DNA of 64,000 nt from Octopus vulgaris (taxonomy: Eukaryota), in the NCBI GenBank assembly GCA_951406725.2, contig OX597831.1:4650001-4714000 (forward strand). The letters are read 5' to 3'. The stretch's first letter is position 1. Each line of letters starts with the position of its first letter. Shown in pieces: positions 1 through 64,000 of the stretch. The notes beneath the pieces were generated by a model, which saw only the letters and a program-made list of their open reading frames with translations, was not told the DNA's origin and made no database searches. The translations under genes and the position numbers were made by a program.

Positions 1-269
1 ATTTATATTATATATATATATATATTTATATGTATCAGTTTGTGCGTGTATGTGCGCGTGAAAAATCTTTGTATGCAAATTCTAAAATCCAATAGAATGC
101 TATGAATAGGAAAGCATTGATATGAATATTAATAAGGACTGGATATTAATACAAGGAAAATGTGGTTATATCTGTATCCATATATATTTATTCACACTTT
201 GATATCACATGACAACTTTCCCCACAACCAACGCATTCTCTCCCTCTCTCCCAATCTTTCACCCACGTC

Positions 270-326
<57 letters not shown>

Positions 327-338
327 CATGCACACACA

Positions 339-373
<35 letters not shown>

Positions 374-819
374 ATTCTCTTCCACTGTGTTGTCTGTCGT
401 AAGCTTGTCCCTCGCCGAATCTGAATTTATTCATATAAGAATCCATCCTTATATACAAACATATGTACAATCGTACAAAATATACATACATGATGCGCAC
501 ATGCCTGCATACATACGTACATACAAAAACAAATATGTTTTATATGTGTGATTGTGTGCACGCGTGTGCGTGTGTGTGTCAGTGTGTGCGAGTGTTTAAT
601 GCGTTATATTTCTATATCTTTGGAAGTAGCTCTGTCTTTTTAGTTCTCCGTTTCCCCCTCTTCTTTCTTATATAAAAAATCATATATACACATAAACATA
701 TATGGCTAAATACATATATAAATACATGGATAACTACATATATACATATAAAAATACTTACATACATATAATATTGAATATTTATAACATACGTCTCTAT
801 GTGTATAAATACACACATT

Positions 820-873
<54 letters not shown>

Positions 874-943
874 CATATATATATATGAGTGTGTGTGTGT
901 ATGTATATATATATATTTATCTCTCTCTCTCACACACACACAT

Positions 944-1001
<58 letters not shown>

Positions 1002-1138
1002 ATGTATGTATTTATACTGCACCGGCAATATATGGTGGCTCCAGAGTCATCATAATGTCCCTGACTTACCAATATATTGGAATATGTGTTTGAAATCTCT
1101 CAAAGACGGAGAGACGGAGAAAGAGAAGGAAACGCGAC

Positions 1139-1180
<42 letters not shown>

Positions 1181-1350
1181 GAAGAAGAAGTAGACGAGAT
1201 GCCTATAACAGTGACAACAACAACAGCATCAAAACCTATTGCAAGAACAATAATAAAGATAACACGAAATGGTAGAGCTGCCAGTAACCATAATTGCGTT
1301 TTGAAATCTGTAAGAATTCGCTAAACCATATATTGTAATATATAACATAT

Positions 1351-1411
<61 letters not shown>

Positions 1412-1505
1412 AATATAATATAATATACATCCAGCATAAATATAATATATCACATATATAAAACATAACATGTTATACTTAATAGTTAACGTTTAACATG
1501 ATATA

Positions 1506-1538
<33 letters not shown>

Positions 1539-1684
1539 GTACACACAGTGCATTTATATAACATAATACATAATACATATATCATATATTTATATAACAT
1601 AAAATATGCAACACCTAAAGTATTGTATATGCATATATACATATATACGTATATATATATATGTATATATATATAAATATATAT

Positions 1685-1750
<66 letters not shown>

Positions 1751-1797
1751 GAAATATAATATTTAAGCTACTATTTCTACAACAAATAGTAAATATA

Positions 1798-1893
<96 letters not shown>

Positions 1894-2529
1894 TACGTGT
1901 GTGTGTGTATGTATGTATATATTATGTTGATATGCATATTATGTGTTATGCATGTTATGTAACATGCTGAAAATATAATATCTCACATGTTACATATACA
2001 TATGTACATATATCTGTGTATATATATATATATATATATACATGTTATCTATTTAACTATGTATCTATATTCTTTAACTTGCTTCAGTCATTTGACTGCG
2101 GCCATGCTGGAGCACCCCACTTTAGTCGAGCAAATCGACCCCAAGTCTCATTCTCTGTAAGCCTAGTTCTTGTAAGCCATATGATAGATAGAATACATCA
2201 TCCTCTATGCATGTCTGCTGTATTCTACTCCAGGTAAACAGTTTATGAGATTTAAAAAGGGATTTCGCTGCTGCTTCTAGCAGTTCGACTTTTCTGTTTT
2301 TGTTTGTTGTTGATGGTTGTTGGAAGTCTAGTAGTGGCCTTGTCGTTGTTTTAACTGGTCTTGTTCTTTATATTGTTGTTGTAATTGTTATGGTTGTCGC
2401 TTCTGATGCTGTTATTGATAATGATAATAATGATAATGAAAATGATAATTAGGAAGTTGATGATGAGGAGGAGGAAGTGAAAGAGGAAAAAGAAGGTTCA
2501 AAATGCAGTACATTATCATTATTGTTATT

Positions 2530-3108
2530 ATGATTTTTATTCGTTTAACTCAGGTAGTTTTGAAACTCCTGGAGTCTGGCATTGCAACCTGCAGACTACG
2601 GTTCCATGCCATCTGTTCTCTTTAAGTACCTAATATCTTGCTGGTGATTCTGGCCGTGCCAAGGAGACAAACGTTTTGCAACAGCCTCTACTGGGCACCT
2701 TTTTCCTATTACCATTATATTCCTCTTAAATGCTTCTGTTACTGTCCCCAAGGAACCAAAAATGTTTGGCACTCTCCTCGCCTTCTTTATTTTCTACTCT
2801 CAAGCTGTCTCGTATTTAAGAGAGTTTTACATGTCTGTTTTTTCACATCCTTTCATAACTATTCGCGGGTCAGAGAGGCACGCGGCACCAACTACAGAGC
2901 ACATGTGGTCTCACCTTGACCGCCACCACTAGGTCCGGCTTGTTGTACTCAAGCGCTTGGTCTGTTTGCATTGGGAAATCCCACGGTATTGTATAGGGTT
3001 CCGACTCCACCACTCTCTGTAGTTTATGATCATACCACGTGTTGCAGTTTCCAACGCAGCACTTTCGCTACCTTAGCGTGTCGCCACAACTTTATATTGG
3101 TTTTGGGC
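2530..3108 (-). mobile_element. Degenerate R4/Dong-like non-LTR retrotransposon 3' fragment (RLE endonuclease region)
   Basis: Minus-strand translation gives RHAKVAKVLRWKL...WYDHKLQRVVESEPYTIPWDFPMQTDQALEYNKPDLVV, homologous to the RHD..WD..RPD motifs of the 6.1-7.4 kb copy; abuts (TAA)n at 3109. Confidence 0.8.
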
Positions 3109-3164
3109 AAATAATAATAATAATAATGATGATGATGATGATGATGATGATGATTATGATAATG

Positions 3165-3233
<69 letters not shown>

Positions 3234-3234
3234 G

Positions 3235-4415
3235 TAATGCGCATATAGAGGAAGACAAGAAAACTATTAACTTCTAAGAACATGCACCACTCAGAAGCAG
3301 ACGTTGATCGTCTGTACCTACCCAGAAGTAATGGGGTGGGGAATGATGCAGGTAGAACTGTACTATAGAACCTCTACAATAGCAATGAACAGTTACTTAT
3401 CTAGTACAGAGCACTGGATGCTGCTTTGTACAAACACGAAAGCCGCAAAAAGTCACATCCTATTGTCAAGGAAGCTTGTAAATTCGCAAGGGAACTCGGC
3501 ATTTACTTTGAATTAGATGAATAACCTGAAACCACTGCCACTGAACAGGCAAAACGGATCAAACAGACTGCAAAAAAGAACGGAGAGAAACAAATTGATG
3601 TAAACTGAGCAACAACCCGTCACTGGCTGAGAAACTCAGGGCTGAAAGCAGAGACTGGAGGTTTCACATTGGTGGCACGAGACCAAAGCTTCTTTACCAA
3701 AAACTACCAGGCTAAGGTTTTTCAAAACGGTTCTGACTCTAAATGCAGATTCTGTGATAGATTTGACGAAACAATAGACCATCTCGTCTCGGGATGTCTT
3801 GTGCTGAAACCAAACGCGTACAAAAATCGCCACGATAGGGCAGGACTATTTACATTGAAAAATATGTAAACACTACAAAATCAGCACTCCTGCTTACTAG
3901 TATGAACATCATCCTGAGCCAGTTTTTGAAGGCAAAAATGTCACTATTCTCTGCGATTTTCCAGTCAACAACGACAGAACAATCCAGGCTAATCGATCAG
4001 ACATAGTCATTAAAGACTGGGAAGAAAATACTTGTAAACTAATAGATATGTGTTCCCACTGATAAAAATATATTTGTAAAGGAATTTGACAAATTAAGTA
4101 AATATAAGGAGCTGGAAATTGAAATGCAAAAGATGTCTTATCGCGAGAACTGTTCCTGTTATTGTGGGTGTCCTAGGTATGATAAGAAAGGGATGTCAAA
4201 AACATCTAGAACCATGTCTCAGAGAAATCAAAAAGATTGTACTAACAAGTACTGTCCACATCCGTAGAAAAACACTATCAATATAAATGTGTGCCACTGC
4301 CACGTCCCCTCCACAAGCTTTCAGTCATACTGTAACATCTCTTATCCTTCATTCGCCCCAGGACGCTGGATGTGTCTCGGCAAGTGATTGTAACAAACAT
4401 GCAGATTAAAAGTAA
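3235..4415 (+). mobile_element. Degenerate R4/Dong-like retrotransposon, RT C-terminal region plus CCHC zinc knuckle and RLE
   Basis: Frameshifted pieces such as ARDQSFFTKNYQAKVFQNGSDSKCRFCDRFDETIDHLVSGC...YKNRHDRAG; flanked by (TAA)n upstream and (TAG/TAA)n downstream. Confidence 0.85.
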
Positions 4416-4460
4416 ATAGTAGTAGTAGTAGTAGTAGTAGTTACAATAATAATAATAATC

Positions 4461-4680
4461 CTTAATCCTTTCTACCATAGGCACAAGGCCTGAAATTTGG
4501 GGGGAAGGGGCTTGTCGATCACATCGACCCCAGTGCTTGACCGGTACTTAATTTATCGACTCCGAAGCGATGAAAAGCAAAGTCAAGTTCGGCGAAATTT
4601 GAACTCAGAACGTAGTGACGGGCGAAATACCTCGAAGCACTTCGCCCAGCGTGCTAACGATTCTACCAACACGCCACCTT
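4461..4680 (-). mobile_element. SINE family B (tRNA-like head, Nin/Deu-like core)
   Basis: Diverged reverse complement of the aaggcggcgagctggcagaa...gagttcaaatt...gtcgataaattaagtacc...ggccttgtgcct consensus seen many times in this window. Confidence 0.85.
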
Positions 4681-4715
4681 TATGCCAGGTCGCCACCTTT
4701 ATACCAGCTTCCCGC

Positions 4716-4786
<71 letters not shown>

Positions 4787-4834
4787 CGGACAAGAAGTTA
4801 GAAAATAATAGACCAGACATAACAATTATAGATA

Positions 4835-5172
4835 AGAAAAAGCGAAGTTGCTTATTTATCGACCCATCATGACCATTTGATTCCAGGATCGTAAAGTAAG
4901 GGGGAGAAAAATTACAATCCCTTAAAATTTGAAATCGGAAGAATTTGGAGCATGAGAACAGTAAATGTGCGTTGGAAACAGTAAGTAAAGATACAAAATG
5001 GCTGAAGGAGAATGAAATAGAATACCCGGTAGAGCTCCTGTGGAAAATTTATCTCTTAGGGACAACAAAGATTATCAGGAGAATTGTAATCACTTGATAG
5101 ACTGCTGAAAACTTGTGAATATTTAAAGCTACTGGTAGTAACCTGCTACCTACATAAATTCTACCAGGAATT
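4835..5172 (+). mobile_element. Degenerate RLE-LINE 3' end fragment
   Basis: Remnant LKFEIGRIWSMRTV and LGTTKIIR motifs resemble the C-terminus of the other copies; lies between TAA tracts. Confidence 0.55.
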
Positions 5173-5177
5173 TATTA

Positions 5178-5245
<68 letters not shown>

Positions 5246-5279
5246 GTTGTTGTTGTTTTTGTTGTTGTTGTTATTATTG

Positions 5280-5545
5280 TTTTTTCCCTTCTTTCTTCAA
5301 ATTTTATTCCATTTCTCGCCGAGTGTTTTTCGTACACCTAGGGCAGAGAAGCTCATTGTATGCATTCCCAGATTACACACGCAAATTCACAGGTAAAATA
5401 TGTATTTAAGAGAATTAATAAATAAATAAATTCATGAATGGATGTTGTTTTCACAGCGATAATGCTCTTCTCAGTTCACGATTTTTTGCACTTCCTGTAG
5501 GGATGGTAAGCCTGGTATCATTTTCAAATAGGTTTCAGTACCTTT
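5280..5545 (-). mobile_element. RLE-LINE 3' terminal fragment
   Basis: TETYLKMIPGLPSLQEVQKIV on the minus strand; 3' UTR similar to 7420-7560; bounded by (TTA)n on both sides. Confidence 0.7.
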
Positions 5546-5576
5546 TATTATTATTATTATTATGAATATTATTATT

Positions 5577-6047
5577 GAGTGAGAGAGCAGTTCATGCCAT
5601 CAAAGTGACACTGGGGTAAAATATACGAAGCCCAATATACCCATCATGACTACCCGTCTGATAAAGGTACACCAGGCACATGCATCACAACCATATGTGC
5701 GCGACATGGTGATCTCATATCAAGATAAACAGCACATGACCTTGCAGGTGGGGCCCAGTTAGAATTTTCTTCAGGTTGAGTAGCCCATCCCGCTGAAACG
5801 GTCCCTGAATAAGGGTTGTTTAAGGATGTTGAAAGAACCACCCATGTTTCCAGAGGTGAACTATTCAAACCCCAAAGAATCCCTCTCAACACATGGCTAT
5901 GATGCTCCCCAACTACTTCTGCTCGTGATCAGAGATGCACATATCGTCAGCCACTAAGGGACATGCTCAACTGGTTCCGGTCAAACAACTGACAAGCAAA
6001 TCTGTGGTATTGAGCAGAATATTTGCTGTAGCCCATTTTTTATACCA
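5577..6047 (-). mobile_element. Unclassified ~470-bp non-coding element inside (TAA)n (LINE 3' UTR or LINE-dependent SINE)
   Basis: Higher-GC, non-microsatellite block bounded precisely by TTA repeats on both sides; no ORF homologous to the RLE copies. Confidence 0.5.
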
Positions 6048-6075
<28 letters not shown>

Positions 6076-6078
<3 letters not shown>

Positions 6079-7358
6079 TAGTTTTATTTTTATAGCGTGC
6101 TTTCACTTCACTACCGAGCGCAGCTCTGTGTGCCTTGGGTATGTGCTGTGATTTGTTGTGATGCTCTGATGGTTATTGTATGGAAAGTGCTCTGCGTAGG
6201 ATGTGTGCAGTGCCTAGTAGTGCAATTTTCTGTATGATATATGTGTTTGTAAGTCCTGGTGTTTTTGTTATGTATTTGTCTGAATATTTTTTTATCATGC
6301 CTAATGCACCTACTATGATAGGAATTGTTTCTGTTTTCAGATTCCACATTCTAGTTACCTCTATTTCCAGGTCTTTGTATTTTGAGAGTTTCTCCATTTC
6401 TTTTAGAGACACGTTGTCATCTGCCGGTATTGATACATCAATTAGAAAGCATTTTTTTCTTCATGATCTCTGACAACTATATCTGGTCTGTTGGCCTTAA
6501 TTTCTCTATCTGTGTGTATCAGCATATCCCAGAGTATGGTTGCTTTCTCGTTTTCTGTAACCTTTTCTGGTGTGTGCCTATACCATCTTTTTTCTGTTGT
6601 TATTCCATAATGTTGGCATAGCTTCCAGTGTATGTAGGTTCCAACTCTGTCATGTCTGTGAATATATTCCTTCTTAGCCAGGACTGGGCAGCTAGAGATA
6701 ATATGATTTATTGTTTCTTGTCCATCTCCACATATTCTGCAGTTACTTGTAATATTTCTTTTCATTACATGTTTTTGGTAATTTCTGGTGGGGAGGCTTT
6801 GGTCTTGTGCTGCAATTAAAAATCCCTCTGTTTCTGCTTTGAGTCCTGAGCTTCTCAACCATTGCTGGGATCTTTCTTTGTCTATTTCTTTTGCGTTTAG
6901 TTTAGTGCAGTATTTACCATGAAGGGGCTTTTCTTGCCATCGTTTTATCATGGTTCGTTGCTGTTCTATTTTTAGTTTGGATTTCATTTGTTTTATAGCT
7001 TTTGTTGTTTTTTCATCATCTTCTTCTTCTTCTTCGTGTTTATTAGGTGGTATGATTTCTTGTTTGTATTTGTCAGCTTCCTTAAATACTGAGAACAGTT
7101 TTTTGTTTTGCTCGTGTTTTGCTGCTATCTGGATCAGTTTTCCTTCCTTCTGAAGTAGGTATTTTTGCAGTCCTATGGTGGTTATTTTATAGTAGTTTTC
7201 CAGCTGTATAAGGCCTCTACCACCTTCTATACGTTGTATATATAGTCTTTCTATGTCAGATTTTGGGTGATGCATCCTAGATCCTGTCAGTATTTTTCTT
7301 GTTTTCCTATCTATTTTGGACAGTTCATTTCGTGTCCAGTTAAGGATATTGTAGCTGT
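6076..7358 (-). mobile_element. Young 5'-truncated R4/Dong-clade non-LTR retrotransposon (RT C-terminal region, CCHC, RLE nuclease, 3' UTR)
   Basis: ORF 6442-7473: MHHPKSDIERLYI..GGRGL, WQEKPLHG, GLKAETEGFLIAAQDQ, CRICGDGQETINHIISSC, RHD, RPDIV; continues after a 1-nt frameshift in an A-run (~6452) into KYKDLEIE..IPIIVGALG..LLGTAHILRRAL (6173-6412); (TAA)n on both flanks. Confidence 0.95.
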
Positions 7359-7359
7359 A

Positions 7360-7419
<60 letters not shown>

Positions 7420-7421
<2 letters not shown>

Positions 7422-8690
7422 TTTTTCTTCTTTCAATTTTGTTTCCATTTCTTGTCGAGTGTCTTCTCGACACCTAGTGCAAAGAACCTCACTGCATACA
7501 TTGGGAGGCCATCATAATAAAAACACAAGAGCGTTCGTTTACAAAATCAAATGAACTTACGTAAAAAAGATAATTACATGGAAGGTTTTCGTTCTCTCAG
7601 TCGCAATGCTCTTCTCAATACGTGTGACTTACATGTTAAAACAATCTTTTGTGGGGATCGGTCTCAAATAATATTCAGTTCCTTTTCCGATCTTCCAAGT
7701 GCTCTAAGAATCATTCGTATATTAACTGCCTTGAGATGCCACGTGTTTTCCTTTTCAGTCAGCAAATATTTATATTTTCTGGGTTCTCAAATTCTTTTGC
7801 TGAGACATTATGATCACAAGGAAAGCTCATGTTGATAAATAGAGTTTATTAATTTAGTCTTATACAACAATATTTGTTTTATAAGCTTTGGTGGTTCTGT
7901 TCGTATGTACTGGAAAGACCGAAAGGATCACTACACTTTCTCCCTCAGTTACGGTCTCAGGTTAGTGATTATACAACATGTCAATAGATTTAGTTATATA
8001 ATGTCGAAATATTAACCAGTGTAGATATTGGTCAACTTTGTCATGTCTTGACTTATACTCTAATAGTGCTAAAAATTTACATACAGTGATTAAGGGGTCC
8101 CCTGTTTCAATCTTATCGTTGTAGAATCAGCACTTTGGATCTATTCCCTTTTTCATCACATTGGCTTGGTAGTTTCGGGTCAATAAAATTTGATCGTGAG
8201 CAGCTGAGATAAAACCTTCGCTCTCTGCTTTTAGTCCTGAGTTCCGTAGCCACTGATGGGTGTATCTCTGGTCGACATCAGTTTGTTTGCTACTGGTCAC
8301 ATATTGGCCATGCAGATATTTCTGCTCCCATCTACCTGCCAATTGTCCTTGTGCTTTTTTTCTAAGCCGTTAATTTTACCTTCATTGCAATAACAGTTGT
8401 CATACTTCTCTAAGACTGTTCAGCCTGGGTGTCATGCAGGAAACCAACCGCAAATTTTTTACTCTACTTCTTACGCCTCGTGATTTTCAACAAGTTTTAG
8501 AATCCATTCGTTAGTTATTTTAAGTTATTTGACCTGTCCAATGGTGGCGATTTTCTAAAAAAGTACAAACTGGATCAGGCCACAACCTCTCTAGGCTCTG
8601 CAGAGATAAAATCATTGCATGTGTGCTTTTGGGTGGTTTCAAGTCAGTAGCATACGAATTTTTCTACTAATTTTCTTCATTCCAATACTA
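7420..8690 (-). mobile_element. Degenerate R4/Dong-like retrotransposon
   Basis: ORF 8127-8342 WEQKYLHGQY...QWLRNSGLKAESEGFISAAHDQILLTRNYQ...KC; 3' end abuts (TTA)n. Confidence 0.85.
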
Positions 8691-8711
8691 CTGCAGCTGG
8701 TGCTGCTGCTG

Positions 8712-8814
<103 letters not shown>

Positions 8815-9392
8815 TTTATTATTAACTTCACATCAATCCGAACTTTTGTATAACCAACCCTGTTATGGGTTTGTTTGTTTTTCTTGTTGTTTAATTGTAA
8901 TTAATCGGGGAATGATAATTAAACTTTATATATTAATGACTTAATAACATGACTTCAAGTAATGTTTGTTTAATATGCGAAATAAATAATATTATAGTTA
9001 ATTAGCCTTTTTCTCACTCATTGCATATTTATATTTTCATTATTATTACTTGTTTTTTTTTTTTTGTAAACTTCGCAAGTGGGAGTCTTTTTGAAGCTAT
9101 CACACACCATCATTCATAGTTCAAAGCCTGTCCTTCCATTTCTCACCCGCAATCTAATTTCCTACATGTAATATATAGTCATTTATTATCATTATCAATA
9201 TTGATAGCTATTATTATATCTTCGAGGTAGGGGTGGGGGGCAGGGGGCAGAGGAAAATGTTTATGACGTCATCCTCTCTGATTTTCTAAATGGCTCCAAT
9301 GTTGAAAAAGTATTTGTTAGTAGTTTCAGTCTCAAGTTACATGGTTTTATAATTGCTAGTGCCGATGTGATTTACTGTTTTGGGAAGAGAAG

Positions 9393-9424
<32 letters not shown>

Positions 9425-9427
9425 TCT

Positions 9428-9491
<64 letters not shown>

Positions 9492-9733
9492 AGTGAATTG
9501 AAGAAATGGAGTTGAACGAAGATTTGAACAAAATATTTTAATGCATCGCTACGCGCATTTCCACAAATCACATGTTTCGATTGAATAATGAGACCATATT
9601 GTGTCTTTCTCTTCAGGAAGAAATAGGAAATCCGTTGGAAAAAACAAAAACAGAACAGAGGCGGAGCAAAACAAATCGAACTAGGCTCCTAAGAGCCCAT
9701 GGCCAAACCCGCTTCGTCAAGAAACTGCTATTT

Positions 9734-9772
<39 letters not shown>

Positions 9773-9859
9773 TTATTATATAGAAGGAGCTTCTAATTTT
9801 ACTCTGCTATGTATTGAGTACCTTACTTACTGTGGTTAACCCCGAATCAACCCGGGACC

Positions 9860-9899
<40 letters not shown>

Positions 9900-10085
9900 A
9901 ATAATGACAGTAATCCTTGGTTGGAATTTGTAAAATATCTTAATGCATACGATTTCCACAAATCACATGTTTCTTATAATCACAGTCCATACTCCTGTGA
10001 TTTTAAGAGACATGTAATTTGTGGAAACGCGCTAGCGATGATTAAAATATTTATAATTTCCACCAATGATTATTGTTATTGTCAC
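9900..10085. repeat. Imperfect fold-back of a short repeat family (related copy 9525-9590)
   Basis: atttccacaaatcacatgtttctt ... aagagacatgtaatttgtggaaa, with outer arms also complementary; adjacent to (TA)n. Confidence 0.6.
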
Positions 10086-10289
10086 CATGTTTATCTTACA
10101 TTGTAACGGTACTGCTCAATGCAAGCCCCAAAAGTGGTTCACCGGTCAGCATCATTAGACTGTGGCCGACCATAATACAGCAGGAGCTTTATTTGCATAT
10201 TCAAAACGTTCCCCGTACTCTCTCTTTGATTCCTTGCCCCCTGCTTTTCTTTCTCTTTCTTCCGCACTCTCACGTGACTGCCTTCAAAC

Positions 10290-10720
10290 TGGTCTTTTCG
10301 GCTTGACCGCTGCCATGTTAACACTGTTGTCTTCGTTTGCCGCAAAGGCATTTTTTCAAATACGCCAGCCAAGATAAGTTAAAAAATGTCTGAAGTCATA
10401 AGACATCCGCTGTTTTGTCCTGTTATTACTATTCTTGTTTTTTATTTCTATTTTTTGTTTCTTGTATTTATATTCGTGTGGCATCCTGTCCTTGTTTCGT
10501 ATACATTCGATCCTCTTTCCAAGAAATCTAATGCCCGTAGCTTAGTTTTTCTTTGGGGCTGGCCGTATCGGAGCGATATCAGGATTAATCAGCCGAAATT
10601 GCTAAGATGATCCGGTTCCCGACTGAAGATTGTAACGGTATGACCCGTCTGTTTTTTTGTGTCGTCTCTTTGTGTGTTTTTGTGTTCTTGTCCCATTTTG
10701 TAATTTATATTTAATTTCTA
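10290..10720 (+). repeat. Interspersed repeat (second copy 50340-50780) ending at (TA)n; possible Penelope-like terminus
   Basis: Shared aag(a/g)aatctaat...tagcttagtttttc...aatcagccgaaattgc...atgacccgtc...ttcttgtcccatttt blocks. Confidence 0.6.
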
Positions 10721-10747
10721 TACATATATATATATATATATATATAT

Positions 10748-11357
10748 AACAATAATAAATCTCTGAGCGAGATATAAACAGTAACTGCTCTATAACATAA
10801 GGGGGATCAGCCATCTGAATGTGGCTAGGGACAGGGCGGGGTGGTGGGTGTGTTACTGATGCATTTAGCCCCAGGCGATCATCAACGTCACCAGAAGGGC
10901 TGACACCATCTCGGTGTCCTTGCCAGCCTGCAAAGGGAGATCAGCCTCCCCGAAGATACGGATACTACATACGGACTGATCTCCCTTTGCAGGCTGGCAA
11001 GGACACCGAGATGGTGTCAGCCCTTCTGATGACGTTGATGATCGCCTGGGGCTAAATGCATCAGTAACACACCCACCACCCCGCCCTGTCCCTAGCCACA
11101 TTCAGATGGCTGATCCCCTTATGTTATAGAGCAGTTACTGTTTATATCTCGCTCAGAGATTTATTATTGTTGTCGAACGGTTTTTCTACATCAGTGACTG
11201 TGGTTACTGTGAAAATCCATATATATCCAGCCTGTAGAGGAAGTCCCTCAACGAAGAGCGGTGCTTACCATACGTTGATAAGAGGCAAATACCTCGAAAC
11301 CGGTCCGTATGTAGTATCTGTATCTTCGGGGAGGCTGATCTCCCTTTGCAGGCTGGA
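10748..11357 (+). mobile_element. Hammerhead-bearing non-autonomous element (Penelope-like/retrozyme-like): ~197-bp inverted repeat plus ~359-bp partial tandem unit
   Basis: Arms 10748-10944 and 10976-11171 differ by one substitution and one indel; ctgatctccctttgcaggctgg recurs at 10976 and 11335; hammerhead at 11269-11311. Confidence 0.8.
11269..11311 (+). ncRNA. Minimal type-I hammerhead ribozyme, U3-A8 core variant
   Basis: catacg-TTGATAA-gagg caaata cctc-GAAA-ccgg-TC-cgtatg: 6-bp stem I, 4-bp stem II, palindromic stem III, GUC triplet. Confidence 0.8.
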
Positions 11358-11533
11358 TCGCTAGCCACTAGGCATTCTTTATTTTCTCTCCTTGTCTCTT
11401 TCTATGTTCTTTTCTGTGGAAGAGTGTAGGCTCGAAACGTTAAAGATTTTCACTTCCTGAGCGTTAAGCTAATACATCTGTTTGTTGGCTACACCACCTG
11501 TCTTCGTCTTTTGTTTTTTTGTGAATTCTCCCC
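11358..11533 (+). mobile_element. Penelope-like terminal repeat with degenerate minimal hammerhead (11408-11446), ending at (TA)n
   Basis: tctttt-CTGTGGA-agagtgtaggctc-GAAACGTT-aaaga; homologous to 53855-54049. Confidence 0.65.
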
Positions 11534-11557
11534 TATATATATATATGATTGATTGAT

Positions 11558-11596
<39 letters not shown>

Positions 11597-11628
11597 AACA
11601 CACTCACATATAAATGTAACACACACAC

Positions 11629-11691
<63 letters not shown>

Positions 11692-12012
11692 TAGATAGAT
11701 AGATAGCTAATAAATGGTGGCTGTCATCTTTGATAAAACAGTCTTGAAAGGCCAATACCAGCATAAGTTCAATGTAAAAAACTGCCATTTACAGTAAAAT
11801 GTAAAAAACTGTCATAATACAGTAATACTCATACACAACAGTGGTAGAGAAGCGCAATCTCTCGTTTGTTGTCGTCCAAATATCACCACAATTTTGACAC
11901 CTATGATTAAAATGTTGCAGAAAAAATCGCAAGATGAATTCTTCTGTTCAAACCAGCCTGCAGAAATCTCGGGGATCACCAAGAGCAAATTGGTTGGGTA
12001 ATATTCATAATC

Positions 12013-12412
12013 CAAAAGGCGGTGAGCTGGCAGAAACGTTAGCACGCCGGGTGAATTGCTTAGCGGTATTTCGTCTGCCGCTACGTTCTGAGTTCAAATT
12101 CCGCCGAGGTCAACTTTGCATTTCATCCTTTCGGGGTCGATAAATTAAGTACCAGTTACGCACTGGAGTCGGTATAATCGACTTAATCCGTTTTTCTGTC
12201 CTTGTTTGTCCTCTTTGTGATAGCCTCTTGTGGGTAGTAAAGAAATAGGTATTTCGTCTGCCGCTACGTTCTGAGTTCAAATTCCGCCGAGGTCAACTTT
12301 GCATTTCATCCTTTCGGGGTCGATAAATTAGGTAACAGTTGCGTATTGGGGTCGATCTAATCGACTGGGCCCCTCTCCCAATATTTCAAGCCTTGTACTC
12401 GGAGCAGAAAAG
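12013..12412 (+). mobile_element. SINE family B, internally duplicated (dimeric) copy with 13-bp TSD
   Basis: A/B-box-like head, core gcatttcatcctttcggggtcgataaatta present twice; TSD aatattcataatc at 12000-12012 and 12413-12425. Confidence 0.9.
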
Positions 12413-12666
12413 AATATTCATAATCTCAGTCGGTCAGGAATGGAATCCAGTGGGAAAGTGTGAGGAGATTTCCTTCTGACAAGACGCTTTGGACATCAGA
12501 TCCTACGACCCCTCCCCCTTAAATAAAGGGCAGAGAAGATGAATGGATGATTGAAAAACAAATTAAAATAAGGCACAATTAAAAAAAATGAAAGACTACT
12601 AAGAAGAGCTACACAAATAATGGATATTCTACAATATTTATGAAAAAATTCAGTATATATGTGTGC

Positions 12667-12709
<43 letters not shown>

Positions 12710-12717
12710 TAATACAT

Positions 12718-13133
12718 ATAGCGGCGTGACTGTATTGTGAGGAATTTGCTTTTCAACTACATGGTTCCAGGTTCAGTCCTTCTGCGTGGCACCCTGGACA
12801 AATGTCTTCTACTGTAGCCTCTGGCCAACCAAAGACTTGTGACTGGATATGGTAAACGGAAACTAAAAGATGCTCGTCGCATACACAAACATATGTATGT
12901 ATGTATGCATGTGTGTGTCTTTGTGTCTTTCTCCTCCCCCCCCCCCAACATCACTGCTTGACCAACGGTGCTGGTGTGTTTCAGTGACCGTAACATAGAA
13001 GTTCGTTAAAAGGGGGCGCTAGAATAAGTACCGCTTTTTAAAAAGGTAAAAGAATATTGGCGGTCGATTCATTTGAGGCGGTGCCACAGCATGGCCGCAG
13101 TCTAGTGAGTGAATCAAGTAAAAGCTAAAAGAT
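12718..13133 (+). mobile_element. SINE family A (tRNA-derived), diverged
   Basis: catggttccaggttcagtcc...cggaaactaaaaga...catggccgcagtc...aagtaaaag matches the 20127 copy. Confidence 0.85.
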
Positions 13134-13285
13134 AAACGAATATGTGTGTGAGTGAGTGTGTTTATGCGTATATGAATAAATTATATAGAAACATATATAT
13201 ACTTATACATGCATATATATCTATATGTGTTATAAATACGTAGATGCATAAATAAATACACACATTTATATCTGTTATATATATG

Positions 13286-13316
<31 letters not shown>

Positions 13317-13331
13317 GTATATATATGTATT

Positions 13332-13401
<70 letters not shown>

Positions 13402-13669
13402 TAAGTCTGTATGTATATGTATTTATATAGATATGTATATATATATATGTATATAAATATATATATATACATATGTATATATATGCATATATATATATAT
13501 ATATTTCCCATCACATAACATACATCCTCATAATGTATATATATATATGCGTATATATTAATTTACGCATATACATATACATATAAATATATATAAATAT
13601 ATATTTATGCATATATATGTATTTATATTTATATCTATATCTATGTCTATCTGTCTATCTATCTATCTA

Positions 13670-13772
<103 letters not shown>

Positions 13773-14478
13773 CACATATATATATATATCAATTTCGATA
13801 TGCATACATATACGTGTATTAATCTATATTACTATATAAATACATATATACATACATACATATATATGTATGTTTGTATGTATTTATGTATGTATATATT
13901 CCCATTATCCAGTCAAACAATGAGTCACAGCACAATTGCTCAGTGAAAACTCACAGACACCCCAATCCTCCTCTATCCATCTCGAAGAAAAAAAAAGAAG
14001 AAAAGGGAGACATACTTGATACAATGTAGTCCACTCTGTATTCTCAGTAAACGACAGGTTTGTCACGGATGGAATATAATTCATTATTAATAAGCCAGCT
14101 GACGATGGTTTGAATTGAGGGCAAGACAACATCAAATGCAATCACTAAGTGTCTTTAATACTTACGTCTAATACCACCATTTTGAATCGTTCACAAACAC
14201 ATCTTCCTCGTCTATAGAGAAATCTATACTTTCTAAAAGTGTCATTAGTTATACACGTAAATCTTTAAATCTACAAATAAGCAGTCTTCTCTTTAGCTAG
14301 AATAAACATGGGTTTTCCTATAATTATAAATCCTATCTTAGGGACCGTTTCCCCTCTCGCATCTATCCCGACCCAACTACTAAAGATAAGATCCTAATGA
14401 TATTCAATGAGGAAGCATATTAAACCATATATGATTGCGGCATCCTGGTGGCTACAGAACGCAGGAATGACTATAGGC

Positions 14479-14554
<76 letters not shown>

Positions 14555-14829
14555 GTATGTAGGTTCATATGTGCGCGCATGGCAATGTAATGAAATTGTT
14601 TGTGGAGATAATGGAAATAAACATTACATTTGTAAAAATGGTATAATCATTTCTAGATCACCATCTGATATTAAACAGCGCCATCGCTGCAGCCACGATG
14701 AAATGGAATACATGCGATTTCTGCAATTGTGCATTTACAGTGCAAGATATGCAAGTTCATACACTTGCATGCACACATGTGCGCACGTACTCATACACAC
14801 ACACACACACTCATATGTATGCATGCATG

Positions 14830-14872
<43 letters not shown>

Positions 14873-14946
14873 GTATTATATATATATATTCACACACATA
14901 TATATATAGACACAGAAATATTATGCAATATAATTATTATATGTAG

Positions 14947-14989
<43 letters not shown>

Positions 14990-15428
14990 ATATTTACATA
15001 CATATATATACACATATATATATGTACCTATATATATATATGTATATATATATATATAATATATACAATATATATATACATATATATATGTATATATATA
15101 TGTAATTATGTATATATACTTATGTATGCATATATATATATATATGTATATACACATACATATTTGTATATATATATGTGTGTGTATGTAATTATGTATA
15201 TATACGTATGTAGCTGTACGTATATGTCTGTGTGGTGTGTGTGTGGTGTGTGTGCGCGTATGATATTATATACATACTTACAAAGAGATTTATATGCATA
15301 TGTACAGCTAAACGCATCTATATTTTACAATAGGTGTATATTTATCAGCATTGGCCTCCTCACTTACAATATATCTCTATAATAGATGGTTGAATTATAT
15401 GTATATCTACATGTTTATATATATATAT

Positions 15429-15480
<52 letters not shown>

Positions 15481-15493
15481 ATATATATGGATC

Positions 15494-15528
<35 letters not shown>

Positions 15529-15859
15529 ACACATATATGTCAATATGTTTATATATATGTTTATATATATATATATATATATATCAATCTACATATGTAA
15601 GTTTTGGGATGAATATATGCAATTATATGCACTGATATACATACGTAGATAAATGTATAGCCAAAACGTAGCAACCATATTTACAATTGGAGTTCTTTAT
15701 CAGCAGCACCCTCGCTCTTCCACACCACATCTCTTAAACAGATGCCTCAATTATATATATCAATGCAGACATACAATGCGTATAACTGCGACTCGTATGT
15801 ACATTATTTGTGACACTGCGTTTCTCCTATATTCTTTCTACATCTATTTGTCTTTTAAC

Positions 15860-15890
<31 letters not shown>

Positions 15891-16003
15891 GAAATGTGTA
15901 AATGATATTGTCTAAGTAATTGTCATATGACAGAATGCTATGTCATTAACATTAGATGTAAATTACAAAATTTCTAACATAACAGAATATCTATCTTTCC
16001 ATC

Positions 16004-16109
<106 letters not shown>

Positions 16110-16110
16110 C

Positions 16111-16141
<31 letters not shown>

Positions 16142-16161
16142 GCTGTCTGTGTATGTTTGTT

Positions 16162-16216
<55 letters not shown>

Positions 16217-16905
16217 GAAACAGACTATGTGGTCATGCTTCAACAAGGAAAAAATGCACTCGATCACCTAGGAGAATAAAGATAATCTTTAAAAAAAACC
16301 CACAAATCTTGTAAATTCAGCAACCAAGGGTTTCTACTATTTATGATGACCGTCTGTCAGTTGTCTTTTGAGCAGATATCATTTAAACAAATGAAGATGG
16401 TAAAGAGGTAGACAAGAAGAAAAACTCAAGGGAGATAAACAACGTTACAATAATTCGATACCAAGCAGACGTAAACCAGATGTTAATGGCTTACAAAGTG
16501 TCCGATGATCTACATTTAAATTGCGACAAGATATATTTCTTGAAATGCAAAATACAGGAAAATCTCGTTCCTCGAATTTATGTATTCGCTGGAGATTCTC
16601 AGCTTTTTTAATAAGCACAGTTTTTCAAAAAAATATATTGTTAGGTTGGTGGTAAATGTAGAAAGAAATTTATCAAGTGGAAGTTATAATATAAAAATAT
16701 AACGATTCGGAGATAGTCCTTTATCGGATATACAAAGTCCAAAGAAGAGAAGAGCGGAGGGAAAGGGATAAAAAAGAAGAGACAGAAGAAAAAACGCACG
16801 TCTGTGACTCACAAGTTCGATTTCCCCCTCTCACTACCCCTCTCATATGTGTGTGCCAGTAACTGAGCGTATAATATGAATGTATATATATATGTGTGTG
16901 TGTAC

Positions 16906-16955
<50 letters not shown>

Positions 16956-17305
16956 ATATACATATATATTTGTAATTATATATGGGTGTATGAATGTATA
17001 TATACGTGTGTATATATGTGCATATGTATGAAACTATGCAAGCATGTGTGTATGTGTATGTACATATAAGTGAGTGTACATGTATGTGTGTATGGACGTG
17101 TGTATTCACGAATGTACGGCTGAGAGGATTAATAAAAAGGGGAGAGATCTAAGAATAAAAAATACTTAATACATTTATACAAATTATTACTTTATTATAC
17201 ATGAACATGTAGCTATATATCTAACTGTATTATACATACACGAACGCATAAATATATACACATATATGCATATACCGGCACACATACCTCCCCCACATGC
17301 ATAGA

Positions 17306-17360
<55 letters not shown>

Positions 17361-17586
17361 GTGAATATATGTGTGTATTACATTTGCTATTAAATTTCGC
17401 CGTGTCCCCTAAAAAATCTACAAAAGTCCTTATCCTGTACAAATTGTTCCAAAACAAATCTCGCCCAGAAAAAACACAAGAAAATCATTCGAATAACAAA
17501 GGAAGCGACCAAAGAATTTATGGGGACGGTGATAATAACAAAGCAAGTATGTTTGAATAAAGGAGATATCGTTATGCACACACACA

Positions 17587-17629
<43 letters not shown>

Positions 17630-18037
17630 GCATATGTATGTTACATATATGTGTATATACACATAGAGAGAGAGAGAGGGGGTAGGGGATTTATATAGGC
17701 ATATATATAAATATAACATGTCCCATTGAAATCCAATTATCATCTATATATCCTTTGAATCATAAATCAGGAGCTAACTGCAGATGTGTACACAAGTGCA
17801 AATAAATGCCTGTGCGACGTGTGCGTGAGTGTGTGTTGGTTAACTGGCGTGTTTCTTTACAGGAACATAACCATATGTAAGAAAGGATCATGATAGCCTG
17901 ATAAGAATCCATCAGTTAAATCTTGTAAATATATATATATACACCACAGACATAGTCACATATGATTATACACACCGGTACACAAGCATGCACACAGACA
18001 CACACACGCGCGCACGTATATATATGTATGTTATATG

Positions 18038-18099
<62 letters not shown>

Positions 18100-18303
18100 C
18101 GTGTATGTGTGTATATATTATTATCATTATTATTATTATCATTATTATTATTACTATTATTATTATTAAAACTGCAGAAATATCACAAAAATATCACAAA
18201 AATTGAGAATGGAACAAAATATTAAGGTTATGTATATATTTGAAATCGCTTTCATTTCAATGGTCCTTCAACCTTGTTTCACATTTATGTGCTTACTGTG
18301 TTT

Positions 18304-18349
<46 letters not shown>

Positions 18350-18353
<4 letters not shown>

Positions 18354-18571
18354 GGGTCAAAAGTCACCTGACAGTAAATCAAGACCATTTAATTCCAAGA
18401 TTCATTTATGATTAACAACTGAATGAATTTAATAAAAGCATCTAAATATGAAGCATTATGAAAATTATTCACACTGAAGTCGTTTTTGAGAGACACATTT
18501 TTCCATTCGAGTCAATACAGAATTATAGATAGTCTTATATACTGTCGGCTGACTTTTGGTCAAACCCTGTA
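18350..18571. mobile_element. Tc1/mariner-type MITE
   Basis: Imperfect TIRs agggtcaaaagtcacctgacagta / tactgtcggctgacttttggtcaaaccctg, inserted at TA within (TA)n; ~220 bp, non-coding. Confidence 0.7.
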
Positions 18572-18595
18572 TATATATACTCTCTCTCTCTCTCA

Positions 18596-18966
18596 TTTAC
18601 TCTTTTACTTGTTTCAGTCATTTGACTGCGGCCATGCTGGAGCACTGCCTTTAATCGAGCAACTCGACCCCGGGACTTATTCTTTTGTAAGCCCAGTACT
18701 TATTCTATCGGTCTTTTTGTCGAACCGCTAAGTAACGGGGACATAAACACACCAGCATCGGTTGTCAAGCGATGCTAGGGGGACAAACACAGACACACAA
18801 ACACACACACGCATATATATATATATATATATACATATATACGACGGGCTTCTTTCAGTTTCCGTCTACCAAATCCACTCACAAGGCTTTGGTCGGCCCG
18901 GGGCTATAGTAGAAGACACTTGCCCAAGGTGCCACGCAGTGGGACTGAACCCGGAACCATGTGGTT
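18596..18966 (-). mobile_element. SINE family A, head-truncated
   Basis: Reverse complement of the 20127-20538 copy, with internal TA/CA microsatellite. Confidence 0.9.
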
Positions 18967-18989
18967 GTGTATATATATATATATATATA

Positions 18990-19394
18990 TATTATATTAA
19001 ATTAGAGACAAAACCACTATTAGGCAAATCAAATAATGAAAAACTTAAACCAATACATAAGATTATCTTGGCGAGGTTTAAACAATGAATCCTTGTTTAA
19101 ACCTCGCCAAGATTAATATTTAAACCACCTGATGAATGACTGCGACTCAAAAATTTGAAGAAGTTAGCAGGCATGAAACGATCGTAGTGTGATATTAATT
19201 ATATTTTTTTAATAATTTTGTTATATATTTAAATAATATAAATTAAATAATCTTATGTATTGGTTTAAGTTTTTCATTGTTTGATTTGCCTAATAGTGGT
19301 TTTGTCTCTAATTTAATATAATATTTTACTATAAAATTGGATTCAATCCTAAATCTGATTTTTCCCTGTAAGTTTGGATTTATTCCCTAATATT

Positions 19395-19400
<6 letters not shown>
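18990..19400 (+). mobile_element. Fold-back hammerhead element flanked by (TA)n
   Basis: 18990-19066 is the inverse of ~19247-19323; hairpin 19065-19113; hammerhead at 19126-19189. Confidence 0.75.
19126..19189 (+). ncRNA. Minimal type-I hammerhead ribozyme with canonical core
   Basis: cac-CTGATGA-atgactgc...gcaggcat-GAAA-cgatcg-TA-gtg; palindromic stem III, GUA triplet. Confidence 0.75.
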
Positions 19401-19466
<66 letters not shown>

Positions 19467-19754
19467 TCAATTATTAATTATAATAATTATACTAAAGGAT
19501 AAAATCAATAATGTGGCCAGTGCAGAGATAAAAACCGCATAGGTAACTTTTACAAAATGTTTTGTGATTATATACATAATTATAAGAAGGGATCAGCTTT
19601 ACGCCTCACCACAGAGATTTTAAGGTGGCAATTAGGGACTTTAGCGTCTATTTCTTGCAATGCGTTGTGGGGCGTTCAGTTGGCCCTTGTTATAATTATA
19701 AAATATTTTATATATAAACACACACACGCACACACACACACACGCACGCGCGCA

Positions 19755-19797
<43 letters not shown>

Positions 19798-20126
19798 GTA
19801 TGTATATGTAGGTGTGATGGCCGTTCCTGTTCAGAGTAACGCAAGAGCGGTTATTAGCAAACTTTATTGATTTGACACCCACACAATGAATGTTTTATTG
19901 GAAATTGTACCGAAACTACCATTTATCCCCAGTCTCACATCCTAGCTTTCTACCCCGGATAGGAGCACTACTCTTTGCCACGGAGCAGACACAAAAAAGA
20001 GACATACTACAGCAGTGCTTCTCAACTGGGGTACATATGACTCTGTAGGCGGTGGCGACGTGGGGTGCATATAAAATTTTGTTGTAAAAACTTTTTTCTG
20101 CAATAAATAATTTTTACTTCTAGAAT

Positions 20127-20538
20127 GGCGCAGGAGTGGCTGTGTGGTAAGTAGCTTGCTAACCAACCACATGGTTCCGGGTTCAGTCCCACTGCGTGGC
20201 ATCTTGGGCAAGTGTCTTCTACTATAGCCCCGGGCTGACCAATGCCTTGTGAGTGGATTTGGTAGACGGAAACTGAAAGAAGTCTGTCGTATATATGTAT
20301 ATATATATGTATGTATGCATGTATGTATGTATGTGTTTGTGTGTCTGTGTTTGTCCCCCTAGCATTGCTTGACAACCGATGCTGATGTGTTTACGTCCCT
20401 GTCACTTAGCGGTTCGGCAAAAGAGACCGATAGAATAAGTACTGGGCTTACAAAGAATAAGTCCCGGGGTCGATTTGATGGACTAAAGGCGGTGCTCCAG
20501 CATGGCCGCAGTCAAATGACTGAAACAAGTAAAAGAGA
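20127..20538 (+). mobile_element. SINE family A, full length
   Basis: tRNA-like head (gtggctgtgtggtaag A-box, ggttcagtccc B-box), internal TA/TG tract, tail gccgcagtcaaatgactgaaacaagtaaaagag. Confidence 0.92.
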
Positions 20539-20687
20539 ATACACAATATATTTTAACAATTTTTTTTAATACAATTCCTATTATTAAATTATAAAAGTTT
20601 GATAGGATTTTTTTTAAAGCATCGAATGGCTATGAGGTGTCACCGGAGTAAAAAAATTAATCAAAAGGATCCCTTGGGTAAAAATGT

Positions 20688-20950
20688 AGAGGCACGTGCC
20701 TTAGTGGTTAGGGTGTTGAATTACTGACCGTAAGATTGTGATTTCGTTTCTTGGACCGGGCAATGCATTGTGTTCTTGAGCAAAACACTTAATTTCACCT
20801 TTCTTTATTCCACTCAGCTGCCAAAAGTGAGTAATCCTGCGAGAGACTGGCGTCCCATCCAGGTGGGGAATTTATACGCCATGAAAACCTGGGAAACCGG
20901 CCCTTATGAGTCGGTATGGCTAGAGAAAGTAACTTTACCTTCTTTACCTT
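20688..20950 (+). mobile_element. SINE family C (tRNA head, CORE/Meta-like body)
   Basis: tagtggttagg A-box, ttgtgttcttgagcaaaacact, gactggcgtcccatccagg; (ttacct) tail; reverse copy at 46920-47172. Confidence 0.75.
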
Positions 20951-21065
20951 TATAGGTAAGAAAAATGGCTGAGAAACGCTTCTGTAGGGAACGGTTAGGC
21001 TGTAAACCTTAATCGTGTTGGTTTTTTTAACGTTAAATGTTGTTTTGCTGTTATTATATATTAGG

Positions 21066-21495
21066 TTTAGCACGCAGGACGAAATGCTTAGAGGTATTTC
21101 GTCTGCCGCTACGTTCTGAGTTCAAATTCTGCCGAGGTCGACTTTGCCTTTCATCCTTTCGGGGTCGATTAAATAAGTACCAGTTACGCACTGGGGTCGA
21201 TGTAATCAGCTCGTCCCCTCACCCCAAATTTCAGGCCATATGCCTAGAATAGAAAGGATTATATATTAAGTTCTAAGGTTGCAAGTTGAGATTATCTTCA
21301 ATGCGTCGGACAATATGTTTAGCGCCATTTACTCCGGCTCTTTACTCTTTGTGTTGAAATCCTACCGAAATCGCTTTTAACTTTCCTCCTTTCCGAGTCG
21401 ATAAAATTAGTACCAGTTGAGCAGTGGGAGTGATGTAATCGGCTTCCTTCTCCATTTTAAGTTGCTGGCCTAGTGCAGAATTTGGAAACTGTTAT
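21066..21495 (+). mobile_element. Two SINE family B copies (21066-21260; diverged 21295-21495)
   Basis: gcctttcatcctttcggggtcgat core and tagaaaggatt tail. Confidence 0.8.
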
Positions 21496-21700
21496 AACAG
21501 CATTGGAGGTCTCAGTCGATTCCAGTAAATAAATTAACGTACAAATGGCAGAATATCCTGCAGACACTAAGTCCGACACTAAATTAGGGTCACATCGTAT
21601 GTCAAGGGTTTGGTCCTTCGAGCGCTACAGGAAGGAACAAAGGAGAGATGTGGGAAGACTCGATTCAAGCCCAGCCATAACTGAAGCGGTATTATATTGA

Positions 21701-22118
21701 AAGGCGGCGAGCTGGCAGAAATGTTAGCACGCCGGGCGAAATGCTTAGCGGTATTTCGTCTGCCGTTACGTTCTGAGTTCAAATTCCGCCGAGGTCGACT
21801 TTGCCTTTCATCCTTTCGGGGTCGATAAATTAAGTACCAGTTACGTACTGGGGTCGATATAATCGACTTAATACCTATGTCTGTCCTTGTTTGTCCCCTC
21901 TGTGTTTAGCCCCTTGTGGGTAATAAAGAAATAGGTATTTCGTCTGCCGTTACGTTCTAAGTTCAAATTCCGCCGAGGTCGACTTTGCCTTTCATCCTTT
22001 CGGGGTCGATTAAATAAGTACAGTTACGCACTGGGGTCGATATGATCGACTTAATACGTTTATCTGTCCTTGTTCGTCCTCTCTGTGTTTAGCCCCTTGT
22101 GGGTAGTAAAGAAATAGG
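21701..22118 (+). mobile_element. SINE family B dimeric copy with TSD
   Basis: Core repeated, with restart at ggtatttcgtctgccg (~21934); TSD tattatattga at 21690-21700 and 22119-22129. Confidence 0.9.
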
Positions 22119-22528
22119 TATTATATTGACTGGGCTGGATTTGAACTCCGAGTGCAAAAACCCAAACCTAATGACCACCCCTACACATATTCACCGTCTT
22201 TACATCATTCTGTGGATGATACAGGCTGGACAGAAACTTTGCAATGATTTTCCTGAAGTTTCGTTACAAGTCGTTAATAAATAATTAATCGTTTTAATTT
22301 CTCCCAATTATACATTAAATCGATTCCAAATGTGTATTGATTATGAAAGGTGGGGTGCAATTTGGACAGTTTGATCGAATTAAATTACAATTAACTAATG
22401 TTATTAGAAAGTTATTGATTTTTATACATTGATATCGTATTAATGATACAAATTGAGTTAATAATGTAACTTTTATTATGGTCATTATAAATATATATAT
22501 GTATGTGTGCGTATATATATATATATAT

Positions 22529-22597
<69 letters not shown>

Positions 22598-22630
22598 TCC
22601 ACTCATATATTTGTGTGCATGTATTATTTA

Positions 22631-23130
22631 TAAGTGGAACATTCCAGAAGTTTTGAGATGTTTTTAGGAGAGGCAGTTATGACTGTCCTAGATTATTTTT
22701 ATTATTGTATATCATTACTATGTATCTAATAAGCTGACTTGCCACTTTTTGATATTCCAGAGTGAAGGAGAAGTACTTTAAACTCGCCCTATTAAACATT
22801 GCTAGTCACAGTTCCATTCCGGCATCCAACTATTTGAGAGAAATGCGTACCAAAAGTCTCTCATCCTCGCGACAGTTAAAACTTTGACCCCTGTGATTTT
22901 GCTTGTTCTGCAAACTGAAGAACATAAGGGGTGGACGATTTGATGACATTGAAAAAAAACCGAAGGCTGTGACAAGGGTTTTGGAATCTTTCATTTTGAG
23001 GACATCTATGGGATCTTCAGGAAGTGACTGGAGCGATACGAGTACATCGAAGTGAAAGGAACCGACTTTGACGGAGATTAGACTTTTGCACTTTGAAGAA
23101 ATGCTCAAAACTTCTGGAAGGCACCTAGTA
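22631..23130 (+). mobile_element. Internally deleted mariner element with transposase C-terminal pseudogene
   Basis: TIR core ttccagaagttttgag (22642) / ctcaaaacttctggaa (23104), TA ends; HPRDS*NFDPCDF/CLFCKLKNIRGGRFDDIE resembles the mariner HPPYSPDLAPCDF..LFPKLK motif. Confidence 0.8.
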
Positions 23131-23149
23131 TATATATGACCATGGGATT

Positions 23150-23430
23150 GCACCTAGAAAGTCCGGGCAAGGTTGTTTGCAGAAGGCCAGCAGTCGCCCA
23201 CGCATACCAGCCTCCACTCTACACACCACTGATGTTATCCAAGAGAAAGGCAAAGGGGCCGATACAGCTTGGCACCAGTGATGTCGCAACTCATTTCTAC
23301 AGCTGAGTTAACTGGAACAACGTGAAATATAGTGTCTAGCTCAAGAACACAATAGCCTGGTCCAGGAATCGAATTCACAACCTCACAATCGTAAGCTCGA
23401 CACTCTAACTACTGAGGCATACGCCTTCAT
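23150..23430 (-). mobile_element. tRNA-derived SINE (CORE-like body)
   Basis: Reverse complement has A-box tagttagagtg, B-box gaattcgattcc and tgtgttcttgagc. Confidence 0.7.
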
Positions 23431-23519
23431 GTGTGTGTGTGTGTGTGTGTATATATATGTATCTACATTTATGTACGTGTGTGTGCGTGCGTTTGTGTGT
23501 GTTTGTGTGAGTGTGTGTG

Positions 23520-23820
23520 TGAAGTGATGGACTCCTTCGTCAAACACGACATATAAGCATTCAGCATTTGCCGAACGAACTGCACAAATAATTTGTTTAT
23601 AAATGATCAAATGTTTGTGCCGCACGTTAACTCACTTCCCTCACAGTCAAATCGCTGTTGCCTGAACAGGTGAACAGGTGTGCTAGGCGTCAGGTGATCG
23701 CAAAGCAACATGAGATGTATTGTTTTGCTCAAGAACACAACGAACCACCCGGTCTAGGAATAGAAACCACGGTCTCGAGATGGTAAGTGCAACGCCCTAA
23801 CAACTAGGCAATGCACCCTA
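23520..23820 (-). mobile_element. tRNA-derived SINE, diverged
   Basis: Same tgtgttcttgagcaaaaca body and tRNA-like head on the minus strand. Confidence 0.65.
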
Positions 23821-23849
23821 GCCCCCACCCACGCGCGCGCAATCAGAGA

Positions 23850-24190
23850 TTCTTTTATTCTTTTACTTGTTTCAGTCATTTCGCTGCGGCCATGATGGAG
23901 CACCGCCTTTAGACGAAAAGATCGACTACATGGACTTATTTTTGTAAGCATAGTACTTATTCTATCGGGTCGCTTTCCCCGAACCGCTAAGTTACGGGGA
24001 CGTAAAACATTGGGGACAAAACAAATACATACATGTACATATATATATATATATATGGGCTTTTTTCAGTTTCCATCTACCAAATACGCTCCCAAGGATT
24101 TGGTCGGCCCCAGTGACAGTAATAGAGGACACTTACACAAGGTACAACGTGGTTGGGAAGGAAGCTGCTCACCACACGGCCACTCTTCCG
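23850..24190 (-). mobile_element. SINE family A, diverged
   Basis: ttttacttgtttcagtcatt...ctgcggccatg tail; remainder similar to the 20127 copy. Confidence 0.8.
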
Positions 24191-24207
24191 CTTAGCCATT
24201 TCTGCGC

Positions 24208-24320
<113 letters not shown>

Positions 24321-24472
24321 ATATATATGTGCGTGTGTGTGCGTATATATATGTACATATATATACAGAGAGAGAGAGAGAGAGGAAGAGAGAGAAAGAG
24401 ATACATATATATGCATACATACATATGTATATATAAATATATATGTATATACATACATACATATATATATAA

Positions 24473-24521
<49 letters not shown>

Positions 24522-24551
24522 TATACAGAGACTTAGTAATTTTAATATTTC

Positions 24552-24586
<35 letters not shown>

Positions 24587-24681
24587 TAGATAGATAGATA
24601 GAAAAATAGATAGATAGATAGATAGATAGATAGGTAGGTAGGTAGGTAGGTAGGTAGGTAGGTAGATAGATAGATAGATAA

Positions 24682-24715
<34 letters not shown>

Positions 24716-24716
<1 letters not shown>

Positions 24717-25741
24717 TGTTTCTTTATTAGCCACACCGGGCTGCACACAGATAGAACAAATTACAAGGTAGAGCTTTTCTTTTGAAGGGTTAGGAAAAAA
24801 AAAAAAAAAAAAAGGAAGGGGGAGTTTCGATCAAAAGGGATCGTAAAAGGAGAGAAAGAGGACAAAAAAAAGGGGGGTTAAAAAAAGGGGGGAGGAAAAA
24901 AATTGATCAATAGGGATCGTTATCACAGAAATGTCAATATGAAGTGTAAAGGGGAGGACAGGTGAGGTTTACCCGTGGAAAGAAAAGCCTACGGAAAAGA
25001 CCACGGTAACCTCGGTCAATGAAGTCACATTTTATATTTCTTTTTTTTTTTTTTTTTTTTTGCAAATAAGCAACTCTCTGTTTTCGATTTCTGGGTTCAT
25101 AGGACTATGCTCAAGGTGGCTTCGTCATTCATACGTGCCATTCTTGCTACATTCACCCATCTTTTTTTAAAACATTCGCTAGACAAAACTTGCCTCTCTA
25201 CTCTCACTTTCCTTTTCAAGTGGTACTTGAAGAAGTTGATGAGAGATTGACCAGAGAGGAAAGTGTTTGTCTCCAATCCTTTCAGACGCGTCCACCAGAT
25301 ACATTCTTTCGCCATAGCCACAAGGATGATGAAAATAGCTCTTCCTTCCCGTTTGAAGGAAGGAGGCGTGACAATATTGACGATAGACTCAGCTGATAAA
25401 CCGACTCGTCCCACACGTGACAGCAGTTGTTCGACACAAGCCCACAGGTCGGAAATTGTTGGACACTGAACGAGTGCGTGCAGAACGGTTTCGTCGCTCT
25501 GACCGCATCTCGGGCAGGTCGGCCCCGTGTTTCTCGAGCCGTGTCTGTAGAGCTTATCCCGAACGGGTAGCGCTTCTCGGTAGCACTGCCAGGCCAGGGA
25601 TCTCTGGAAGTTGTCCATGGGCCCTGGCCCGAAAGTCGTCCTGAACAGGCGGGTCAGGTACTCCTCGTCGACGTCCAGGTTCGCCCCGAGCTCGTCGTCG
25701 TACCTCCCCTCCACTAAACCCCTATAGAATGCTTTGGTTGT

Positions 25742-25742
<1 letters not shown>
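24716..25742 (-). mobile_element. Young 5'-truncated Tx1/L1-clade non-LTR retrotransposon (ORF2 C-terminal zinc-binding region plus 3' UTR) inside (GATA)n
   Basis: Uninterrupted ~215 codons (25097-25742): LAWQCYREALPVRDKLYRHG..CPRCGQSDETVLHALVQC..W..IWWTR, the typical L1/Tx1 zf-RVT pattern; AATAAA near the 3' end (24723-24728); GATA repeats on both sides. Confidence 0.88.
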
Positions 25743-25776
<34 letters not shown>

Positions 25777-25807
25777 GTGTGTGTGTGTATATATACATAC
25801 ATATATA

Positions 25808-25878
25808 AATGTGACCGCATGTGTACCGTTGGCGATTTTTCTCCTCTGTCTTCCATTCTCTAGATCTTTCCTTCTCTG
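25808..25878 (+). repeat. Fragment of the hammerhead repeat family seen at 51910-52140
   Basis: tgtgaccgcatgtgtaccgttggcgatttttctcctctgtcttcc is the near reverse complement of 52080-52125; cut by a SINE A before the ribozyme. Confidence 0.65.
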
Positions 25879-25900
25879 AAAGAAGCCTGTCGTATATATG

Positions 25901-25953
<53 letters not shown>

Positions 25954-26177
25954 TGTGTGTGTGTGTGCTTGTGTGCTTGTGTGTCCCCCCTAGCATTGCT
26001 TGACAACCGATGCTAGTGTGTTTACGTCCCCAATACCTAGCGGTTCGGCAAAAGGAGACCAATTGAATAAGCACTGGGCTTACAAAGAATAAGTCCCGGG
26101 GTCGATTTGCTCGACTAAAGGCGGTGCTCCAGCATGGCCGCAGTCAAATGACTGAAACAAGTAAAAGAGTAAAAGAG
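25876..26177 (+). mobile_element. SINE family A, 5'-truncated
   Basis: ctgaaagaagcctgtcg...gaaacaagtaaaagagtaaaagag. Confidence 0.9.
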
Positions 26178-26278
26178 ATATATCCAGATATATATCCATA
26201 TATATATACATACATATACGTATATATATGTGTGTGTGTGCTTGTGTGTATATATATATATACACATGCATATATGTA

Positions 26279-26329
<51 letters not shown>

Positions 26330-26383
26330 AGACACACACACACATATAGGTATTTTTCACTTGCTAGTGATGTCCTGTACTTA

Positions 26384-26429
<46 letters not shown>

Positions 26430-26944
26430 TAGATTGGGTCACCGGGAAAGGATGAGTTTCCCAGCAACGGAGTTTTGTTGTGTGGCTTTTGTTTCTTTTC
26501 CAGGTTATTTCGCATGCTTTCAACGAATGTGACATCGAAATAACGCGTAAACGGTTCCTTTCCCCAGAAAAGAAGAATTTGGCTGTTATATCTTGCACGC
26601 CCTGCAATCATGCAACAGGTCTTCCGGCTCCTTTATCTTAATAGCTATTATGTGGTAGCAAGATGTAATGTAAATAGCAGTGAAATCATTGTTGGACGAG
26701 AGATACCTTGAATGCCTTCGAAAGAAACCTATGGAAAAAATCTATTTTACACCGACGTTACGAACGGTTCTTTTACGAAATATTTACCGTATTTTTAAAG
26801 TCATTTTCACTTAAAAATATTTAAAAATATATATTAGCAAGCACTAAGATAAAATTAATATAATTAAATAATACCAATTTAAACTAGTCGTCAGCATACG
26901 TAAAAAAGTCGTCCGAGGACTGTAAATTATTTTTGAATATAAGA

Positions 26945-27057
26945 AGAGAGACCACTAAGTGGATTCCTTGTATGCTAAAAATAGACGTCAAACCGAAGTA
27001 GGACTGTTTGATGTCTATTGTTAACATACAAGGAATCCAGTTAGTGGTCGCGCCTCT
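26945..27057. repeat. ~50-bp-arm inverted repeat
   Basis: gaccactaagtggattccttgtatgctaaaaatagacgtcaaac / gtttgatgtctattgttaacatacaaggaatccagttagtggtc. Confidence 0.75.
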
Positions 27058-27077
27058 TTGACATATATATATATATA

Positions 27078-27722
27078 TCTAATGTAGAATAAAATTTTTC
27101 GAAAAAAAACTCTATCAATGGCCAGCATATTAAAAAATACCTTTAAAGGTGCTTGTAGTGATAAATTACATGGTTATTGACGTTGTGTCTATTTTCGGCA
27201 TATTTTGGTATTAGAAATTTTTTTCTTTTGCCCTTATAAATTGTTTATAATTTTAACCTTTAAAGGTATTTTTTAATATGCTGGCCATTGATAGAATTTT
27301 TATTCGAAAAATTTCATCCTACGTTAGATGTTAATTTAATAGTGTTCACTTCCGGACTCTCTCATTTCATGAGAGATTTTTAGTACGAATCGCACGTGTC
27401 TCGAGATGGGCTAGAGAGTTTCTATTTTGGATATATTTGGGGTACTTAATTGTGCTCATGACTTAGTGTTCACTTCTTCCATGGGTATAAGTAAGTATTT
27501 CACGTATTTCTTTGCCGCATTTATTACTGATGAAGGGAAGATTCTTAAGAATTAACTCTGAAATCGGGTCCGATATGGTAATAACGCGATTTTTTAGAAA
27601 TTTCTGTCGGCTTTCTTCGAAACGCGTGCTTGTAGTGATAAATTACATGGTTATTGACGTTGAGTCTGTTTTCGGCATATTTTGGCATTAGAAATTTTTT
27701 CTTTTGCCCTTACTTATAAATT
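27078..27722 (+). mobile_element. Fold-back plus ~477-bp partial tandem element with hammerhead-like motif, flanked by (TA)n
   Basis: 27078-27150 is the inverse of ~27256-27328; gtgcttgtagtgataaattac at 27149 and 27626; CTGATGA at 27527 with GAAA candidates at ~27560 and ~27619. Confidence 0.7.
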
Positions 27723-27736
27723 ATATATATATATAT

Positions 27737-27960
27737 GAAAAAACAAGTCAAGATAGAAAATGCTAAAATAATTTTATAAAGATCATTTCAGTACCGGTTT
27801 AGGTCATTTGAGACCTTTTCAACTGTAACGATTAAATAATTAAATTTAGAAAAATTAAAAGAAAAGTTTTTTTAAAGGAATATTTGTATAGTGTTCAAAT
27901 ATAAGTGGCATTTTCCTTGTTTCTGCATTTCTCTGTCTCTCTTGTTTACACTTGTGGGTT
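27737..27960 (-). mobile_element. Penelope-like terminal fragment with degenerate hammerhead (27789-27825)
   Basis: Minus strand: cag-TTGAAAA-ggtc tcaaat gacc-TAAA-ccgg-TA-ctg (U3-A8 core, G12 mutated). Confidence 0.55.
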
Positions 27961-27968
27961 TAGGTCGT

Positions 27969-28032
<64 letters not shown>

Positions 28033-28494
28033 TATATACACATATATATATATATTCAGATATTTTGCATAGATGGATGGATGAAAGAAGGGATGGATGT
28101 AGGGTGCTATGGATATGTATATGAAAGAAGTTACATAATAATTGTACCACGCTGTGGCTCAATATCATTAAATGCTAATCCTATATCCTCAACTGTTTTG
28201 AGAATTTACTTCATTTCTTCGCAATTTCCACAAGTATGATCCTGTAATTGTCGTATACACATGTACATAACGAAATTATACGCATATATTCATACACACA
28301 CGCGCACACGCACATATACATGCACGCGCGCACACAAACGCTCACACACATACATGTATATATATATATTTATATATATAAACTTATACATATGTATATT
28401 TACATAGATGATCGTGTGCAGGCCCGGAGCATGAATTTTCTATGCACCTCTTAGTCGTCTTTGTTTGTAATTCTGTAATCTAATTAAATATTTT

Positions 28495-28696
28495 CTTTTA
28501 TTCTTTTATTCTTTTACATGTTTTAGTCATTTGACTTCGGTCATGCTGGAGCACCGCCTGTTAGTCAAGCAAATCGACCCTAGGACTTATTCTTTCTAAG
28601 CCTAGTACATATTCTATCGGTCTCTTTTGCCGAAGCGATAAGTTGCGGGGAAGTAAACACACCAGCATCGGTTTTAAACCGATGTTGGGGCGACAA

Positions 28697-28767
<71 letters not shown>

Positions 28768-28950
28768 TATACACACATGCATATATGTACATACATATAT
28801 ACGACGGGCTTATTTTCAGTTTCCGTCTACCAAACCCACGCACAAGGCTATAGTAGAAGACACTTGCCCATGGGGACTGCCACGCTGTGGGACTGAACAC
28901 GGAATTATGTGGTTGGTATATGAGCTACTTACCACGCATCAACTCCTGGG
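28495..28950 (-). mobile_element. SINE family A with expanded internal (CA)n
   Basis: Reverse complement of the family A consensus. Confidence 0.85.
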
Positions 28951-28952
28951 CC

Positions 28953-29010
<58 letters not shown>

Positions 29011-29113
29011 CATACATGTATATTTTCATATATGCATATCTATATGTATATCTATATATGTATATATATATGTATATCTATCTAGCTATGTATCTACCTA
29101 TATATATATGTAG

Positions 29114-29152
<39 letters not shown>

Positions 29153-29636
29153 TATCTGTGTGTATGCATACATATGACAGTCAGGTGTGCATAATTTCAT
29201 TACTGTCAAAAAAATCTTCTACATAGACGTTAGGCTTTTCGCCAAAATGGCCGTTTTTGTGTTGGGTTGCTTTAAAACTATTCAATTACATACAGACACA
29301 ACGACACAAAACGAGACATGTCCCCACACACAAAGACATATCACATACACACACAGACACTCACACGCATGACACACACACACATGTATATGCACACATA
29401 CACACATTTATATATACACACATACACATATGTATATATACATATAAACATGTAAATATACGTTTGTGTTTATAGGAATAGAGACAAATTGTAATGTTTA
29501 TGTGTGTGTATGCGTGTGTGCGTACATATATGTCAATACAGAGAGGGAGGGAGAGAACAGGCAGAAAAAGGTTTATAAATTAATATATATATATATGCAT
29601 ATACGGTTTGATAGGGATATTCACAAAAATGCGTAG

Positions 29637-29735
<99 letters not shown>

Positions 29736-30179
29736 TGCTATGTCACAGTAATCAACCAACGGCCCACAAAACGATATCCGTTGCAATTTGTGATTGTTTT
29801 TTCGGGGCTTAACTACGAAAATCCTTCTCTGCTAACTGACATTTCTATTTAACGTAGTACATCATACACACACTCACACACAGAACCACACAGACACACG
29901 CTCGCACACACACACATGATTATATAGAAACGTATATACACATGCACATTTGGATGTCAATGTGTGTAAACGAATGTATGTGCGTATATATATATATATA
30001 TATATATATATGCATTCACTATGAATGTATATACACACGCACACCAGCGCAAACATCCATATGCACATACTGACAGTCACAAGCATGTGCATATAAAGAT
30101 ATTTGCAATTTAATATCGTGTTCACTGAAATAAGTATATAAGTATATAAGTGTATAAGTATATATACTTATATATATAA

Positions 30180-30242
<63 letters not shown>

Positions 30243-30455
30243 CATATATATATATATGTACATAAAAATATATATATGTATATGAATACATATATATTTT
30301 TTCATATATATATATTACATGCATATATATATATGTATACATATATTCATATATACATACATACATATATATACATACATACATACATACATATATATAT
30401 ATATATCCATGAGTATATTAACATTTTCAATCGACATATTACTTTTACACATACA

Positions 30456-30517
<62 letters not shown>

Positions 30518-30652
30518 TATATGTCTATATATACGTACATCTATATAAATATCTATGCATGTGTAATTATGTATGTATGAATATATATATTTATATGTAT
30601 ATATATATATATACATGTATATGTACACACATATACATACATATATATATAA

Positions 30653-30698
<46 letters not shown>

Positions 30699-30838
30699 CC
30701 CTAAATACATGCACGAGCGGAAGATAATAAAATGATTTGTTTCCTTTTCTATTTGTAAGAATGTCGATATGCTTGACTCCGCCATCCCAACCCGGACCAT
30801 CTACCTCACCATTGTTTCCCACCCTCGATCCACAACCT

Positions 30839-30875
<37 letters not shown>

Positions 30876-31073
30876 AACTGCTGCTCCTCCCCCTCCAGCG
30901 TTTGCTTCCGACTCCACCACTGCCACCACCACGAACAACTCTACATTGTCCGATGTCTTTTAATAGATTTCTTGCCGCATAACATTCCTACTTAGATCCA
31001 TTTTCATATCTATTGATTCCCGTTGTCAGCAATAGTGAAACGCCATGTCTAGTATTGTTCTACAAATATGGAG

Positions 31074-31117
<44 letters not shown>

Positions 31118-31584
31118 TGGTGAGGTGCGTGTGTGTATATGTCTGTGGTTGTGTGTGTGTGTGTAGGGACAGACGGTCTACTGGCACTTGCTCTCTCCCT
31201 CTCGCTCTTTCTCTTTCAATTTCACACCCACAAAAGTTCTCCTACCTCGTCCTTTCGTATGTATGTATGTATGTATGTATGTATGTATGTGCGCATGTAT
31301 GTATGCATGTATGTATGTATGTATGTATGTGTGTATGCATGTATGAATGTATGTGTGTATGTATGTATGTATGTGTGTATGTATGTATGCATGTATGTAT
31401 GTATGTATGTGTGTATGTATGCATGTATGTATGTATGTATGCAACTATCTATGAATGTATGTATGAATGCATGTATGTATGTTATGTGTGTGTATGTATA
31501 AAATATAATATATATACATACTTATACACATACATATATCGAGACGCATCATATAAATATCACTTCACAAATATATGCATATAC

Positions 31585-31687
<103 letters not shown>

Positions 31688-31758
31688 TATATGTATATAT
31701 ATGTATATATGAATATATATATATTTACATACATATACATTTATATACATATGTACAT

Positions 31759-31790
<32 letters not shown>

Positions 31791-31870
31791 CAATATATGT
31801 GTATGAATATACGTATTCATAAATAAATATATATTTATATATGTATATCAATACATATATGTAGATATAG

Positions 31871-31908
<38 letters not shown>

Positions 31909-31956
31909 GCACACATACCCACACATATACTTATATATACGGAGAAAGAGACAGGC

Positions 31957-32042
<86 letters not shown>

Positions 32043-32235
32043 GCAGACGTAAACAGGCCTCTGCGCGTGTGTGTGTGTGTTCAGTATTGGAGAACGCTAC
32101 AGAAATCCCTTCAAATTAAACTCTGACATTTTTCACACAAATTATAGAAATTAGATCTACGCACTCTACACAACGTATGTCGTTCACCTACCCATGCTTG
32201 TAAACTCAAACACACTTCGTCTGTCTTTCCGTCTG

Positions 32236-32322
<87 letters not shown>

Positions 32323-32509
32323 GTCTGTCTGTCTGTCTGTCTGTGTGTCTATCTATCTCTCTATTTATCTATCTATTTATCTTTAACTATCTATTTATTC
32401 TTTATCTATCTATCTATCCATCTATCTATCTTTCTATCAATCTGTCTATCTGTCTATCTATCCAACTATGTATATGCGTATGAGTATATATATACATATC
32501 TATGACATG

Positions 32510-32551
<42 letters not shown>

Positions 32552-32716
32552 GCTCGAAATGAGGAGTAGATAGACAGTCGGCAAATGATGAAGGGTCGTT
32601 TCCCTGTGTTTACTTGTCCTGTTTCCCATTTTTTCTCTTGTTGTTTACGTATTTAACTCGTTTGCCTACGTATTTCATGTCGTTTACACGATTGGTGACG
32701 TCCTGTACCCATATAT

Positions 32717-32781
<65 letters not shown>

Positions 32782-32982
32782 CATATATATATTATTTATA
32801 TATTTATTATATATATATATATATATCCATATATATTATTTATTATATATATACATATGTATTTATATATATGTATATATATATATACATGCATATATAT
32901 ATACATATATATATGCATATATATATATATATATATGTACATATATATGTACACATAGATGTATATATATATGTATATATGT

Positions 32983-33047
<65 letters not shown>

Positions 33048-33335
33048 CACACACACATATGTATGTATATATATTGATGCATACATATATCATAATTCAG
33101 TTAGGTGTTAAATAACCACCTAACGGATGTTAAACATCCAAAGAACTTACTGCTTATTTACCTATATAAATAACATCGTAATGTACTGCGATCATAAAAG
33201 ACAGGTAAAGACCCAAAAAATAATCCGTTTATTGAAATATTTATATGAATTAGAAATGGGAAAAAATTATAAATTTAATAATTTAATGATTAAATTATTT
33301 AATTATTTAATTTTATTATTTCCATTTCTAATTTA

Positions 33336-33435
<100 letters not shown>

Positions 33436-33889
33436 GTATATATATATATATTTATATATATATACTCATATATATATGTACGATTGATTATATATATATA
33501 TATATAAATATAAATATATATACACCTATATATACTCACATATATTTGTCAATAGAGCTTCGTGTATAATACGCATATGCTATCACATGCATCGATATAT
33601 GTGACTACATATTAGTTTGGTTGAGAGTGAAGTTGATGTTTTGTAGCTGTTGTTTTATTCAAACTGTGATAAATGGTTCGTATTAGCAACTGACAGCGAA
33701 TCACCGAAGACAATCTCAACAAATTCTCATAAACCTTAGTCTCTATGTACGTACTAAAATCTTTTAGTAAGGTAATATTTATTGTATTAAAGTATTTATA
33801 AGCATTCACCTGTATACACACATGGAGGCATACATAATTATGCATGTATATATTTACGTATGCATGTATACATGAATGTAAGAATACAG

Positions 33890-34117
33890 TTCTATATTAA
33901 AGAGATGAGGAATTATGTACCTTAATTACATTATTTTCATTTGCAGATATTTGTCCTCATCTTGTTTGTTGTTAACACAACGTTTCAGCTGATATACCCT
34001 CCAGCCTTCATCGGGTGTCTTGGGGAAATTTCAAACCTAGGTTCTCATATGGTGTGATGGTTAAGAGAGCGGGCTACTAACCGCAAAATTCTGAGTTCGA
34101 TTCCAGGCAGTGACCTG

Positions 34118-34196
<79 letters not shown>

Positions 34197-34258
34197 CAAC
34201 AATATCGAAAAATACTTTAGGAATGAGAACCCAGGTTCAAAATTTCCCAAAGACACCT
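33890..34258 (+). mobile_element. tRNA-headed element with (TAA)n spacer and hammerhead tail, preceded by an inverted copy of its own 3' part
   Basis: tRNA-like head 34051-34118 (A-box gatggttaag, B-box gagttcgattcc); body 34200-34258, whose 34223-34258 part is the inverse of 34013-34048; minus-strand hammerhead 33974-34019 acac-CCGATGA-aggctg..cagct-GAAACGTT-gtgt. Confidence 0.7.
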
Positions 34259-34285
34259 CACGTGCAACAGCTACCCAAAATTATC

Positions 34286-34498
34286 CTTTTTCTACTGTAG
34301 GCACAAGGCCCGAAATGTTGGGGGAGGGGGCCAGGCAATAAGATCTACTCCAGTACGCAACTGGTACTTAATTTATTGACCCTGAAAGGATAAAAGGCAA
34401 AGTCGACCTCTGCGGAATTTGAACTCAGCGTAAAGACAGACGAAATACCGGTAAGCATTTCGCACGGGTTGCTAACGTTTATGCCAGCTCACCATGTT
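34286..34498 (-). mobile_element. SINE family B with 17-bp TSD
   Basis: TSD agctacccaaaattatc at 34269-34285 and 34499-34515. Confidence 0.9.
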
Positions 34499-34906
34499 AG
34501 CTACCCAAAATTATCGCCAACGTACTAACAACCAATCCGACGTGACGTTGTCGCGCTAACAATGTACTACGCCACCTGAAAAAAATTTTAAAGTGTTATC
34601 TGAGATAAATATGGAGAAATTACTTGTTTTTGAATAAATACATAACCATTAACACAAGAAATATTGGTGGGATAATCCCATAATCGCCTCCTCCAACTTT
34701 AAAACTTTGGGACAAGAAAGAAAATGTAGGTAGAGCCATTGTAGTTAGCTGCCCTAATGATGTGAATATCTCGTTGGAAATCCAGGAGAAAGAAAGTAGA
34801 CACTGACTTTAATTTTCTTATATATACATACATACATACATACATACATACATACATACATAAATACATACATATATAAAATTATACGTATATATACATA
34901 TGTATG

Positions 34907-34943
<37 letters not shown>

Positions 34944-35005
34944 ATATTTCGGAATAGTCATATTGCCAGTTTAGGCAATAAATATTGCACAACAAATATT
35001 TAAAC

Positions 35006-35062
<57 letters not shown>

Positions 35063-35335
35063 GTATGTATATATACATGTATACATGTATAACCATACAT
35101 ATGTGTATGTGTGTGTACGTATGTGCATGTGTAAGTATGCATATATTTTATATATTGTGTAATATCTAATATCATATAATTATGTTTGACATATAAATTC
35201 ATATTTATACATATATATATATATATGTATGTATGTATTTATGTATGTATATATATATAGAGAGATATATTTACAAACAAGTAAATATATATATATATAT
35301 ATATACATATATGTATATATATATATATATACATG

Positions 35336-35387
<52 letters not shown>

Positions 35388-35917
35388 AACAAGGGAATAT
35401 TAAATTTTTTGGTGGTATTTATACACCATTACAGATGTTTCATTTGCTAATATGTGTTACAAAATTGTACATGCTGGAAAAACCTGTAAGATATCCCCTA
35501 TTAGAAATTCTACAGACAAACAAATTATGCAAAATTTAAATTTGTATGAAGCGTTTATATAGTTAGTAAGTGGGAGTCCTGCAGAGAGTAAGAGGAGAGA
35601 ATAAAGAATACATCTAGTAATATAGAAAAACGAGAGTGTGTAAGAGAACGAAGAAGCGGATATATGTATATAATTATGCACACACACATACACTCACTCG
35701 CGGACGCACAATTACTATTCATAGATATATAAATATATATCTGCATGTGTGTCTGCATATGTATATATGTGTTTATATGTATGTATACATGCGAATGTTC
35801 TGTATATGCATATATGTATATATGAGTGTATACATAATATATGTCTATGTGTATATGCATATTTATGTATACATACATGTGTGTTTGTATGTGTGTGTGT
35901 GTGTATGTGTAACTATA

Positions 35918-36098
35918 CGCGTGTTGTTGGTGACATTTTTCCTTCTCTGGACTTTTTCTGTTTTCTTTTCTGACGAAGAGCTATGCTCGACACGTCGAAA
36001 TCTCTCTCTTTTTACCGAGCGTCAAACTAATATATTCTATGTACACAACCTCTTGTTTGTTATTGTTATTTTTAATGTTGTCTTTGTATGTGATTATA
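35918..36098 (+). mobile_element. Penelope-like terminal repeat with degenerate hammerhead (35966-36000)
   Basis: tttt-CTGACGA-a-gagc tat gctc-GACA-cg-TC-gaaa; downstream ccgagcgtcaaactaata resembles the 11.4 and 53.9 kb copies; ends at (TA)n. Confidence 0.6.
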
Positions 36099-36322
36099 CA
36101 TATATATATATATGCATGTATGTGTACATAACATATATATGTAAGTATATATATATTGTTACATCTCATATGAAGTGGTTCCTATTTACAGCTAGCTAAG
36201 ACTTCGCTTTTGGACGGTTAGTTGATTCATATTCAAATGCGATGTAAAACAATTCAGTGGAAGCAAAATGGCTGCTCAATATCCGACATTATTTCCCTCA
36301 AGATGTCTCTAACTTTACAATC

Positions 36323-36417
<95 letters not shown>

Positions 36418-36421
36418 ATCT

Positions 36422-36480
<59 letters not shown>

Positions 36481-36587
36481 GTCTGTCTGTCTGTCTGTCT
36501 GTCTGTATCTATCTACCTATCTATCTATGTAGATCGCTAGCTAGCTAATTACCTACCTAACTACTTACCTACCTACCAACCTACCTT

Positions 36588-36778
36588 AGTAGTATTTCGT
36601 CTGCGACTACATTCTGAGTACAAATTCCGCCGAGTTTGACTCTTTACCTTTCATCCTTTCGGGGTCGATTAAATAAGTACCAGTTACGCACTGGGGTCGA
36701 TATAATCGAATTAATCCGTTTGTCTGTCCTTGTTTGTCCTCTCGGTGTTTGGCACCTTGTGGTTAGTAAAGAAATAAG

Positions 36779-36780
<2 letters not shown>
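36588..36780 (+). mobile_element. SINE family B, partial
   Basis: cctttcatcctttcggggtcgattaaataagtaccag core. Confidence 0.85.
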
Positions 36781-36810
<30 letters not shown>

Positions 36811-36905
36811 TCTGTATGTATATGCATACATATTATATATTATATATTATATATATACATATACATATATATGTATATATATATATAATTATACATACAT
36901 ATAAT

Positions 36906-36937
<32 letters not shown>

Positions 36938-37628
36938 CTATATATACATATATACACACACACACACATATATATATGTAATCATATATACAAATACATA
37001 TAATAAAGAAATATACATAACGTACATATATAAATATATGATTATATACATACATACATATATACATACAAACATGCATGCATACATACATACATACATA
37101 CATAAATACATACATATACGACTGTATGTACGTAGTCACACATATTGAAGCATAAACGTACAAAGGCAAATCTATAGAGAAACCAACAACCAACAGCCAA
37201 CCGTCACGTCTCTCTCATCCTGACTCCACCGTCCACCATATTGAATACATCAACTCTGTATATATATCCTCTTATAAATTATTTATCAGGGAAACAACCA
37301 AAAGGGCGAGATCGATAGCAAATTGGAAAATATCACTGCGTGCCTCCCAGTGTGTGTGTTTCTATGTGTGCATGTGTGTGTGTGTGTGCGTGTGTGTGTG
37401 CTTTGTACTATTCATTGCTAGATAATGATATTTAATCGAGTGCATCCAATTATTATGGTAAACTTCAATTAACTTCCCTTTGTCTCAACGAATCAAACAT
37501 TGGCATCTTCTGTGGATGATGTGTTCCACTGATAGGGAGGGATGGAACCTTTGTGCACAAACATACAAAACACACACACACACACACACACAAGCACACA
37601 CACATATTCATACACCTACACACACACA

Positions 37629-37666
<38 letters not shown>

Positions 37667-37783
37667 TAAGCAGACATGTATATACATTACACACACAGGC
37701 ATGTACGCACACATATATATATCGTTAGAGCATACTTGCACATGAGTATATATATATACACATATATATGTGTGTGCGTCAGT

Positions 37784-37818
<35 letters not shown>

Positions 37819-38533
37819 GATGTATAAATATATGTATATATATATATGTATGTATATACATATATATATATATCAATATTAATATATATATATACATATA
37901 TATGTATGTATGTGTATATATATATATATATATGTATGTATATACATATATATGTTAACATATATATATATATATATATATGTTTGTGTGTGTGTACATG
38001 TTTATGAGCATCTATACACATAGATGCATGTATTCCTACTAACCCATACACACACAAATGTAGACATACGCACATCAGAGCGTAATATTCTGACAGGCAT
38101 GGAAGCACGGATACAGATGCGTGCGCGTACACCCACACGCACGCACACAAGAAGAAGTGTTTATATATATATATATATATCCCAAAGTGGTTTTCTGCAC
38201 TCACACACATTCACATAACTTTCAGTTATGCACACACAAGCACACACGTTCAGAGAAACCCACACGAGTGCACATATACACATATATACACTCAAGCACA
38301 TACATACACAATCATACGCAATCATACACGCACGATCGCGTACGAACATAAGCGCACCATCACGCTCATATATACTCACACATGTGGTTCCATGAAGTTT
38401 CTGTCTGCCAAATTTCATGCTCAGGACATTGGTGAACCAGACTTTAGAGCAGAAGTCAATGGAGTTTGGAAAAGTGGTCGCCGTGCCAAGCCAAATTCTT
38501 CATAATATGGCAATGTCTTCATCTCTTTCTCTT

Positions 38534-38902
38534 TCTATATATATATATATATATATATATATGAACGGCAAAATGAGTGTGTGTGTATCCTTTATAAAAA
38601 TCCACAATTTTTCAGTTAGGGGGCTCACACTTTCTATGGTCATTCAAAACCGTCCAAGGGTGGTCGTGCACATCTTTACATTTCCCCAGTCACCCCGAAA
38701 GCCATTAAAAAATCAATAGAAATGTCTTTTTTGTGAATTTTTTTATCCAAAACCCAATCAAACTTGATACGCCAATTGAATGCCAGCTAGCTGTATGTGA
38801 TTGGTCGGAGATTTGGACAGTACTCGCGTGTATGTGCGCATTCACGCAGCTGTATATGCATGCACTAGCACTATGACCTGGCGTCGCCGGGTCATAGTGC
38901 TA

Positions 38903-38904
<2 letters not shown>
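38534..38904 (+). mobile_element. Putative non-autonomous Helitron
   Basis: Begins TC(TA)n..; ends with GC-rich hairpin acctggcgtcgccgggt followed by CTAG-T; no TSD or TIR. Confidence 0.55.
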
Positions 38905-38949
<45 letters not shown>

Positions 38950-38974
38950 AACACACACACAAACACGTATATAT

Positions 38975-39280
38975 AGGGACAGGAGTGGCTTTGTGGTAAG
39001 AAGCTTACCTCTCAACCACATCGTGCCAAGTTCGGTTCCACTGCGTGGCAACTTGGGCAAGTGTCATTTACTATAGCCTCGGGTCGGCCAAAGCCTTGTG
39101 AGTGGATCTACTAGACGGAAAATGAAAGAAGCCTGTCGTATATATATATATATGTGTGTGTGTATGTGTGTGTGTATTGTATGTATGTGCTTGTCTCCTA
39201 CTCCATCGCTTGAGAATCGGTGTTGGTGTGTTTACTTCCCCGTAACTATAGCGATTCGGCAAAAGAGACTGTTAGAATAC
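38975..39280 (+). mobile_element. SINE family A, 3'-truncated by (TACA)n
   Basis: caggagtggctttgtggtaag head and body. Confidence 0.85.
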
Positions 39281-39431
39281 ATACATACATACATACATAC
39301 ATACATACATGCATGCATACACACATACATACATACATACATATACATACATACATACATACATACATACATACATACATACATACATACATACATGCAT
39401 ACATACATACATACATACATGCATACATACA

Positions 39432-39463
<32 letters not shown>

Positions 39464-40437
39464 CATACATACATACATACATACATACATACATACATAC
39501 ATACATACATACATACATACATACATACATACATACGTATGTATTTTCGTTTTTGAAACAGTGGCTCACAAAGCGCATAAATACATAAAAAAACACGTAA
39601 ATATTTTGCCTTCGACGTTTCTCTCGAAAAATGCTAAGATTTACAGCTTTATGTGCTTCGAGATCCCATGAAGTTAGTAAATTCTTATGACGTCACCAAT
39701 ACGTGTGCTTATATAGAAACACATCCACTCTCTCCCACATAGACGCGCACGCGCACACACACAGGCATGCACACATATGGTGAATTCTACCTTATTCTTC
39801 GACGGATGAAGGTCGAACAGCCAAATATAATAATCGTTAGGGTACTCACGCTCGAGATTTACTTCCAGGGTTTCAATGATTCTGCTGGACCAACCACGCA
39901 CTTTTCGGGAATGCCGATAGTAGAAATTCCGTCCAGGGTTCGATTCCTTTGACTAAAACTCTCCAAGTCGGTGTTCAAGTATAGTCGCAGTCCAGTGAAT
40001 GAAACAAGTAAAGAGATATATTTTCTTAACACCTGTACTTGACATTGTCGGTTCTAACCGTTGCAATCGATATTTGACTCTCACGATCAGTGGAACTATA
40101 CCCATGAAAGACAATCGTCAAGTTAAGTGCCTTTTCTCTAAATAATTTTTGTTTACTTTTCAAACTGTTATGCTTTTTTTTTCATAGCACTCTTTTACGA
40201 TTTCCCTTCTTAATGTTTCCATCGATTACATATTTGCAGCTTTCCCCTCATCTGACCAAACAATTGTTATTTTCCGGTTCCCCGCGTATTTATTTGTATT
40301 ATTGTTTCGCGAATAAATATGCTTATGCTTACTATTATGTGTCCAACGTCTTGATTTCATTTTTCGTCAGAGAGAAATTAGGCATTGTAATAGATACTGG
40401 GAACATACCCGCTCCTGGGCATTACCGGGTACCTCAG

Positions 40438-40481
<44 letters not shown>

Positions 40482-40482
<1 letters not shown>

Positions 40483-40621
40483 AGAGGTCGACTTTGCCTT
40501 TCATCCTTTCGGGGTCGATAAATAAAGTACCAGTTTCCCACTGGGGTCGAAGAAATCGACTTAATCCCTTTGTCTGTCCTTGTTTGTCCCCTCTATGTTT
40601 TGCCCCTTGTGGACAGTAAAG

Positions 40622-40625
<4 letters not shown>
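40482..40625 (+). mobile_element. SINE family B core fragment between (TA)n tracts
   Basis: gaggtcgactttgcctttcatcctttcggggtcgataaa. Confidence 0.85.
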
Positions 40626-40652
<27 letters not shown>

Positions 40653-40815
40653 CGTTCACACTTGCACATATATATATATATGTGCATATATATATTCACA
40701 CATGCTCATATATACATATATATATATATACACAAACAGACAGATATATATATATGCATACACAAACATATATACATATATATATATAAGGCTCTCTCTC
40801 TCACTCTCTCTCACT

Positions 40816-40851
<36 letters not shown>

Positions 40852-41016
40852 ATATATATATATATATACATACATATATATGTCCACACATGTACGTATT
40901 TACATTCATATATAAACAAGTATATGTAAATGTTTGTGTATCCATAAATATATATACATATGTGCATATATATATGCATACACAGATATACATGCACACA
41001 CACATATATATATACC

Positions 41017-41076
<60 letters not shown>

Positions 41077-42113
41077 TATAAACAGATCGATCGACGTATA
41101 GATATATGCATATACATATTTACATATATGCATATATATACATATATATGTGTGTGTATGTATGTATGCTTGTGCGTTTGTAGGTGTGTATGTTTCGTAT
41201 GGTTATAGATTGCTGAGAGATATAAAAAAAAATGCAATTATGTGCTGTATCAGTCAGTTATCTGACAGACGAACCAGTAGAAGTGAAGCTACTTAAGACA
41301 GTTAATCTTCAGGTCATTCTAATTGTGCCTTTAACTAAACACATATCGTATTGGAAGTCGTCTTCGCTGGAAACATAACGGTCACTGATTCAAACGCATG
41401 ACCAACGGTCATTGGGAAGGATTACTTTATTCTTGTAAACAAAGTTGAAATATGTGGTTACTCGGTCAGTTAGAAATAACACCCAAATCCCATTTTAAAA
41501 ACAACACTTTAAATTAGAAGATCATGTTTGGAAATATTGATGTAGTTACAGTGTTTGAAATGATACGGTGGCATATGCCATCCGAAAAGTATTGATTTTA
41601 TATTCGTATATTCGATCATGTAATATATACTCGATAAAGACTGGCCTGGAGCAATAGAATTATAGCAGTAACACTCTTGGTTGAAATTCTGGTGTTTCCA
41701 GTGTCGGATTTCTATCTTCTCCGAGGAAATTGCCCGTTTGGGTAACACTTAGAACAAAGCTGTATCGGAACATTTACCTTCGATGCATATGTAATGCAGT
41801 AGATTTACATTTAAATCAACTAAGTGCATATAACTGCTACATCGAAAGGGTACTAGGATACTTAACCAGCAGAAACACGTGTCGGTTTGGAATTTGATGG
41901 GAATAATACTTTAATGAATACATTTTGAAGATGCATAATGCTCCACTGCTTTTTGGGGATGTCTTGTATACTTACATACATACATACATACATGTGTGTA
42001 CATACATACATACGTACGTAGTACGTACGTACATACATACATACATACATACATACATACATACATACATACATACATACATACATACATACATACATAC
42101 ATACATACATACA

Positions 42114-42144
<31 letters not shown>

Positions 42145-42211
42145 GTACAAACATACGTACGTACGTACATGTATACATACATACATATACACACATAAAT
42201 ACATACATACA

Positions 42212-42920
42212 TGAACCAAACACCTGATGTAGAAAAGGGATAGAGATGCAAGAAAAGCAGTAAAATGTGACAACTGAGGCAAACGGGATTTCACACTGAA
42301 GATATCACTCACACCATAAGCAGTTGTCCGAAAATGTCATCATGGTATTATCAATCGATGAGGCATGATGTTGTAGCTAGGACACTCTATAATGAAATCC
42401 ATCGGAAGGATAACCCCGAGGAAAAAGAAATAAGAACCTACAGGATGGGAGAAGCCATAGCCACTCATAATAGAAAGGAGTACTGGTGGAATGTCCCAGT
42501 GGAGACCTCAATAAAATTTAAGAACAACAGACCTGATATAATGATTTGGGATAAGCGAAGAGAAACTGTGTGCAGTTATGGAAATCAACTGCAAAGCGGA
42601 TGTTAACATAAAGCTGAAGATCAATGAAAAAGAGAATACCTACGCTGAAATATTAAGAAATCTACAGTTATTCTATCCAGACTACAAGTTCAGGTTTATT
42701 CCTGTAGTTATTGGGGCCTTGGGATATGTAACACATTGCCTAAATACCAATCTTGAGAAATGAGGCTTCTCAAAACCAGAAAGGAGAAAGCTGAGTCGTA
42801 GTCTACGGATCCAATCCATCACTGAAACTGAAAATCTGTAAAACTTTCCATATGTGAGGATGTCTAGCTATTCAGCTATATACATGAGAACACACCCATA
42901 AACAAAACATTCAAATCGTA
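42212..42920 (+). mobile_element. RLE-type (R4-related) retrotransposon 3' fragment inside (TACA)n
   Basis: EDITHTISSCPKM..RHDVVARTLYNEI..YWWNVPV..NRPDIMIWD..KENTYAEIL..FIPVVIGALG; TACA repeats on both flanks. Confidence 0.85.
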
Positions 42921-42926
42921 CATGCA

Positions 42927-42960
<34 letters not shown>

Positions 42961-43145
42961 CATACATACATACATACATACATGCATACATACATACATA
43001 CATACATACAAATAAAAATAACGTGTTAAGAAACCTTGAAATAAAACTGAATGATGATATACACACACATACATATATATTCTTTGATTCTTTTATTCTC
43101 TTACTTGTTTCAGTCATTTGCCTTCGACCATGCTGGAGACGTCCT

Positions 43146-43182
<37 letters not shown>

Positions 43183-43292
43183 TGTATGTATGTATGTATG
43201 TATGTATGTATGTATGTATGTATGTATGTATGTATATGTATATATATATATATATATACGTACATACATACATACATACATACATACATACA

Positions 43293-43328
<36 letters not shown>

Positions 43329-43339
43329 TATGTATATAT

Positions 43340-43600
43340 ACTGTTGTGTTGGGGAGAGTAATTTTCTTTTTTTTTTGTGCCTTATAAACACACACTGGTA
43401 AAATTTCCCCTATTTCTATTTCTTTTTCCTAAAATTTTCGGAAAATAAAAATAAGAAATAAGTGGAAATTTTACCTATGAGTGTGTTAAATTATAAGGCC
43501 CAAAAAACAAAAAAAAAAGAAATTGACTCTCACCAGACTCAACAGAATACGCTTCAACACACGAACTCACATAAAGAATCTTGCAAACCAAATCCCAAAA

Positions 43601-43605
<5 letters not shown>
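43340..43605. repeat. Fold-back repeat, same family as 50794-51080
   Basis: Arms ~43340-43430 and ~43440-43548 are complementary; followed by cacataaagaatcttgcaaaccaaat, shared with ~51044. Confidence 0.7.
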
Positions 43606-43639
<34 letters not shown>

Positions 43640-43643
<4 letters not shown>

Positions 43644-44150
43644 TAATTAGCAGGAGCTATAGAGTAATTCAAAGTCCGAGAGTTTCGTGCGTTGAAACAT
43701 TGAAAAAAATCATCCCCTTTTTCCATGTTTGCCGAGCTTCAGACATGATCCATTCCATGACCACCTTCTCTTGTTGTTTTATTATTGTTATTTTTAATGA
43801 TCGATTATTCGATTTGACTGACCTTAGTGGAACTTTCGTGCTTAGGAAACTATTTGATAATTATGTAACTTCCACAGAAACGAGATGGTATACTCCACAT
43901 ATAAATGATACATCCCCCCAAAGGGCCACAGGCAAGGATAAAGTAGCCAGTGATTGTGACATGTCAATTAATAAACTCATTGAGATGAAGACACACACAT
44001 CCAGCTGATGTTATCGTGAAAGTCAATCTGGCAAAGAAATCCGTCCCGATCGATGTATCGATTGTAACAGGCGACAAAATATCACTGAAAGAAATATAAT
44101 ATCCATCTCAATGGAACGATTGAGAAGTTCAGAAAATAAGGACAGGAAAC
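43640..44150 (+). mobile_element. Old degenerate R4/Dong-like RLE fragment
   Basis: GTFVLRKLFDNYVTSTETRWY and PADVIVKVNLAKKSVPIDVSIVTGDKISLKE align by eye to GTYIHWKLCQHYGITTEKRWY and RPDIVVRD..LIDVSIPADDNVSLKE. Confidence 0.65.
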
Positions 44151-44157
44151 TGAAATA

Positions 44158-44201
<44 letters not shown>

Positions 44202-44328
44202 AACAATAATAATAACAATAATAATGATAGTAGTAGTACTAGTAGCAGCAGCAGTAATAGTAGTAGTAGTAGTAAAAGTAGTAATAATGAGTAGTAGTAG
44301 TAGTAGTAGTAAAAATAATAATAATGTA

Positions 44329-44384
<56 letters not shown>

Positions 44385-44399
44385 AAAATAATAATGATG

Positions 44400-44430
<31 letters not shown>

Positions 44431-44436
44431 TGATAA

Positions 44437-45775
44437 TGATAAAGGCTTACGACACGTTGCCGCATTCGTGGATTTTGGAACCACTTGACATGTGTGCAAT
44501 AACTGAGAATGTGTGTGCACTGATTAAGAACTGCATGTCTATTTGGAAAACACTACTTTTCTGTAACAACCGGCACTTAGCCGAAGTAACAATCAAAAGC
44601 GGTATCTTCCAGGGAGACTCTTGTTCGCCTTTCTTGTTATTTGTTATAGACTTGATCACACTTTCTGTAGTCCCACGCAAAGTCAATGCTCACTATGAGC
44701 AGAGAAAGAATGGACCTCGTCTCAACCATCTTCTTTTCGTGGATGATTTAAAACTGATCGTAAAAACAGTCTAAAATGGAGAGGCTGTTTTAGACTGTGC
44801 AGCAAGGATTTAGGGATGGAATTCGGTATCTCGGAGTGTGCGGTGCTCACTTTGAAACGGAGGTAAAAGAGCAGATTGTAAGGGCATAGAATTGACAAAT
44901 GGGGAGAGAATGGAAGACCCGGCTGATGATGGGTACAATTACTGAAGGCCGGATATAGTAAACTTTACGAGAGACAAACAAGCCTAATAATCGACATGAC
45001 AGTGCCAGAAGATCATGGCTGTGTGGTAAGTAGCTTGCTAACCAACCACATGATTCTGGGTTCAGTCCCACTGCGTGGCATCTTGGGCAAGTGTCTTCTG
45101 CTATATCCCCGGGCCGACCAATGACTTGTGAGTGGATTTGGTAGACGGAAACTGAAAGAAGCCTGTCGTATATATGTATATGTATATATATGTATGTGTG
45201 TGTTTGTGTGTCTGTGTTTGTCCCCCTAGCATTGCTTGACAACCGATGATGGTGTGTGTTTACGTCCCCGTCACTTAGCGGTTCGGCAAAAGAGACCGAT
45301 AGAATAAGTACTGGGCTTACAAAAGAATAAGTCCCGGGGTCGATTTTCTCGACTAAAGGCGGTGCTCCAGCATGGCCGCAGTCAAATGACTGAAACAAGT
45401 AAAAGAGTAAAAGAGTAAAGAGCATATCATGAAGGAAAGAGAATGGGTTGATAAATGTGGAAATCTGAGAATTGAGATCGCTAAGATGTGGCAGCTACGT
45501 GAGTCAAACATAAAGGTTGACCCTATTGTCATCGGAGCATTGGGTTCAATACCACTTAACCTGCCAAAAAAAAAACATCTGGAGACTTTAGAAATACTCT
45601 AGAATCTAAGTGTATTGCAAAAATCGGCATTACGTGGAACTGCACGCATATTGCATAAAGTACTGTCTGTCTGAGGTCCTTGTGACTTGACAGACAATAC
45701 AAACCCCTGGGACACACAATATCTTCGATCAACAGATTCCAGCATCGCGATATTTGGTACTGTGTGACATCTTCA
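44437..45775 (+). mobile_element. R4/Dong-like element, RT core fragment plus 3' end, interrupted by a SINE A
   Basis: KAYDTLPHSW..GIFQGDSCSP..LNHLLFVDDLKL (RT motifs, 44440-44770); after the SINE, LRIEIAKMW..PIVIGALG..GTARILHKVL; starts at a TAA/TGA tract. Confidence 0.88.
45016..45422 (+). mobile_element. SINE family A
   Basis: Nearly identical to 20127-20538. Confidence 0.92.
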
Positions 45776-45863
45776 ACAATAATACAAATCCTTTCTATTA
45801 TAGGCACAAAGCCTGAAACTTGGGGGAGGGGGGGGCTAGTCTGTCTGTCTGTCTCTCTCTCTC

Positions 45864-45932
<69 letters not shown>

Positions 45933-45937
<5 letters not shown>

Positions 45938-46077
45938 GGTCCCGGGTTGATTCGGGGTTAACCACAGTAAGTAAGGTACTCAATACATAGCAGAGTAAAA
46001 TTAATTTATTATATAGAAGGAGCTTCTACAGGACTAGTACTGTTTCATTCAACTCAACCCCGAGAAATTCTTCAGGA

Positions 46078-46081
<4 letters not shown>
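45933..46081 (-). mobile_element. Short (TA)n-flanked element with hammerhead-like core (rearranged copy at 9771-9862)
   Basis: Minus strand CTGAAGA-atttc..gaat-GAAA-cagtactag-TC; ~68 bp identical to the reverse complement of 9795-9862. Confidence 0.55.
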
Positions 46082-46134
<53 letters not shown>

Positions 46135-46156
46135 TGTATGTATGTATGTATATATG

Positions 46157-46203
<47 letters not shown>

Positions 46204-46223
46204 GCATATATATATATTTGGTC

Positions 46224-46263
<40 letters not shown>

Positions 46264-46327
46264 TAGCCCCCTCCCCCAAGTTTCAGGCCTTGTGCCCATA
46301 GTAGAAAGGATTTGTATTATTGTTGAA

Positions 46328-46364
<37 letters not shown>

Positions 46365-46370
<6 letters not shown>

Positions 46371-46610
46371 CTTCTCCGACCACTGTTCCTGGGAGAGTCG
46401 TGGTGTTAGAGTCCTCACAGACTCTTCCCCCATAAAGCCATGTCCGTCATTACATTTTCCGGCTGGATTCTCAGGCGTGACTAACTAACTCTATGAATAT
46501 TATCCAACCATCTCAGACGAGGACCACCATTAGGTCTGTTGCTGGCTGGTTTTTCCCGGAAATCCCTCATGCAAGTCTTTCCTGCGACATTCTCGTCGGA
46601 TAATTTATTA
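46365..46610 (-). mobile_element. RTE-clade LINE 3' remnant
   Basis: KPASNRPNGGPRLRWLDNI resembles the RTE C-terminal G.RPRGRPR.RW.D motif. Confidence 0.6.
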
Positions 46611-46664
46611 CAATTCGCCGAGCCGAAACTTCCCAAGAAAACACTGATAATAACACTCACATGG

Positions 46665-46880
46665 ATTTCAAATTTCGGCACAAGGCCAGCAATTTCGATG
46701 AAGAGGGTAAATCGATTGGATCGACCTCCGTGTTCAACGAGTAATTATTTAATTAACTCCGAAAGGATGAAAGGCAAAGTCAACCATCCGCGGAATTTGA
46801 ACTCGGAACATAAAACCGGACGAAATATCGCTAAGCATTTTGACCGGCGTGCTAGCGATCCTGTATGCTTGCCGCCTTAC
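46665..46880 (-). mobile_element. SINE family B, diverged
   Basis: cgaaaggatgaaaggcaaagtc...ggaatttgaactc...gccgcctt. Confidence 0.8.
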
Positions 46881-46919
46881 AAAGTAACACCCATATTGCT
46901 GTCATTAATTTGGCATTAA

Positions 46920-47172
46920 ACTTTATTTTGCTTCTTGGGTCATGCCGAACAATAAGGGCTGGTTCCCCGGTTTTCATGGCGTATAATTTCTCCACCCGGA
47001 CGGGTCACCAATTCGACGCAGGGTTACCCATTTTCGCCTGGAGAGTGGACTGGAGCAACATGAAATGAAGTGTTTTGCTCAAGAACACAACGCGTCATCC
47101 GGTCCAGGAATCGAAACCACAATCTGACGCTCATGAGCTCAACACCGTTAACCACTAAGCCATGCACCTCCA
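46920..47172 (-). mobile_element. SINE family C
   Basis: Reverse-complement similarity to 20688-20950. Confidence 0.75.
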
Positions 47173-47654
47173 CACTATTTTGGCTCTGAGCGAACAAGAA
47201 GCACAATAGCAACCACAATAACAATCATAATATCTGTCATGATATCAAGCATACCAGTTATAATAACGGGCATAACAACCATCTGAATATCAAATAACGC
47301 TACATTCAGAAGAGTCGAAACATAATCCAGTTCTTTACCGTTTCGGCCATCGAACTTGATTTTAATAAATTTGGGTTTCAAATTTTGGCACAAGGCAGCA
47401 AATTTTTTTTTCTCGTTTTTTTTTTTGTGTGTGTTTTTGGTGGGGGAGGGTTGACAGGAACAAGTCAAGTACATCGACACCAGTGATCACCTGGTACTTG
47501 TTTTATCGCTCGAGAGAATGAAGGGCAAAGTCCAAAATTGTGACTACATGAAACAATAAAATTATTGGTAACACTATGTATGTATGCATCTGTCTATCTG
47601 TCTGTCTATGTATGTATGCATGTATATATGTATGTATGTATATATGTATGTATG

Positions 47655-47808
<154 letters not shown>

Positions 47809-48359
47809 ACTCTCTATATATATACTATATATTTTTTACATATACATACATACGTACATATACATACATACCTACATATATATATACATATATATATACA
47901 CACACATGCATACATATATATGGTTGGATGGATAGCTAGATAGATATATAGGTATAATAGGTATATTCATGTATATACGTACTAATATTTATACACGAAT
48001 ACATATATATGTATCTGTATATATGCAAATATATATACATGTGTGTGTATACATACATGTATACATACATGCATACATACATATATATATATATGCATAC
48101 ATACATACATACATACATATATATACATATATATACACACGCACACATATATATGTATATAATTATCCGTTCGTCTTATTACACATGTATGTATGTTTGT
48201 ATGTATGTATGTATGTATGTATGTATGTATGTATGTATGTAGATACGTATAGTGATTTCTTAATCAGGCATAAAGACTAGTTTATCATGTTAGTGTGCTT
48301 GAGCATGCGTGTTGGAACTGTGATTTAGATGATGTATAGATTCTGATGAACTGATAGAG

Positions 48360-48391
<32 letters not shown>

Positions 48392-49162
48392 GGGGCAAAG
48401 ACAGGGAAAATAAAAGTCAAAGACAGAGAGAAGGGGGGAGTTAGGAAAAAGCTAGAGAGAGGGAAAATAGCAAAAGAAGGGGAGTGAGAAAATAAACGAA
48501 AACAAAAAAAGATGGAGGAAAACGTTGAGTGTTGGAGGAGAGCATTGTGTGTTTGTGTAATGATGGTCAGTGCACATTAGTATAGGATGAAAAACCGCAT
48601 CAGAAGGGGGAAAAAAATGTTGTATTTTGTGAAATTTTGATCGTGAAGAGAAGGAGGAAGAGCATCAGTAGAGAAGAAGGGGTAGGAGGAGCGGTAGGAG
48701 AAGGGAATCGAAGGACAGGAAATGGTTATAATGGAGGATTATAGAATAACGGAAATGGTAATTGAATGTGAAGTATAGACTAGGTGAAAGAGGAGGGTAG
48801 AAGGAGGAGGGAGAGCGGAGAGCATGTGGTGGGAGAGAGAAGGTGTGAAGGGGAGGAAAGACAGAGGGAGGGAGAAGAAGAAATGGAACGGGAGTAACAG
48901 AGGGAAGGTCATAAAATATATAACGACTGAGATGGAATTGTGTGCATGCGTGAGAGAGAAAGAGAGTGGAAAGAGAGAGAGAGAGAGAGAAAGAGATATA
49001 GAGAGAGGAGGGAAAGAGAGAGATGGGAGAGAGAGAAGGAAAGACAGAGAGAGAACACGAGGTATGTGCTTTTGCTGAACATATAGGGAGAAAGTGAGAA
49101 ATAAATAAATATATATGTATATATATGTATATGTATATATATATATACCTATATATAGATAC

Positions 49163-49241
<79 letters not shown>

Positions 49242-49310
49242 CATATATATATGTGTGTGTGTATATATACGTATTCATATATATATATGTATATATGTAT
49301 ATATATATAC

Positions 49311-49349
<39 letters not shown>

Positions 49350-49534
49350 ACATAGATAAATAGAGAGAGAGAGTGAGAGACAGAGAGACTAACAAACAAA
49401 CAGAGAAACAGACAGCAAACAGTCAGACGGATAGATAGACATGGATATGGATACAGATATAAATATGGAGAATATACAGTAAGTGTGGGTGGGTTTGTGA
49501 GATAGAGAGAGAAGAGAGAGAGAGAGAGTGAGAA

Positions 49535-49593
<59 letters not shown>

Positions 49594-50283
49594 TTAAAAG
49601 ATAGGTAAATAGATACAGAGTGGAAGGGGGGCAATGAGAGAATTGGTGGATAAAATTACGATTAAACTTAAATTCTGTCTAACGATGACGAATTCGGACA
49701 GACAAACAGACAGGCAGACGCACGCATGTACACACACACACAAACACACAAACATATATATATATATATATATATACACCTACACACGTTTATATATATA
49801 TATATTAATAAATAAAATAAAACATATGCATATATATAAACATATATGTGCGTACCAACCTCTACATGTACATATACACGCATATATGAGTACAGGACAC
49901 CAAAAGGACGTCGAACACAATGAGAAACGAAAACATAGACACAAACCAAAGGAACCAATATACACACCTACATATGTTTATATGTAGTGTGTTGAGTCAA
50001 CCGCTCAGCAATATTTGGAGACTTATTTGCCTGACTCTTCGAGTTACAGTAAAAGTAGCCTCGCTTTCAAACTAGAAACTGTCGTGTTGCACCGTCTGAA
50101 GTGCACCTTCTGCAAGTTCTTTCCGCCACGCTAATACCAATTCTTGTCCTTCGAGGTGAAAGGCTCTTTCACTGGCCCCTACTTTCAAATGATAGGCTGT
50201 TTTTGTTGTAACTTGAATAAACCCAAAAGTTACGAAAATATTGCAAAATTTTAAAATTTTGACTCAACTCTCTCTCTCTCTCT

Positions 50284-50340
<57 letters not shown>

Positions 50341-50793
50341 TTGGTCTGGCCGTTGTCCGTGCAACATCGATATTCCTCCCTGTGTTTGTGAAATCTTGTA
50401 TCCCTACCGTAAGGCTTCATTTCCACACAAGCCAGCTTTATTTAATTCGTCCTTAGTCTAAAGACACCTGTTATTATTTTTATTGTATTTCTGTAACATT
50501 GTCCGTTTTTTTCCGTCCTTCTTTTTGCATACATTTGCTGCTTTCTTCCAAGGAATCTAATACTCTTAGCTTAGTTTTTCCTTGGAGCTGACCAGATTGG
50601 AGCAATCTCAATTATAATCAGCCGAAATTGCGAAGATATCTGGTACTTGATCGAGGAAAGAAAACTTCGAATGACCCGTCCTTGTTTTCTTTGTATCGTC
50701 TATCTGCATGTTTTGTTGTCCCATTTTTGTATCACCTAACTGTCAGGATGTTTTGGATTCTTGTCCCATTTTTGCATATATATATATATATAC

Positions 50794-51080
50794 TCTGTTT
50801 TAATGCCTTATTAATTAACATACTCACCGGTTCTATTTCCACTCATGTTTTTCTAAAATTTTCGTTGCTTCTTACAACCTCTTCAATAGGCTATTGAAGA
50901 GGTTCTAAGAAGCACCGAAACGTTTTAGAAAAAATAAATATGTAAATGAGTGGAAATCGAACCGGCGCGTGTGTTAATTAATAGGGCATTAAAACAGAAT
51001 GACTTTCCCCAGACGCAATAAAGTATACTTCAAGATACGAATTCACATAAAGAATCTTGCAAACCAAATACAAAAACGAA
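50794..51080. mobile_element. Head-to-head fold-back element with hammerhead-like motifs on both arms
   Basis: Axis ~50890; cta-TTGAAGA-ggt..acc-GAAACGTT-ttag on +, mirrored on -. Confidence 0.65.
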
Positions 51081-51872
51081 ACACACATATACACATACAA
51101 ATCTACACTGCTACACTGCTGGAAAAAAGTGAGGAGTACCTGAATTTCAAAGGGCCAGCTTTGTCACACTCTCTGTTCACGCTGAATCTACATGAGAACT
51201 ACGTTAAGGGTACACGTATCTGTGGATTGCTCAGCCACTTGCACATTAACTTCACGAGCAAGCTGTTTCGTTGATCGGATCAACTGGAGACCTCGTCGTC
51301 GTAACCGACGGAGTACCATTGCATACATACATACATACATACATACAAACATACACATATCCTAAAATTCAGCATAGGAAGACAGTGAAGGAATATGTGC
51401 TCCAGCATGGCCACGGTCAAATGACTGAAACAAATAAAGGAATAAAAGAATGCAAGTTATTTCTGTGGTAATTGTGGCCCGGTGATATACACGACAGTTT
51501 GGGGAAATATAACCCTATGGTCCTGTGTTCAACTCCCACAAAAAGAACCATTTCGAGAGTAGCAGGATGACACTTAGCTGAACCCGGCTCCCTTAAATTG
51601 CCAGCAGTTAACGGGAATTAAGGGGCCAAAATATTTGACTAACGCGAGTTCTGAATATTTCTCCTGCTGTACACTTGCTACGTAACTACATCCCTCTTTT
51701 TACATAAAATCACAAGAATTCAGAATGTTTTGAATAAATTACTTTTAAACGACATTGCCGATAATCGTCGTTTGCTTACGAAAAGTCAATCCAGTGAGAG
51801 GTGTATACGAGCAATTACTGCTTATTAAGAACATATTTTCTTTATAAGCCTACTACAGTGTCGATATATGTG

Positions 51873-51909
<37 letters not shown>

Positions 51910-51912
<3 letters not shown>

Positions 51913-52140
51913 GTTAATCCAAACATGAAAACACAAAGAGAAAACACAACAACGCGAGGACGTGGAACAAATATAGTATTATTGGACGCTCAGGAAGGAA
52001 GGAAGGGAAGAAGCAGGGTTTAACGTTTCGAGCGAAGCTCTTCATCGGAAACATAGGAGAAGGAAAGATCCAGAGAAGGGAAGACAGAAGAAAAAAATCG
52101 CCAACGGTAAACATGAGGTCACATCTGGAAATGGATGCCT
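51910..52140 (-). mobile_element. Penelope-like terminal repeat with minimal hammerhead (52018-52052), ending at (TA)n
   Basis: Minus strand: gttt-CCGATGA-a-gagc ttc gctc-GAAACGTT-aaac. Confidence 0.7.
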
Positions 52141-52196
52141 CGCGTTCAATTAAGTACTAATAATATATATATATATATATACTTACACATACATAT

Positions 52197-52294
52197 ATGG
52201 GTACTGTACGTCGCCAACGGAGCAAATAACATGAAATACGTAAACAAACGAGGTATTTCATTTATTTGCACCGTTGGTGATGTCCTGTACCCAT
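52197..52294. repeat. Short fold-back of a TA-adjacent repeat terminus (related 32635-32712)
   Basis: atgggtactgtacgtcgccaacggagcaaataa / ttatttgcaccgttggtgatgtcctgtacccat. Confidence 0.65.
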
Positions 52295-52297
52295 AGA

Positions 52298-52337
<40 letters not shown>

Positions 52338-52556
52338 TCGTCACAAATAGCGATTGACAGTGCCGGAGAACCTACGTTGCAAGAAATATGAGTGAAAAAC
52401 TCTTGATACTATAGGAAGCGTGCAATATATATACAGATTTTTCCTTCATGGTTCTATATTGCGCCTACATATGCATACATATATATATACATATATACAT
52501 ATATACATATATATACATATATACATATGCATACATATATATACATATATACATAT

Positions 52557-52589
<33 letters not shown>

Positions 52590-52601
52590 TATATACATAT
52601 A

Positions 52602-52641
<40 letters not shown>

Positions 52642-52800
52642 GCATACATTCATACATACATACATACATTTATATATATATATAAACGTATATATACGTA
52701 TACATACATACATACATACACAAACATATATATATAATATATCTATCTATCTATATATATATATACATATATATATACATACATATATGTATATATATAA

Positions 52801-52835
<35 letters not shown>

Positions 52836-52841
52836 TATATA

Positions 52842-52877
<36 letters not shown>

Positions 52878-53195
52878 TATATGTATGTATGTATGTATGT
52901 ATATATGTATGTATGTATATATATATCGGCATTCTAATAAGTTTTCTATAAAGAAAATACGTTTTATGATTATATTTAGTATCATATCAAAGAATTTTAC
53001 AACGGGCAGTTTATCGTTCGTGTTTTATTTTTTGTTTGTTCGTGGGGCGAGATCTTCAAAGACATTTATTTTTGAGATTCTTATGTCTGTGTTTCCATCG
53101 ATGTCTTGGGAGCATAGAAACGCTACACACAGACATGCGCACGCATCCACGTTTTCATACATCCGTAGACACTCATATAATACGTCTATATCTTT

Positions 53196-53249
<54 letters not shown>

Positions 53250-53324
53250 GTCAGTCAGTCTATCTATTTATACATACATACTTATATACCTTCATAAATT
53301 ATATATATATATATATATATGTAA

Positions 53325-53359
53325 ATGGATTTGGTAGACGGAAATTGAAAGAAGCCCGT

Positions 53360-53404
<45 letters not shown>

Positions 53405-53630
53405 ACGTATGTATATGTTTGTGTATCTGTGCTTATCCCCTGCCATCTTGACGACAGATGTTGGTGTGTTTACGTTCGCATAACCTAGCGGTTCGGCAAA
53501 TGACACCAATAGAATAAGTACGATGCTTATGAAGAATAAGTCCTGGGTCGATTTGTTCGACTATAGGCGGTGCCCCATCATGGCCGCAGTGAAATGACTG
53601 CAACATATAAAAGCATACAATAATAAAAGA
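53325..53630 (+). mobile_element. SINE family A, 5'-truncated
   Basis: ggatttggtagacggaaattgaaagaagcccgtc...catggccgcagtg. Confidence 0.85.
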
Positions 53631-53637
53631 ATATATA

Positions 53638-53708
<71 letters not shown>

Positions 53709-53854
53709 GTATATATATGTATATGTATATATATATATGTATGTATATATATATGTATAACCCATTTATCAACCCTATTATCTCCCCTTATTTCGCTCTC
53801 GCGTCTCATGTTTGATCTTTGACCTCTGGCCGAAATCAGATCGCCATGTTGATT

Positions 53855-54049
53855 CGTTAGCTACTGCACGCATTTTTTTCTCTCCTTCTTTCTGTGTTTT
53901 TCTCTCTCTGTGTATCTTTCTGTTGAAGAGCGTAGGCTCGAAACGTTAAAGACTTGTTTTATTTATATTTCCTGAGCGCCATACTAATACAATTGTTCGT
54001 TTGTTTTCCACCTGCCTTCGTCTTTTGTTTATTTTCATAAAGCTTCCCG
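53855..54049 (+). mobile_element. Penelope-like terminal repeat with minimal hammerhead (53915-53953), ending at (TA)n
   Basis: tcttt-CTGTTGA-a-gagc gtag gctc-GAAACGTT-aaaga. Confidence 0.7.
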
Positions 54050-54102
<53 letters not shown>

Positions 54103-54103
54103 A

Positions 54104-54139
<36 letters not shown>

Positions 54140-54177
54140 CATATATATACATATATATGTATATATATATATGTATA

Positions 54178-54295
<118 letters not shown>

Positions 54296-55159
54296 TTATG
54301 TGCCTTGAATGGCTTATTTTCTAATAAACGTTATACCTATTAGTTACCATGACTCTGTTCCTTCATAAAGCCCTCTGCTTCCGTCAGAAAGCTGTTTTCT
54401 TTTCTCTGAATTTTCTCTGTATTCGGCACTTTCTCAAATGCATTACTACGCTAAGCTGGGGCTTAGAAATGAGTAAGAATGATTTTGTAATTTTCGATGT
54501 TTGTATTGGAAGACATTTCCAATTGACGCGTGCAATTTTGCAATTTCCAAGTGTATGAGACTGCAGTATATTATTCTTCATGCTGTTGAATCAGCTGAAT
54601 GCAGATGCACTGGCGTCCATTTGTATTGGTCTTCCTACTTGTTTAATTTTGACGTTGATAACTTCTAGGAATTTTCTTGTATCCTTTATTTGTATGAATC
54701 AATGCATCTTTTTACTTGCATGACTCAATGAATCAATGTATCTTGTATCTGTTGCTTTTATGGGTCAATGGATTGCGGCCATGCTGGTGCATCGCTTTTA
54801 AGGGTTTTATTTGAAAAACCCGACTCCAGTACTAATTTTTCTTTTAGAAATTCTGTTACCTATTCTATCGTTCTCTTTTACTGAACCACTAGTTGACGGT
54901 GATGTAAAGAAACTAACACCGGCTGTCAAACGCTACGGCGACAAACACAAACACAAACACAAATACAAACACACACACAAACACACATACACACATATAC
55001 TTACATACATACATACATACATTCATACATATATATAAACATATATATATATATACATATACATACATGCACATTTACACACAAACACATTTACATACAT
55101 ACGTACATACATATACACGCATACACATTTCCGTCTACCAAATCCATTTACAAGGATAT

Positions 55160-55337
55160 GATCGGTCCAGCTGGAGACCCAAATTTCCGATTTCTTTTAC
55201 AGGGTTTAGAAAAAATAAAGGACCGCTGCAATAAGTGTGTGAATCTGAGATAGCAATATGTTGAATAAAATCATAATTAACTGATCCTCCAGGATTTTCT
55301 TTTAGCCGAATCCGGGAAATTTTCTGTATCCCCTCGG
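55160..55337 (+). mobile_element. Mariner transposase C-terminus plus right TIR remnant
   Basis: GLEKIKDRCNKCVNLR*QYVE* resembles mariner GI.KL..RW.KC....G.YVE; ends aattttctgtatcccctcg. Confidence 0.7.
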
Positions 55338-55651
55338 ACACAATTCCAATAATGGAATTTCATTTTCTTGCATTCATAGCAATCTGGTCTTTTTCTGTAA
55401 TTTCTTCGGAGAACCGTTTTCGCAATATTTAACTCATTCTATATTGTGTCAATGAAATCTGTTTTGAATTTGCCACTGTCTTTCAATTGCGATGGTCAAT
55501 TGTGGCTTATAAAAACAAACGATTCTCGTGTTTTATTGTCCATAACTTTGTAATCGTAAACTCCCCATCGCCGTCGTAGTTTCGACAAGATATTTCAAAT
55601 TGTGGTTAATCGTTCATATATATATACATATATAATACATATATATATATA

Positions 55652-55781
<130 letters not shown>

Positions 55782-55849
55782 TATCCATATATAGAGAAAT
55801 AGATAGAGATACACATATATACATATATATATAGATACATATGTATATA

Positions 55850-55899
<50 letters not shown>

Positions 55900-55995
55900 T
55901 ATATAGAGAGATAGAGAGTTATACACATACACACATATATAGGCATATATATATATAGATACATATGTATATATATATGTATGCATATATATATG

Positions 55996-56072
<77 letters not shown>

Positions 56073-56389
56073 TGAACATATACATATGTGCATTTATGTA
56101 TGCACATAATAGAGTGCAATATAATACTAAAATTAGCAATAACAGAAGCAGTAACAACAACAACAACCACTTGGGACTTGAAAGTGTCACAGTTGCTGCC
56201 ATCGTTGTTGTTATTTGTCGCTGCTGCTGCTGCCACTGCTGCTGCTGCTGCTACCGTTGTTGTTGTTGCTGTTGTTATTGTTTGTATTGTCTGCTTTTGC
56301 TGGTGCTGCTGGTGCTGCTGGTGCTGGTGCTGCTGCTTGTATCGTAGGTCGATTAGCAGGCGAGCTGGGAGACAGACGGAAGGAGATAT

Positions 56390-57260
56390 ATAGATAGGTG
56401 GATAGATAAAAGACAATGGAGGATACGTAAAGGCGGACATATTGAAAAGAGATGTGTGGGAGTCGTGGGAGGTTGGAGAGCCAGTAGGAAGGGAGTGCGC
56501 GTGGGAGGAGGAAGGGGAGAAAGACGGAGAGTGAGTGAGTGAAAGGAGAGGGAGAATGGAAGAACGGAGGTTGGAGAGTTAGAGTCTACAGCGTGGAAAA
56601 GAAAGTGAGAGGGGGCTGTTAGGGAGGTAATGGAAAAAGAGGAGAGCAAGAGGATGATAGAGACGGAGAGAGAGGTTAAGGAAAGAGAAAGGGAGAGAGA
56701 GATTAAAGACAATGGGGAAGAAGACTAAGAGAGGGAGAGAGAGGGAGAGAGAGAGGAGAGAAAGAAAGAGAGATGTTTAGAAGGAAGGTAAAATTAGAGA
56801 CGAATAAAGAGAAAGAGAGAAAGAGAGAAAGAGTGAAAGAGAGACAGTGAGGTTATTTGGGAGGTAATGAAAGAAGAGGAGAACAAGAGATAGAGACGGA
56901 AAGAGAAGTTAAGGAAAGAAAAAGGGAGAGTAAGAGATTAATGACGAAACTGAAAGAATGTTAAGAGAGAGAGAGAGAGAGAGGAAAGAAAGAAAGATGT
57001 TTAGAAGAAAAGTAAAAGCAGAGACGAATAAAGAGAGAGAGAAAGAGTGAAAGAGTGAGAGATAAGTTAGGGACGATAGGGAGAAGGTGACTAAGAGAGG
57101 GAGATGTAGAGAGAGACAGAGAGAGCAACAGAGAGAGGGAGAGAGAGAGAGAGAACAATACCAAAGGGAGCAAGGAAGAAACAAAAGCAAAGATAAAAAG
57201 ATAGTGAATCGGGGTAGGAGGTGGAGCAAGAAGAGGGGAAGTGAGAGATAGTGTCTAAGT
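56390..57260. repeat. GA-rich polypurine low-complexity tract with ~230-bp internal duplication
   Basis: gaggtaatg..gatagagacgg..gttaaggaaag at ~56623 and ~56860; agatgtttagaag..agagacgaataaagag at ~56771 and ~56995. Confidence 0.75.
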
Positions 57261-57489
57261 GAAAGGGCTGCGATGGGAGAGGCGTGTTTTTTTTCTTTCC
57301 TTAATACCCTGTAAATTGATGCGGGAATACGAGGGTAGGGACGGCATCAATGTTGCTACTTCCTATTGCCGGATCTCTGGTATTAAGCCGGATCAACTTG
57401 TGTCATTAGTTTACACGGAAACGTTAAGCCTTCTTGTAATTAAAGACATGTTTGACGGTTCTTGATAACCAAATGGTGTATAGATTCTC

Positions 57490-58392
57490 TGATGGTGGCG
57501 GCGGTGGTTGTGGTGGTGGTGGCTGTGGTGGCGGTTGTGGTGGTGGTTGTGGTGGTGGTGGTGGTGGTGTTGGTGGTGGTTGTGGTGCTGGTAGTGGTGA
57601 TAGCGGTCTTGTTGGTGGTAGTCGTAGTGGTGGTGATGGTGGTGGTGGTTGTGGTTGTGGTGGTGGTGTTGGTGGTGTTGGTGGTGGTTGTGGTGCTGGT
57701 AGTGGTGATAGCGGTCTTGTTGGTGGTAGTCGTAGTGGTGGTTGTGGTGGTGCTGGTGGTGGTGGTGGTGTAGTGGTGGTGGTGGTGATGGTGGTGGTGG
57801 TGTTGGTGGTGTTGGTGGTTGTTGTGGTGGAGGTCGTAGTGGTGGTGATGGTGGTGGTTGTGGTTGTGGTGTTGGTGGTGGTGGTGGTTGTGGTGGTGAT
57901 GGTGGTGATGGTGCTGGTGGTAGTGGTGTTGGTGGTGGTGGTGTTGGTGGTGGTTGTGGTAACAATAATAGTTGTAGTAGTAGCAGCAGTAGTATTAGTA
58001 GTGGTTGTGGTGGTGCGGCTGCTGCTGATGGAGGCAGTAGTAGTAGTAGTAACAGTGGTAGTATTATTAGCTGTAGTAGTAGATGTAGTAGTAGTAGTAG
58101 TAGTGATACTGCTACTGCTGCTGGTGGCAGTAGTAGAAGTAGTAGTGGGGGTGGTCCTGGTGGTGGTAGTAGTAATGATAGTGGTGGTGGTGATGGTGGT
58201 GGTGGTGGTGGTTGTGGCGGCAGTTGTAGTAGCGCTGATGGTGATGGTGATGGTGGTGGAGGTGGTGGTGTTGGTGGCGGTGGTGGTGGTGGTAAGAGTG
58301 TAAAGGGTAGTGGTCTCGTGAGAAATGGTGAAAAGTGGAGAGAGGTTATGGAGGATTTTTTGGCGAGGTGAAAGAGAGGGAGTGACACATAC

Positions 58393-58423
<31 letters not shown>

Positions 58424-58555
58424 AGGGACAGGAGGAAGAAGAAGTAGAAGTAGAAGAAGAAGTAGAAGTAGAAGAAGAAGTAGAAGTAGATGAAGAAGCA
58501 GAAGAGGAAGGAGGAGGAGGAGGAGGAGGAGGAGGAGGAGGAGGAGGAGGAGGAT
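57490..58555. repeat. Degenerate (GGT)n/(GTA)n then (GAA)n/(GGA)n low-complexity array
   Basis: Direct inspection; includes a ~111-bp-spaced duplication of gtgatagcggtcttgttggtggtagtcgtag. Confidence 0.9.
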
Positions 58556-58635
58556 AGATATTTACTGAGAAGCAGGGTGAGGAATGTTGCGAGGAATAAG
58601 AAGTGGCATTCACTGAATGGATGAAAATGGAATAT

Positions 58636-58853
58636 ATTCTTTTTCTACTCTAGGCACAAGGCACGAAATTTTGGCGGAGGGACCCAGTCGATTAGATTGA
58701 CACCAGTACGCAACTGGTACTTAATTTAACGACTCCAAAAGGATGAAAGGTAAAGTCGACCTCGGCGGAATCTGAACTCAGAACATAAAGAGAGACGAAA
58801 TGCTGGCAAGCATTTCACCCGGAGTGCTAACGTTTCTGCCAGCTCGTCGCCTT
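58636..58853 (-). mobile_element. SINE family B
   Basis: Reverse complement of the consensus. Confidence 0.85.
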
Positions 58854-58881
58854 GGAAGAAAGGATAAATTGCATACATGAG

Positions 58882-58924
<43 letters not shown>

Positions 58925-59883
58925 CAACGCTATGTGTATACATATTTGTGTGTGTGTGGTGTGTGTATATATATATGTATATATATATAAATATTTATAT
59001 ATATATATATACCTATATACCTATATATGCATATATATATATGTATATATATATACATATATACATATATATATATATATCTGTATATATATCTGTATAT
59101 ATCTGTATATATATATATATGCATATATGTATGCATACATTTTTATGTGTGTATATATATATATATATAGATATATTCATGTGAGTGTGTGTGTGTGTGT
59201 CTGCCAAAGTTAAATAATTTCAAAGAAAAGCCTGAAAATAAAGTGTAAGAAACAAGAAAAACGAGAGTCTAGTGAATGAAAGAATAACGGAATGAAATAA
59301 TGAATGAGTGAATTAATGTAATGAGATTTCAAAGAAAAACGACAGAAAACAAAAATGATAGAGATTGGCTGGTTGGCTGGTTTGGTTGGCAGGCCAGTTG
59401 ACTGGTTGGTTGCTGAAGAGGGTTACCCTGCGTTTACCGTATACATGTATATACAATGAATTTATGTGCTTATATATTTCGAAACACGCTGGAGTTGAAC
59501 TAGGGACAGCTGATGAAGGGGATTTTTCCTTGTGTAGTTTGTCTTGTACTCTGTTTTTCTTTTCGTTTAGGTCCGTTTCCACGTTTGTTTTTACGTTTTC
59601 GTTTCTCGTTGAGTTCTACGTCTATTTGTGGTGCCCTGTACTCACGTATATATATTTATATATGCATGTATATATACATGTAGATGTAGGTACGTACATA
59701 TATGTATGTATGTATGCATATATTTTATTTATTACACTATTGTATGACTGAGCGCCCTTGCGTCGATTCGATTCGTTTTCGTTTCGTTTCATCTCCTCCA
59801 AGAATGTTTTGTTGTATATATATATATATATATATATATATGCATATACTGGAATAAAATATGGTTATCTGCTTAGTATTACT

Positions 59884-59930
<47 letters not shown>

Positions 59931-60101
59931 TTGGAACTCACGCACAAGGTACAGGAAACTTATATGCATACCATTCTGCTTAAACGATGGAACTTCAAAT
60001 ACAGTATCCTTACGTATCTCACGTCTGTTTTCATTCCTCCACTTCACTCTGCATTTCCTATCTTCTCTATAAAAAGTATTGCTTAACCATTCTCTCGCAC
60101 C

Positions 60102-60149
60102 GTCTCTGATGAAGGGATATATAAAATATCCCGGAGGCAGCTGTAAGAC
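60102..60149 (+). ncRNA. Degenerate minimal hammerhead ribozyme
   Basis: gtct-CTGATGA-a-gggatat ataaa atatccc-g-GAGG-cagctg-TA-agac; GAAA has decayed to GAGG. Confidence 0.6.
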
Positions 60150-60403
60150 CTCTTTATTAATGTTCTGAAATCTTTGAAGCGATTGACTTTATGTTAGACT
60201 GATGATATCATTCCAACAACGTGAGAACGCTGGTTGCCCTCGTTCAAATTTTGGAATTGAATTTCTATAATTTTGCACTTCTATGTATCATTTTTCATTT
60301 TGAACTCGACAGAGACAGGCAAGCTGTCGAAATATCGTTCAAGTAATAAAATATCTAATGCAATCGCACCGCGCTCTTCGTATTGTTAATAATGATAATA
60401 ATG

Positions 60404-60836
<433 letters not shown>

Positions 60837-61578
60837 TAATAGTAATTTCTGCTACAAGCACAAGGCTTAAAATTCGGGGAAACCCCTTTCATCCATTTTT
60901 GTCATTACGTCCCTTAACTCCTTCCATTGTATCCTAGAGAACACTTGGATGCACAAAAATTTACTAGAACATCAGTTGCCATAATGTCGGTGGCCATATT
61001 GGCCAGCAAGTAGACTTATTCCTTGAAACAGAAGTCAGTAGTCGTCCATTGATCCAGGGATACTCGGAGACAAAATACTCGGAGTCTTTAGCCGAAAGTC
61101 ACAACTAAATAAACGTTACAGCACAATCTATCCGTCATTACTTCATAACTGCAACCAACACCAACACCACCACCACCACCACCACCACCACCAACGCCAC
61201 AAAAGCTAACAACAACAACAAGAATAACACATAACAACAGCAGCAGCGACAACAACAACAACAATAACAAACGCAGTTTAGACCATGGCCATCACTACTG
61301 AAAACTTTCGCAGAACAACTATGACCTCAAGCAAAAGAAAAAAAAAACACTTTATCCTCAACCACCAAAGGACCAACATCCATTCCTCCTCCTGCTGCTG
61401 CTGCTGCTGCTGCTCCCCTTCCCCCTCCACATCATCATCATCATCATCATCATTGTCATCATCATCATCGTCATCACCATCAATCATTGTAATCCAAACG
61501 AACCATCAAGATTGTCGGCTATATTGCCGATGGCATACTTGTATAACAAACCAAAACTATAATGTCCTTACGTATATG

Positions 61579-61638
<60 letters not shown>

Positions 61639-62028
61639 CTGTACTACATGCGTGCATACATAAATGCATACATATATGCGTACAAGAATGCACACATACA
61701 TATATACATTCATACATGCATACATGCAAATACACGTGGATACATTCATGTATATATAAATGTATGCATGTGCATATACATGTGTATAAATAGTTATATG
61801 TTTGTAGAATTAAATATATGCATGCATATATCTATGTGCATGTACACATCTACATATACATATATATATATGTGTATGTATGTATGTATGTATATATATA
61901 TATATATATATGTGTGTGTACTATATATATATACATATATGTATGTAAGTATGTATAAATATATATATATATATATATATATGTACATATATATATATAC
62001 ATATATATATACATATATATATACATAT

Positions 62029-62108
<80 letters not shown>

Positions 62109-63006
62109 AAAACATGTCTCGGTATCACCACTCGAGCCACCACCATCATTACTGCCACCAGCGCCACCACTGCGAATACCACCTCCGCTACCTCAGTCAC
62201 ATGACTTTCTGACGTATATAGCATCTATCTGAGCCAATTGAACTCCCATTATGAGCGTCTTTGCAACAGCATCTTTTGTAACATCATCTTCGCAACCCTC
62301 CATCATCCAGCATCCATCTTGGATAGATCATGAGACGGTAGTGGCGGCGGTGGTGGTGGTGGCGGTGATGCTGCTTGTGGCAGCGGTGTCGGTAGTAGTA
62401 GCGGGGAGGGGGAGAGAGATAGGGGAGGTACAGCCTCCCCCCCCCTTCCGTCGGACGCCATATTGCCGACAAGATAACGGTCTAAAAAGGGAGAAAAAGG
62501 GCTACAGCGGTCAGCCATCTTAATTTTTCTGCTGCCATTTTCCTTGTTGTGTATTTCTTTCTCTGTTCCGTCATTAAAGTTCACAAAAGCTAAACGGTTT
62601 TTCCATTCCCTTATCTTAAATTGGTCCTCCGCAACATCCTCTCCTCCACACCACACACAAACACAAACACACACACACATACACACATACACACACACAC
62701 ACACATACAAATATACGCACACACATTTATTTCCTACACAAATAATCATATCCTTTATTTTTTTCCTTTTCTTCTATCATATCGTATTTGCTGCTCCCCT
62801 TTCCTTCTTTCTTTCTTTCCTTCCTTTCTTTTTCCTTTCTTTCTTTCCTTCTTTCTTTTCTTCTGTCTATCTCTTTTACTATTTAATCCCACCTCTGTCT
62901 CTCTCTCTCTCTCTCTCTCTCATGCATAAATATACATACATACATGCACATGCATATATATATACACAGACACATATAAGTACACCCTAGTATGTATATA
63001 TATGTA

Positions 63007-63076
<70 letters not shown>

Positions 63077-63225
63077 CACCCATACATATACATATATACA
63101 AACACATATATATAAAGAAATATATGTGTAAATACATCTCTCATTATTTGTCCTCCTCTCTTTCTTACTGTAAATTTCTGCAGCATATCCATACTTACGT
63201 ATATGTATGTCTGTATGTATGTATA

Positions 63226-63309
<84 letters not shown>

Positions 63310-63344
63310 CATATATATATACATATATATATATGTACATATAC

Positions 63345-63391
<47 letters not shown>

Positions 63392-64000
63392 CATCGTCTC
63401 TCCTCTCTCTCTCTCTTCCACTCTATATCATTGCCTCTTTCTTCTTTCCGTTCCTTTAGCGGTGGTAGTGATGGTCGTGGCAGGAGTTCATTTTCTTTAA
63501 TTAAGGGCTATTTGGCTGCCCTTTCTAGTGGATATTGAGAGCATGCAGAGGCATCCTTCTGATAATGGTATGGTTGTGATAGCGTTGATGGTAGCAATAA
63601 CTACAATAATTGATGTGGTGGTGGTAGTGCCAGTGATTGCACGTATGGTAGCGGTTGTAGTGGTGGTGATTGTAGTAGCGGTGGTAGTTGTGTTGGTGGT
63701 TGTGCTAGTGATTTTCCTGGTAGTGGTAGTAGTGGTAGTAGTAGTAGTAGTTGTTGTGTTGTTGTTTTGGTGGTAGAGTTCTGGTGGTTCTGGTAGTAGT
63801 GGTGATAGTGATGGTGGTGATAATGATAGTAGTAGTGGTAGTGGTGGAGGTGGTGGTTGACAGTGGTGGTAGAGGTGGTGGGAGGTGATAATACTGGTGG
63901 TGGCAGTAGAATTAGGGGTAGCAGTTGTGGTGGTAGTAGTAGTTGTACTAGTATTAATATTATCATTATTATTATTATTATTATTAGTAGTAGTAGTAGT

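What the first reader, a model, noticed from the sequence alone, without database searches (positions are those of the whole stretch)
10748..11357. Young ~359-bp hammerhead retroelement whose inverted copy begins at the ribozyme cleavage site
Seen: a near-perfect 197-bp fold-back, then a circularly permuted unit (ctgatctccc at 10976 and 11335, period 359) containing one well-formed minimal hammerhead (11269-11311). The fold-back 'spacer' (10945-10976) is the reverse complement of the sequence just after the ribozyme. Read on the minus strand, the inverted copy therefore starts at (g)tc/cgtatg, within 2-3 nt of the predicted GUC cut. Established: Penelope-like elements carry minimal type-I hammerheads and form inverted or partial-tandem ends, and retrozymes are short non-coding hammerhead units. 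Inference: a non-coding retrozyme-like element whose self-cleaved, possibly circular, RNA was reverse transcribed and inserted next to (TA)n, recording the cut site in the DNA.
Basis: partly seen in the sequence, partly recalled or inferred. Interest (0 to 1): 0.82.

Follow-up and report, generated by a model that had tools for sequence, protein, structure and literature searches.

The report
Hammerhead retrozyme, head-to-head Penelope-type insertion
This is one young copy of an abundant 359-base non-coding repeat that carries a predicted self-cutting RNA and was likely pasted in as two back-to-back copies by a Penelope-type jumping-gene enzyme; the join sits beside the predicted cut site, but other copies appear to join elsewhere, so this does not show that the RNA was cut.

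Summary
In detail: 197-nt arms, a 359-nt period and a hammerhead at 11269-11311. The ribozyme is a canonical-size type I motif with the published U3-A8 core and a weak palindromic helix III, not the minimal PLE form. Public contigs show a high-copy family, a head-to-tail 359-nt junction (2 of 4 runs) and a family 3' end near 11169-11171, where the inverted arm meets (TA)n. Both arms share a letter seen in under 1% of family depth, so they have one donor. The right arm (381 nt) runs through an intact cut site, so its template was not one cut monomer. The 'recorded cut site' is not supported: the inverted arm stops 2-3 nt past the cut, and 0 of 14 arm ends in 7 other head-to-head junctions lie within 16 nt of it (small, partly shown sample). 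Verdict: a non-LTR retrozyme with a known Penelope-type layout. This scan reported 358-364-nt families of this kind several times in the same genome; I could not confirm identity by sequence. Cleavage, circles and the helper enzyme are untested.

The parts
10724..10748 (.). (TA)n microsatellite, likely the insertion target on the left
   Evidence: sequence; the arm begins at 10748 with 1 nt shared
10748..10976 (-). Inverted arm, 229 nt: from 2-3 nt before the predicted cut to the family 3' end
   Evidence: 226 of 229 columns identical to the unit
10973..10977 (.). Head-to-head junction; 1-nt microhomology (C at 10976); 10973 mirrors the first base after the predicted cut
   Evidence: observed versus expected continuations of both arms
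10976..11356 (+). Direct arm, 381 nt = 1.06 units; runs through the intact hammerhead
   Evidence: 22-nt terminal repeat at spacing 359; joint 11334->10976 in runs X5 and X13
10998..11356 (+). One 359-nt retrozyme unit, non-coding
   Evidence: longest ATG ORF 14 aa on the ribozyme strand, 70 aa on the other; fold z -2.9, 0 of 100 shuffles as stable
11131..11171 (+). Family 3' terminal 35-40 nt with a small hairpin (11146-11160), shared with at least one other repeat; likely the Penelope-type 'tail' / reverse-transcription start
   Evidence: loose ends behind 11169 in 43 and 53 contigs with agreement 0.51-0.54; 15-16-fold depth drop after 11170; a different conserved sequence before 11131/11136; hairpin; role inferred from PMC11167929
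11227..11356 (+). Long rod that extends helix I and presents the ribozyme at its tip
   Evidence: z -4.47, 0 of 200 shuffles for 11230-11357; 4 of 4 variants at paired positions keep a pair, all one-sided
11269..11311 (+). Type I hammerhead with U3-A8 core; predicted cut between 11305 and 11306; predicted to work as a dimer through ACCGGU
   Evidence: no variant at 4% or more in 11273-11311 among the 9 places listed
11356..11530 (+). Right flank: a different, far more abundant and older repeat with a decayed minimal-hammerhead-like motif (about 11414-11441); not part of the unit
   Evidence: own upstream loose ends before 11356 in 52-73 contigs per run and six near-fixed differences from its family; 71-75% copies at 53889 and 35937

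Best explanation
This is a young genomic copy of an abundant 359-nt non-coding repeat with a type I hammerhead motif (a non-LTR retrozyme), likely inserted by a Penelope-like reverse transcriptase-endonuclease that would have primed two cDNAs from the two sides of one DNA break on an uncut multimeric or circular RNA and joined their ends head to head at a position that is likely near the predicted cut site by chance. Shown: the unit, its head-to-tail junction, high abundance, the common 3' end, the two arms from one donor, and the read-through of the cut site by the right arm. Inferred steps: (1) tandem copies are transcribed; the weak helix III makes the ribozyme cut mainly as a dimer, and monomers may be ligated to circles. 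(2) A Penelope-like protein binds the terminal 35-40 nt and nicks (TA)n. (3) The left cDNA starts at unit position +225 (11171) and copies back 227-228 nt. (4) The right cDNA covers +51 back round a full lap to +30; its outer end was either primed internally or trimmed later, since there is no target-site duplication. (5) The two cDNA ends are joined through 1 nt of microhomology.
For: Joint 'goes back 359' in 2 of 4 runs, plus DNA loose ends that continue past 11354 into the unit's start. 1,445 and 1,399 contigs laid on 381 nt in two DNA runs, 295 and 247 of them at 99% or better. Holders carry three organism labels and come from 8 studies. The family end at 11169-11171 equals the left arm's outer end. 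Both arms carry the letter at 11071/10849 that under 1% of summed family depth has. Seven other antisense-to-sense junctions appear among 15 joints shown, with scattered ends. The inverted 5'-truncated copy, the 30-40-nt tail and microsatellite targeting are described for PLEs (PMC8557442; PMC3846280). Internal RT initiation at AT-rich nicks on both strands was shown in vitro, ribozyme mutants inserted normally, and no RNA-seq ends were found at the cut site (PMC11167929).
Against: No autonomous PLE sharing this tail was found; no genome was held. The seven junctions rest on single contigs with 20-30-letter sides at 88% likeness, only one was seen in two runs, and 17 of 32 joint rows were hidden. 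The re-lay on one unit at 90% listed no strand-change joint. A junction within 3 nt of the cut has only about a 4% chance at one locus. The right end (11356) is not shown to be a common family end. The arms differ at 3 of 229 columns, so two RNA templates or later mutation are both possible.
Confidence: 0.7

Rival explanations
1. The left arm was copied from a self-cleaved RNA. The enzyme reached the cut 5' end, gained 2-3 nt (by jumping the nick onto the adjacent GUC end, or without template) and stopped, so the junction records cleavage in the animal.
For: The junction is 2-3 nt from the predicted cut; about 4% by chance at one locus. Core and rod are conserved. Summed depth rises just 3' of the cut, 3.5-fold in X3.
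Against: The extra letters match the uncut template exactly (1 in 16 for two untemplated letters). 0 of 14 other arm ends are within 16 nt of the cut; with 16 ends in all, one hit within 3 nt is expected 27% of the time. The depth step is only 1.4-fold in X2, and the tool says depth is no copy number. The right arm and both bridging contigs (X5, X13) cross the site intact.
Confidence: 0.2
2. The enzyme stalls at the ribozyme's three-way junction or at the ACCGGU dimer helix whether or not the RNA is cut, so junctions gather there for a structural reason.
For: The left arm ends exactly on entering helix III (G16.2/U16.1). ACCGGU self-pairs at -8.3 kcal/mol.
Against: None of the 7 other junctions is there; the right arm passed the same structure.
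Confidence: 0.12
3. The hairpin arose by fold-back self-priming: the left cDNA turned on itself, copied 197 nt, and was then completed on a second cDNA or template.
For: It explains the shared rare letter. Self-priming was proposed for head-to-head PLE junctions with palindromes (PMC3846280).
Against: The turn has only 1 nt of perfect pairing and no palindrome. The right arm continues 185 nt beyond anything in the left arm, so a second template is needed anyway.
Confidence: 0.1
4. The fold-back is an assembly or sequencing artefact.
For: No listed contig piece spans this exact junction.
Against: The arms differ at three positions, the spacer comes from elsewhere in the unit, the outer end matches the family's real 3' end, and like junctions occur in three independent runs.
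Confidence: 0.04

Closest known systems
Metazoan non-LTR retrozymes (Cervera and de la Pena 2020, PMC7229834; mussel 350-390 bp, axolotl 330/350 bp; parts 2-4 of 6 read)
   Same: Non-coding head-to-tail unit of 359 nt with one type I hammerhead per unit and a self-paired fold. Helix III is one pair capped by a palindromic tetraloop, as in axolotl HHR_Amex1, which cleaves efficiently only as a dimer.
   Different: U3-A8 core. This locus is 1.06 units plus an inverted 0.64 unit, not a plain array. No large target-site duplication. Circles and cleavage are not shown here.
Endonuclease-bearing Penelope-like element insertions with an inverted 5'-truncated pLTR and tail (PMC8557442, PMC3846280: passages; PMC11167929: parts 1-2 of 4)
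   Same: Head-to-head inverted copy, a common 3' end downstream of the hammerhead, a 35-40-nt terminal segment, and a (TA)n target.
   Different: No ORF: only about 100 nt lie between the 3' end and the next ribozyme. The hammerhead is canonical-size, not minimal. The helper element is unidentified.
U3-A8 hammerheads of Schistosoma mansoni Cercyon PLEs (Cervera and de la Pena 2014, PMC4209133; parts 1-2 of 4 read)
   Same: The same core covariation.
   Different: Those were found as minimal motifs, a class described with a 7-8-bp helix II and 4-5-bp helix I; here helix I is 6 bp and helix II 4 bp.
Animal retrozymes as non-autonomous PLE derivatives (Li, Clavereau and Pollet 2026, bioRxiv 10.64898/2026.07.22.740005; parts 1-3 of 5 read, supplements not seen)
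   Same: It proposes the same partnership; monomers are common.
   Different: Its evidence is co-occurrence and pLTR homology in 35 species, mostly vertebrates. It does not analyse insertion junctions in the parts read, and its species table was not seen.

Membership tests
Type I hammerhead ribozyme | Core boxes CUGANGA (or U3-A8 variant), GAAA and NUH with helices I-III | tested here: met
   U3-A8 variant described in PMC4209133
Type I hammerhead ribozyme | Self-cleavage at NUH | not testable with these tools
   needs an in vitro assay; only 1 of 9 predicted Xenopus dimers cleaved in the 2026 preprint
Minimal PLE hammerhead (min-HHR) | Long helix II (7-8 bp), short helix I (4-5 bp), extra base between positions 9 and 10.1 | tested here: not met
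   helix I 6 bp, helix II 4 bp, no extra base against the description
Non-LTR retrozyme | Short non-coding unit (about 150-450 nt) with a type I hammerhead | tested here: met
   359 nt; longest ATG ORF 14 aa sense
Non-LTR retrozyme | Head-to-tail repetition and many genomic copies | tested here: met
   359-nt back-joint in X5 and X13, DNA loose ends past 11354, about 1,400 contigs per DNA run
Non-LTR retrozyme | [quoted passage not shown] | tested here: not met
   one complete hammerhead at this locus; arrays elsewhere are reported only in unchecked scan notes
Non-LTR retrozyme | Expression as linear and circular monomer RNA | not testable with these tools
   no holder on record as RNA; contigs cannot tell a circle from a tandem or from DNA
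Penelope-type (EN+ PLE) insertion | Inverted 5'-truncated copy joined head to head | tested here: met
   7 more such joints
Penelope-type (EN+ PLE) insertion | Fixed 3' end downstream of the hammerhead, in AT-rich or microsatellite targets | tested here: met
   loose ends at 11167-11169 and the depth drop; (TA)n at the left end
Penelope-type (EN+ PLE) insertion | 30-40-nt tail at one end only (two RT start sites) | tested here: inconclusive
   a shared 35-40-nt terminal segment is seen, but a second start site is not, and the right end lies elsewhere
Penelope-type (EN+ PLE) insertion | An autonomous RT-GIY-YIG element sharing the terminus | not testable with these tools
   no genome held; tail-motif scans gave only 21-29-nt matches

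The most novel reading that the evidence does not exclude
The junction is a genomic footprint of in vivo hammerhead cleavage: a Penelope enzyme copied one retrozyme RNA from both sides of a break, one cDNA stalling 2-3 nt across the cut or re-ligated ribozyme site while the other ran a full lap through it. Such two-armed insertions would then record both cutting and circle-templated copying, and could be counted across the genome.
Probability: 0.2. Interest if true: 0.6.

Novelty: new member of a known kind. Interest (0 to 1): 0.3.

Why it matters
Whether hammerheads of PLEs and animal retrozymes cut the RNA that is actually copied into DNA is open: in the one in vitro PLE system cleavage was dispensable (PMC11167929). 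A young, abundant family with two-armed insertions makes this testable by counting arm ends against the cut site. This single locus does not settle it. The class, the core variant and the layout are all published, and this scan has already reported families of this description in the same genome.

Tried and rejected
Whole genome: none held, so no genome-wide breakpoint table. Rfam: 0 matches at gathering score over the window; the 10 matches at E<=10 are miRNA, snoRNA and sRNA models, mostly on the hairpin, all below gathering score, rejected. Window self-search: no third copy of the unit; the other family's upstream motif is absent. Pattern scans: hammerhead motif 0 hits in metagenome contigs; tail motif 8 metagenome, 0 viral and 2 prokaryote-genome loci, all 10 matching over only 21-29 nt, rejected as chance. 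Sequencing runs: no RNA holder listed; X5 and X13 are only guessed to be RNA, so nothing is claimed about expression. Summed contig depth was not used as a copy number. Scan look-ups by sequence, by nearby place and by relatives were empty. Considered and set aside: the right-flank repeat as part of the same insertion by template switching (it carries six near-fixed private differences in about 130 nt, against two in 381 nt of the direct arm; not excluded); a coding pLTR remnant (no ORF); the two flank letters that extend the rod past 11356 (they belong to the flank repeat, 1 in 16 by chance). No target-site duplication longer than 2 nt at the junctions. Literature searches listed no paper on cephalopod retrozymes or on inversion junctions at hammerhead cut sites; the library lacks most subscription journals, and supplements were not read.

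Full report
Setting. The window is AT-rich, microsatellite- and repeat-dense animal DNA. I take it to be octopus from recalled repeat sequences and from unchecked scan notes on the same genome; no call names the organism. No genome is held, so family-level evidence comes from contigs of six public runs.

Observation. The arms 10748-10944 and 10976-11171 align over 197 columns with one substitution and one 1-nt indel. A 22-nt exact repeat at 10976 and 11335 gives the 359-nt period. The reverse complement of 10923-10976 matches 11303-11356 at 53 of 54 positions. The locus is therefore (TA)n, then a 229-nt antisense arm, then a 381-nt sense arm, then an unrelated repeat.

Ribozyme. At 11269-11311 there is a 6-bp helix I, the core UUGAUAA, a 4-bp helix II, GAAA, one A-U pair capped by CCGG, and GUC at 11303-11305. 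A strict descriptor hits once in the window and in 0 of 200 shuffles. Rfam does not call it. The 43-nt motif alone folds only modestly better than shuffles (z -1.7, 11 of 200). Helix I extends into a rod, 11227-11356, with z -4.47 for 11230-11357. PMC4209133 describes canonical metazoan type I motifs as 6-bp helix I, 4-bp helix II and a 1-2-bp helix III with a palindromic loop that works in dimers, and reports the U3-A8 core in Schistosoma PLEs. So the motif is canonical-size, not minimal. Closing helix III in the monomer costs 5.6 kcal/mol, while ACCGGU self-pairs at -8.3, as predicted for a dimer ribozyme like axolotl HHR_Amex1 (PMC7229834). Of six variants placed on the rod (five from the family tables, one from the left arm), four are at paired positions and all four keep a pair by a one-sided change; two are unpaired. 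This is weak support, with no two-sided compensation. None of the 9 variant places listed at 4% or more falls in 11273-11311. A diverged relative shares 11258-11301 across 146 unlike letters of the same length (X5).

Family. Twenty of 24 listed runs, from 8 studies and three organism labels, hold the stretch. On the 381-nt arm 1,445 (X3) and 1,399 (X2) contigs were laid. The head-to-tail joint 11334->10976 appears in X5 and X13, and DNA loose ends at 11354 continue into the start of the unit in X3 and X2. The 359-nt unit is thus real. Whether X5 and X13 are RNA is a guess, and contigs cannot tell a circle from a tandem. The unit is non-coding.

Ends. Loose ends with low agreement gather behind 11169 (43 and 53 contigs) and summed depth falls 15-16-fold after 11170. 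Part of that depth belongs to another repeat that shares only the last 35-40 nt (loose ends before 11131 and 11136). The left arm meets (TA)n at the matching point, 10748 = 11171. This fits a fixed reverse-transcription start downstream of the hammerhead, as shown in vitro for a lizard PLE that nicks AT-rich DNA on both strands (PMC11167929); the parallel is inference. The right end at 11356 abuts a much more abundant, older repeat that has its own upstream sequence. There is no target-site duplication over 2 nt, and 11356 is not shown to be a common end.

One donor, uncut template. Both arms carry the same letter at 11071/10849 where over 99% of summed family depth has another, so they share a donor. 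They differ at 3 of 229 columns. The sense arm is longer than one unit and contains the intact GUC, so it cannot come from a single linear cut monomer without a template jump. A multimer or a circle fits.

Does the junction record the cut? The antisense arm matches the template through the complement of UC, or of GUC counting the 1-nt microhomology, so it stops 2-3 nt past the cut. A clean 3' cleavage product lacks those letters. In one search, 7 of the 15 joint rows shown (32 in all) link an antisense arm to a sense arm; the other eight shown lie in or between the flank repeats. Their 14 arm ends lie 17-178 nt from the cut (one of these positions is uncertain by about 15 nt because of variant letters at the joint). 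One locus falls within 3 nt by chance about 4% of the time, and at least one of 16 ends does 27% of the time. These junctions are single contigs with 20-30-letter sides at 88% likeness; one was seen in two runs. One search listed no strand-change joints, so arms that ran past the cut may be invisible, and the seven were not reproduced there. The 95% upper bound on cut-terminated arms is 19-35%. No loose-end pile at the cut is among the 24 of 123 rows shown, and depth rises 3' of the cut 3.5-fold in X3 but 1.4-fold in X2. I put the cleavage footprint at about 20%, structural stalling at about 12%, and chance highest.

Known and new. Retrozymes of this size are known from mussel and axolotl, with PLEs proposed as helpers (PMC7229834; 2026 preprint). 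Inverted 5'-truncated copies, tails and microsatellite targets are standard for PLEs (PMC8557442, 12 of 22 passages; PMC3846280, 10 passages). Six searches listed no paper on a cephalopod retrozyme or on junctions at the cut; supplements were not read and may bear on that. Unchecked notes of this scan describe 358-364-nt hammerhead families in the same genome, several with U3-A8 cores, arrays and two-sided insertions, and like claims about cut-site junctions in other genomes, mostly judged unproven. I reuse the two-sided priming reading from them. Sequence look-ups could not confirm that they are the same family.

Verdict. A real, young retrozyme insertion with a known Penelope-type layout: a new member of a known kind, interest 0.3. 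The cut-site coincidence is a lead for a genome-wide count, not a result.

Noticed in passing
window 11356-11530, with relatives at 53889-54034 and 35937-36035: A very abundant repeat with a decayed minimal-hammerhead-like motif; the copy near 35969 keeps CTGACGA and GTC with one changed base in the GAAA box. Likely pLTR debris of another Penelope-like family.
   Followed up: partly
window 10489-10700, relative at 50515-50727: A second abundant repeat left of the (TA)n, 74% like its other copy. One X2 contig joins 10699 directly to 11356, which could be an empty or deleted allele or another locus.
   Followed up: no
window 27521-27579: A loose type I hammerhead-like arrangement with a canonical CTGATGA core; found by the relaxed scan but not the strict one, so possibly chance.
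   Followed up: no
window 9530-10080: An imperfect palindrome of about 180 nt (9903-10080, 74%) with a 33-bp inner inverted repeat, and a 22-nt exact direct repeat 395 nt apart (9557/9952); MITE-like or an old fold-back.
   Followed up: no
window 11131-11171: At least one other repeat family shares only these last 35-40 nt of the unit, with its own conserved upstream sequence; a candidate for the helper element or a sister passenger.
   Followed up: partly
window 11019-11111 and 11258-11301 (contigs of X5, X13): Diverged sister subfamilies: one keeps the hammerhead and the spacing with 146 unlike letters between; one X5 contig is itself 359 letters long.
   Followed up: no
window 6442-7473 (-) and 25097-26143 (-): Open frames that look like fragments of non-LTR retrotransposon proteins (recalled resemblance, from the translations; not searched).
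   Followed up: no
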